Shown one piece after another: positions 1-64,000 of a stretch of DNA of 64,000 nucleotides. The stretch's first letter is position 1. Every line of letters begins with the position of its first letter. The position numbers and the translations under genes are program-made. Source of the stretch: Haliotis rubra (taxonomy: Eukaryota); the NCBI RefSeq assembly GCF_003918875.1, contig NW_025766965.1, forward strand, positions 620,001 to 684,000. Direction: 5' to 3'. The notes beneath the pieces were generated by a model. It did not search any database. It was not told the DNA's origin and saw nothing but the letters and a program-made list of their open reading frames with translations.

Positions 1-987
1 CTTCTCTGACGTCACGAAGGGCCATCTTTCAGCGTCTTGGGATAGTTTTCTTAAATCGTTGATGAATTAAACGAAATTACTTGTAAATATTCCGCACCTG
101 ATCCAAATATCGCTCCTCGACCATGCGGTCCTAATTTAGTTAAGCCACGGTGCCTCCGCCGCCGGTTCCAAGCTCGCCACTCCGACGATCATATTAACAA
201 TATCTGTTTTAATTAACGTTTTCTATAACGCTTTAAAGGGATTATTTCTCCATTTGGAATCTTCGTGCATGGTTTCTTCTCGTGCACCAGAAAAGCCTGC
301 TTTGGAATATGTTCAGACGGAGATAGCAGCCTAATTTATCTTCCAAGACGGACCTAATGAATTTCCAATTTGGGCGATTATTGAGTAAAACACTCGCGAG
401 GTTGATACAAACATCTCGCTTCGTTAGTGCCATCTCGCATCCAGTCGGACGGAGCAAAACATATTCTCATTACGCATCCCCAACACTTAAGGACCCGGTC
501 GGTTATCAAATTTTACCCAGTCCCCTTTTTGGCTCAAGCAAAGCTTTTGGAAAGATTGATCAAGAACATTAGATTTGTCTCTCAATATCCACGGATGAGG
601 AGAGTAGCCGGTTTCGGTAAAGCTCAGGCAACTGATCAGCCATATTGTTAGAGACTGGAATGGCTTTGGATATTATGCTCAAACATGCTACAAGGCTAAA
701 CAGAGCGCCCTTAGGAACTTTGGGGGTTCATGTGATTTGTTGTTTAAACATTCCGCTCTGATCGTTCATTTGCTTAAAAGCTGGGTCTGTCAGAGGTCGG
801 TTTTTAAGTCTTACAAAGAAATTAGTTGCTCTGTGAAGTCGATTTTATGAAAGTTTGCTGGAATATAATTATTTAGTGTTTTGTGGAGAATGTCATTTTA
901 AATCACAGTGTTTATCGTATTACGTATTTGCGTTTTTAATTGTGTGTGATATTAAACCAATATTTTATTTCTTTCAGTTAGACCAAA

Positions 988-1125
988 ATGGGCGTGGTTC
1001 CAGTATCAGATATTGACTATGGGCAGATATTCGGGCCATTTCCTTCCCATCTTGCAATGGCGGATCCTGCATATCTCATTGCGATGCTAACAAATGACAA
1101 GAGACAAGACGGAGTTATCATTAAG
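988..1125 (+). CDS. PRDM8: PRDM8-like PR/SET zinc-finger protein, coding exon 1
   Basis: Acceptor tttcag ends at 977 and an in-frame TAG at 979-981 makes ATG 988 the start. MGVVPVSDIDYGQIFGPF resembles the PR-domain start. Donor AAG|gtaaaa at 1125/1126, phase 0. Confidence 0.85.
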
Positions 1126-1410
1126 GTAAAAATCTTCAATACCGAGGGAATGTCTGGCAGAGGGCAACAACCGATCTCTAGGTGCCGTTCATATTTCTGT
1201 ACAAATTCCACTCATGACATATCCTGCATATTGATACCGTAGGTTGTCTGGAAGATTAATTCATGCAAGAAGTTTAAATATTCGAATTTCAAATAACGAA
1301 TAATCGGATATTATTAAACGTATTTAGATTGCATACCAGTAGTGGTTTGAATGATATGTTATACGGAGATAGGGACGCGAAAAACTATGTGAAGTTCACA
1401 TCAACACTTG

Positions 1411-1557
1411 AGTAGTGGTTAATGCGTTCGCTCATCACGCCGAAGACCCGGGTTCGATTCCCCACATGGGCACAGTGTGTGAAGCCATTTCTGGTGTCCC
1501 CCGCCGTGATATTGCTGGAATATCGCTAAAAGCGGCGTAAAACTAAACTCACTCACT
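1411..1557 (+). mobile_element. tRNA-derived SINE family A, in PRDM8 intron 1
   Basis: tagtggttaa A box and gggttcgattccc B box, shared body, (ACTC)n tail. Confidence 0.85.
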
Positions 1558-1864
1558 TACCATCACCATAGCAGAGACAGACACCTGAACTCCCTGTATG
1601 CCACGGGGACATATGTGTCCCTCATCTTCCACCCTTACTGTGAAGTCGAATAAAATAATTATATCACTGACAGAAATACGCACAGTTTGGATTTTTGCGG
1701 GAAATTCGGAGGTAGATCAATTGATACGCGAGTGCAATTCTTGCGCAGTATTTTTTCAGTTGTTACAAAAATATGAGTCAGCAAGTCGTCATCCAGGAAA
1801 CAGGAAAACCCTTTTTAATTAAAGTCGTTGTCGCATCCCCTCAATTGCCATGGTTCTTCTTCAG

Positions 1865-2093
1865 TTGGATCTCTCTGAGCGGAAGGAAGGAATCAAGGCC
1901 GTTGACTGGCTGCCCTACATTCACCCAGCCCGAAACGAGGAGGAACAGAATGTAGAGGCCTATATGAAGGAGGGCCAGGTGTACTACAGAACCCTCCGGA
2001 TCGTGAAGGCAGGGGAGGAGCTGTTGGTCTGGTACAGCAAGGACTTCTGTCAACTCCTCAATATCCCCGATGTCAAAATGCACATACCCAAAG
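1865..2093 (+). CDS. PRDM8: PRDM8-like, coding exon 2 (PR/SET core)
   Basis: ttcttcag|TTG acceptor. WLPYIHPARNEEEQNVEAY...YYRTLRIVKAGEELLVWY is the PR-domain signature. Donor AAAG|gtaagg, phase 1. Confidence 0.93.
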
Positions 2094-3117
2094 GTAAGGG
2101 AGTTTCACCTTTACACACGTGCGTCTGAAGTCCTGAGCTCAGTTTGACTGAAGTCGTGACCTCAGATAAACAGTGATAATCCTTTGACCATGCTTATGTT
2201 GGGTCGTCCTATAAGGCATGTGTGCCTCATTAAAACCACTGGCCGTGGGATAAGGTCCACGATGAATCTAAAAGGGAATGAGTCTGGTTTTATGCCGCTT
2301 CAATTCTAGTAGTATCACGATTAAGGGCGCCAGAGATTGGCATCGTATATTGTATCCTTTTGGGGAATCGAACCAGGGCCTCTGGCGTGACAAGCGAACG
2401 CTTTTGGGTACATGTACCATTATATCGTAGTATGGATAATCGTGATACTTCATCTGACGGTAAATGTATCGATACTTTTTTTCGTATCGTGATGTATCGT
2501 TGACTTTAAAATTGTTAATTTAGTAATTGACGGTTATGTCAAAATCTACACTGTTACTTGCTATCAAAAATATGGTTTTAAAGAAAATAACTAAAGGTAG
2601 CATATCATGATATGCATCGAATCGAATTGTATCGTTCCAAGATATCGCGATACGTATCGTATCGTAACGTGAACTTTCTGTATTGTCACACCTCTATGTA
2701 CCAAATACAGTATGAATGAGGGCGGATGGGCCAAGTTATTCAGTCTGGTAATTTCGTGAACTGTCTGTTTGGGTATCTGGTTGACGGAATATCTGAGATA
2801 GATCGATGGTGACACTATCGACCTCTGATCCAGACTGGTCTACAAGCGTTCCGTTCTGTACATATTCCTATTTTTATCTGCTTATGGGGCGGAGCCTTGG
2901 ATCACCTGTATGATCTGACGGACAAAAAGAAACGATACACTCATTTTTGATAGTGGCTAAAAGGAAGAATGGTTATGAGACGGTCATATCTTTAATACGG
3001 GTATTATGGTTGTGCTTTGGAACTACGTTTGCATTTATTTAGGCGACTAGTGACGTTTTGATAATGTTGTTATGGTTTGGTGTGAATTTTCAATTGCGCA
3101 GCATTTCAGCATTAAAA

Positions 3118-3283
3118 TGAGTGAGTGAGTTTTGTGTTACGCCGCTTTTAGCAATATTCCAGCAATATCATGTCTGGGGACACTAGAAATGGGCTTCACG
3201 CATTTTATCCACGTGGGGAATCGAACCCGGGTCTTCGGCGCGACGAGCGAACGCTTTTAACCACTTGGCTACCACACCGTCCC
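3118..3283 (-). mobile_element. SINE family A, in PRDM8 intron 2
   Basis: Full-length reverse complement of the family A consensus. Confidence 0.88.
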
Positions 3284-3436
3284 TTTAGCATGTAGAATGT
3301 GGTTAGCAATTTATTGAGTTTGATTCTTTATAGACACGGAATATGATATTTTCTTAATATGTAAAGTAATGATTTATGAAATTGAGGTCTTAGGTGTAAA
3401 TGTTCAAATATTAAGTGATATATTTTTTGTTTCCAG

Positions 3437-4632
3437 ACGAAGGGTTCATATGCCCACAGTGTGGTGAAGTTTTCGAGTACGTGTTTCCAATGAGGGCTCA
3501 TCTCAAGTTCCGGTGTACTATGAGGGCGGCGGACATGCGCAGTTTAATTCATGATGCTTCCGCAAAACGACACCTAGTAATTTCAGAACTGAGATCCAAA
3601 GAGCGTGTTGCCTCGGACAATTATAAATGTGAAACAGATTTATTGAGAGACAGCATTCCAAACAGGTCCGGAGACAGTCCTGATTCAATTCCACTTGAAC
3701 TTTCACCAAGGAGAAAAGACATTTCAGAATCTAATAGTTCACGGAAACGACATTTATCTAGAGACATTTCTCCACCTGAGAAGAAAAGTTGTACTGAAAG
3801 TAAAAGTTCTGTGTCTTCGATGAACAAGGATATTGACGTTGAGCGATTATCTCCCCCTAGCACGAAACTCAATGACTTTGATCATCACTCTGACGGAGCA
3901 AGTGCATTTAGGAAAGTGGAAAAATCTATGTCACCAGTTCAAGAACAATTGTCACCAATTCACCCAGTCTCATCAAGTTCCGTGTCTCTGTCAAATAGAA
4001 TGTCTGTTCATAATGCTGTTCGAAACCCTAGTATGTCTATACCGTCATCAACTGCGTCACATCCGGCTGTGCGGGATGCTGTGCAGCAGAATCAGCTGCT
4101 TGGACTATATATGCCCCGTCTTCCATTGATGCCGCAGCTCCCCCTATCGACCAATCTGGCTGCTTCAACGACCATGTACGCCGAACGGGCACCTGTTCGT
4201 TTTGCTGAAATGTGTCGGACACAGGTGCCGGGGCCTCTGACAGAGAGCTTTGCCAACGTACGAAACAGTGACAGTAACAGCGAACTATTTGTCAAACAAC
4301 AACAGCTGCTGTTTGCGGAGAGGGCAAGCATGAGTTACCCCGCGTATTTGAAAAGCCAGAACCCGATGGTGGAAAAAATGATTCATAGTGGGACGAATCC
4401 CACTCAGATCAATTCCCCCGTAGCCGCAATGGACCTGTCACAGAACTGGTGCGCCAAGTGCAACGCCACCTTCCGGATGACTAGTGATCTCGTCTATCAC
4501 ATGAGATCTCATCACAAACGAGAGTTCGACCCGGTGAAGAAGAAGCGTGATGACAAGCTGCGGTGTAACATTTGTAGCGAGACTTTCCGAGAGCGGCACC
4601 ATTTGACGAGGCATATGACGTCACACGTATAG
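3437..4632 (+). CDS. PRDM8: PRDM8-like, coding exon 3 (C2HC finger, linker, two C-terminal C2H2 fingers); total about 520 aa
   Basis: tttccag|AC continues phase 1. CPQC...AHLKFRC and QNWCAKCNATFRMTSDLVYHMRSHH...CNICSETFRERHHLTRHMTSH are nearly identical to the vertebrate PRDM8 C-terminus as I recall it. Confidence 0.95.
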
Positions 4633-6016
4633 AACTCGCATAGACGCTGTTATAGAGATTATGCTTATATACTAAAGCTGCTAAGATATAAACAATGAGT
4701 GGATTTGTATCTGCATCTTGCGTTAGTCTATCACGTCTAGGCTTGTGTACCATGTCTAGTCCTCATATTTCAAGTGGTTATCGTAGAATTGTTATTCTCG
4801 TTCTATAGTAATCTGTTAAACCAACGTTATTACGTACTTCACGGTGCATTATTTCGGAATAAAACTGATGAAATGTTGGATAGAACATATAAAAACAAAA
4901 GTCTTTTTTGCTTAAAGAAAATATAAACACATAAGCTTTAATAATGGACAACGTATGACAAAGTCAAAAGGCCAAACAATATCAGTCTATGCGCCATTCA
5001 AACAATTCATGAAACGAAGCTATACAGTATTATTGACATTGAGGCACCGGTGATTAATTGGATGGTTTCAGCCCAAGAAAGGGACCAGTATTTCATTACA
5101 AGATTAGGGGTGGGGACTCCGAGGTTTCTGGTACACTTATGAACTGAAAATAATGACTCTTCCCCAATGGTTATCATATGTTGGAATGGCTATTTATGCC
5201 CATGTTCATTATTGTTCACCTTCTCCGAGAAGACAAAGCCCAAAGAGCTATATATTCTTTACCCAAACTTTGTTATGACCCTCTGCAAACATGTGTATCA
5301 TTTTTTTAGGACCCACCCTCATTTTTTTCGTTGCCTTTATCCCTGGTCCCCTCTGGCTCACCCACCTCTATAAGCAATAACCGGTTCTTGACACCTGCCA
5401 GCAGAAAACATAGGTTATGAACGGTGCGTCGAAATAAACATCGTACCACAATATTTATTGGTGATACGCTTAAATTAACATCCACGTATCCCTTTTATGT
5501 CGAGCGATTAATAATTCGTGACGTGCAAGTTTATTCTCTACGAACAGATGTTCGGAATTCATCATTCCGAAAATACAGACGCCATATATTTTGTTAAGAA
5601 ATTGACAGATTTCGTTATTACATTAAATGTAGAAATTAAATATATTTATGTTGATGTCCAGCTGTTTTGCATTATTATGATACTCTGCACTTTGAAATAA
5701 TTAGCTTCGTCATGAGCCGTGGTATGAGTTTGGAAATCGCTCTAGAAAGTTGAGTTGATTAGTTCCCGTCAGTTTGAATGTCCCTGTAGGAGACTGGTGG
5801 AATCTGTCCAGTGTAATGTATTGTATAACACTGTCCTTGCTAACGTACGATGTGAAGTTGCACTAATATAACAGCTATTATAGACATGTTACGTGGTTAC
5901 AATAAAATTGTATATTATCATAAAAATGTTTTTGTTTGTATTTGTGTCTCAATTATACGTGTACGATCCCGTGATCATGATTGGGTTTTTGTGAAACATG
6001 CCTGCAATATTAAGTG

Positions 6017-6660
6017 AATGTTACGGTCACGGTGCTTTATGAGTGTGGTTGTAAGCCTGTTGTAGCAGGTAACTGTCACTGAGTGAGTGAGTTTATACAT
6101 GCTATATCAATGTTACGGTCACGGTGCTTCAAGAGTGAGCATGGATGTCTGTTGTATCAATGTTACGGTCACGGTGCTTCAAGAGTGAGCATGGATGTCT
6201 GTTGTATCAATGTTACGGTCACGGTGCTTCAAGAGTGAGCATGGATGTCTGTTGTATCAATGTTACGGTCACGGTGCTTTATGTGTGGAAGCCTGAGGTA
6301 ACGGTCATGTCTGTTACATATCAATGTTACGGTCACGGTGCTTCAAGAGTGAGCATGGATGTCTGTTGTATCAATGTTACGGTCACGGTGCTTCAAGAGT
6401 GAGCACGGAAGTCTGTTACATGTATATCAATGTAACGGTCACGGTGCTTGAGGAGTGGGCATGTAAGTCTGTTTGTTACGGTCACGGTGCTTCGTAAGTG
6501 AGGTTGTACGGCTTTTGTAGTGTAACGGTATTTGTGACTGTTGTTACGGGGCTTTGAGAGTGGGCATGTAGCATGTTAACGGTAACTGACGTTGTAGGGC
6601 TTTTGTAGCATGTAACGGTATTTGTGACTTATATCAATGTTACAGTCACAATGCCTCATG
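6017..6660. repeat. 50-bp minisatellite with degenerate flanks
   Basis: tgttacggtc recurs at 6111, 6161, 6211 and 6261. Confidence 0.9.
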
Positions 6661-8585
6661 AGTGAGTGAGTGAATAAGTGCCGAAGGAGTGCTTCACGAT
6701 TAAGTGAGTGAATGGACTTTTCGCCAACATTTCAAAACACAAGCTTGCTAAGAAATCGTCTCTGACTAAAGAAACCAATGGTTGATAGTGTGAGCACCGC
6801 ACCACCGTGTAACTATATTCACATATACATATGGAACATGCCCACACATTTCTTTCTCAATGTGACCTCTCTATATGATATACACAGGGACACTACAACC
6901 ATCCAGTGCTCATTTATTCTCACCTTTGTTCTTCACTGAATGTAGGACCTAGGCGCAGTGTGGTGGGGAATATAACAGTGAGTGAGCTTGGTTGTACTTC
7001 GCTTTAAGAGTATTTTACGGCGGGGATATCACAAACGGGCTCCATGTGCGAAATCGAACAAGGGTTTCGGCCTGACGATCGGAAGCTGTAACCGCTACCC
7101 TACCCCTCAGGTGAACCACTAAAATATTCTTAGTCAGCATTATTAACAAGGAATTTAATGGGCAGTTATTTATCCACTGGTTGCTAAAGACGCGTTATCT
7201 ATTGTCATGTACACAAACAAATAAACTTGTCTCACCCCATCCAGGATTACTGTTGAATCGAATACGATATATGACCGACCGTATGCTAACGATGAGGTCA
7301 TAATCTGCACCATATAAAGGCACGAGCGGAGAGAAATATAATTTGGACAGTCGGGCAAGACACTGAAGTTTTCCAAGGCCGTGAATTATGTGTCTGAGGT
7401 CGCGGCTAGACGGATGTAACAGAAGAAACGAACAAGCCCAAGGGAGTACTTGGATGTGCTTTAACGATAATGTTATGGCAATGGGGAGGCTGCGCAGTAA
7501 ACTGGTTTACTGTCTTTTTATCGTTTGTACTATGAATAATAACAGGGTAAAGGTTTGCAGAATGGAGGCCGTATATTCACAGTTGACAGTCACACAAATG
7601 GGATGGTTTTAAACATTTGTGGATTGTTTGAAGAAACAAATATGTCGAATTTTGGTTTATTCAAAACTGGAATACGGTCTAGTTATTATCCTGAGACGCT
7701 GAGATAAAACTGACACGTTGTACGCTATTAGGTAAATTATTACCTGATTTATTGATAATTTCGTACCATTTCAAAGAACGGAGATACAAAGCGGCGCTTG
7801 AAAGACTTGGTCAAAATTTGCTTCGACTGACAACTGAGCCGTTAGTCGCCTCTTACGACAAGCATGAGTTGCTGAAGACCAATTCTAACCCGGATATTCA
7901 CGGGTCCTGCTCGTAAGAGACTATTAAAGGTCCGGGTTGGCAGACAAAGGAACTTGGTGGCTATGTTCATAATATCGATCACTGGATTATTTGGTAGAAT
8001 ACAGCTGGATTAATGAGCGTTAAACATGAAATCAATCTTACCCTATAGTCTTTCATTGATAAAAAGTAACAAAACACTTCAATTAAATGAATTCACCGAC
8101 TCAAAATATAAGATTGCAAAAAATACCGTTTTATATCAATAAGTTTAAAAAATAAGACAAAATCGAAATATAGGTAAAATATTAAACTTTTAGTTCAACT
8201 TTGAATGACCGTTGAAGGAGTTACGTCCCTTCCCTTATCGGTCTGAAATGGGTGTTAACGTCAGTTGTTGAAGTTGGTTACACATTTGTTCAATTGTATT
8301 CGCCAAATACAACTAATTAAACAAACGTCACTTCGTGGAATGTTAGGTAATTCCACAAGCAAATATACCTGAAATTTGGTGCAAGACGACATTTCAGTTG
8401 ACACAGTCGCTGTGGTATCATTAAGTTACAAGTTTTACTGACATTTACAGCAAGATATCTTACTACTCTGTAAAAAGCTGACACACAAGCACTTGATATA
8501 GTTATTGCCTTCTGTCATTCAACGGCATATAATTTTGTTGACAAATGACCAACGAGCACACAAAAAATAGCATATAGTCATTTCA

Positions 8586-8749
8586 GAGTGAGTGAGTGTG
8601 GTTTTACACCGCTTTTAGCAATATTCCAGCAATATCACGGCAGGGGACACCAGAAATTGGCTTCACACATTGTACCCACGAGGGGATTCGAACCCGGGTC
8701 TAAGGTGTGACGAGCGAACGCTTTAACCATTGAGCTACCCCCACCCCCC
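8586..8749 (-). mobile_element. SINE family A
   Basis: Full-length match to the other copies. Confidence 0.88.
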
Positions 8750-8777
8750 AAGTCATTTTAGAATGGTTTATTCATTA

Positions 8778-8898
8778 TATACTCATGCCAATAATGGTTG
8801 TCACCCCCACCCCAACCCCACACATCTCACACCCCACCCCACCCCCTCTCCAATTAAAAAAATTGAAGGGGGTGACAACCATTATTGGCATGAGTATA
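8778..8898. mobile_element. TA-flanked MITE (Tc1/mariner-type)
   Basis: About 30-bp perfect TIR: tatactcatgccaataatggttgtcacccc / ggggtgacaaccattattggcatgagtata. Confidence 0.8.
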
Positions 8899-10135
8899 TT
8901 TACGATATATGTATATATATTGCCTGTATGCAAATATATGGTACACATTTGGAACAAATATACAGGTACCATTATATACGTACAGTGTACACTTTAAAAC
9001 ACAGTCCACCTTGTCTTTGATACATCAGTGACAAAAATAATGTCCGATGCAATTCCCTATTGATTTGTACCACACATTCTCGATTTATTTAGGTGACCAG
9101 TTGACTAGAACTTGCATGTGTTTATGACCGGTTCCACCGGTGGGGCAGGATACGGTCACCTTTTCGCGAACACCTGGTATTATCACTATTTCATAGTGAT
9201 TCCTAAACACATGCTCTGTCATTGTATCGCATGGTGACAATCGCTGGATTGTCTGGTCCAAACCCGATTTGTTTACAAACAAGATTGTACAGCTGTAATA
9301 CTGCTGACACAAATACTAAGTATATAATCATGAGGTTGTCATAATTGTACAATCGTCTCTGCTTTTAGCAGAGGTTTTATGGATGATAAAAAGGGTTTTG
9401 TCGCTTCTATTTACATAGCCTTCTTTAACATAGTCGTTTTACGTTGCACTGGGATTTTACAATTTTCGAGATATCACACTTTGCTGCTAAAATCAACTGT
9501 CATTTTGACTCTGTTTGCTGCGAAGCAACGTGTTGTGGTTGATATACGCGTCAGCTTTTTATTGTTGATAAGCGATTGGGTGGTGACATTCTGCTGACAT
9601 GCTATATAGCACTGTGAAGGTGATTTTGCCAGTTATCCGGAACAAACACCGTACACATTCTTACGAGGAATATGTTTGTTGGATGGCTGGTTGTTGTGCA
9701 TCGCCGAATCAGCAATATTGCATCTATATGGCGGCGGTCACGAGGAATATGTGCCCTCGCTGTTCAAAGTTGCGTCCCTTAGATTTGCAAGGACACGGTG
9801 ATTCGTTTGTTCGAATTTCAGATGATTAAAATCAACCGCACAAACTCACTCACTCACTTGCATATTACACCAGCACATCAACAACAACGATTAACCGTAT
9901 TAGTAAGCACAATGCACGGATTGGCGTCAATAAAACAGTTACATGTAAAAAAGAAATTAAAAAAAAGATATCAAACCAATGGGTACTTATATAAGTTCAG
10001 TTCATAACTATGACATCACAAGTGTATGATAATATTGTTAGGGATCTCGGCGTATTTTAAGCTAATCAAATCACTGATAATTTGTGACCATTTAAACATA
10101 GGGACGGTGATTACTCGTCAAGCAGCTTTAATACG

Positions 10136-10283
10136 TTAAAGCATCCGCTCGTCACGCTGAAGATGGGCCTTTAATGGTTCGATTCCCCACTTGGGTATAA
10201 TGTATGAAGCCCATTTCTGGTGTCCCCCGCTGTGATATTGCTGGAATACTGCTAAGAGCGGCGTAAAACTATACTCGCTCATT
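10136..10283 (+). mobile_element. SINE family A (diverged)
   Basis: B box, body and tail are recognisable. Confidence 0.8.
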
Positions 10284-11040
10284 CAATATTTAGACTATCT
10301 TTCATATTGTGGGAGAGAAATGCTACGCATGTAGTGCCCGTTGTTGATGTCAATGACTGAGCACAATATATATATTCATAAATCAGATCTGTTGTTGCGA
10401 AGTGGAAGTAAGATCACGTGTAACTTGTGAGCTAATCCAATGGTGCGTAACTATGGCCTTGCTATGCATGTTCGATTTATGGGCTTGGATCTCCATTCAG
10501 CATGTAAAATTTCACGAAAAACGAAAGACACAAATCAGATGCGAGATTAACGGAAGGTATTTTATGACGCTTCGTTCAGTTGGTGTTTCTCGTTTTCTCG
10601 CCACGGTCAAGTGTCGAAAATGGTTATGCTTCTTGTGTTGTCGTTATTAAAGGTATAACATGCTCTTTTAATACGTCAGCATCAAATTATCACTTCAGTT
10701 AAATAAAGCTCTATCGTACATATGCAGTATGGGTAAAATGATCCCTCTAGGTACAGAAATGTACATATGCAGTAGGGTAAAAATGATCCCTCTGTACAGA
10801 AATGAAAACTCCGAAAAGAGCACATGCACATTTGACTGCTGGTATACTACACACATGTTTTGGTTTCGTTTGGTTTAATTTGATGTTTTACGCTGCACTC
10901 AGCAGTATTCCAGCTGCGGTGGTCTGTAAATAATCGAATCTGGACCAGCCAATCCAGTGATCAACAACATGAGCATCTTGATCACTGGATTGTCTGGTCC
11001 AAAATCCGATACTCATTCTGTACTGTGACAGTCTGTTCTC

Positions 11041-11199
11041 AAGGAAGGATAACAATATATGGATGAACAACATCTTTATTGCTGTGAGAGCGACGTTTCG
11101 GTGTGGGTTCTAACACCGTTATCAAGCAGAACCTACACCGAAAACGTCGCTCTCACAGCAATAAAGATGTTGTTCATCCATATATTGTTATCCTTCCTT
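11041..11199. mobile_element. Inverted pair of Penelope-like terminal repeat fragments carrying a hammerhead-like motif
   Basis: About 70-bp inverted arms. gaaacgtcgc...aataaaga.gttgtt..tccata is shared with the Penelope terminus at 27900-27980. Confidence 0.75.
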
Positions 11200-11536
11200 A
11201 CTGCTCCAACTTCTAAATGCCTCTCAAAGAAGTCTGTTCTCAGTATTGTTACAACTGTGATTGGGTGAGTGAGTTTAGTTTTACGCCGCATAATATCCTA
11301 GCTATATGGCGGCTGTTACAGCTGTACATGCAGTGGTCGTATACGTCGGCGGGAGGTCTTAGGTTCGATCCACTGGTTGTGTCATACCACAAACATGGTG
11401 CTGGCCAATAGCATTCGTCAGTAAGGAAATAAAGCATAGTCTGGCAGGCTCGAAACCAGTATAACATGTGTGAGTTGGGGGGTATGGTATACCTGTGGCC
11501 TTGCAGTATAAAACCGGCCAAAGTCCGAATAAGTAA

Positions 11537-11698
11537 GTGAGTGAGTATGGTTTTACGCCGCTTTTAGTTAATATTCCAGCAATATCACGGCGGGGCTTAC
11601 CAGAAATGGGCTTCCCATATTGTACCCATGTGGGGAATCGAACCAAGGTCTTCAGCGTGACTAGCGAACGCTTTAACCACTAGGCTACCCCACTGCCC
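11537..11698 (-). mobile_element. SINE family A
   Basis: Full-length match. Confidence 0.88.
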
Positions 11699-11879
11699 TT
11701 AAAGTATCGTGAAAAAAGAGTTGTTTGTTTTAATGAAAAGGTCGTTACACGTTTTTCATAAGTAGATAAGCAAGAACACGAACTGGATCACAATGACCAG
11801 GATTGTAGGTCAGTGAACGCGGACCTCAAGATAAGGTACAGCCTTCGTCACACGCTCGCGGAACTTGTGATCTGAGAGA

Positions 11880-11886
11880 TATAAAA
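11880..11886 (+). promoter_or_regulatory. TATA box of the GH49-like gene, with upstream AGATAAG (GATA) motifs
   Basis: TATAAAA starts 43 nt before the ATG. agataag occurs at about 11764 and 11829. AATAAA at about 13813 follows the stop. Confidence 0.5.
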
Positions 11887-11922
11887 AGTTTGTTTCATAA
11901 TCCGGTTGTATAACCGAGAGAC

Positions 11923-12813
11923 ATGGACGTCCGATCTCTCGTGTTGTTGCTTCATGTGGTGTGTTCCGATGTCATCATCTACCCTGCACCTGACGGGCTA
12001 GCACCTTCAGACAAATTCTCTGTCAATGTTACCCAATCTGGACAACCACCCAGCAGACTGTTTGTATATATCAGCACGTCCGACCACCGTAGCAGTTCAC
12101 CTCTTGAGCCCCCGGGGAGGAGCATGTCATGGACGTCGTTTGCCTTCACAGGCGCTCCCGTCACCATCGAGGTCCATGCTCCCAAAGACTTCAACAACTG
12201 CCTTGTTAGACCTACCAGCTATGGCTACAAGTGCAAGAGACTAGGTCCAAACAGAGCATCATTCACTGTTCTGCAAAATGCCCGGATGATGTCCGTGGAG
12301 TTTGACTACGACTACGGTCTTGGTGTCCGAGACATCACCGACAAACTCTTCGTCTTCGCCGACCCTCCAGAAGTAAACGTTCCATCCCCGACTGACCCAG
12401 GTGTACTGTTCTATGGACAAGGGATCCACAACTTCACCACATCACTGATAGTTGGTCCAGAGATTCGTCAGGTGTACATCGCACCTGGGGCGTACGTCAG
12501 GGGAGGGTTTCAACTGCCGCATGGAAACGTCACAATGCACGGCCGAGGCGTCATCTCCAACGAGAACTTCACCCGTCACGATGAAAGGATAGGCCAATGT
12601 GCAGTGAACTTCATGGAATCCTCCGGAAACGTTTACGAAGGAATAACGATCGCTGACCCATCTAAATTCTTCTTCCTCGCCAATGGTAATGACAACATCG
12701 TCCGTAACGCCCGCATGGTAGCTGCGTGGATGGGGAACACTGATGGTGTCGGGGTTGGAGTTGGCGGAGTGGTGGAGGACAGCTTCATTATAGCGGATGA
12801 TGCCAACATTAAG
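11923..12813 (+). CDS. Secreted GH49/dextranase-like (pectin-lyase-fold beta-helix) glycoside hydrolase, exon 1
   Basis: Signal peptide MDVRSLVLLLHVVCS. Motifs SWTSF, LFVFADP, FYGQGIH, VYIAPGAYVRG, GRGVIS, EGITI, WMGNTDG, DDANIK. Donor AAG|gtacaa, phase 0. Confidence 0.85.
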
Positions 12814-12836
12814 GTACAACAATACATAAAAAACAA

Positions 12837-12992
12837 GTGAGTGAGCATGGTGTTATGCCCCTTTAGCAATATTCCAGGAATATCATTGCAGGGGACACCA
12901 TGGGCTTTACAGGTTGTACTCATGTGGGAAATCGAAGCCAGGTCTTCGACGTAAATCGCGAACGCATTAACACTAGGCTAACAGACCGCCCC
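12837..12992 (-). mobile_element. SINE family A in the GH49-like intron
   Basis: Diverged full-length copy. Confidence 0.8.
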
Positions 12993-13224
12993 TAATAAAC
13001 AACAGGGCAATAGATGTATTGCATGAGGCGTTTGTTCTGTGAGGAGCCAATCCAGCAAACAATTTCCTTTTAGTATTCTTTAAGACATATTTGATTTTCA
13101 TTATTGTTGATGATACTAACATTAAGGTACCGTAAAAACCCAATATGCAACAGTTACTACCTTTCTGTTAGACAGATAATGCTTTGTCTTAAGTAGCCGA
13201 AGATTCAGGATATCCTTTTTTCAG

Positions 13225-13746
13225 ATCCACATGAGCAACTTGACGGTTCGACGATGTGTGCAGTGGCAGATGCAGAACGGAGGCACACTTCAGACAGGAT
13301 GGGAGACGTTGTATGTTCGCAACGTCACCATGGTCGACATGGACATCATCCACACCGACTGGTGCAAGTTCAAAAATGTTTGTAAAACTTTATCAGGAAA
13401 CGACGCCGTTTTTGACACGTATGGAAATACCCGCCATTTTGACGTCAGCGACATGCGCTTTGAAAACATCCGGGTGGAAGGGTCATGTCCAAGGGTTGTC
13501 AATTACAACATGGATCCCGCTGCGGAGGGGACCATCTCAAATATTACTGTTATCAATTTGTCAGTTGACTCTCAACCTGTCCACGACCCGATCCATAATG
13601 CTATCTCTGGTTCATCTCGTGGTGGACGGATAATCGACTGGCAGTTTGTGAACTTGACCATCGCCGGTCAGTGCATCGCCAGTGGATCTGATGGGGATTT
13701 TATCATTGACCCCAACACAACGAGTAACATCACATTTACGTGTTAA
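13225..13746 (+). CDS. GH49-like glycoside hydrolase, exon 2; total about 470 aa
   Basis: tttttttcag|ATC acceptor in phase 0. IHMSNLTV...WQMQNGGTLQTGW...FENIRVEG continues the beta-helix. Confidence 0.85.
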   Translation: MHMSNLTVRRCVQWQMQNGGTLQTGWETLYVRNVTMVDMDIIHTDWCKFKNVCKTLSGNDAVFDTYGNTRHFDVSDMRFENIRVEGSCPRVVNYNMDPAAEGTISNITVINLSVDSQPVHDPIHNAISGSSRGGRIIDWQFVNLTIAGQCIASGSDGDFIIDPNTTSNITFTC

Positions 13747-13854
13747 TGAGAGTTGTACAGATTACATTGTTCCGTGGTGTCTTTAGAAAAAATGTTTAAG
13801 CTCATGGTTTGAAATAAAATAATGTTTGAATTAACCCATGTTATGTTTGGGATT

Positions 13855-13995
13855 ACACTTTCTCAGTAAAGTACAGATTCTAGTACTTTTGTTGGATTGA
13901 CGACTATCCTGGATTCGAACCCACACCCTCAAAGACAGGCACCTAATCGCCAGCACACAAAGTCTGCCGTCTAACCCATTCAGCCACCGCGTATT
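13855..13995 (-). mobile_element. tRNA-derived SINE family C (related fragment at about 21392-21505)
   Basis: Minus strand reads gcggtggctgaatgggttaga...gtgggttcgaatcc. attaggtgcctg.ct.tgag is shared with 21424. Confidence 0.55.
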
Positions 13996-14160
13996 CCTCA
14001 CTAAGAAAGTGTAATTCCAAGTATAACATGTGTTACATTTGAGCACTTTCTAAATGGCATTGTGTATTCAATGTCTGATTTGATACTTACACAATATCTA
14101 GTCTAGTCTCCAATCACAATCCCCTCACAATACCCTTCCAAGAACATCCCATGGTAGGTC

Positions 14161-14355
14161 AGACCCGTGAAGATCCGGGTTAAAATTGGTCTTCAGCAAC
14201 CCATGCTTGCCGTAAGAGGCTACTAACGGGATCGGTTGGTCAGGCTCGCTGACTTGATTGACACGTCATCGTATCCCAACTGTTGTATTATGCTGTTGAT
14301 CACTGCATTGCCTGGTCCAGAGAGACCGTCGCCTTCTATCTGGAATATTGCTAGG
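14161..14355 (+). mobile_element. Retroposon family B (no tRNA head; shares 3' tail with SINE A)
   Basis: agacccgtgaagatccgggtt...ctggaatattgct. Confidence 0.8.
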
Positions 14356-14476
14356 TGTTAATTTCTAATAAACAAACTAACAAAACATAGTAGGTCGAAT
14401 TAATATAAACAAGTCTTTTGTTCAAGGCGTCGTGGTACAATGACACTCGATCAGCCACTTCACTCATTGTAAGAAC

Positions 14477-14589
14477 CAGGGTGCCGTTGTACGAAACAAC
14501 CTTAGCGCAAAGACTGTCGTAAGTCCATGTTGAGGTATGGGACTTACGATCACCTTAGCGCTAAGGTTGTTTTGTACAACGGCACCCTG
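14477..14589. mobile_element. Palindromic MITE (PIF/Harbinger-like, CWG flanks)
   Basis: cag GGTGCCGTTGTAC...GTACAACGGCACC ctg, with core cttagcgc..gtcgtaagt / acttacga..cttagcgctaag. Confidence 0.7.
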
Positions 14590-14593
14590 TTCT

Positions 14594-14730
14594 AAAAGCG
14601 TTCGCTCATCAATACGAAGGCCCGGGTTCGATTCCCCGCATGGGTACAATATGTGAAGCCCATTTCTGGTGTCCCCCGTCGTGATATTGCTTGAATATGG
14701 TTGAAAGCGTTGTAAAATCCAACTGACTCA
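14594..14730 (+). mobile_element. SINE family A (5' truncated)
   Basis: B box, body and tail. Confidence 0.8.
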
Positions 14731-14865
14731 GAGTAGAGAGAGGAAATGCCTCAGTACGAGCAGCAGTTGAAGGACCACAACTTAATATTGTTCCTACCTT
14801 CTAATAGGTCTAATGACTTTAGATAGTTGACACCAGTATTACATGTGCATACTTTTCGGGAGATA

Positions 14866-16376
14866 TATACTAAGCAGCAAAAGAAACGTCAGTTTGGAAT
14901 TTTCCTTCGCAGACACGGATGACTGTAAACTCATTTAATGTTTTGATTGACTGAATGTATATTTTTTGACAACTTTACCTGAGTAAAGACATTCCTTTCC
15001 AGGAACCCAGGAAATGGTCTCAAAAACGCAACCCGATCTCGGAGATGGTAGTGTTCTCCATGTTTTTCATGCAACTCATGCTGCATGTGCTGTTCACAAG
15101 GACCAACCCTATAAAATGCACCCCCAAGCCTGGTGGAAACATTCACATTACAACGTCAGCAGGATGCCACAAGTCACGACAAGCGCTAGGAAGACCTGAA
15201 GCTGGCCACACTGCACGAGCCGTTGCCAATCACTTCCAGGTCAACGTTAGGACCATCTACAGGGTGCATCAACGTTTCTGGGCCACCAACACCACAAATG
15301 ATCGCCCCCGTACTGGCAGGCAAAGGGTGACCACAAGGCGACAACACCGCCATGTTGTGCGACAGCATGTACAGAATCCCTACATGCAGGCATCCGAAAC
15401 AGCACGCCAGACAGTGGGAATACACGGAAGACCAATCAGCACTGATACAGTACGCCGACGTCTTAACAGCGGGAACCTCCATTGCCGTAGACCTTACCGC
15501 GCCTATCCTCACCCCTCGTCATTGGCGTGAACGTCTACAGTTTGCCCGACAACACCAAAACTGGCGATACAGGCAATGGAGAACTGTTCTGTTCACAGAT
15601 GAGAGTCGGTACTGCGTATCAAGTGCAGATGGCAGAACAAGAATATGGCGACGACGTGGCCAGCGTTACTCAGACCAGTGTGTTATGGAAAGAGACTCAT
15701 GGGGAGGTGCAAGCATCATGGTATGGGTTGGAATAGACCTGAACCAGAGAGTGGGTTCTGTGGTGTTCCAGAACCTTGGTCCAGGGAGAGGAGGCGTCAT
15801 CACAGCGGTGCGCTACATCGACCAAGCTCTCAGACCCCACGTCATACCACAATTCGCACGTCACCGGAACAACATTTTCCAGCACGATAACGCCCGGGCC
15901 CATACTGTCAGAGCTACACGGGACTTCCTACAGCACAAAGGTGTCAACATTATGCAGTGGCCAGTCCTTAGTCCTGATTTAAACCCAACTGAACATCTTT
16001 GGGATGAAATTCAGAGAAGACTGAATAATGTCATACCAAGGCCGAACACAGCCGATTTATTGCGCCAGGCCTTTCTCAGAGTGTGGTTCCAGGTGCCAAT
16101 GGCCTTCATCAATCGATTGGTGCACTCCATGCATAGACGCTGTGCTACAGTTATTGCTGCTCGTGGTGGTCACACTAGATACTGAAGTCAAGAGTCTGAA
16201 TGGACTGCAAACGTTCACGTAATGTCTTGGAATTGATGTGTCATTCATTGATGTGTCAGGATATTGTACACAAAAAATGTTCTTGATCCGCTTATTATGT
16301 CCATTTCTGAAATGATTTGATTACAGTGCCTATCTAATTTTGAATTCGTACTGACGTTTGTTTGCTGCTGAGTATA
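14866..16376 (+). mobile_element. Tc1-type DD34E transposon, family T1; frameshifted transposase pseudogene (about 15163-16185)
   Basis: TA-flanked TIRs tactaagcagcaaaagaaacgtcagt / actgacgtttg-tttgctgctgagta. HTH and FTDESR, HDNARAH, SPDLNPTEHLW, GGHTRY lie in different frames. Confidence 0.95.
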
Positions 16377-18237
16377 TCAATAATGATGATGAAGGGTTGG
16401 CCAGCAGCGATTTTCCAAGCTTAAATTGATAAACCAATGCATGATTACTAGCACTGAGTTTTCACATACACACAAGGAACAGTGTCAAGTTGTTTAGACG
16501 ACATGCTGCATTTACAATGGACGGGTAGCATGACTGGCGGACGTTCAACGAGAAGTGATGGACATTTAAACTATTAAGGAGTTTCCGGGGCGGAACTAAT
16601 ATTAAAATTGGAAAACTGTCAAAAAAATGTCCTGTCTATCAAACAGATGTTATACTTTACTGAACACAAGTCGCAATCATCAAAATATCAAAAAATACAT
16701 AGACTACTGTTATGATTAGAGCATATGTGGTGGTATGTGGTCTTATGCATAGAGCATTGGTCACGAATCAGTTGAAGTTGAGCACGGAGAGTCCTTTGAT
16801 TGGCCGTGTTTGGCAGCTTGTTCTTGTTCTGTTCAGTCCTGCCCCACAACGATGAACATGCGATTCGTGTGGTCTCACCATGTGCAAGTGAGTTTGTTTT
16901 AAATTGCCTCTGTTCACCCAGCAGAAAATGGGTTAAGTCATGTGACTATTAACCTTCTAACGCCTCACAGGCAGCTTGGGTTATCCGGGGTAATAATGTA
17001 CTGTGCTTTGATTGGTAGATCTATGAACATTGACCTAGTGAATGGACTTTAGCACAATATAAATGCACTTATTATTATATTGCTATCCCCAGTACGTGTT
17101 ATCCAATGATATTTCGAAGGGTCACACGTTCAGCAAATTAAACCTTGCACAGTTTTCTGCAAATGATGAAATGATTTTGAAAATGATTTTAAACAAAATG
17201 TTCACCCATTCCTTCCGCTTGTAACAAGATAATCACATAACCTACACAGCCTACTATTCAACGAAACATTCTGTGTCTTGCATGTTTCCATTTTACAATA
17301 TTGCCACCATCAAATATCTTCAGGTGAAAAAAGGAAACTTTCTAAGTTACGTTTGGTCTAGTCTTTCGGCTCCTCACTATATATTTCTTGTTTTATTTAT
17401 TAATTAACACAAGCCATAAATGCGCCATTATGAGTATATTTGTCTCCAGCCTCTCTTCATCAATCAGCTTTGAAAAGACATAACCCCCTTCAGGAATAGG
17501 ATGTAAATGAAACATAAATGGTAAAGCATATTTTAGAGACGCAGAGGAATATCCATTTATCATTACTGCTCTGTTAAGAAAACGATGATAACGGTTGACT
17601 TATATACCCATGACTAAGAGAAACAGAAGAATGTGATGATAAACTGCGTGCATGTCAGTGTGCAGCCAGTAACAACAAATTACAAATTACCACATTTACA
17701 CACATGAGTCTTGACAGAATGAGATCCCAAAAGTGTCATCAACTAGCTGAAGCAAATCATGGCAGTATTCGAAGAAATATTCAACGAGTGATTGGGTGAG
17801 TGAGTTTGGTTTTCTGAACATTAATATAGATTCATGAGCATCGTTCTACGCAATTGGGATACGGAGGATGATATATGTTCTGATACAAGAATGATCTTCA
17901 GTAACTTTTCAATTTTACATGAAATGAATGTTTTAAAGACACAGAGGAACATTTGTCATTGCACACCATGACAAAGGCTGTCTGGAAAACAAATATTAAT
18001 ATCAGAGAGCATTTACACAAAGGTTCTATATTGACAGTATATATGGACAGTATGGGATCCCATAGCTGTCATCATCAAGCTAAACAGTTTAGCTTTTTCC
18101 AATGCCGTGATAAAGTAAACTTTCAAATGCTTTTCCTTTCAGTTTTAAAAGCAAACGGAGTTTAAAGACGGATTGAAAGGCTGCTGGGAAGGGAAAACTA
18201 CCCATCTGCAGCTTTGAGAAATTTACCTATTTCGGAA

Positions 18238-18443
18238 ACCATACCTGAACCACTGCCAGGACATTTTGATACCATACATTCCACAAAACTGTCAGGACAT
18301 TTTGTAACCATACATTCCACAATCACTGTCGGGACATTTTGATACCACACATCCCACCAACCACTGTCGGGACATTTTAATACCACACATTCCACCAACC
18401 ACTGCCAGGACATTTTGTTACAATACATTCCACCAACCACTGT
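18238..18443. repeat. About 38-40-bp tandem repeat (about 5 copies) abutting the PAN gene start codon
   Basis: ccactg.c.ggacattttgataccatacattccac repeated. Confidence 0.85.
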
Positions 18444-18444
18444 T

Positions 18445-18733
18445 ATGGTAATCCTGCTCACAACAGTTGCATTCCTTCTGATGTGTCAACAAGAAGTTTG
18501 CACTGATTTCAGGATTGATTACTTCGAGAAGGTAATGGTTGAAGAAAGGGCGGACATTTTATGGAATGTAGACAATGTGTCTAGTAAGCTGAAGTGCACA
18601 ACACTGTGTCTTGTTGATAACACATGTGCTACTTTCGGCTTCGTTGAGGCAAATGGTTCCTGTAAAGCATTTGGTCCTGGCGCACGAAAGGCGATGGGAA
18701 ATCATGGCTTCACTGCATACAATTCGATAAGAC
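18445..18733 (+). CDS. Secreted PAN/apple-domain protein, exon 1
   Basis: Signal peptide MVILLTTVAFLLMCQQEVCT. SKLKCTTLCLVDNTCATFGF...C is a PAN pattern. Donor C|gtaagt, phase 1. Confidence 0.75.
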
Positions 18734-19556
18734 GTAAGTTTTTTGTTGTTGATCTAATCATTTAAGTCATTTACAATGGCCAGGTACACACCACACATGT
18801 TTCAAGAACCGTGTATTGGAATCCATGGGGGTCTGGTAGTCAACCTCTGTAATGTAAGGAACACATTATAAGTCGGTCTGGAAGATTTTGTCGACTTATT
18901 AGTATACATTCTCATGGGATTTACCCAATGCAGATTAAGCGACGTTTTATCTATCCAAGGTCATCCTGGTGCTTTTGCACATTCAATAATCTGTTCACTC
19001 AACATTAAGGCGAAATGTCACATTTGTTTTCGACAATATTTTGGCCTATATTATATATATATTGGGGTATGTACACTCACGTTAACTTCCTATTGATGCA
19101 AACAAAAATACTTATTATCCCTTACGACTTGCCTGATATCGATAATTGAAACTTCGAGGCGATCAGCTTCCAAACAGAGAACACTTCCCATATATATGGA
19201 GTTAAATAATTGCTCCGTACATCGAAAACTGTCGCACGCGGTGTTGTCGTTATTTTCCGAACTGGTTTCAATCACAAGTTGTGTTACAGGATATTCGAAA
19301 AGAGCGCTCCAAGAGACATAACTCTATGGGGTTCGCTTGAAATAATGCCCGGTAGAGGGCGCGAGAGTATTTAATGCAACATTGCATTAATTCATTCGAA
19401 CTTTTAAAATTGATATTGCAATGTAAATGCGTAATTTGTTTTGAAATAAATTATATGGTAGATTTCCCGAGGGCTGATAGTTTGTGTTATTGAGAGAAAT
19501 GCATTATCTATTTTTAGAGAAGTGTGGTGTGATATAGTGCCTGTACGCTGACTCAC

Positions 19557-19716
19557 TGACTGAGTTTGGTTTTACGCCGCTTTTAGCAATATTACAGCCA
19601 GATCACGGCAGGGGACACCAGAAATGGGCTTCACACATTGTACCCATGTGGGGATTCGAACAGGGTCTTCGGCGTGATGAGCGAACGCTTTAACCACTAG
19701 GCTACCCCACCGCCCC
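19557..19716 (-). mobile_element. SINE family A
   Basis: Full-length match. Confidence 0.88.
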
Positions 19717-20674
19717 AGTGCCTTTAAGATATTCTTGGGAAGGTACCAAAGGTACCAAAGCTAAAGCCCCAACAAAAACGAGACGTACGATTTGGTACTG
19801 AAGATGCAAGAGTGTAGACATAAAAAGTACCTCACAATATTCTGGTTGGGTTGCTTTCTAAAATGCGTAATGAATGTACAATGGTTCGTGGGTTCCAAAT
19901 AATTATGCATTGTGTAGAATCCGTTGCAAGGAATTAGTAAATTGTACATTGAAAATCACCTTGTACCTTGTAAAATCATTGGCACGTATAGACTTATGCT
20001 CACTCAAGCTTACAATAGATTCAGGAATAAAGTGATTCTATCATTCAGGGTAGGGAAGACTTATGAGTCCTGAAAAGTGAACGTCTTTATACTTTAAGAT
20101 TATGAATTGTTCCTCAGAGATCGAAACTGCACAATTTACATGTATTCATTATATGTTACAGAATCTGGTGGGATGTATCAGCCTTGTGTAAATAAAGACA
20201 AATGCCACATCAATGGTACCAATGCCACATCCCGGATGGTACTCAACCCAAAAGTATTAAACGTACTCGAAAATAACAAAAAAGGTTTCTGGCGTTTATT
20301 TATTCATTACTTTATTAAAGGTTGTTTTAACAAATGTCTTCGGCGTGACGAGCGAACGCTTTAACCACTAAGCTACCCTACCGCACCAGCTGAAAAAAGA
20401 ATGCATGGAAATGTAAAAGGAATTAATTACTGTTATCCGATAAGGTGTGATGCTTAAAGAACTGGTCATGCTGAGCTATTGCTGGAACCCCAGACCCGTG
20501 AAGATCCGGGTTAGAATTGGTCTTCAGTAACCCATGCTTGTCTCCACCCGTGAAGATCCTGGTTAGACTTGATCTTCAGTAACCCATGCTTGTCGTAAGA
20601 AGCGACTAACGGGATCAGGTGGTCAGATACGCTGACTTGTGTGACACATGTCATGTATGTCAGCAACATACATA

Positions 20675-21128
20675 AACTCACATGTTTGTCCATTAACTCA
20701 CATGTTTGTTCATAACTCACATGTTTGTTCATAACTCACATGTTTGTCTATTAACTCACATGTCTGTACATTAACTAACATTTCTGTACATTAACTCATA
20801 TGTTTGTACATTAACTCACTTATTTGTCCATTAACTCACGTGTTTGTCCATTAACTCACATGTTTGTACAGTGACTCACATGTTTGTCCATTAAATCACG
20901 TGTTCAGTAACTCACATGCTTGTACATTAACTCACATGTTTGTCCATTAAATCACGTGTTTGTCCATTAACTCACATGTTTGTACATTAACTCACATGCT
21001 TGTACATTAACTCACATTTTTGTCCATAACTCACATGTTCGTACATTAACTTACACGTTTGTACACTATCTCACATGTCTGTACATTAACTCACATGGTT
21101 GTACATAAACTCATATTTTTGTCCATTA
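20675..21128. repeat. 20-bp minisatellite (cattaactcacatgtttgta)n, block 1
   Basis: 20-nt period is directly visible. Confidence 0.92.
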
Positions 21129-21704
21129 GTGAAAAAGTGTTTGTCCTGAAAACTGAACGTCTTTATACTTTAAGCTTATGAATTGATCCTCAGTGATCGT
21201 GCACAATTTACATGTATTCATTATATGTTAGTGAACAGGATGTATCAGCCTTGAAAAATAAAGACCAATGTCATCAATGGCGCCGTAAGCTTTTGAAGTG
21301 TTGTCCCAGGTCTGAGCTACCACAAGGCAGAGCATGTATGCGTCATTATAATGATGATAAAGAAATCAATGATAATGTGCTTGGATCATCAGTGAGTGTG
21401 GTTTAAGATAAGTGTGCTGTCAATTAGGTGCCTGACTCTGAGAGAGTGGGTCGAATCCCGGATGGTACTCAACCCAAAAGTGTTAAAAGTACTCACGGAA
21501 ATAACAAAAAAAGGTTTCTGGCGTTTATTTATTAAAGGTTGTTTTAACAAATGTCTTCGGCGTGACGAGCGAACGCTTTAACCACTAGGCTACCCTACCG
21601 CACCAGCTGAAAACAGAATGCATGAAAATGTAAAAGGAAATTACTGTTATCCCATAAGGTGTGATGCTTAAAGAACTGGTCATGCTGAGCTATTGCTGGA
21701 ACCC

Positions 21705-22111
21705 CAGACCCGTGAAGATCCGGGTTATAATTGGTCTTCAGTAACCCATGCTTGTCTCCACCCGTGAAGATCCGGGTTAGAATTGGTCTTCAGTAACATA
21801 TGCTTGTCTCCACCCGTGAAGATCTGGGTTAGAATTGGTCTTCAGTAACTCATGCTTGTCTCCACCCGTGAAGATCCGGGTTAGAATTGGTCTTCAGTAA
21901 CCCATGCTTGTCGTAAGAAGCGACTAACGGGATCAGGTGGTCAGACTCGCTGACTTGGTTGACACATGTCATGTTATCCCACTTGGGTAGATCGATGCTC
22001 CTGCTGTTGATCACTGGATTTTCTGGTCCAGACTCGATTATTTACAAACTGCCGCCATATAGCTAGAATATTGCTGAGTGCGGCGTAAAACTAAACTCAC
22101 TCACTCACTCA
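21705..22111 (+). mobile_element. Retroposon family B with tandemly amplified 5' head
   Basis: cccgtgaagatccgggttagaattggtcttcagtaacccatgcttgtc is repeated 4 times. (ACTC)n tail. ggaacccc on both flanks. Confidence 0.85.
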
Positions 22112-22245
22112 CTACAGGAACCCCATAAAGGAGGGTGGAATACTTCAGTGTGTCGAAAAGAATATTTATCATAATAACGCTAGTTTATATTGGAGATAGT
22201 TTATATTGGCTTGCATAGTATTATTTATGTATGTCAGCAACATAC

Positions 22246-23460
22246 ATAAACTCACATGTTTGGCCATTAACTCACATGTTTGTCTATTAACTCACATGTT
22301 TGTTCATAACTCACATGTTGGTGCATAAACACACATGTCTGTCCATCAACTAACATGTCTGTCGAGTAACTTACATGTTTGTACACTAACGCACATGTTT
22401 GTCCATTAACTCACAGTTTATCCAATAATTCACATGTTTGTTCGTCAATCCTCATTTCTGTACATTAACTCACATTCCTGCACATTAACTCATATGCTTG
22501 TACATTAACTCACTTGTTTGTTCATTAACTCACGTGTTTGTACATTAACTCAGGTGCTTGTCCACTAGCTCCCATGTTTGTCCATTAACTCACATGTTTA
22601 TGCATTAACTCACATGTTTGTCCATTATCTCACATGCTTCTACATTAACTCTCATGTTTGTACATTAACTCACATGTCTGTACATTAACTCACATGTTTG
22701 TACATTAACTCACATGTTTGTACATTAACTCACTTCTTTGTCCATTAACTCATGTGTTTGTCAATTAACCCACATGTTTATACAGTAACTCACATGTTTG
22801 TCCATTAATTTACATGTTCGTACATTAACGCAACATGTTTGTCCATTAACTCACATGTTTGTACAGTAACTCACATGTGTGTCCATTTACTCACGTTTGT
22901 CCAATAAGTCACGTTTGTACATTAACTCACATGTTTGTGCAGTAACCCACATGTTTGTACAGTAACTCACATGTTTGTCCATTAACTCACATTTTTGTCC
23001 AGTAATTCACATGTTTGTACGTCAATTCCCATTTCTGTACATTAACTCACATTCCTGCACATTAACTCATATGTTTGTCCATTAACTCACGTGTTTGTTC
23101 ATTAACTCACATGTTTGTCCATTAACTCACGTTCTTGTCCATTAGCTCCCATGTTTGTCCATTAACTCACATTTTTGTCCAGTAATTCACATGTTTGTAC
23201 GTCAATTCTCATTTCTGTACATTAACTAACATTTCTGTACATTAACTCACATGTTTGTTCATCAACTCACGTGCTTGTCCATTAACTCACATGTTTGTCC
23301 ATTATATCACATGTTCGTACATTAACTCTCATGTCTGTACAATAACTCACATGTTTGTACGTTAACTCACATGTTTGTACATTAAATTACATGTCTCTAC
23401 ATTAACTGACATGTTTGTACATTAACTCACATGTTTTGTACAACAGCTCACATGTTTGTG
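22246..23460. repeat. 20-bp minisatellite, block 2
   Basis: Same unit, about 60 copies, ending at the splice acceptor. Confidence 0.92.
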
Positions 23461-23466
23461 TTTCAG

Positions 23467-23753
23467 ATTGCAGCAGATATGGGAAGACTATGTCGATTTA
23501 TGAAGGGTTGGCCATAGTTGGCCACAACATGGTGGAAAAAACATTCTTATTTTACGGAAAAGAAGTGTTGACCCAAATGTGTATCGACAGATGTACAGCT
23601 ACAACTGCCTTTGAGTGTTTGAGTATAGACCTAAAACCCACCGGTTTCCACTGCGCTCTCTCGAGCTACGGGTATCTTGACGTAAGTGAAAGTGACAGAG
23701 ACACTGAAGAAGATGAATGGCTGTTGGGAACCCGAGATTGTGCATTCGACTGA
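23467..23753 (+). CDS. PAN/apple-domain protein, exon 2; total about 191 aa if directly joined
   Basis: tttcag|AT fits phase 1. AIVGHN...CIDRC...FECLSID...CALS is a PAN pattern. Confidence 0.75.
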
Positions 23754-24152
23754 ATATTTCTATCGTTTTCTACTTGTTCAAGTGTCCATACATTAGTGGT
23801 CGTTACTGAAATCCCTGTTGGGAAGAATGAGCAAAGTATTGTACAGACAATATATTAATGCAATATATGAAATATTAGTGGTGTATGACACATGCGTCGA
23901 CTCAGAGAAAAGGGCCTTTGTAGTACGTTTATTTTCTCTCTCTTCTATTCAAGGATTAGTTCTGGCTCCAAATTGCGCGACCACCAAATATGACTTTACT
24001 AGACCGGACCAAGTGTACGTTGTTTTTCACCTGCAGCACACATGATTACCTATATTAGAAACCAAATGTTAAATGTTAATGTATTTCAAGTCTATGTGTC
24101 TTGTACAAAATATCGCAAAATATAGTTCCTGTAAATGGACATGAGAAATATA

Positions 24153-24317
24153 TACTCATGGAATCGAATAAGGGAACACATGAAAGTACAAGTGTTCCTT
24201 TATTCTTTTCCAGAATTTCACCCACAGTGCAAAACAAAGCAAGCTTGTGAAGAAACCTGGAAAAGAATAAAGGAACACTTGTACTTCCAGATGTTCCCTT
24301 ATTCGTTTCCATGAGTA
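24153..24317. mobile_element. Foldback MITE with TACTCATGG ends
   Basis: About 65-bp inverted arms: tactcatggaatcgaataagggaaca... / ...tgttcccttattcgtttccatgagta. Confidence 0.75.
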
Positions 24318-24762
24318 AATATTGTATTGATGGGTTTTCTATTTGTAGGCACACTAGCTGATTCTGCATCAAATCAGACTTTCTGAATGATTACACCTAT
24401 TATTTGTTTGTCAGGTTGATTCTGATATTAGAAACATCATTGGCATTTCGTTATTGTTGCTGGTTCTCCCTTGTAGAGCACGTCTATGTAAGCACCATCG
24501 TCAGGAAGTGATCGGTCTATACAAATATAGATTGATGCAAACCAATGTTTGATCAAGTCTTACTCTCTCCTATCTCCACTTTCTTACTTTCCTATATCTT
24601 TTTATTTGTACTTTATTCGTGCAACCTTTGTGTCGAATTTGGAATATGTGTGTGTTCTGTAATATCCATGTCAACCTGTATGAATATTGTTTTATTTGCT
24701 GTCGTAATAAATAAAATTAAAAAAGCATGGATATTGATATTATCACGTGACCTGGACATATA

Positions 24763-26298
24763 TATACTGAGTCAAAAAAGAAACTTCACATTCATTCTCC
24801 AGGGTACTGTAAAAGAACAAGAGATGATAAGATGGTAAAATTGTTATTATTTCATTGCTGAGATCTGTGTGATGTACTCGATACACTGACAGTGCCATAA
24901 TCAGTTCCATTAGGCTACACCGCCGTTCCAAAACATGGGTATACAGAATGTCAAGTCACAAGAATAAAAATGCGAAATTTCTCAGTTCAATATCGTGTAT
25001 GGCCGCCCCGCGCATTCACCACTGCCAAACACCGTCTCCTCATCGACTGCCTGATGTTTGTGAACACGTGGTTGGGGATTCTGCGCCATTGCTCTTACAA
25101 GGCAGCGCCAAGTTGCTGCAAAATCTGAGGTTGGTTCCTAAGACCACGAAGCCTTCTCCCAAGTGCATCCCAAACGTGCTCTATTGGATTAAGGTCAGGG
25201 GACCTCGATGGCCAGTCCATGACGTTGATTCCAGCGTTTTGAAGGAAATTTCGTGTCAACATCGCGGTATGCGGCCTAGCATTATCATGCTGGAACCGTA
25301 GACCTGGGCCATGAGCCGCCATGAAAGGAACGAGTTCAGGGCTGAGCACCTGGTCGCGGTAAGCAGCAGCTGTGAGGTTTCCACGGATGACCAGAAGTCG
25401 GGAACGGTTGTTCCCACAGAAAGCACCCCACACCATGCGACTTCCGCCCCCGAATCTGTCGACTTCCTGTACACAACATTGGGCGTTCACGACGTCGTCT
25501 CCAGACTCAATGCCTGCCGTCCGCGAATCTGAGGGTAAGCCTGGATTCATCGCTAAAGACGACTTGATTCCAGTCTCTCTGGGTCCATCGGAGGTGACGT
25601 TGGGCCCACAGCAGACGTTGACGTTGATGAAACGGCGTCAATATTGGCCCACGATATGGACGTCGAGAATGGAGATTGGCAGCCCGCAACCGATTTCGAA
25701 TGGTCTGTGAGGACAGTTGACCTCTAAACATCGCAGCCCTGGTTCATGTAGCCGGCAGAAATCTGTCACGTAGGTGACGTAGGACGATTTGACGGTCTTC
25801 TGCTCGTGACGTCACACGTGGACGACCCGACCTTGGGCGATCAGAAGTGGTGCCAGTTTGTTGTAGACGACCTCGCAAGTCATACACAGTACGACGGCTG
25901 CATCCCATTGCTCTTGCGACGTCAATAACTGATTTTCCCGCTTGCAACATGCCAACGGCACGTTCACGTGCACATTTGACAATCGTGGCATTTCAAGTCA
26001 AGTACCGTTAGAACTGTGGTTTAAAAAGTGTTTTTTCAATTCTTGAGGCCAATGCAAACACGTGCATATGAAGAAAACTTTGATGGGAAGATCACGTGAT
26101 CGACTGCATGTGCAAAACCTGATTTGGCACTAACGTCATTTGCACGACGAATGGATGGGTTTGAGTGGGTTTTGCTTACGTTTTTCTAGAGTCGAAAGAT
26201 AGGGATCCCATTTCGTATACATAGATGTATCATCAGAGAAAAATTATTCATTATTTTTCAAATTACATTTTGTGAAGTTTCTTTTTTGACTCAGTATA
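24763..26298 (-). mobile_element. Tc1-type DD34E transposon, family T2; disrupted transposase (about 25990-24986)
   Basis: Perfect TA-flanked TIRs tactgagtcaaaaaagaaacttcaca. FSDESR, HDNARPH, SPDLNPIEHVW and GGHTRY are split by stops and frameshifts. Confidence 0.95.
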
Positions 26299-26898
26299 TA
26301 TAGATAGATAGATAGAGGGGGGGGGGGGCGTGCGTGCGTGCGTGCGTGAGTCTTTGTTCTTAGCAGTCAGTGGGTCATTGCACAATCATTCGCTGACCTC
26401 AAGACGACTTACAGAAACATCACTTTAATTTAAAATATATCTTTATATCAATGTTCAAGGACATGAAAAACCATTTAAACGGGTATTATTAAAATATTTT
26501 ATTAGTGCCTTTTGTTTACATGAAATACATAGCAAATCATATATACGAGATATATTGGATACTTATCACTGCGCATAACCGGAAATAGTTATTTAGGTAG
26601 TTAGTGCAAGATGCATTTAGTACCAGAGAATACCCCTCATCCATACGGATGGTAAAGCTTGCGGCCATCGATAAGTTCTGAGCCTTACAGTGAGTGAATA
26701 TGGTTTTACATCGCCTTTAGCATATATACTATGTGTATCCACAACCAAATGGTTCAACGTTACACAGTATTATCCATGTGGGGGTTCGAACCACAGGGGT
26801 TCGAATCACTGTTTTGACAATAATTTTGAAAAATAAAATTTAGATTTTTGCAACCGTATATTGTTTTTATATGTTATGAGTTATCTTAGAATTTGTTT

Positions 26899-27981
26899 GA
26901 GTGGCATTTTAGAAGTTGAGACGTACAATATAGAACAAGTTTTATGGATAACAACTTCTTTATTTCGTGAGTGCGACGTTTCGATACAGATTCTTGTACC
27001 GTTGTCAAGCAAGAGTGATACATGAAGTGTAGGAGCTGCATATATATACTGTATATAACAATGAAACAACATAATAGACAAAGGAAACAACATAATTGCC
27101 ATGATTGGCTAAGCAGTAAGCTGAAGAAGCCAGTGAGTACACAAAGGATAGTGAATGGAAGCCAGAGATGTAGTTACAATGAGATGTGTGAACAATAGAT
27201 GCGATGTTTATACAATAGATTGGGCTTGGTGGAGGAGTGGATCATAAGCTGATGGAATGAAGTATCCTTGGTCGCGGTTGATGGTGGGCTTGTGGCGTTT
27301 GATGTGAATGGCTTCTGTGAGCTTGCGTTTAGTGAAGTCCGTTTGGTTGTTGGCGAGAATGGTGATGTCGGACCACTCTATTTGATGATTGGGGTTAGCT
27401 TTGATGTGGTCAGAGATAGCTGACTTGGTGTCGGAATTAGCAACAGAGGTGCGATGTTCTTTGACTCGGGTGTTGATGGATTGGGATGTTTCACCTATGT
27501 AGCATTGTCCACAATCACATTTTATTTTGTAAATAACACATTTCGGGTTGTTGTTGTTGACGGTGGGTTGTTTTCTTCCGTTGGCAAGCTCACAGAAGCC
27601 ATTCACATCAAACGCCACAAGCCCACCATCAACCGCGACCAAGGATACTTCATTCCATCAGCTTATGATCCACTCCTCCACCAAGCCCAATCTATTGTAT
27701 AAACATCACATCTATTGTTCACACATCTCATTGTAACTACATCTCTGGCTTCCATTCACTATCCTTTGTGTACTCACTGGCTTCTTCAGCTTACTGCTTA
27801 GCCAATCATGGCAATTATGTTGTTTCCTTTGTCTATTATGTTGTTTCATTGTTATATACAGTATATATATGCAGCTCCTACACTTCATGTATCACTCTTG
27901 CTTGACAACGGTACAAGAATCTGTATCGAAACGTCGCACTCACGAAATAAAGAAGTTGTTATCCATAAAACTTGTTCTATA
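26899..27981 (-). mobile_element. 5'-truncated Penelope-like retroelement (GIY-YIG endonuclease C-terminus, 27208 to about 27580) with an inverted terminal repeat
   Basis: VIYKIKCDCGQCYIGET...RVKEH...SAISDH...RKLTEAIHI...INRDQG. About 400-bp inverted arms. 18-bp direct repeat ttatcttagaatttgttt at 26881 and 27982. Confidence 0.92.
27899..27938 (+). ncRNA. Minimal type I hammerhead-ribozyme-like motif, U3-A8 variant (mirror copy 26972-27011, minus strand)
   Basis: ugc UUGACAA c gguaca-agaauc-uguauc GAAA CGUC gca. Confidence 0.65.
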
Positions 27982-29078
27982 TTATCTTAGAATTTGTTTT
28001 TTAGAAAATTCTCCCGCTACACTCATTACAGAATACACTGTATTTTATGTGATGAGTGTAGCGGGAGAATTATCTCAAAAATCCATCATTTCACCGATTT
28101 CGTTCAAATTTGAAATATCAGTTACTCATAGCATAAAAAAACAATATACGGTTGCAAAAATTTAGATTTTTAGTTTGAAAAATTATTGTCCGAACTGTGA
28201 TTCGAACCCCTGTGGTAAAAACCCTCGAAGGTGTCAGTACATAGGTTTGACCTTCAGGGAGGCTGATGATAGGATAATTCCAAATTCACTGATCCTGCAT
28301 TACAATATCATAGAATATGGTTCTTGAATCGATCATCATGAAAAGGTAATCCATTCCGTGTACAACTTCGAACCAATACGGTAAGGCTCAAAGCTGACAG
28401 AGTTGGTCGTCCTTGGATTATCGTCAGTGATTTGAGAATATGTTTATATCTTAGGAAATTGTTATCATTATTTTCACTATATGAACTATAAGAGATCAGT
28501 ATTTCTGACATACGAACTTAACCACCGGACAAAAGAAGAAAAACACCTATATTTGATGGCGACTATATAGGAAACAAACATGACATGGTTATTCGATGCA
28601 TTCGTAACTACTACTTTCCGTGACCTACCAGTTTGCCGGAATGACAGGAGTACATGTAGTTACGAATGCATTCGATGGTGATGAATGAGATCATAGCTGT
28701 ATTTATTTGGCCACTTAACTTTGCAGCGTTTGTTTTCTTTTGTCCTGCAGTTTTTTTGCAGTAGTAATTCAGCTGTATGACAAGTAGAAGTATAGTCATG
28801 GGCATATTTAGACATGATCATCAGCTGCCGCTGCCGAACCTCTGCTTATCATCTAACATACGCATCCTATGGACCTGATAGAATGGATACGTCCACATAC
28901 AATCTAGTTTCAATACAGTATGTACACATCTAATATGATACAAAGAAGCGAATGTGTTGGGGTTTTTTTTATTCTTTTCAGATCTACGACCTTTTTTAAC
29001 TTCCCAAGTGTTGAAATGTTGCATAAACACCCGCAAATTTGAAAGCATAATATTTCCCCTTTGTATATGTTTATCTTA

Positions 29079-29621
29079 CCTCACACATAAATGTTGCTTT
29101 CTAACTGGCTGAGCGCTCTTCTATTATTTTCAATGTACCCCGCTGTCAATGGCAACTCATTTGGTACTTCGTGGTAGGAATTCTTTATCTCGAATAACAT
29201 TGAATCACGTACATGATGTACGGAAATTACCGATGTTTTACGAATGCATATCGATGGAAGGGAGATAACTCTAAATTTGTTCTTCTTGTCAGCAAAATCT
29301 AGCGATGGCTACAAAACGATTTTTGTACCTGTGTTTCAAACAATTCAAAGTTAACATTAAAGTGAGCCCGAAGGGTAAGGGGAACATAAAATAACATCGA
29401 GGGTACATCAACCCATGGGCCCCAAGGGCCAGTGAACAACGTATTTATCTTACCACCTTAATGTTAATTTTGAATTGTTTGAAGCACGGGTACAAATCTT
29501 TTTGTAGCCATCGCTAGATTTTGCTGACAAGAAAAACATTTGGGCTCAGGGAACATAAACAAACATCGAGGGTACATCACCACATGCGCCCCCCCCCCTC
29601 GTGACCAGTAAACAATTTATA
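29079..29621. mobile_element. Unclassified hairpin-rich dispersed repeat, rearranged copy
   Basis: Homologous to 32064-32500, with an internal inverted duplication. Confidence 0.7.
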
Positions 29622-30036
29622 ATGTTCATTTTGGCAGGTCTAACGAAGACCATCAATCCAAGCGTGTATTGAAAATAACAATCGTGCCACTGTAGATTAA
29701 ATACCTCTTATAATTTGGAAAAGTAGCGCCAGGTTTCAAATATTTAAAAAAACAGTAGGTGTTTTCACATTCAAACCTGGCAAAATATAAACTCTTTGAT
29801 GTCAGGAAGATATTGAAGAGGCACTGGCTGAGTCCGATGTTTTGACAGGGATTTCAATCTAAAATAAGGAAGCACTATCAGCCGTATATCAACAGTTATG
29901 TTGTCTTCTGGACATATTTTCGAGCACAATTGTAGATTAATCATTGAAAGTTTGTAGCACGGCCACTTCGTCCGTCAAAATGAAGAAACAACACCTAAAG
30001 GAAAGTAGCAAGCCTCGCAAGTTTGGTTCTACACAA

Positions 30037-30149
30037 CAGGGCCTAGATTTTCGACGCTCTCTTAGCGCTAAGATAGTCGTAAGTGTCATACATTAATATT
30101 AACTTACGACTATCTTAGCGATAAGAGAACTTCGAAAATCTAAGCCCAG
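30037..30149. mobile_element. Palindromic MITE (PIF/Harbinger-like, CAG duplication)
   Basis: cag GGCCTAGATTTTCG...CGAAAATCTAAGCC cag, with the same core as 14477-14589. Confidence 0.7.
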
Positions 30150-31191
30150 GTGATTATGACGTCACACGACCGCTGTGACTCAGAAGATATGACGTCGGCT
30201 ACAGATGCGCCAATTCAAAGTAACACCCGAAATACGATCTTTCCGTCGATTTCTACCTTTTTTTCAGATGCAAATGATTCGTCACACTTACGTGAATATT
30301 GCGCCGAAAGCATTTTACAATCGTGCATGCTTTCGGCGCGAAGAGACATAAGAAATAGGCTTCACGCTTTGTACCCATGTGGGGAATTACATTAAAAAGG
30401 AAATACACCATGTTCACTACTTGTTCCTCTTAACTCTTGAAAACAATGCTCCGGCATTTCGTAGCCATGAAGGTCTTCTTCTGGACTTAATAACTGAAAT
30501 GAGGGAAAACAAATCAAGGATTACAAAATATGTACCACAGTTTTTTAGTCTTATGTTAAAGATTCCTAAAAGAAGATTACGTGGGGGTTTTATTTGAGAA
30601 AATACACCACCAAGTATGACATGCATTACCCACTTTGTCTGAACAAATTAGAGGACTCCCAACATAGTAGCTGCTATAAACAGAATAGAATAGATTCCAT
30701 GGAAACATCTCCCAAAAGGTCACAAACGACACCAGTCTACAGAATAACTGTTTAATTACACTGCGGCATATTCGTAACGATACAGACGTGATTAAAGATG
30801 TCTGTATGCAGAATTTTCGGGAATCTACAAATTAGGGTCGTTAATAAATGAGGGCTCAAAGGTCGACAGCGTTAATTTATGCAAAATTTAAAGCGTTGTA
30901 AAATAAATATTTCTCCTTCAGGTTACAAAACTTGTGTTATTGTATTTATTGAAAATGCCGGCCGTACACCCTTAACACATACGACGAAAACGCAAATTGT
31001 ATCAATTGTTTTCATTTGTTAGACACTGAAAAGTTTTCAAAGGCATAATCCTGTTACCGGGTGATAAGACAATTCATGAAAAAAAGTAAATTTCCCAGGT
31101 GTAACGGGAGTTTCAAAAAGAGCTCTTGCGGTATTTGTTTTCTTCAATACGAGATGCAGAGTATTGTCCCGGGATAGTATCATGTACCTAC

Positions 31192-31688
31192 CTCTGTGGT
31201 CATAACTGTGACTTTCCTTTATTTTCCTCTTAGATCCCTGGTGATCAGCCTGAACAAAGTACATGCTCGGGTGAGTCGGACCTACGCCACCAGCTTGGAG
31301 GTCCTGGGGTGGCCACACAACAGACGGATCTGTCACAGTGTCCAATGGATCAGGGAAGCTGTCACGAGAAAATGGCGAGATTTGGTTCACATCCGGGGAA
31401 CTTACTGACGGAGCAAACGTGCCCATGACAGGATATCCCGAGGAGGGTTCACCAGCGTATCTGCCTCTACCATCTTTGTGTTTGGAGCTGACGGCGTAAA
31501 TGTCGTTGGAAAAGTAGTATTGTTGGACTGGATGAGTGTTGATGGGGATGTTGTCGTTTGGGACTTGGGGCTGAGAGATACTGGAGACGAACACGGCCTC
31601 ATCCTGCTCCATCGGCGGCGTGTATGCCCTGTGAGGAGTTTTGGTGTGATGTCCTGTCACTACCGGAAGGAGTCGGCCCGGTAAATCC
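31192..31688 (-). CDS. Probable internal coding exon of an unknown Pro/Ser/Tyr-rich protein
   Basis: ttattctcacag acceptor, G|gtaggt donor, open frame of about 165 codons, raised GC. Phase 2 in, phase 1 out. Flanking exons not identified. Confidence 0.6.
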
Positions 31689-31815
31689 CTGTGAGAATAA
31701 AACAGGTGAGTGAACGAGTGAGCATCGCTTTACCCCCATAACCATCGAGGTTATATAGCCACATACGGGCTTCACACATTGTACCTCATCCTCTGTTAGT
31801 CATGTATATTATATA

Positions 31816-31980
31816 GTGAGTGAGTGAGTTTGGTTTTACGCCGCGTTTAGCAATATTCCAGCAATATCACGGCGGGGGCTTCACACATGGGCTTCACACA
31901 TTGTACCCTTGTGGGGAATCGAACCCGGGTCTATGTCGTGACCGGCGAACGCTTTAACTACTAGGCTACCCCACTGCCCC
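31816..31980 (-). mobile_element. SINE family A
   Basis: Full-length match with a small internal duplication. Confidence 0.85.
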
Positions 31981-32063
31981 CTGTGTATTATATCTCCATG
32001 TTATAATGGTCAATGTCTCAAAGCAAAGCCAAGATGACAAATGTGACCAGAGCATTTATCTTT

Positions 32064-32500
32064 CCTCACACATAAATGTCGTTTTCTGATTGGCTGAGCG
32101 CTCTTCTATTATTTTCAATGTACCCCGCTTACAAGCGAGTAATATTTTCTATGTACCCCGCTGGGAATGCCGAACTCATTTTGTAGTAATTCTTTATCTC
32201 GAATAACATTGAATCACGTGTGATGTACGGAAATGACCGATGTTTTGCGAATGCAAATTGATGGAAGGGAGATAACTCTAAATTTGTTTTTCTTGTCGTC
32301 TGGTACTCCATACTAGGATCCGATACCCGTGCTTCAAACACTTCAAAATTACCATTGAGGTGTTCGGTGAGATAAATACGTTGTTCACTGGTCCCTCGGG
32401 GCCCATGGGTTGATGTACCCTCGATGTTTCTTTATGTTCCCCTCTACCCTTCGGTACATCAGCCCATGTCCCCCCAAGTGACCAGTGAACAACTTATAAT
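32064..32500. mobile_element. Unclassified hairpin-rich dispersed repeat, second copy
   Basis: cctcacacataaatg...gtgaccagtgaacaacttataat, as at 29079-29621. Confidence 0.7.
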
Positions 32501-35500
32501 ATCATAATAAAATGTAGGCTATAACACACAGGGATCACTGTACCAATGTTTGTTTACCAAATAGAATTGGGTATTCGACGTCATATATTGTACTTCAATG
32601 TGTCTATTTTCTTCACAACAATCATTTCATTTTGAAAGCAACAGAGGTGTATTCGTGAGTGGTCAGATAGTATAAGATTTGTCATAAAGTGTACATGTCT
32701 GTGATGCATGGAAGAGGTTAGATGGCCAAACAAACAAGGCAGGCATTTAACAATAAGTAGGATGACATGTACTTACTTTATAGCTGTTCCGTCCAAGGAA
32801 AGAGTGTTATGGTTACAGGACCGATTTTCAATATTTCACTTTGTACGTTTTCATATCATCATCATAATCATCGGAATGTTTATTTTCGCTATTCATGCAT
32901 CTTTATGAAAATGCATTTTACGCTTTCTGTGAAATTTATTGAAACCTCTAGTTCTCCGGTAAATGTATTTCTGCCGTAAAGTGCTGAATCCCCTCAAAGA
33001 TTGTTTGTGGCACGAAACTCTTAGCAAAATGAATAATATGTCTAGGGAAGGACATGATTAATTATTGCATACAGCTAACAAAATCTTCATACAGGTTACA
33101 AAATCTTGTTTTCCTGAAATAAAATAACGGGTAAGAGAAACGATACCAAGTCGAAATTACTGATATTTCAAAACGACAAACCACCATTGTGAAAAAGGAA
33201 AGTGAATGGGCATCGTATCGTTTCTTTTGCCCGTTACTTTACTAATTTACAACCTCGTAAGACTAGAACTCATCTACACATTGTACTTGAAATGTTCATG
33301 AACGCAGACTTGTTCTCGTCACTATATGGCTGAAATAATGCCGATGTGACGTAAAGCCCAACTCAACTACAACCTCGTAATGGGGAAGATAACAAAATGG
33401 AGATTTTATGAGTGCTTTCTTTACCTCCGTTGTTGGTTGTAGCGATACCCATCCAGATTAAGTTTTGTTTGTTGTTTAAAGCCGCGTTCCTCAATATTAC
33501 AGCAAAATGCCGGAGATCCATAATAAACTAAGTGAAAGGCTGCTGTCTAACGTCCCGAATACTTCAAGTATTTCCAAAACGAAGAGTTGACTTATTATGA
33601 AACTTAGGGGTAATGTTAATTTATGAACTGAAGTGAGTAAACGTGCTTTCACGGCGCTTTCCACGCCTCGTTTCCAGTAGTACATGAGACACACTTTACT
33701 TTGACAAAGAGGCCGTCGAGTTACGTCCCTTAGTCGGATCAGAACCCTGTGATTATGGTTTTGAATCCAAGAACGGACCCGATAACGGTTCTTTGTGAAC
33801 ATCCCCGTTGTCCGTCGGTTTCATGTGGTGTAACCGGCATCATTTCGAGGTTTTCTCCTCGATCGCTGTGACATCACTGAAATACTGTTCAAACCGGCGT
33901 TTAACTCAACTCACTAACTATTTCACCACTTCCGTTACACACAGGAAACGCTTGAGTAGTAATTTTATATATTCTCACTGTTTACCGTCAGGACAGTATG
34001 TAGTATATATCAAAATGCGGCCGTTATTGTTAAATATATGCCAAACGGGATTTATCATTGTCCTTTATGAAGCAGGTTCAATATTTACAGAATTAACGAG
34101 CAATACCAGGCATCCAAGAACTATTTGTATTAAGGTGGATTCTACTATGAGCTGGCCAATACTCACCCGACAGTTCGTATTTCCTCATCAATGAAATCAG
34201 TCGACTGTGTTCATCGACTGTAGTAGTCTGTGCTAGACTGTCCGAATTTATTCTGTGCTTCCCATGTTGTGCCCTCCCTTAATTTTCATTCCGACGTGAA
34301 AAGGTAGTAAGTTTTCTCATCTCAATTCCACCCCACCCGCCCGTTGCTATTTATCCCCCCATCCTTTGCCATTTATATCTTGACGTGGTAGAACAAATTA
34401 CTCTCACCTTGCACACGCATAAGAAAATCAGGTCAGCTTCATCTTTTTTTCATTTACATTTATAAAAACATTGTTTCCGAAGGAAATTGAGTCAGTCTAC
34501 CTCATAAGTTAATCTATTACCAAGTGACAAATATTTATTTTATTTGTCATTTGTGCCCACCCCCTCTATTGCTGGTTAAAGTGGGAGACGAGAAGCACTT
34601 AAACCATATACGTATGTCCGACAAGCCTGGCGCAAAGCTCACACTGGAACCGTCACTATTGCCAAGGAATCGCCATATAGCGAGCCGTCCTTTTAGCTAA
34701 AGCTGTCGTTACAAATGACTAATGGAATCACCATTCTTAAAAATTGCTTCCACTCATTTTTACTTTGTTGACATGTTAGAGCGACTTTATTAAACGTGTG
34801 TCTTCAGGCAAAAGCGTGCAACTTAATTTAAGAAGAAAATGACACCCGGTGTTTAGCTGAAGGTGTCTGCCAGGTAAGTGTGACTGTGCAGAAAAGCGTT
34901 TATATATACAAACATGCAACAAAAAACATAAACCAATGTTAAATTAGTTTTATTTAAGCAGTGTGGGTGAGGCATACATAAATATATAGGTTATGAATTA
35001 AATAAAATACACTGATGGGTTACTAGAAAATAAATATATGTGCAATAATAAAAAACACAATGCTAAGTGGTAACATATGCAGAGTACCGCATTGCCATGG
35101 TAATGCATCTATTGATGCCATGGATGGTTCCACAAACGAATGAGACAAGGTCGAACTGGTGCAGTCTTTATCACACATCACATGGCGAACAAAGATACTG
35201 TATATTCGACTTGTCGTTTGCAAATATATAAATATAAATATTAATCATCAATTTCTTCGGATACCCCAACATCTTTGGATATCGCAACCATGAAATAAAT
35301 ACCAAAAATAATGTTCACTACGATAGGTCCATTGTGATCATCTTCAGACTTGTGAAATAGACGCTGTCTGATGACGTCTCAACACGTGTACAGTGCGTGC
35401 ACAGTTCATGAAAGACACGGGATACAATCCTTTTCACCTGATGTTTTAACCTCACCCAACTGTGTTATATCACAATTACAAATCACATTATGTAAAACTC

Positions 35501-38332
35501 TTGACACGTTTGGTGAAATATTTACATTTTAGTTTAACTCGTCATTGCCTTCGGAGCAACTCACTCACTCTATGCTGTTGCGTGACATGAAATAATCCTA
35601 CAGCAATAAATTATCAAAATAATTGGGAAAATTGGCACAATATCTGCATCTTATTTATATATCAAGGCATTATATAATACATTCTCGAGATATACGTACA
35701 GATAATTCTAATACTGCCAAATATCAGTTTATCATCAAATATTAAAATGAAGGTACGACAATTCGAATATAAAAATACATAAATATCAAATGCATAAATG
35801 ATAAAGAATCTTGATCGATGACACAATACTGGGTTGATATTTTGAAAATCAAGGATTGCCAGAGTTATATTCTTGTAAGTTTTGGAATGTATCTATTCAA
35901 CTGTAACTGCACTCCGAATTATCCTTTGTAGTGGTACAGGGTAGTGTAGCATAGTGGTTGAAGCGTTCGCTCGTCATGCTAAAGGCCCGTGTTCGAATGC
36001 ATATGGCTACGATGCGTGAAGCACTGAAGATACAAGGTGCCTTAGCTTGTGACACAACTTATTAAGTGAACTTTATATCATGGAAATATCGCAACATCTA
36101 TTCATTAAGACAATGGCAATAGTATGGTATGTATTATCTCCCTTTAATCATTTATCGACGATCCAAGCAGTATTCATCTGACGTAACATACTGCGGGAAT
36201 CTGGGAGTTACAGTTACCATGGCTTTCGTTCGGATTACAAGTGGCTGGATTACCAATCATGTATCGCGTAGAAAATATCTCTAGAGGGAATCCCATCAGA
36301 AATAATCTGGTATGTGGAGTGTCCGGTTTAAAGGGATCCGTATGAACGGGGCGTAGCTGATTATATATTTGCTTTATAGGATTCTATCGGGTTCCACTCA
36401 TCTAGGCCGCACTGACAAGATGGGGTTTTGTAAAGCTCTGTATTTGAGAAATTCCAGCTTAGGTACATAGTCAGACTCCTGTAACGGCACCTGTGTTTCC
36501 TCCTTGCTGGAAAGAAAATAGTTCGACGTAATATCCGAGGCCCTGTCATGGTTATAAGTTATTGTGCGCAAAGTGGATTATTAAGTTGCAAGTGAAGCAG
36601 TGGAAGATGAGAGTAAGAGCACGAGACAAGCTCCCTTTCAGTCAGATCATTACTTGTGTTCCTGTTTATTTCTACTTACGACAGTCTTAGTGCAAGCCAG
36701 GCGCCTTCACGGGGTGCGACTAGCTGTGAAGAGTTGCGTCCCTTGCTGCCATAGCTCTTTTCAATGGCTGACTTCGACACAACGTTTGCCGTTATCCAAT
36801 GATATGACAAACGCTATCGTAGCTTTGAGAAAAGTTGTCAAGACTATCTACCTTGTTTAACATGCTTGGTTGGCGTCACACAAGTTGAAAACGACCTTAA
36901 GCTGAAACGCTAAGAACTGATACTGTTCTTACAAACAGATGAAACCTGGATTTGGACCAACCATCATCGGATCCAGACACGTCAAAGGGGAGGAGGTCTG
37001 CACTGGGAATCGCAGCGCTTCATACCACTCAACACCACCCAGATACTTGAAATAATGAAACAGAGGGTAGATGTGTACATGTACGCCCTGGGTTCAAACC
37101 ATCCCCTTTCATGAAAAGGTATAATATGAATATAAGATATTCATATTTTAAAATGCATGGCATTGAAATATGAAAAAGGGAAAGTACCAACCTTGAGTTT
37201 CACCTGAGAAGTCACAAAGGGGTCACGGTAAAAAATCCGAACTGTCTTTTTCAGTGTAACATTAATTTTTAAGGAGAAATGACTGACGTCATCGCACTAA
37301 AACAAACACGATACATTAAAACCAGGAGGAACGTAATGACAGACAATTCCAAAAGCATAGTGTCACTTGAGGGTTTCAGTATTGCTTCAAACATCGAAAG
37401 CGACCGACCATTTTATCTTCGGAGGATAGTAATAATTAGAAAGAGGGTAACTTTAATTAAAAACACCTTTTTAAGAATAAAAATATATACGGCACATTCT
37501 GTCCTTCCCGTGGAGATAAAATGGCCGGCCCTTAGCAGCTGTGGTATATATAAAGCAACGGATATAACATCATATACATATACATGTCAAGTAGCATGCA
37601 AATTACTGTGAAAGTAATCTAACTAATGTATCCCTGCCAGTACAATACGTCTTTAGGGAACTAGTTCCCTTAGCAATGAAGCAAGATCGAAATGATATGA
37701 TTTGACATTCACATTAAAAACATGCTTCAAAGAAAATTTCATCAATGTCGACTGAGTTACGGTGAAGTGTTGTTTTTGAGAAAACGATTTACGTCAAGCG
37801 AAAAAAAGCATAAACCAGGCTCGGTTTGTTCTTTTGAAATATTTGATTGGTCAGGGCAAGTAAAGAAATAAATTGGGTTGCTACTTTCACAGTTTAACAG
37901 AAGAGGCATTGTGCAAATGCAGTGATAGAGTCAATATTAACAAAAGCCCATTGTGTCTATAGTTTCTATTAGTCAATTTTCAAACTTGCACTGACTTTCT
38001 GTGTTGTCTCGACGATATCCCTTGAGACGATATCCCCTAGAGACGATATCCCTCTAGAGACGATACCCCCCCTTGAGTCGATATCCCCCCTGCTTACGTG
38101 CAGATTGAAGTGAGGGCTGCGTTTTTGAAACGCGGTACCAGTCTGACTGTGTGTGTCAACGTGCCAGATCTGATTCGATGTTCACGCTATCAACCACCGG
38201 TTTATCTAGTCCAGGGATGATAATATACAGGTCGAGACTATTGAGCTGGATTACAGTTGGCTGCGACGCCAAACATCATTCTCTTAAGGATACATTCCTT
38301 CAAAGCACGAGGTTAACAACATCTTCTATAAA

Positions 38333-39881
38333 TAAACTCATGTCCAAAAGAAACGATACCAAATATTGTTTTCAATATTTTTAAATGAATGATACTTTTT
38401 GGAGAGAAAACATATTTCTGTGTATCCCACGTTCCTAACCAAACGTATTCGATCGAAAAAAACCGGTAACATTTATTCACTTAAGAAGCAATCGCACGAA
38501 TACTCAAAATGACGTTAAGTCGTGTAGCACGAAATGCACGTGCAGATGAACTGTATAAAACCGCTGGTCCGACACGTTGTGCCCACAGCAGTAAAAAGCA
38601 CACAAAAGAAATGGCACGTTTGACAGCGATCGAGAGAGAAAGAGCCGTTGGAATGGTCCGACAGGGAGCATCACACGCCGCTGTAGCAAGAACGTTTGGA
38701 TGCGCGCGCATAACCGTTACCAGGTTAATGCAACGGTTGCGTCAAACAGGCCGAACAACAGACAGGCCGAGAAGCGGGAGACCCCGGGTGACCACGCCTA
38801 TTCAAGACAACCACATCCGGTTACTTCACCTAAGTAACCGCTTCGTTCCTGCGACGTTAACGGCGGTGACGGGACTGGGACACCGGATCAGTCGACAAAC
38901 CGTCTACATGAGACTGCAGGCACATGGTATCCGTGCATGTCGCCCCTACCGCGGAGTCTACCTGACACGTCAAAACAGAGTCAACCGATTGATATGGGCC
39001 AGGCGTGTTCGGCGGTGGCAACGTCGAAACTGGGCACGTGTCTTGTTTTCGGACGAAAGCCGGTTTTGCCTTTACAAGAACGATGGTCGGGAGCGAGTAT
39101 ACCGAAGAGTTCGTGAACGTTTGGCGCCGAACTGCATCCAGCAAGTCCATGCATTTGGAGGCGGGGGTGTAATGGTGTGGGGAGGTATCTGCGGTGATGT
39201 GAAAACGAGGCTCGTCATTATTCGGGGGAACCTGAATGCACAGCGTTACCAGGATGAGGTTTTACGACCAGTCGTGCAGCCATTCGCCCAACAGCATCCA
39301 GGAGGAATCGTGTTCAAGCACGATAACGCTAGGCCTCATACGGCAAGATTGACCCAGAACTTCCTTGCCAACGCCAACATACAGGTTTTGCCATGGCCAG
39401 CGTGTTCACCGGATTTGAATCCCATTGAGCACATATGGGATCACCTCAATTGGAAAATCAGTAAACGCCCTGCGCCCCCAGCCAACCTCCAACAATTGGA
39501 ACATTGTCTCCAGGATGATTGGCAGCGAATCACCCCTAACGTCATCCGACGTTTGACGTCATCAGCTTGGAGGCGTGTCAAGGCATGTATCGCAGCTGCT
39601 GGTGGACATACCCGGTACTAAAGTGGCGTTAAGACTGTTTTCAGAGACTACCCTCACTAGCCTCCTCCACTGTGCTAAAATGAAATTTCAATTTTGGGCA
39701 CCACAGTTCGTTTAAAGCCCTGTGTTAATGATTGTAAATCTTTGATTGCCATGACTTTGTGTACACATGCCGTAAAATCATTTATCTAATGAAAGATATC
39801 AATTTGAAATGGCTATGTTGTTTTGTTTTAAGTTAGTGATCTTTGAAACACGTGGTATCGTTTCTTTTGGACACTAGTTTA
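38333..39881 (+). mobile_element. Tc1-type transposon, family T3, full length
   Basis: TIRs taaactcatgtccaaaagaaacgatacca / tggtatcgtttcttttggacactagttta (2 mismatches). Confidence 0.95.
38611..39621 (+). CDS. Tc1 DD34E transposase, uninterrupted 336-aa ORF
   Basis: Starts MARLTAIERERAVGM. GRPRVTT linker, FSDESRF, and HDNARPH...SPDLNPIEHIW with 34 residues between D and E. Confidence 0.92.
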   Translation: MARLTAIERERAVGMVRQGASHAAVARTFGCARITVTRLMQRLRQTGRTTDRPRSGRPRVTTPIQDNHIRLLHLSNRFVPATLTAVTGLGHRISRQTVYMRLQAHGIRACRPYRGVYLTRQNRVNRLIWARRVRRWQRRNWARVLFSDESRFCLYKNDGRERVYRRVRERLAPNCIQQVHAFGGGGVMVWGGICGDVKTRLVIIRGNLNAQRYQDEVLRPVVQPFAQQHPGGIVFKHDNARPHTARLTQNFLANANIQVLPWPACSPDLNPIEHIWDHLNWKISKRPAPPANLQQLEHCLQDDWQRITPNVIRRLTSSAWRRVKACIAAAGGHTRY

Positions 39882-40162
39882 TTTGTAAATCCACCTCCTC
39901 CTGACTCAGTAATACAAGTAGTCTACAGACTGAAATGAGCTTTTTGTATGTACAACACGGATACAGGTATACAAAACCATCATGCATAATACAACAGAGA
40001 CATACAGACGTGTGGGATAAAGAGAATATATACATGGTGCTATTAGGAGACTAGAGGCCCTCGCTAAACTGGACCCTTGCAATTCTGCATGTATATTTTT
40101 TTGAATATGTAATGAGTAAGTTACGGGTTAATGTCACATTTTACGTCTAATCTAAATCGTAA

Positions 40163-40528
40163 TCAGGGGGAGGTAAATTCAACACTGACCCTTCCATTGG
40201 CTTCCTTTGTCTCGCACTCGTCGAATCTTGCCCCCCAGTCATTGGCTAGTTCAGTATCGGCAAACTCTGCTGGTATTGGTGGAAGCACCTGAATGGCGCC
40301 TGGAGAAGCAGACGACAATTTTGGCGAATCTTTTTCTTTCGTAAACAAATACTCTCTACGAGACTCGTCGGGGGAGGGAATGACTATGTCTTCAGTGCGG
40401 GAACTTCTCTTCTCACGAAATGTGAATTCTTTGTCCGTGTTCACAGACGTTCTTTTAACACTCTCATTTCTTTGTATTTGGTCAGCTGACGTCACTGGAC
40501 TTTCCTCACCAAGAGTCATCGTCGCATA
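40163..40528 (-). CDS. Single-pass membrane protein, last coding exon (YATMTLGEE...EFTSP*)
   Basis: tttcttccag acceptor, phase 0, open frame to TGA. Confidence 0.7.
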   Translation of the reverse strand, partial: YATMTLGEESPVTSADQIQRNESVKRTSVNTDKEFTFREKRSSRTEDIVIPSPDESRREYLFTKEKDSPKLSSASPGAIQVLPPIPAEFADTELANDWGARFDECETKEANGRVSVEFTSP

Positions 40529-40932
40529 CTGGAAGAAATATTGGAGTTAGACTGTATTTTGCAAAGTGTCAATCACAGTATAATCTCCTTGCCTAATTGC
40601 AGATGTCATCCATACATTCTATTCGCCTGCTCGTACGAACACAACATATTCGTCATATTCCAAAACGCGAAACAAAAACTGCGTGGCCACATCTACCAGC
40701 CGAATCTTTAGACATCCGGAATGTCCTTTATTTGTTTCGGTGTCCAACTTAAGAACTCTTGGATGCAGACAGTTAACACTACTGATACTAATCAGTGTGG
40801 CTGCGATTTTCACACCAATCGTCGCCATTAGGTGAGGTTTCTTTAATAACGACGTCCCAACTACCAATATTAAATAATTGCCCCTGCATGCAAATCCTTG
40901 AATGAATATATAGTTCATCAGCCACTGCTTAC

Positions 40933-40975
40933 CTGCTCCGGGTCAGATGTCACGTTGAATGTCGAATGATATATA
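40933..40975 (-). CDS. Membrane protein exon 4, 3' half (IYHSTFNVTSDPEQ), cut off by Tc1
   Basis: CAG|gtaagc donor in phase 0, matching the next exon. Confidence 0.65.
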
Positions 40976-42483
40976 TATACTAAGCAGCAAAAGAAACGTC
41001 AGTTAGGAATTTTCCTTCGCAGAAACGGATAACTGTAAACTCATTTGATGTTTTGATTGTATATTTTTGACAACATCTCCAACTTTACCTGAGCAAAGAC
41101 ATTCCTTCCCAAACTCAGAATGGAACCCAGGAAATGGTCTCAAAAACGCAACCTGATCTCGGAGATGGTACGGTGTTCTCCATGTTTTTCATGCAACTCA
41201 TGCTGCACGTGCTGTTCACAAGGACCAGCCCTATAAAATGCACCCCAAACCTGGTTGAAACATTCACATTACAACGTCAGCAGGATTCCGCGACTCACGA
41301 CATTTCAGAGGAACCAGGCGTTAGGAAGACTTGAAGCTGGCCACACTGCACAAGCCGTTGCCAATCACTTCCAGGTCAACGTTAGGACCATCTACAGGCT
41401 GCAGCAACGTTTCTGGGCCACCAACACCACAAATGATCGCCCCCGTACTGGCAGACCAAGGGTGACCACAAGGCGACAACACCGCCATGTTGTGCGACAG
41501 CATGTACAGAATCCCTTCATGCAGGCATCCGAAACAGCACGCCAGACAGTGGGAAACAGCACTGATACAGTACGCCGACGTCTTAACAGCGGGAACCTCC
41601 ATTGCTGTAGACCTTACCGTGGACCTATCCACACCCCTCGTCATCGGCGTGAACGTCTACAGTTTGCCCTACAACACCAAAACTGGCGATACAGGCAATG
41701 GAGAACTGTTCTGTTCACAGATGAGAGTCGGTACTGCGTATCAACTCCAGATGGCAGAACAAGGATATGGCGACGACGTGGCCAGCGTTAGCGTGGCCAT
41801 GTGTTATGGAAAGAGACGCATGGGGAGGTGCAAGCATCATGGTATGGGGTGGAATAGGCCTGAACCAGAGAGTGGGTCCTGTGGTGTTCCAGAACCTTGG
41901 TCCAGGGAGAGGAGGCGGCATCACAGCGGTGCGCTACATCGACCAAGCTCTCAGACCCCACGTCATACCACATTTCGCACGTCACCGGAACAACATTTTC
42001 CAGCATGATAACGCCGGGTCCCATACTGCCAGAGCTACACGGGATTTCCTACAGCAGAACGGTGTCAACATTATGCAGTGGCCGGCCTTTAGTCCTGATT
42101 TAAACCCAATTGAACATCCTTGGGATGAAATTCAAAGGAGACTGAATAATGTCATACCAAGGCCGAACACAGCCGATTTATTGCGCCAGGCCTTTCTCAG
42201 AGTGTGGTTCAAGGTGCCAATGGCCTTCATCAATCGATTGGTGCACTCCATGCATAGACGCTGTTCTGCAGTTATTGCCGGTCGTGGTGGTCACACTAGA
42301 TATTGAAGTCAAGGGTCTGAGTGGACTGCAAACGTTCACGTAATGCCTTGAAATTGTGCTGAGTTATTCATTGATGTCTCAAGATATTGTACACAACAAT
42401 CCGCTTATAATGTCCATTTCTGCAATGATTTGATTACAGTGCCTATCATTCGTACTGACGGGTTTTTTTGGCTGCTGAGGATA
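40976..42483 (+). mobile_element. Tc1 family T1, second copy with frameshifted transposase; inserted antisense into a host coding exon
   Basis: Same TIR and body as 14866-16376. The right TIR has decayed. Confidence 0.95.
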
Positions 42484-42528
42484 TTTCCAAAATCTACTTC
42501 ACAAACATCAAGTTTCATATCTTCTATA
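42484..42528 (-). CDS. Membrane protein exon 4, 5' half (IEDMKLDVCEVDFGN)
   Basis: cctctttag acceptor in phase 2, matching the microexon. Confidence 0.65.
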
Positions 42529-43294
42529 CTAAAGAGGATATTTTTATATATGCCATCGTAATTAACTGTTCAACATCACGATGAAGATATTCCATTTCAA
42601 TAATGATATTCCTTGTCATATGATAAACACTCTTTATAAATACCATGTAAATACAGTACTTGTATACCTTGATATATAATTCTAAAACAGAATATAATGA
42701 AGTGACTAATGTTTCAAACATCAGGTGGGAACATACCGCTTCTCCTTGGCTTTTCTGCGCCCTGACAAAAAAAAGGATCAAAATAATTACTGTTACACGT
42801 TAACGGTTAGATATCCACCAGGCAGTGCCAGGTTGCATGAATAAAGATAGAATAGAAGCGACAAAACCCTTTCCACATTCATAAGAAATCTCTGCCAAAA
42901 GCAGAGTCGATTGTACAATTGTGACTATATCATGAGCAGATATTGTTTCAGCAGTATTACAGCTGTATGATGTTGTTTGTAAACAAATCGGGTCTAAACC
43001 AGACAATCCAGTGATTGTCACCATGCGATACGATGACAGGGCATGTATTTATGAATCACTATGAAATAGTGATGATACCAGGTGTTCGCGAAAAGGTGAG
43101 CGTATCCTGCCCCACTGGTGACATACACCAAGGAATCTCATGCCTGGCGATATGGACATACACTTGACTACTGATGTTTTCGAGCATTTTGTGACAATAC
43201 ATCGCTTCAACTAACCAATCAGCATTTAGAAATCGTTAAATACACATTTGAAATATTTAAACGTGATTACACGTGATCCCTTTACCTAATAGCT

Positions 43295-43834
43295 AGCTAT
43301 AGTCTGCTTGCAGTGAAAACGTACCGGTGAATTGCACTTTAAACAAAAACGTAAATCGAATAAAGTGAAATTAAGATCGCGAATCCTCATAATTCTACCT
43401 TGCCAATTGAACATTTAGATCTTAGCTTTTTATTCAACTTATGAAAAAAGTTGTTTAACAAACGATCGTAGTTTCAAATCGCTTATATTGGTTTGTATTA
43501 CAAGGGGGTAAGCGCAGTAGTTGGAACAGTGAAACAAATGCACGTGCGGTACGTGATGAGCGTGATCTTAGACCAACCCTACTTCATCTCGGTGTTTCAT
43601 TTTATGTGCATACCCCCTTGTAATACAAACCAATAATGCCGATTTGAAACTATGATCGTTTGTTAAACAACTTTCATCCCAAGTTGAATAAACTTCTGAG
43701 ATTTAAATTTTCAAATTAAAGGGAAAAGGTAAAAAATATGAGAATTCGCAATCTTAATTTCACTTTATTTGATTTACTTTTTTGTTTAAAGTGAAATTCA
43801 TCGGTATGTTTTCACCGCAAACAGGCTATAAGCT
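43295..43834. mobile_element. Large foldback element (about 220-bp imperfect arms, about 90-bp spacer)
   Basis: For example tattggtttgtattacaagggggta / tacccccttgtaatacaaaccaata. Confidence 0.8.
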
Positions 43835-44321
43835 GTGACTGTTTGAGTTGTTGGTATCTGTAGTGTTAACTGAGGTGCCGTATAATCTCAAGTTCTTTCT
43901 ATACAAACTGTATGTAATAAGAAAAACGTTTTCTTGTAGTTGTTCCGATAATTCTCTGCTTACATATTTACCAGTATGAGTCGAACTATGTGTATTTTGT
44001 GATGATTGATTTCATTGATTTTTATTAAATCTATCGATTTGTTTACCCTCAGTTCGAAATGTGTGTATGGAGTTATCAGAGAAGCCTAACTGTTGGTTAG
44101 TGCATAGAGTAAACATGAGTGATTTAGGAGCCTGCAGATGAATATTTTATTGCAGCATTTCTGAAATATAAGATGTGGCAGCTTGACGTTTGCAATTAAA
44201 ATATCGGATCCTGGTAGGGCTAATGAACTTAACTCTATATAGTCAGCTGCGGTGCCTCAGAATGCTTTGAAATCCGTCCCTGGATAAGTCTTAAACTGAT
44301 CTGGAAATGTACTGAACTTAC

Positions 44322-44349
44322 CATAAAGGTACCCTTTCATTCCGAAAAC
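44322..44349 (-). CDS. Membrane protein 28-nt microexon (GFRNERVPLC across junctions)
   Basis: tgtcttttcag acceptor and G|gtaagt donor. It converts phase 1 to phase 2, exactly as the neighbouring exons require. Confidence 0.7.
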
Positions 44350-44376
44350 CTGAAAAGACAATATGATTGATTGGTG

Positions 44377-44606
44377 CGTGAATGAGTTAAGTTTTACGCC
44401 GCACTCAGCAATATTCCAGCTATAAGGCGGCGGTCTGAAAATAGACCAGACAATCCAGTGGTCAACAGCATGAACATGGATCTACGCAATTGGGATACGA
44501 TGACATGTGTCAACCAAGTCAGCGAGCCTAACCACCCGATCCCGTTAATCGGTTACAAGCATGGGTTACTAAAGATCAAGTCTAACCCGGATCATATTCA
44601 CGGGTC
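44377..44606 (-). mobile_element. Retroposon family B
   Basis: Full length, with caatatgatt repeated on both sides. Confidence 0.85.
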
Positions 44607-45061
44607 AATATGATTTATTAACACCCTGTGGAAATGCGTTCTCTTAAAATTAATATTTGGATTTTCAGGTAAAAGGTGTGTGAGTTAAAGGTCGCATTGG
44701 TATTAAGTTCAGACTGTCATACAGACCCTGAAACAAATACATGTATATCCTAGAAAGCCAATGCAAGTCTAATATATGTGGCAAGTCTAGGTTACCATAG
44801 TTTGCTGAAAATGAAGAAAGTCTCTGGGCTATTTTTCATTACGCTTATGATTAAAATTGAGGATTTAACCGTTTTTCTATAACATATGCTCGTTTCTGAC
44901 ACTGTACGTTAGTCGACTAATAGTTATATAGTTATATAGTTATATAGTAATATAGTTATATAGTTATATAGTTATATAGTAATAATTATATATGGGTTGC
45001 AGTTTAAAATACCCCACTCATACACAGTACACAAGCTCCGAATTGACCAACCTCTGTTCTA

Positions 45062-46036
45062 TAGGGGAGACCGGGGTCAATTGTAACACTTTTTTACTTA
45101 ACTTCTTGTAGTTCGATCCCAGACGACCGCTCACAAAGTTAATCGTTACTAACTAGTACATTGGCTTCTTGGCTTTAAACCTCAGTGTCGTTTCAAGTTC
45201 ACTATCATGTCTTACAAAGTTATTACGTATCAAATGCAATGACTACAAGTGTTACAATTGACCCCTGGCACGGGGCAATTGTAACAGGTGGATGGGGCAA
45301 TTGTAACAAAGAAGGTTCAAATGTAACAATTTGTTTATTTTCCAAATAAAATCAAAATAAAATGTGGAAAGATGTTATCTTGATCAGTTGAGGTTGAAAT
45401 GGATTAACAATAAACCTTTATCACCACCGACATTTAAAATGTTTTTTCGTTTAAATTTCATGTATTGGTATGCCCAAAAAATAATACAAAGACTTACACC
45501 AAAAACGTTCACCCGAGGCTAATACTATCAACATAACACTGAAAATGTTCTACTATGATAAACCTAGTAAAGCACTAACATTAAACCTTCATCATAATTT
45601 GCTTTATTATCATAACATAAGGGAAAATTACATGGGGGCAATTGTAACACAGTGTTACAATTGCCCCTGATGGCAGTAGCCATATTTCATGCCACGTCAC
45701 ACGTTAACAACTTTGGGCATCTCAAATATTTCTACTTCCAAATATGTCGTAATATCTAAATTTTACACTTGAAAAGTTAATTTCATACCAAACACCATTT
45801 ACTGCATTAAGAACGGTTTAATACGTTTTGTGAAAAATTTACTTACCTATGTGAAAAATGATTTTTCGTCAACTGTATCTCGCCATAAGCGAGCAGATGA
45901 AAAACGCCTGGATGAGTACCGCAGGAAAGTAAAGGGAAATAACTCTACTCACCTACACTATGCTTGAGCGAAAACGTTTAGAGTAATCGCCCTTGTTACA
46001 ATTGACCCGTGTTACAATTGACCCCGGTCTCCCCTA
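45062..46036. mobile_element. Non-autonomous TA-flanked DNA transposon (pogo/Tc1-mariner-like)
   Basis: Perfect TIR taggggagaccggggtcaattgtaacac, multiple internal ggggcaattgtaaca motifs, no ORF. Confidence 0.85.
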
Positions 46037-46048
46037 CCCTTAATTCCC

Positions 46049-46215
46049 CCAAAGACGTTAAATATGGTACTTGTTGGTCCCTGCCTGACGCTCGGCATTA
46101 ATGGGTACAAGGACTGGTCGACTCGGAGTCAGTATAATTTGTCTGAGTGGGGTATTCATGCTTCACTGCGGCATGGTATCTCAGTGGGCTAGCACTATAA
46201 CACCAGCTTCAGTCT
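46049..46215 (+). mobile_element. SINE body fragment, Meta/MESC-domain-like (related diverged copy at about 11340-11528)
   Basis: ccaaagacgttaaa..ggtacttgttg...ggcattaa...gactggtcgactcggagtcagtataat..gtctgagtgg. The family name is from recall. Confidence 0.45.
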
Positions 46216-46430
46216 GGGCAAAGGCAGAGTGACAACAAGTACCTTCTTTTATCGGACCCAACCCGACATTGACCTTCCGCGCTCTGGCAGGACGCTCGAG
46301 ACATCTCAGAGGGAGAGTGTTAACAATATCGCGACGAGAACAAGTCACTGCTTTTAAAAAATGCCATCATACATCGAAATAATATTTAAACAACATGTTA
46401 ACCATAAAAAAAACCCACAAAAGTTCCTAC

Positions 46431-46744
46431 CTCTAGGTTGTGCGACATCGTATACAGCTGTTTCCGGTTGAGAGTAGGGCCCGTTGTAAGTGTGTGCTCT
46501 CACTGTAATGCTGGTGCCGTCTTGTTTCAGGGAGGATGCAGGGGCCCTCTCCTCGATATACCGCGGTCTGTAGGACGCCATGTGGCGGGTGGGCATGGTA
46601 GGGAACTGGTAAAGGTCCCGCATGGGTGGGGCTAACGGGTAGGGCATCGCGCGGGCAACTGTGGGGATAGAGCCGTTACGAACGCTGCCATTGATGAGTG
46701 GATCTTCCTGGCTGGCTTTGTCAGAAAATCCTCGACATCTCCTA
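46431..46744 (-). CDS. Membrane protein coding exon 2 (cytoplasmic, Pro/Tyr-rich)
   Basis: ttttgtctttcag acceptor in phase 2, AGAG|gtagga donor in phase 1, open frame. Confidence 0.75.
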
Positions 46745-47117
46745 CTGAAAGACAAAATCTTAGCTCACTGTCATATATTTGTACAATTATCTTATTTACA
46801 AAAGTGTTCAATCAATTATCAATTAAACAGCTATAAAACAAACTTCTATTAACATACTAATACTTCCAGCTCAGCTGCTCAAAGGCATTGGGTATCCCTC
46901 GATCATTGGTTGTCAATCTCAACGGCACATCGTATTTGTCAATCTCAACACCCTGGGGATCATACAACTCTTGCAGCCATTTAGGCGCCCCAAGTTAATG
47001 TGACCTTCCCATCCTTACGAGGTACCCATTCACAGCTGGGTGGACAGGGACACATAGTCACAGTTTTGTGAGTTCTTTTAAGTGCACAGAGTTGTGTACT
47101 GTACAAAACACAAAGCG

Positions 47118-47386
47118 ACAGAGAGTGAGAGGAGAGAGAGAGAGGGAGAGAGGGGGGAGGGAGGGAGAGATTGAGAGGAGGGAAGAGTGAGATTGAGAGC
47201 GGCTAAGATGAAGTGAGGGAGAGAGAGATGCGAGATTGAAAGAGGAGTGGAAGAAGGAGAGGGGGGGGAAGAAAGAGAGGGGGAGTGGCAGAGAGAAAAC
47301 AGAGCGGCTAAGATTAAGGGAGGGAGAGAGAAAGAGACGAGAGTGTGAGAGAGAGAGAGAAAGAGAGAGTGAGAGAAAGAGAGAGA
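47118..47386. repeat. GA-rich purine tract
   Basis: Degenerate (GA)n. Confidence 0.9.
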
Positions 47387-47393
47387 CTCCTAC

Positions 47394-47485
47394 CTGAAGG
47401 TATAGTAGAGAGCGACGATGGTGATGATTAACATGATGCAGCATATGATGCTGGCGGCCACCACTCCTCCCAGAGTATCCTCCAT
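47394..47485 (-). CDS. Membrane protein coding exon 1 (MEDTLGGVVAASIICCIMLIITIVALYYTF, signal anchor); reconstructed protein about 295 aa
   Basis: Exon 47508-47394 with ttccag acceptor and CAG|gtagga donor. Hydrophobic helix followed by SRRCR. Confidence 0.75.
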
Positions 47486-47589
47486 CTTCACGTGGTACAC
47501 CGGCACACCTGGAATATAGGACTTCTTACACAGGCAATGGCGGACATGGTTGATACATGTTGATAAATAACGGATATAGTTGGTGCCAG

Positions 47590-47840
47590 GTGATGCGGAT
47601 GTTTAGATACCATCATCCATCTAAGCGGCCCGGATGTGCATATACCACCATGCATGCGACAAGTGACCCGGATGTTTAGATACCATCATGCATATGCCAA
47701 GTGACCCGGGTGTTGAGAAGCCATCATGAAAAACGTCAAGTGACCCGGATGTCTAGATTCTATCTTGAATATGGCAAGTGATTCAGATATTCAGATTCTA
47801 TCATGCATACATAAAGTCCCCCCGAATGTTTAGACAACAT
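47590..47840. repeat. Degenerate about 40-bp tandem repeat
   Basis: caagtgacccggatgtttagataccatcatg units. Confidence 0.7.
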
Positions 47841-48068
47841 CGTGTGTGTAAGTGTTCAAATGTCAATACCCTATCACGTACACTGTACGTGTTGTTAGAG
47901 GCGATTTCACATTGCTCCAATAACTGTCTTCCCATCTGTGAGTGAACCCGGGATTTGACGTCAGCGATCTGATTTAGTGGATATGAGTCAGTGTGTTTCT
48001 TCTTAAGTGTATCCCAAACATCTTGTAATTGTAAAGAATTAAAGGAGAAAGGAATCATTTCGTTTGTT

Positions 48069-48297
48069 GTTTAACGTCGCACTCAGCAATATTCTATATA
48101 TATTGCAGCGGTCTGTAAATAATCGAGTCTGGACCAGACAATCCAGTGATCAACAGCGTGAGCATCAATCAACGCAACTGGGATACGATGACATGTGTCA
48201 ACCAAGTCAGCGAGCCTGACCACCTGATCCCGTTAGTCGCCTCTTGCGACAACAATGGGTTGCTGAAGACCAATTCTAACCCGGATCTTCACGGGTA
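48069..48297 (-). mobile_element. Retroposon family B
   Basis: Full-length match. Confidence 0.85.
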
Positions 48298-48659
48298 GAC
48301 AGAATCGGAAAGATAGGACGTAGGCGTAGCAATTTGTGTGAATGGTGATGTTAACGTTGATATGCACATGGCTGAGGTTGTGAAATGAGAGTGAGTGTTG
48401 ACTTGGATGTGGATATTGGTGTTGGATCTGGGGGGTCAAGTTATGGTTTCGGGTTGCCTTGGTTCTTGGACGGAATTCCGCAGTCATGGTTCATGTATTG
48501 AGTAAGGGTCTTCATCTGGGTTCTATGGTCTCGGTTTGGTTTGAGGATTTGGGATTTTGGGTCTTTGCCTTTTGGTATTGTTGTCTGCGATCTGGGTTTT
48601 CTTCCCTTGATTCTGTACTGGAATTAGGGTTCTGTTATCTGCGATCAAGGTCAGGAGTT

Positions 48660-48960
48660 TTGGTTCTGGGATCTAATACTTTGGGTCTTGGCCTGGGTTG
48701 AGATCTGAGATCTAATACTTTGGGTCTTGGCCTTGGTTGAGTTCTGAGATCTAGAACCTTAGGGCTTGGCCTGGGTTGGGTTCTGGAATCTAAAACTTTG
48801 GGTCTTGTCCTGGGTTGGGTTCTGGGATCTAATACTCTGGGTCTTGGCCTGAGCTGGGTTCTGGGATCTACAACTTTGGGTGTTGGTCTGAGTTGGGTTC
48901 TGGGATCTAAAACTTTGGGTTTTGGCCTGGGTTGGGTTCTGGGGATCTACAACTGGGTAT
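48660..48960. repeat. 39-bp minisatellite
   Basis: ttctgggatctaatactttgggtcttggcctgggttggg, about 7 copies. Confidence 0.85.
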
Positions 48961-49707
48961 AAATTTAGTTCAGAATCTGGAACCTAGGATCGTGGCATGG
49001 GATATATGATTTCATGGAGTGGAATAGGTTGTGGAATCTGGGTTATTTATATTTTCGGCATGGGTTTGGTTCTAGGATCTGCTATCTGGGATTTTGGAGT
49101 GGGTTTTGTACTAGGGTCTGGATCGTTGGCCTGGGCTTGGATCTGACATATAAAAATAGAAGCGGTAGTTCAAAATGTACAGAAACCTACGTGACATGGC
49201 GGAGTTATATAGTCTTGCTTCTGATGATAGAGTCGAGTAATGTAGGGTTCACACCTGAAAGGGGCGAGGTTGATATGCAGTTTCTTTTCAGAATATAAAC
49301 TTAATGCGAATTCTCCGAAACAGAAACGCCATAACCAGAGCATAAATGTTAAGATGAATAGATTTCATTCCCAGTTGGTTTCTTGATACACGTGGATACA
49401 ATGCAGCTATTCACACAGACTGGATCCACGCTCCAGTTGCCCCGTCTTGGTTGTAGGATACATTTTGCACCATGCTTTTTATCCCATATGAAGCGGCTTT
49501 ACAGCGACGATGAACAAAAGATATGGGGAACGGCAACACTAGGCTTCGGAATGTAGTTTAGGTGCATACTTCTACAGGTCTACCGGCGACCTTTACTCCA
49601 CATTGGACATGACGGTTGACCTGTTTAATACTTTTAATTTTCATATTTTTATAGCCATGGTCATCGTCTTAATTAATATCACTGTGTGTTTGTGATCCCC
49701 AAGGTCA

Positions 49708-49945
49708 GGTGAAGATCCGGGTTAGAATTGATCTTCAGCAACCCATGCTTGTCACAGTCGTAAGAGGCGACTAACGGGATCGGCTGGTCAGGCTCGCTGA
49801 CTTGGTTGACACATGTCATCGAATACTATTTGCGTAGATCGATGCTCATGTTGTTGATGACTGGATTGTCTGGTCCAGACTCGATTATTAACAGACCGCC
49901 GCCATATAGCTGGAATATTGCTGTGAGCGGCGTAAAACTAACCTC
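49708..49945 (+). mobile_element. Retroposon family B
   Basis: Near full-length match. Confidence 0.85.
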
Positions 49946-52634
49946 ATTCATGTTTGATATTTTGATGTTTTGTTTGTTTTGTATATTTGTTTGTTTGTTT
50001 AGTCTGCTATCGAACTTGAGCTACAGAACCAGACAATCGCGTGATCCATGTTATGAGCAACAATCGACATGGACGGTGTACGTGTACACCGCGTCAAGCT
50101 TGACAACCTGATCACTTTGGCCGCCTCTTCGGAGGTTGCTTTGGCGTCAACTTAACCTGGAATCCATCGGGGATGAGGAGTGGATCATTCATAAACTTTG
50201 TTATAAAACTGCAATGAAATATCTGATGCAAGTTACAGTTCTAATATTATTTTTTTAAAACAACTGTTTATTGTTTGTGAACCCGAACTATAATTTAAGT
50301 TCAGGACTTTAAAATAAGGGCGAGTCCACGTCAACAACTCTATCTGGCGCTAGCAAGCCATTTTTTTCGTGTAAGATCGATAGGTTGCAAAGCTTTATAT
50401 TTAGATAGTATTGAGAGCTTGCCCAACTTTTTTAGCAACAATCATGTGTAAGCCCCGGCTTTTTTTATAATGGTAGCTACGTCCCTGTCTAATTTTCTCG
50501 ACCTAAGGACACATTTCCTTGCTATTGCATGATTATATTGCTAAAAGCTTTATAAAATCACTCACTAACTTATTCGACCTTGATACTTCATGTATACGAG
50601 GTTTCATTACATATTAAAAAGTATCATAATATCATGTTTATTCATTATGTCTTGAAAATACACTTTACACGTATTAAAATAAAAAGAAGTAAAACTTCAA
50701 GGGAAACAATACCCATACTGCTCAATCCACCGACAATAAACCTACGTACATAACGCAAATTCTTGGGAGTTTTTCTGTTGTTACTAGAAATATCTACGTC
50801 TTGTCATGTAGGTATTGTTACGAATGTCAAGGTTGTACGTGGACACTCTATCACTCCTATCACCCCTACAGGCTAGGGCTCCCTCACCCATCTTTCTTCC
50901 TGCCCGATACAGAGGGTGATGAATGATATCATATGGAGGCAGACACGGGAGAACACGCCGACCTTGGAACGTCACACAGTCATGTTTGGTTGTGGGTCTG
51001 TCTGTTCATTACGGGAGCATCGGCGTAGTGGTTAAAGAGTTCGCTTGTCACGCCGAAGACCCGGGTTCTTGTTTGACATTGTATGATGCTGTTGTTAATT
51101 ATCCATGTTTAATCACTATTCGTAAGATCACCTTGGAAATATAAGATCTATATTTCTGTAATGTAGTGTAGAGAGAAAAAAACAGCGAAGCCTACGAGTG
51201 CAATATAAATTCTTCATATTCATACTTGAATCAGTGAGTGAGAGAGTGAGTATGTTTTTCACACTGTTATAAAAAGTTCAGCACGTGAGGAATAGAGTCC
51301 GATCTTGAGTGACGAAAGCCTTACCCACTTGCCTAACCCGTTGTGTCTCTGTGGTATGTCACTATCAAGAAAGTCTATGGTAAAATTTTACTGCTTGACG
51401 GGAGACACCAATAGGTTGAGAATAGAACCAAGATGTGGTGCGAGACGATCGAACGCACTAACCACTGGGCTACCTCATTGTTCGTTACCGCTTGAGTCAC
51501 TTTAGTGATTCACTGTTTGCCCGGTGGCAGATATCATGTCAATAGCACACTTCCATTATGTCGATTTCAAGCTGTCGTGCAGAACGTCAATCACAACGCG
51601 GGAGATTGACAGGACCCGGAAGTTGAACACACCTTTCGTTTGAGACGGCAATTAGTACTGAATAGTTAAACAGATGGAGTATTATGATGTCACCGATGCC
51701 ATAGCAACAACACAGTGTGAAAACGTACCGTATACACAAACCGTGAAACCCGACAGTATGATTCCCGTCCAATCTTAGGTCAAGGTCATTCTGTTACTGC
51801 CTCATTGGTACAATAGATACAGCGCATGCCCAGAGAGCGGAAAGTCAGCAGTCCAACCCCATCTGACCAAAAGAAGTTAAAAGAACACCAAGAACATTAT
51901 ACGACGCCTGAGTGGGTTGGATTCAGCATGCTGTGTCTGAGTAGGTTATTAACTGCGCACAGTGCGCACACACGTGCATGTGCAGGTGACTATAACAGTG
52001 CAAAACACAACTAAACGCAACGTTTACCGTATTCCACATCACGTCACCTTGCATCTAAACATGCATGTATTCAGAAGTTTGCAAAAACGAGGTTTTTCCA
52101 TGCAGACGGGATGAGAACTGCGTCGTTTCATTGTGGTAAAACCATTACGTCAGGCCGCGGAGACATGATATCAGGAAGTTATGTAAAAAACGAATGCACA
52201 GACATAATGTATGCATTGATATATGCAATCCCATAAAGCATTCTTTCACACTACAGAATTCAAGCCAATGGATCAGCATGCACAATGTACATTATTAGGT
52301 TCGGCCTGGTATGTTTACAGCCGAAACCTATTCGTTGTTAGGTATATATTTGGAGCAAGGTCAGTTGCCTAAGCAGACAGCCCTGTTTAATAACATGCAT
52401 ACTCCCTAGGGATTTGGGAATGGAATTCATTTCTTGGTGTCCCCCGCCGTGATATTGCTGGAAAATTGCTAAAAGCGGTGTAAAACTAAACTCACTCACT
52501 CGAGTGCACAATCATCCATTGTCATCATCGTTGTAGTCGTCATCAACACCACCATCATCATCATCATCATCACCACTACCATCATAATCATAATCATTTT
52601 CTTATTCGGTGTGGCACAGGACTGAACCTTTATA

Positions 52635-52784
52635 GGGGCGGTGGGGTAGCCTAGTGTTAAAGCGTTCGCTCGTCACGCTGAAGACCCCCACATGGGTGCA
52701 ATGTGTGAAGCCCATTCTGGTGTCCCTCGCCGCGATATTGCTGGAATATTGCTAAAAGCGGCGTAAAACCACCCTCACTCACTC
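52635..52784 (+). mobile_element. SINE family A with 14-bp target-site duplication
   Basis: actgaacctttata at 52621 and 52785. Confidence 0.92.
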
Positions 52785-52816
52785 ACTGAACCTTTATAAC
52801 CCTACAGTCGTCTTAC

Positions 52817-52935
52817 CTGTTTTGTGCCGGTGCTATGTACAGAACTCCGTCTACGCTCCTCCCGGGGATGACCCAAACAACAATGCCCTACACAGCCAAC
52901 GTGATCATCAACATCAACTATATTTCCCTTTTATA
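52817..52935 (-). promoter_or_regulatory. Candidate TATA promoter and non-coding first exon of the membrane-protein gene
   Basis: TATAAAAG (minus, 52935-52928) and CAG|gtaaga donor at 52817/52816. Confidence 0.4.
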
Positions 52936-53755
52936 AAGGCAGGACAGGTGACATTGTCTCCTATGAAACCTAGTGTTCTCTGAAATAACGGTAACTGTTC
53001 TGGCGACCAACCCTGTTTTGCCACCATGGACGATGGTGACACATTCAACTCTCTGGTGAGATCCAACATCGTGCAGGGTCATTGTGTTTCCGTATCATTT
53101 GAATGGTTATGTGGCTTAAGCAAAGCGAAATGTTATCGTGAGGGAGATGCATTAAATAAGGCTTCCATTGTATCGCGCTGACGAATATTAGTACGGACTA
53201 ATTGGATGGACACCTTTGTAATCGGAGATTGACGAGAGATACTTGCTGTTTCAAGAAAGCCTAGATGCAATACAGACTAGATTCCTTCCGAGAAGAACAT
53301 TAAATACTATATTGCTGCATAATTTTTCATATTTATCAAACCGACGGTAAAGGAATTTTCGTAAACTTCTTTACTCGCTCCAAACTTCGCCTAAATGATC
53401 TAAATATTTACACACGGATTTTGTCATCTATTGAAAAATACCAAAGGCTGTGCCCTTTTCGTGGCATTGTGTCAAGGATTAACACCATTATATGTTTATT
53501 TGCCCTATATTCGAAAATCTAAGAAACAAATACATACCACAGATGTCTTTGTTGTTTGTATATGGGTATGTGGGATTCATACAAAAAATAATTGAACTCA
53601 AAAATAAATTGATTCTTCCACATAACAATTAATCTGGTCCTCATCCCTGGGTTATGTGTCTAACAGTAAGCGTATATAACTCGATACAGCCTTCAACACT
53701 GCCGGAACGGAGTTACCACCCATGGCACATTACCCATACCGGGAAGAAACTTGTG

Positions 53756-53959
53756 GAGTGAGTTTAGTTTTACGCCGCCCTCAGCAATATTCAAGCTATA
53801 TGGCGGCAGTCTGTAAATAATCGAGTCTGGGCCAGACAATCCAGTGATCTACGCAGTTGGGAACCGATGACATGTGTCAACCAAGTCAGCGAGCCTGACC
53901 ACCCGATCCCGTTAGTCGCCTCTTACGAAAAGCATGGGTTACTGAAGATTCTACGGGTC
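53756..53959 (-). mobile_element. Retroposon family B (internal deletions)
   Basis: Match to the consensus. Confidence 0.8.
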
Positions 53960-54286
53960 AGAAACTTGTGGAAGATGCACTTAGAGTAAATGAAAAAACA
54001 TTTCTAACTGTTGTATTAAAATGTCTGTATCTCTCCTATGAAGGAATAAAGAGAGTTTATGTGTGTGTGTGTGTGTATGTGTGTGCGTGCGTACGTGCGT
54101 GCGTGCGTGCGTGCGTGCGTGTGTGTCTGTGTCTGTGTCCGTCTATCTGTTTGTGTCAGATGGTTTGCCGGAACGTGCTCGTGTGGTGAAAAGGCAAAGA
54201 AGTAGTGAAAATTGTATGAACTGACCACTGAAGATTATTTGCAACACAAAGTGTTAGCGAAAAGAGTAAGCCTTTCTTGCTACATC

Positions 54287-54453
54287 GGGGCGGTGGGGTA
54301 GCCTAGTGGTTAAAGCGTTGGCTCGTCACGCCGAAGACCCGGGTTCGATTCCCCACATGGGCACAATGTGTTAAGCCCATTTCTGGTGTCCCCCCGCCGT
54401 GATATTGCTGGAATATTGCTAAAAGCGGCCTAAAATTAAACTCAGTCAGTCAG
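54287..54453 (+). mobile_element. SINE family A, young full-length copy
   Basis: tcttgctaca duplicated at 54275 and 54454. Intact A and B boxes. Confidence 0.93.
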
Positions 54454-54753
54454 TCTTGCTACACCGGTTGCACCCGCTTCTAATTAAACACTTTCTCAAA
54501 AGCTGTACACTGCAATGCACATATGAACAAGTTCAGTTTCACACCGATTAATCCAACTGCAGTCACGCGTGAGTTGGGAATGTTGTTTTCAGTTGTCAGT
54601 CATATGTCAATCACATCAATCATTGAACATGTTAAACGCGTGTCTGTAATTACTACATTCGTGAAGTCATAGAAATACCTAGTAACCTCCCTGTTTCAAT
54701 TACCTTTTTGTATGACCTTGTTAGCGTCTTGCACTGGGGCAGTTAATAGACGT

Positions 54754-56800
54754 ACATTGTGTTCAGAAGAACAGACAGAATGTCAGGAGGTATATTTAAT
54801 CCTTACATATTACATGTCATTTATGATGTTTATAGATGTATATTGTGTTCAGAAGAACAGACAGAACGGCAAGAGTATATTTATTCCTTACCTATTACAT
54901 GTCATTTATGATGTTTATAGATGTATATTGTGTTCAGAAGAACAGACAGAACGGCAAGAGTATATTTATTCCTTACATATTAAATGCCATTTATGATGTT
55001 TATAGATGTGTATTGTGTTCAGAAGAACAGACAGAATGTCAGGAGGTATATTTATTCCTTACATATTACATGTCATGTACATGATGTTTACAGATGTATA
55101 TTGTGTTCGGAAGAACAGACAGACGTCAAGAGTACGTTCATTCCTTAAAAATTACATGTCATTTACATGATGTTTATAGATGTATACTGTGTTCGGAAGA
55201 ACAGACAGACATCAAGAGTACGTTCATTCCTTACATATTACATGCCATTTACATGATGTTATTAGATGTATATTGTGTTCGGAAGAACAGACAGACATCA
55301 AGAGTACGTTCATTCCTTACATATTACATGTCATTTACATGATGTTTATAGATGTATATTGTGTTCGGAAGAACAGACAGACATCAAGAGTACGTTCATT
55401 CCTTACATATTACATGTCATTTACATGATGTTTATAGATGTATATTGTGTTCAGAAGAACAGACAGACGTCAAGAGTATGTTCATTCCTTACATATTACA
55501 TGTCATTTACATGATGTTTATAGATGTATATTGTGTTCAGAAGAACAGACAGACGTCAAGAGTATGTTCATTCCTTACATATTACATGTCATTTACATGA
55601 TGTTTATAGATGTATATTGTGTTCAGAAGAACAGACAGACGTCAAGAGTATGTTCATTCCTTACATATTACATGTCATTTACATGATGTTTATAGATGTA
55701 TATTGTGTTCAGAAGAACACACAGACGTCAATAGTATGTTCATTCCTTATATATTACATGTCATTTACATGATGTTTATAGATGTAGATTGTGTTCAGAA
55801 GAACAGACAGACGTCAAGAGTATGTTCATTCTTTACATATTACATGTCATTTACATGATGTTTATAGATGTATATTGTGTTCAGAAGAACACACAGACGT
55901 CAATAGTATGTTCATTCCTTATATATTACATGTCATTTACATGATGTTTATAGATGTATATTGTGTTCAGAAGAACAGACAGACGTCAAGAGTATGTTCA
56001 TTCCTTACATATTACATGTCATTTACATGATGTTTATAGATGTGTATTGTGTTCAGAAGAACAGACAGAATGTCAGGAGGTATATTTATTCCTTACATAT
56101 TACATGTCATGTACATGATGTTTATAGATGTATATTGTGTTCAGAAGAACAGACAGACGTCAAGAGTATGTTCATTCTTTACATATTACATGTCATTTAC
56201 ATGATGTTTATAGATGTATATTGTGTTCAGAAGAACAGACAGACATCAAGAGTATGTTCATTCCTTACATATTACATGTCATTTACATGATGTTTATAGA
56301 TGTAGATTGTGTTCGGAAGAACAGACAGACATCAAGAGTACGTTCATTCCTTACATATTACATGTCATTTACATGATGTTTATAGATGTATATTGTGTTC
56401 GGAAGAACAGACAGACATCAATAGTATGTTCATTCCTTACATATTACATGTCATTTACATGATGTTTATAGATGTATATTGTGTTCAGAAGAACAGACAG
56501 ACGTCAAGAGTATGTTCATTCCTTACATATTACATGTCATTTACATGATGTTTATAGATGTATATTGTGTTCAGAAGAACAGACAGACGTCAAGAGTATG
56601 TTCATTCCTTACATATTACATGTCATTTACATGATGTTTATAGATGTAGATTGTGTTCAGAAGAACAGACAGACGTCAAGAGTATGTTGATTCCTTACAT
56701 ATTACATTCATTTATGATGTTTATAGATGTATTTCGTGTTCAGAAGAATAGACAGACGTCAAAAGTATGTTTATTCCTTACATATTACATGTCATTTATG
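54754..56800. repeat. 86-bp satellite, about 24 copies
   Basis: 86-nt period, mirrored by the ORF starts at 55094, 55180, 55266 and so on. Confidence 0.97.
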
Positions 56801-58932
56801 AAATCCAAGTGGGCATAATATCCTTATTCCACTCCGTCATTTAAACCATAAAACATATATATTTTTTAAGTTAACCTAAATGACAAGCCAGGGCCCCATT
56901 AACCATCCCTGACTGAAGCACATCTAATATCACAAATTATGCACAACAAAATCGTACATCGACAATAGCACTGCATTAATACTCCTAATACCGACAGAAA
57001 TGTCACACTCACCGACTGCCATGCGAGCAAATATGTACCCACTATCCGACCGTTTCCATACAGCGTCAACACAGAAAATTCGCCCTTAACGTTGTCAGGT
57101 GCCAACAACATAGGCCTTTTTAAAACAGGTCGTTATACCAGTATCCGCTAAAAGCGTTTCGCTGTCGAATAATAAACCCTGGTTATTAGAATTAAATCTA
57201 CAATGCAAAGTTTCGATCACAGCCTATGATTACAGTTTCTAAGCCGTCTCACTCAGTGATATCTGATGTGAGAGCAATAGTCAATCAATTGATCCGTTAT
57301 CGATTCATCGCTCCCTGTGAGATTAGTGAAACGGACCTGGGTGCAGAAAATAGTCAAAATTGCAAAGACTATGTGTATATTAGATTGGTTATTGACATAA
57401 TATTTCGTTTAAATATTCGTTTATTAACAATATTACAAATTAGGGTATATGCATACTTTTTCTTCCTATCATATTTATTTATTTATTCATTTATTTATTT
57501 ATTTATTTTTTGTTTTTTTTAGTCATTATCATATTATGATTTCATCAGTTCAGAATTCAACTTGATGGCTTTATTACTATGAAATTTGAGGGGATGGATT
57601 TGCGCGTCTGAATAGATTAATTTCGACCAGCCAGGGTTGGGCATTTTTATCATTATTAAAGTAGCGTGTAGTATAATATATTTTCGTCTTCTGCACAATA
57701 GTAAGTTACACATGAAGGGTCCGTATAGTGAACATTAGGATGTTTTAGGTATGCTGTTTGAATAAATAACAGGAACGTGACTAACTGAAGCAATATGTCC
57801 GGACTTCAAGCACTGTGTGAAGTAAAGATCAATTTCCCATTATAATATTTTAGGGTGTGTCGTGAATATTATAATGAAGAAATATGTTTTTTATTAGATT
57901 TAATGTTCACATGGGAATATAGATATAGATGCAAAATGGGTGCGTCATCTGAATATATATGGCTTCGCTTTCATTGCCTGTGTTTTCCTTTGTGTTATAC
58001 CAGGGAGAATAGAAGCTGTAGATTATCCCTGGTTCTGCCTAACTGAAAGAACCGTATGTCAAATAGTCTACACAAACAAATCAAATCGGGCTAAACACGA
58101 ACCATCGTATATGTAATGACCCAGTCAACAATTACGACTGTAACCTTTTATTTTGCCCCTCCGTTCGATACGACGTGCCATTACATACGTACGTGAGATA
58201 ACCCTATTCCGCGAAGTAAATGACAGACACAGGGTTCACATAATCCATCGTTATAAAGTAAATCATGGATTTTGTTCGTCCAAATTTTGTCCTAAGTGTG
58301 TAATATAAATATAGAGACGTGCTGGTCTATAGTCTATTAAATAAGTGTTGGCGTGGTCAATACGACAAGATACACGCCTCCTGTTGACTTCGCCTCGCCT
58401 TCCCACGCCCCCGTTCCACCTCTCAAAGTGTGTTGGTTATATCAAGTGTAAGCTAACAAGTATAAGTCCCGGGATCTCCTACGAACAGCGGATAACAAAG
58501 GCATGAATGTACTTTCTTTCTTTCCCAACGTACCGCGGTGAGGTTTCAAGCAGGGTCGTATTACAGCATGTATATAATAAATGTCTCTGTGCTGTACCTG
58601 TGTAACGAAATATGGCATTTGTGCGCCATGGCAGAGTGTTTTGTCAACAGAATGTGAAGCAAACAATACATGCTTTTATCGCTTACAAAATTTTGAATGT
58701 CGGAGATATGTGATTTTGCTTCTGAGCTTTGTCGGAATCTACATGACTCGAATATGTACAATAAATTTTACATATGGCGAATTATAACGTGACATGCTGC
58801 TCATACATGAGTATATTAATACCGCATGATTGATACCAAGTATGATAGTGTTCAAAATGTCCTTGACATGTGTAGATTTAATTTAGATATTATTTTATAT
58901 GAGTAGGAAACGTGTTCTATATATGCTGGTTT

Positions 58933-59170
58933 GTGAGTTTTTGTTTTACGCCGCACTCAGCAATATTCCAGCAGTATGGCGGCGGTCTGTAAATAATCGA
59001 GTCTGGACCAGACAATCCAGTGATCAACAGCATGAGCATCTATCTACGCAACTGGGATTCGATGACATGTGTCAACCAAGTCAGCAAGCCTGACCACCCG
59101 ATCCCGTTAGTCGCCTCTTACGACAAGCATGGGTAACTGAAGACCAATTCTAACCCGGATCTTCACGGGT
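58933..59170 (-). mobile_element. Retroposon family B
   Basis: Full-length match. Confidence 0.88.
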
Positions 59171-59174
59171 CCCT

Positions 59175-59730
59175 ACATATGTAGGAAGCTTGTTTCTATA
59201 AATGAAGGAAGCTTTCTCTAAATATGATTGGCTCTATACATGTAGGAAGATTGGTTCTATATATGTAGGAATTCCGGTTGTATAAATGGAGGAAGCCTGG
59301 TACTAAATATAGTAAGAAACCTGGTTCTAACCTCTTTATGGGTCATTTAGAAGCTGGTATGACGAAAGAGAGCACAATCAAGTGATAACGGTGTTAGCAT
59401 CTACACCGTAACGACGCATCTATTGAATAATTAAAAAAAAGTTGTCAGTCCATAAAACATAATTGTCCTCCCTCCGGACTTGGATCTATATGTGTAGGGA
59501 ATTGGTTAGGAAACATGGTGGTTCTATAAATGTAGGAAGATTGGTTCTATAAATATATGAACCATGCTTCTATATATGTAGGAATCTGGGTTCTATAAAT
59601 GTAGGAAGCTTGGTTCTATATATGGAGGAAGATTGGTTCTATAAATATATGAACCATGCTTCTATATATGTAGGAATCTGGGTATTATAAACGTAGGAAT
59701 CTTGGTTCTATATAATGTAGGAAGATTGGT
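59175..59730. repeat. Degenerate about 23-bp repeat (ggttctatatatgtaggaagctt), interrupted by a Penelope-terminus relic at about 59382-59460
   Basis: Recurrent unit is directly visible. Confidence 0.7.
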
Positions 59731-59738
59731 TAATGCTA

Positions 59739-59891
59739 GTGAGTGAGTGAGTACAGTTTTACTCCGCTTTAGCAACAGCCCCCCAATACCACTTCGGCGG
59801 GCGGACACCTGAAATAGCTTCACACATGTTACCCACGTGGGGAATCGAATATTAGGCGTGGAGAGCGAACACTTTAGCCAGTAGGCTACCC
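59739..59891 (-). mobile_element. SINE family A (diverged)
   Basis: Tail, body and partial head. Confidence 0.75.
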
Positions 59892-60060
59892 TATGATAGT
59901 GTTCAAGATGTTCTATACATGTCTAGATTATATATGTATTGAATACTTGGAACTACACACGCAGGAAACATGCTTCTGTATTTACTATGTATACATCATA
60001 GTGCAATATTTGTGTACAATATGTCACATTGATAGTGAACCACATGGTACAAACAATGTC

Positions 60061-60225
60061 TATTATATGCTATATATCATGTTGATTCTGTGGTGTATAT
60101 TATATGCTATATATCATGTTGATTCTGTGGTGTGTATTATATGCTATATATCATGTTGATTCTGTGGTGTATATTATATGCTATATATCATGTTGATTCT
60201 GTGGTGTGTATTATATGCTAGATAT
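60061..60225. repeat. 37-bp minisatellite, about 4 copies
   Basis: tattatatgctatatatcatgttgattctgtggtgta. Confidence 0.88.
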
Positions 60226-60676
60226 CTTTTATGGTATATGGGGGGTGTTATATGGTATATATACTAGCGTTTTACGCGATATATGGCATATGTACTACAT
60301 CGTACGTATGTGCATTATACGACAGAATTATTTGTCAGTGATGTCTTTTGAAACTGCTCATGCACTCTCTAAACTCAACATAACTTTATTCCTCTAAATG
60401 TTACGGACATCGAACACATGTAAGGTTGTCCATAGTTAGGGACAAACGGCGGTCCGCTAAAATATGAACTATGGAAGGCCTTGAAGTTAAAACTTGCTGT
60501 TGATATTAAAACGATATATCGACAGACTGTAGTTTGCAGGGTTTCATTGTATTGAAACCTTCCCGAAACGAATTTCATTTATCTAAAGCAGAGTGGAAAT
60601 GATCTTTGATCTGGTGTTTATTATTGAATTTAACAAAGTTAAATTTACATTCATGATGCTTTTATATATGTTACTT

Positions 60677-60713
<37 letters not shown>

Positions 60714-62423
60714 CTTGACACTTTGTATACTACAGTTTTTTACTTTTGTTTTGTGATATATGACTTAAATTTTATGTGGTCTTTGGTATCATATTTGGTT
60801 TACGATTGTTCTTCTGGAATTCTTAGTAACTGGTTCGCTCCCTGAATAGGTTGGTAATTGTTGTTTCTACGAAATTACAATATATGTCAGTATACCTCGC
60901 TAGAACATCGGCCGATGACCTTCCGTACACTATAAACGGCATAAAACGAATTTAATGTTCAAACTGGGTACATGATCTCTAAATCCCCATTGAAGGTCTC
61001 TATATATACACCCTGATCATGCGTACCGTTCCATTCTACGCCCGGTCACGTTGTGCCCACCTTCATAGTAAACGTTGGACGTCGGGGCAATGTGTAAAAT
61101 CACGTGTATTGTGACGCCCACAATAACATTCTGGGCGTATCAATAACACTTAAGTCGCACAAGAATAGGCATTTACACTCAAAATGCTTAGCGCCATATT
61201 TGGATCCTGTCGAAGGTGCTTGGTCATTGCTACTATCGTTTAATGGCAGGCTGACACGAACTGGTTTGGCTAATGCGTGAATGAAAATAACAGGCATTCT
61301 ATGTAATAAACATTTTGTTGTAAACATTTCACTCTTTGAGTATTTCAGACTGTTTTAGAGTTAGTGCAATGTTGTTAAACGTGTTGAGGCTGGAGGGTTA
61401 GCCCAGTGGTAAAGCGTTCGCTCGTCACGTTGAAGACCTGATGTCGATTTTACTGACGTGGTGCGGAGGCCTCACTTTGGGAAATCTTTCGCACTTCCAA
61501 TTTTCTTTCATTCCACTGGGATACACATATGAAGAGGGTCAGGGGTGAAAAGGGAGGGGGGAGTTGTAGTTGTCGGAATCGAAACCGGGAATTGAAAATC
61601 ACTACCTGTTTCAACTACCAATCATGAGAATGAATAATTCGGTAACTACAATATTTGATAAGAGTGATGCACGAAAAGCAAAAAATAATGTTTATTCATT
61701 TGTTTGTGTTTCTTCAAATAATGAAATATTTTCTCTTCTTTTTTTCACGTGTTTTTGAAACGCAGTAATCATGTCATGCGGTTTTATATACATTCCCCTA
61801 AATCTATACACGGGTGACTAGTTATCTCAATCTTAACTAATCCATCAATCGCCGATACATAGCCTAAAGACGTCCCACGTTACAGGAGATGCTCCATCTG
61901 AAATAACAACCCCAAGGACATACTAATCCCATGACTCACAAATAACAATGGCTGAATTATTTCGAATCAGTTGTTTAACACGTTATTATTATTCTGTTCA
62001 TTATTAGTACTTGTTATTGCTATTTTTGCAATCAAGTCAATATTTTTACACTCGTGATGGAAATGTATATCCTTGTGTCTCATCTTAACAAAAATATATT
62101 TCGACAGAAAAAGCAGTGGATATATCATTATGATTTGTCAAAATACAAAGACGTAATGAATCAGGCTTAATGTAGTGCAATCGACATACATTTATCAAAC
62201 TTGAAGTTCATGGAGAGGTCGGTGAACAATCACGACATATTCCATCGATTCCGGGTATGACGAAGTATTATTTAGGGATTTATCATTAACAAATTATGTG
62301 GTAGTAAAGGACCTTGGTTGAGACCATAACGAGAACATATGCCATGCACAGTAAACATCTCTTTAACTCGATATCCATAACTAGATATGTCCTGACGATA
62401 ATTCGACATAAATTCACTCAGCA

Positions 62424-63425
62424 ATGTTTTGTACAACGTGGCCGAGACTTCGAAATAACGAAGTACAACTTTCGACATATCCCCGTTTCGTGAGCTCTAA
62501 GTGGTATGTAGCGCTGACATGGTTTGTACAACGTGGCCAGAAAATCGAGATAACGAGGTATAACTTTCCACATATTCACGCTTCGTAAGCTCTACGTGTC
62601 ATATAGCGTTGACATGTTTTGTACAACGTGGCTGATACTTCGAGATAACGAGGTATAGCTGTCCACATATCCCCGCTTCGTGAGCTCCACGTGCCATATA
62701 GTGCTGACATGTTTTGTACAACGTGGCCGATACTTCGAGATACCGAGGTATAGCTGTCCACATATCCCCCGCTTAGTGACCTCCACGGGTCATATAGTGG
62801 TGACATGTTTTGTACAACGTGGCCGATACTTCGAGAGAACGAGGTATAGCTGTCCACATATCCCCCGCTTAGTGACCTCCACGTCATATAGTGGTGTGAC
62901 CTCTTCGAGAGAACGAGGTATGTCATATAGTGACCTCCACGGGTCATATTGGTGTACAACGTGGCCGATACTTCTAGATAACGAGGTATAGCTGTCAACA
63001 TATTCCCCGCTTAGTGACCTCCACGTGTCATATAGCGCTGACATGTTTTGTACAACGTGGCCGATACTTCGAGATAACGAGGTATAGCTGTCCACATATC
63101 CCCCGCTTAGTGACCTCCACGTGTCATATAGCGGTGACATGTTTTGTACAACGTGGGCCGTCCACATATCCCCCGCTTCGTGAGCTCTCTAGATAACGAG
63201 GTATAGCTGTCCACATATCCCCCGCTTCGTGAGCTCTACGTGTCATATAGCGCTGACATGTATTGTACAACGTGGCCGAGACTTCGAGATAATGAGGTAT
63301 AGCTGGCCACATATCCCCCGCTTCGTGAGCTCTACGTGTCATATAGCGGTGACATGTTTTGTACAACGAGGTTGGTACTTCGATACAACGAGGTTTAACT
63401 CTCCACACATTGGCGGATCCAGGTG

Positions 63426-63467
<42 letters not shown>

Positions 63468-63630
63468 TTCAGGGTCCCTCCCCCCCTTGAAAATGACTTA
63501 AGACTACATTGAAGATGTTTTGGGCGTTGGCGGAGCCAATGGGGGCTGACACCCCCACCCCCCACGCCCTTTCAAAATTCCCGGATCCGCACATGCCACA
63601 TATCTCCGCTTCGTGAGCTCCACCTGTCAT
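62424..63630. repeat. About 96-bp tandem repeat array
   Basis: gacatgttttgtacaacgtggccgatacttcgagataacgaggtatagctgtccacatatccccgc units. Confidence 0.9.
63408..63595. mobile_element. MITE with internal (TG)n, inserted into the 96-bp array
   Basis: cattggcggatcc...ggatccgcacatg ends with a 5-bp duplication ccaca. Confidence 0.7.
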
Positions 63631-64000
63631 CATATTCATGTTTCATTGGAGTCAACGTGTCATACAACGCTAACAAGTTTTGGATAGCTGTACCCGTCGC
63701 ACCCACTGTACTTTAAGTAAGTAACTGTACTGTGAGGTGTGACAGTGTTGAACTGACTGTAGGTGACGCCCTGTCCCCTTTCATGTAACCCCCGCCCCGG
63801 CCAATATCAAATCCTTTTGAGACGATTCCAAACTCTGCGTGGGGCATATCTATTTTGAAATAGTTCGTTTGACAGCTGCATCGAGTGTCTAGTGCCAACA
63901 AAGGACACTTATAACACATTCCCATGAACTCACTTGTAAAAGTACACAGTTGGGAGCGTGATTGATGACGCTATTCTACATGGGTATGGATCTGTTAACG

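Follow-up and report, generated by a model that had tools for sequence, protein, structure and literature searches.

The 64-kb window, i.e., the whole stretch of Haliotis rubra DNA analysed here, contains a two-exon gene on the + strand with a 470-aa product. At a probability of about 0.6 for the reading as a whole, this locus is best explained as a functional gene of abalone that encodes a secreted protein with the GH49 fold, belongs to a family acquired from a microbe in ancient times, and represents a paralogue with an altered, ADDA-type motif. The enzymes of GH49 cut sugars and are otherwise known in microbes, and the mollusc family is known in databases only under automatic 'dextranase-like' names. 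In the literature, no paper joining GH49 and molluscs was found, nor anything relevant on dextranase in abalone or polygalacturonase in Pomacea, and the main text of a metazoan HGT compendium mentions neither dextranase nor GH49 nor Haliotis. Algae and biofilms are eaten in large amounts by grazing molluscs, and farmed abalones are fed seaweed. If our reading is true, it adds endogenous multi-copy GH49-like glycanases to the known digestive CAZymes of molluscs, and this would be the first family of the GH49 fold characterised in Mollusca.

Gene structure and conservation of the locus

Exon 1 (11923-12813, + strand; codons 1-297) encodes a putative signal peptide, the N-terminal beta-sandwich, and the start of the beta-helix, and stops right after the Lys residue of the catalytic motif, with the donor GT at 12814. 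Exon 2 (13225-13746, + strand; codons 298-470 plus TAA, i.e., 173 codons and the stop) encodes the remaining beta-helix. The exons are separated by a 411-nt phase-0 GT-AG intron (12814-13224, + strand), the 3' end of which is composed of a polypyrimidine tract plus CAG. A candidate TATA box, TATAAA (11880-11885, + strand), is located 43 nt 5' of the ATG and is the sole occurrence of this sequence in 11700-11923 (expectation, 0.06 per 100 bp). A candidate polyadenylation signal, AATAAA (13813-13818, + strand), is found 67 nt past the stop codon (expectation, 0.08 per 100 bp). The initial annotation had also counted GATA motifs among the regulatory signals. The TATAAA and AATAAA sequences each have a low chance expectation, but the two GATA motifs (at 11764 and 11829) compare with 0.78 expected there, which is not above chance, and they were discarded as regulatory evidence.

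The intron harbors a copy of a tRNA-derived SINE (12828-12995, + strand; repeat families D1, D2, D4, and D5), which is approximately 80% identical to the full copy at 11528-11702. The depth of the intronic SINE in DNA runs was about 1e5, compared with about 14 for its flanks, and a degraded SINE remnant is present in the orthologous intron of H. asinina. In addition, there is a 34-nt near-copy of the end of exon 1 and the GT donor in the intron (13097-13130, + strand; 29/34 match; repeat family D3), of which no recognisable counterpart was observed in the H. asinina intron. Host transposons are found on both sides of the GH49-like gene. A tblastn search of the 64-kb window with 72 family proteins matched this gene alone and yielded no second copy. 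Upstream of it lies a C2H2 zinc-finger exon (3415-4632, + strand), which is collinear with the H. asinina locus, where both a PR domain and zinc fingers are encoded. The upstream gene is therefore of the PRDM type and may be the PRDM8 named in the initial annotation.

The H. asinina orthologue, a 470-aa RefSeq 'uncharacterized protein', shows 90.4% identity with the product from end to end with zero gaps, which bears out the previously proposed 470-aa reading frame interrupted by one GT-AG intron with a host SINE. Exons 1 and 2 are 90.3% and 92.9% identical to those of H. asinina, respectively, both ungapped, and the introns share 63% identity with many gaps. The dN/dS value against H. asinina was 0.16-0.21; purifying selection acts on the abalone gene. 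Collinearity between the window and H. asinina extends over approximately 22 kb. In a related species, an RNA-like contig (X1 record 1), from a run whose RNA status is the guess of the tool, is spliced at the predicted junction (12811/13223). The same gene was also found in DNA runs from two other organisms. These results identify the locus as a genuine gene that is spliced and is conserved among abalones.

The microbial affinities of the GH49-like family are the sole point in favor of a contamination of the assembly or a mis-assembled microbial fragment, the probability of which is negligible. This explanation is refuted by the spliceosomal intron with its host SINE, the host transposons flanking the gene, the 22-kb collinearity including the PRDM gene, the independent DNA runs of two other organisms, and the homologues on chromosome-scale scaffolds in six genera. 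On this evidence the gene is physically integrated in the host genome. Its expression in the recipient is suggested by the RNA-like contig of the related species, and selection is seen in the dN/dS value.

GH49 fold and the altered catalytic motif

Read by eye, the N-terminus of the product appears as a signal peptide, as the initial annotation had it; the putative peptide MDVRSLVLLLHVVCS (11923-11967, + strand) would be cut off directly before the residues DV. The protein has 11 N-x-S/T sequons and conserved cysteines, and together with the N-terminus these features point to secretion.

The exon 1 sequence used singly matched 6nzs with an E value of 3e-11 and isopullulanase with one of 3e-9. 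When a profile of 13 mollusc proteins was compared with the solved structures, all those of GH49 were matched, from 6nzs (1.5e-42) through isopullulanase (4e-38) to Dex49A (7e-32), and nothing besides GH49 was found under E 0.01. With the Pfam GH49 set (Glyco_hydro_49N, Glyco_hydro_49, and IPU_b_solenoid), the window exons remained under the gathering scores, at 16.4 vs 21.3 bits for PF17433, 18.6 vs 27 bits for PF03718, and 18.1 vs 30.2 bits for PF18783. Among 58 relatives, PF18783, PF17433, and PF03718 were detected at E<=0.01 in 24, 15, and 5 sequences, respectively. These sub-threshold scores are a sensitivity limit and do not contradict the assignment to GH49. A NCBIfam scan of both exons gave zero matches.

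An AF2 model of an orthologue with 90% identity (P0001) was all-beta, with a pLDDT of 94.2 and a pTM of 0.93, and low pLDDT was confined to the first 10 or so residues. In a Foldseek search of the PDB with this model, the best seven matches were all GH49 enzymes, aligned at full length with E values of about 1e-21 and TMq values of 0.75-0.80, and GH28 came next at 1e-7. The modelled fold is that of GH49, in which an N-terminal beta-sandwich precedes a right-handed parallel beta-helix. The profile and fold, taken with the intron, collinearity, selection, and the spliced transcript in a relative, uphold the earlier view of a secreted-type GH49-like protein from a genuine animal gene. The protein shares this two-domain architecture with Dex49A of Penicillium minioluteum (1ogm), AoDex of Arthrobacter oxydans (6nzs), and isopullulanase of Aspergillus niger (1wmr/3wwg). 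Like them, it is predicted to be secreted and glycosylated, whereas its identity with them is 19-22% and it is shorter by about 100 residues.

The catalytic Asp residues of Dex49A are D376, D395, and D396. In the window protein, the N272-T-D274-G motif (12736-12747, + strand) contains D274, which corresponds to Asp376 of Dex49A and Asp353 of isopullulanase and is invariant across the 58-sequence alignment A3. The sequence A291-D-D-A-N-I-K297 (12793-12813, + strand) is a variant of the family motif ANDDxxK, in which D293 corresponds to Asp395 of Dex49A and A294 replaces Asp396. The spacing between D274 and D293 is 19 residues, the same as that between D376 and D395. Two of the three catalytic Asp residues that characterize the family are thus retained in the window protein, and the dextranase-like motif order proposed earlier applies to the family as a whole but fails at the last catalytic Asp of this member. 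Furthermore, classical GH49 enzymes carry a Glu residue three positions past the TDG Asp, where the window protein has Gly.

The ADDA variant is confined to a five-member Haliotis subclade consisting of the window protein and its four closest Haliotis relatives, which stands on a long stem (0.28 + 0.28). Its members carry Ala at the second position of the pair, and the Asn that precedes the pair has become Asp. The mollusc paralogues outside the subclade all show NDD, GDD, or DDD, and the second position of the pair is Asp in nearly all remaining rows of the alignment. The activity of the subclade is uncertain because ADDA stands where the near-universal catalytic NDD is expected. Judging from these residues, catalysis by the window paralogue is probably altered or weakened, or else its specificity has shifted, yet it is under purifying selection.

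It is also conceivable, albeit unlikely, that the subclade has turned into a pseudoenzyme, a secreted protein that binds carbohydrate or has a structural role but is no longer a glycosidase. The replacement of the second catalytic Asp by Ala in 5/5 members, where the other mollusc paralogues have Asp, would agree with such a loss, as would the long stem and the Gly residue past the TDG Asp. However, two of the catalytic residues, the TDG Asp and the leading Asp of the pair, are kept, and the new Asp directly ahead of the pair could compensate for the lost residue or mark a one-residue register shift. Moreover, the variant motif is kept in three paralogue lineages and several species; together with the dN/dS of about 0.2, this indicates continued constraint on the site. 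An altered enzyme under selection is the reading that we retain.

Distribution and origin of the mollusc family

The family was found in Haliotis, Patella, Littorina, Pomacea, Batillaria, and the bivalve Pinctada, in all cases on chromosome-scale scaffolds, and its range spans three gastropod subclasses and one bivalve. It is multi-copy, with at least seven paralogues in Haliotis. In the phylogenetic trees, the molluscs were monophyletic at 100/100, and Pinctada was placed inside a gastropod orthologue group. The position and phase of the intron are identical in Haliotis, Patella vulgata, and Pinctada imbricata. Because the intron position is common to these three, the gene predates the gastropod-bivalve split, and a family this old, with members in snails, limpets, and a pearl oyster, was not acquired recently. 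The domestication that the initial annotation had placed in the abalone genome is not supported as a lineage-specific event, since the window gene belongs, as a single paralogue, to an ancient family. The common intron makes this a datable case of a microbial-type enzyme fixed before that split.

When 1.84 billion representatives were searched exhaustively with HMMER, the molluscs were followed by protist and then by bacterial sequences. This search carries no organism names; in the searches that do, the animal-named matches were exclusively molluscs. Several close relatives are unlabelled Logan or ENA contigs, which could include other animals. These contigs are mostly single-ORF and transcript-sized. 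Through their clusters, three of the close relatives received names, all from EukProt, and a feature-based search of the ESM Atlas yielded only broad taxa. A search seeded with the protist clade returned zero named animals and zero named genome proteins. A high-scoring sequence from an NCBI assembly of eukaryotic size, P0073, was considered as a further eukaryotic relative and was rejected as bacterial-like based on the 62% GC content of its contig, a neighbouring aminoacyl-tRNA synthetase gene, its fusion with GH43, and its place in a bacterial clade.

The molluscs fell into a 98/99 clade with the choanoflagellate Salpingoeca urceolata, the diplonemid Artemidia motanka, and unlabelled eukaryote-like sequences. 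Together with bacterial groups, this eukaryotic clade forms a trichotomy that the trees do not resolve. In these trees, which were constructed without fungal sequences, the mollusc clade was not nested in the sampled bacteria, and no supported nesting in a donor clade was observed. In the free ML tree, the choanoflagellate group was sister to the molluscs (83/84). On the other hand, an alternative tree keeping all 14 protist-clade rows together had a lnL higher by 6.6 units (AU p = 0.68), and the sister pairing was therefore not upheld by the AU test as evidence of vertical descent. Since the branch order inside the eukaryotic clade is unsettled, horizontal acquisition is plausible but not demonstrated, and no donor can be named because the mollusc family groups with protists. 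The tie of molluscs to choanoflagellate and diplonemid sequences makes transfer and ancestral retention distinguishable with better sampling.

The same trees bear on a vertical inheritance, by which the family would have been present in the choanoflagellate-animal ancestor or earlier, kept by molluscs, and lost from virtually every other animal lineage sampled. The robust clade containing eukaryotes, its position outside each of the sampled bacterial groups, the choanoflagellate-mollusc pairing of the free ML tree, which vertical descent predicts, and the age of the family within molluscs with its common intron all speak for it. However, many independent metazoan losses would be needed, as every animal-named match is a mollusc; the tree that breaks the pairing scores better; and a diplonemid (Discoba) in the same clade fits simple descent poorly, in addition to which the protist distribution is itself patchy. 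We regard this inheritance as doubtful, though worth serious consideration. A broad distribution including unicellular relatives, which the initial annotation had held to be incompatible with its proposal, is touched on by the choanoflagellate, but molluscs stand alone among named animals. The acquisition proposed there keeps its support from the mollusc-only matches among named animals, but the nearest relatives of the mollusc clade turned out to be marine protists, and nesting in a donor clade was not observed.

Ancient horizontal acquisition remains the most parsimonious origin. A single acquisition from a microbe would have occurred in the mollusc stem lineage, most likely from a marine microbial eukaryote or from a bacterium near the PVC/Bacteroidota 'distant GH49' group. 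Tandem duplication would have followed, and the phase-0 intron after ANDDxxK would have been in place before gastropods and bivalves diverged. The whitefly Bemisia tabaci is reported to carry a GH49 gene of fungal origin, which is single and recent (PMC11800479). In both cases, the nuclear genome of an animal encodes a microbial-type glycoside hydrolase that has introns and lies in a host regulatory context, whereas the mollusc family is ancient and multi-copy, occurs in gastropods and a bivalve, and groups with protists.

Probable function and substrate

The product is probably a secreted, N-glycosylated two-domain protein, and the family would consist of inverting endo-glycanases that work outside the cell and probably serve digestion. 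If the mechanism is like that of Dex49A and isopullulanase, the general acid could be one Asp of the (N)DD pair, with the TDG Asp helping in the activation of water. As the substrate, a polysaccharide from algae or microbes would be expected, which need not be dextran. Digestion of algal or biofilm glycans is a reasonable suggestion in view of what the carrier species feed on and of the expansion in copy number.

A true dextranase or isopullulanase, cutting the alpha-1,6-glucans of bacterial biofilms, is improbable. The best matches among solved structures are dextranases and isopullulanase, and RefSeq paralogues bear the names 'dextranase-like' and 'isopullulanase-like', but these names are automatic. 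Against the characterised dextranases and isopullulanase, the mollusc profile reached no more than 114-149 bits, compared with approximately 280 bits for P0036 and 243-324 bits for most of the distant bacterial homologues scored. Several bacterial relatives are fused to GH43. A homologue from Bacteroides (Phocaeicola) plebeius DSM 17135 (L045) reached 283 bits, approximately twice the score of the characterised dextranases. Two 'GH49_dist' proteins of this strain are endo-acting hydrolases of green-algal sulfated arabinan and do not cleave dextran (Helbert et al. 2019, PMC6442616); L045 may or may not be one of the two.

A rather unlikely but broader proposal is that the enzymes of molluscs, the choanoflagellate, the diplonemid, and other marine protists form a distinct, undescribed eukaryotic GH49 subfamily with its own substrate, e.g., a sulfated algal or bacterial exopolysaccharide. 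Such a subfamily might have been kept from a pre-metazoan ancestor or taken from protist prey, and the abalone ADDA subclade might then have a rebuilt catalytic centre with a new activity.

For the preferred reading, an acquired glycanase acting on algal or microbial polysaccharides, the DSM 17135 proteins offer a parallel. L045 is 457 aa long, similar to the window protein, with which it shares 28% identity, and like the mollusc family it lies on a distant branch that is poorly recognised by the Pfam GH49 models. Within the trichotomy, the bacterial group branches separately from the eukaryotic clade, and the marine or algal glycan context of the bacterial enzymes suits grazers.

Gene model and locus of the window gene

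The GH49-like gene of the abalone (Haliotis) genome was modelled on the + strand as two exons (11923–13746), namely exon 1 (11923–12813, 297 codons) and exon 2 (13225–13746, 173 codons plus TAA), separated by a 411-nt phase-0 intron with GT/AG ends (12814–13224). The 470-aa product aligned over its full length and without gaps with a 470-aa RefSeq 'uncharacterized protein' of H. asinina (90.4% identity). The gene for this orthologue lies in a collinear locus; approximately 22 kb of the window, including a PRDM-type zinc-finger gene upstream of the window gene, match the scaffold in order. Between the two species, the exons were 90–93% identical and ungapped, the intron was 63% identical with 118 gapped columns, and dN/dS was 0.16 (NG86) or 0.21 (YN00). 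Furthermore, a 630-nt contig of a related species (X1 record 1; 92–95% identity), from a run whose RNA status was a guess by the tool, joins 12811 to 13223, which is the predicted exon junction within a 2-nt 'AG' ambiguity. It therefore appears that the orthologue is transcribed and spliced as modelled. These results bear out the two-exon, 470-aa gene with a SINE-containing GT-AG intron described in the initial annotation. Of the promoter and 3' signals reported there, a candidate TATA box (TATAAA, 11880, +) and a candidate polyA signal (AATAAA, 13813, +) are sensibly placed relative to the gene, but the two nearby GATA motifs are no more frequent than expected by chance. The protein begins with a putative short signal peptide, as read from the sequence; conserved cysteines and 11 N-glycosylation sequons are also present. 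The DNA showed no runs of N and nothing resembling human sequence.

Fold, catalytic centre and substrate

The window exons were searched separately, P0001 (the 90%-identical H. asinina orthologue) stood in for the profile, model and tree queries, and local scripts worked on the window protein itself. In Pfam, the window sequence alone gave weak matches below the gathering scores to Glyco_hydro_49N, Glyco_hydro_49 and IPU_b_solenoid; its direct matches to GH49 structures were 6nzs (3e-11) and isopullulanase (3e-9). A profile of 13 mollusc homologues matched only GH49 among all PDB sequences (AoDex, 1.5e-42; isopullulanase, 4e-38; Dex49A, 7e-32). The AlphaFold2 model of the H. asinina orthologue had a pLDDT of 94.2, and its first seven Foldseek matches in the PDB were all GH49 (E~1e-21, TMq 0.75–0.80), followed by GH28 at 1e-7. 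Taken together, the profile matches and the model indicate that the window protein has the two-domain GH49 architecture.

We take the catalytic residues to be D376/D395/D396 in Dex49A and D353/D372/D373 in isopullulanase. In a 58-sequence alignment of molluscs, protists and bacteria, the Asp of the TDG motif was invariant and an (N)DD pair 19 and 20 residues downstream of it was nearly universal; this spacing equals that of Dex49A and isopullulanase, as verified in the profile alignment. The window protein keeps D274 and D293 and has D292 in place of Asn, but differs from these enzymes at the third Asp (D396/D373), where it has Ala (A294), giving the motif ADDANIK. Each of the five members of a single Haliotis-specific subclade carries this variant, which no other aligned sequence has. 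It is thus conserved in this subclade, and such a rebuilt catalytic motif is an unusual aspect of the gene.

The mollusc profile scored 114–149 bits against the characterised dextranases and isopullulanase, the most distant members, and 283 bits against a homologue of Phocaeicola plebeius DSM 17135 (L045, 457 aa; NZ_DS990119.1, 2926–4299). Helbert et al. (PMC6442616) demonstrated endo-acting hydrolysis of green-algal sulfated arabinan for two 'GH49_dist' proteins of this strain, of which L045 may be one. The Phocaeicola bacterial group and the eukaryotic clade form separate arms in the tree. The automatic 'dextranase' label is untrustworthy as a guide to the substrate. A digestive glycanase role of the mollusc family would fit the feeding of the carrier species, which graze, take up deposits or filter-feed, as well as the multi-copy genes and the secreted appearance of the proteins.

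Distribution and origin of the mollusc family

Word-based searches found homologues, all on chromosome-scale scaffolds, in several Haliotis species (at least seven paralogue lineages), Patella vulgata, P. caerulea, Littorina saxatilis, Pomacea canaliculata, Batillaria attramentaria and the bivalve Pinctada imbricata; some are labelled 'dextranase-like' or 'isopullulanase-like' in RefSeq. The molluscs were monophyletic (100/100), and the window gene is a member of a fast-evolving, abalone-only branch. A phase-0 intron after the Lys codon of ANDDxxK, as in the window gene, is present in P. vulgata (two tandem copies; right after the codon) and P. imbricata (tandem array, four introns per copy), and Pinctada falls within an orthologue group that also contains Haliotis, Patella and caenogastropod genes. 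Therefore, the gene with its intron predates the gastropod–bivalve split.

The P. vulgata copies (L008, OW026355.2, 10001–12135 and 17970–20840) have two exons each, are ~85% identical and share the Haliotis intron position. The Pinctada array (L007, VSWD01000014.1, 10001–38730) holds at least two and a fraction GH49-like copies with four introns per copy, and an in-frame stop interrupts copy 2 in its last exon. One annotated Pinctada protein (P0025, 776 aa) joins exons of neighbouring copies; in a second one, P0030, a GH49-like piece is combined with a C1q domain. To judge from the numbering of their locus tags, P. caerulea and Pomacea may have similar clusters.

CAZymes derived by horizontal transfer are well known in animals, and a fungus-derived GH49 has been reported from whitefly (PMC11800479). 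No paper on GH49 in molluscs was found, and the window gene is undescribed but auto-annotated. A HMMER search with the mollusc profile against all 1.84 billion cluster representatives gave 3747 hits. Next after the molluscs came a small set of full-length sequences (~300–400 bits), three of them named: Salpingoeca urceolata (choanoflagellate), another EukProt transcript with a name of the same style, and Artemidia motanka (diplonemid). Another close relative lies on an 18.5-kb eukaryote-like contig beside zf-AN1, TMEM220 and split eIF2D genes, and a further one has an EF-hand neighbour. A search seeded with the protist clade returned no named genome-encoded relatives. Bacterial homologues (~250–300 bits), several fused to GH43, were mostly from Verrucomicrobiota, Planctomycetota, Lentisphaerota and Bacteroidota.

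The phylogeny proposed in the initial annotation was run against bacterial and protist homologues, with no fungal sequences (IQ-TREE, LG+C20 PMSF, 78 rows). Molluscs and 14 protist-type rows formed one clade (98/99), which was one arm of a trichotomy with the bacterial groups. Such a seemingly eukaryote-specific GH49 clade, in which molluscs stand together with sequences from a choanoflagellate and a diplonemid, is unusual. The free tree paired the molluscs with the choanoflagellate group (83/84), as vertical descent or retention from a holozoan ancestor would have it; a tree holding all protist rows together had a likelihood 6.6 units higher (AU p = 0.68), and the branch order inside the clade is therefore tentative. 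Such retention, which we consider rather unlikely, needs many losses, and one ancient gain is more parsimonious. We favour an ancient transfer as the origin of the mollusc family, with a probability of about 0.6. The horizontal acquisition first suggested thus holds in part: the family is of a microbial type and, as far as animal sequences carry names, occurs in molluscs alone, but these fungus-free trees do not place it within the sampled bacterial GH49, and it has no nameable donor.

Among the loci carrying homologues, L001 (GCA_013565735.1, JACCDR010413465.1) encodes a 1281-aa protein that combines two GH49-like modules with a GH43 domain; its 5.5-kb contig (62% GC), with an adjacent class II aminoacyl-tRNA synthetase gene, looks like a bacterial sequence inside a highly fragmented assembly. 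The start of L004 (Logan SRR28720659 contig, 1–20; …AGATGTGTATAAGAGACAG) is presumably a Nextera transposase adaptor remnant, in which case this 5' end would stem from the library rather than from the organism.

Repeats in and near the window gene

The intron holds a tRNA-derived SINE (12828–12995, +) that is ~80% identical to a full copy at 11528–11702 and extremely abundant in DNA runs. The insertion is old, because the H. asinina intron holds its decayed remnant. Beyond the SINE, 13097–13130 is a 34-nt near-copy (29/34) of 12784–12817, which covers the final 30 nt of exon 1 and the first 4 nt of the intron with the GT donor. This near-copy could not be discerned in the H. asinina intron; it may be a scar left by repair or duplication when the SINE inserted, or it may represent a cryptic donor.

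At 15045–16185, 1.3 kb downstream of the gene, is a Tc1/mariner transposase that spans two overlapping frames (HTH_Tnp_Tc3_2 and DDE_3); the collinear H. asinina locus lacks this stretch, which marks the insertion as lineage-specific. Further Tc1-like ORFs are found at 38509–39621 (370 aa, uninterrupted), 25095–25550 and 41255–42306. The candidate polyA signal is immediately followed by a tRNA-like stretch between 36-nt inverted-repeat arms that are 86% complementary (13832–14035). Its depth in DNA runs is ~1e6, compared with ~15–35 for the window gene, so the element is a very high-copy SINE or MITE.
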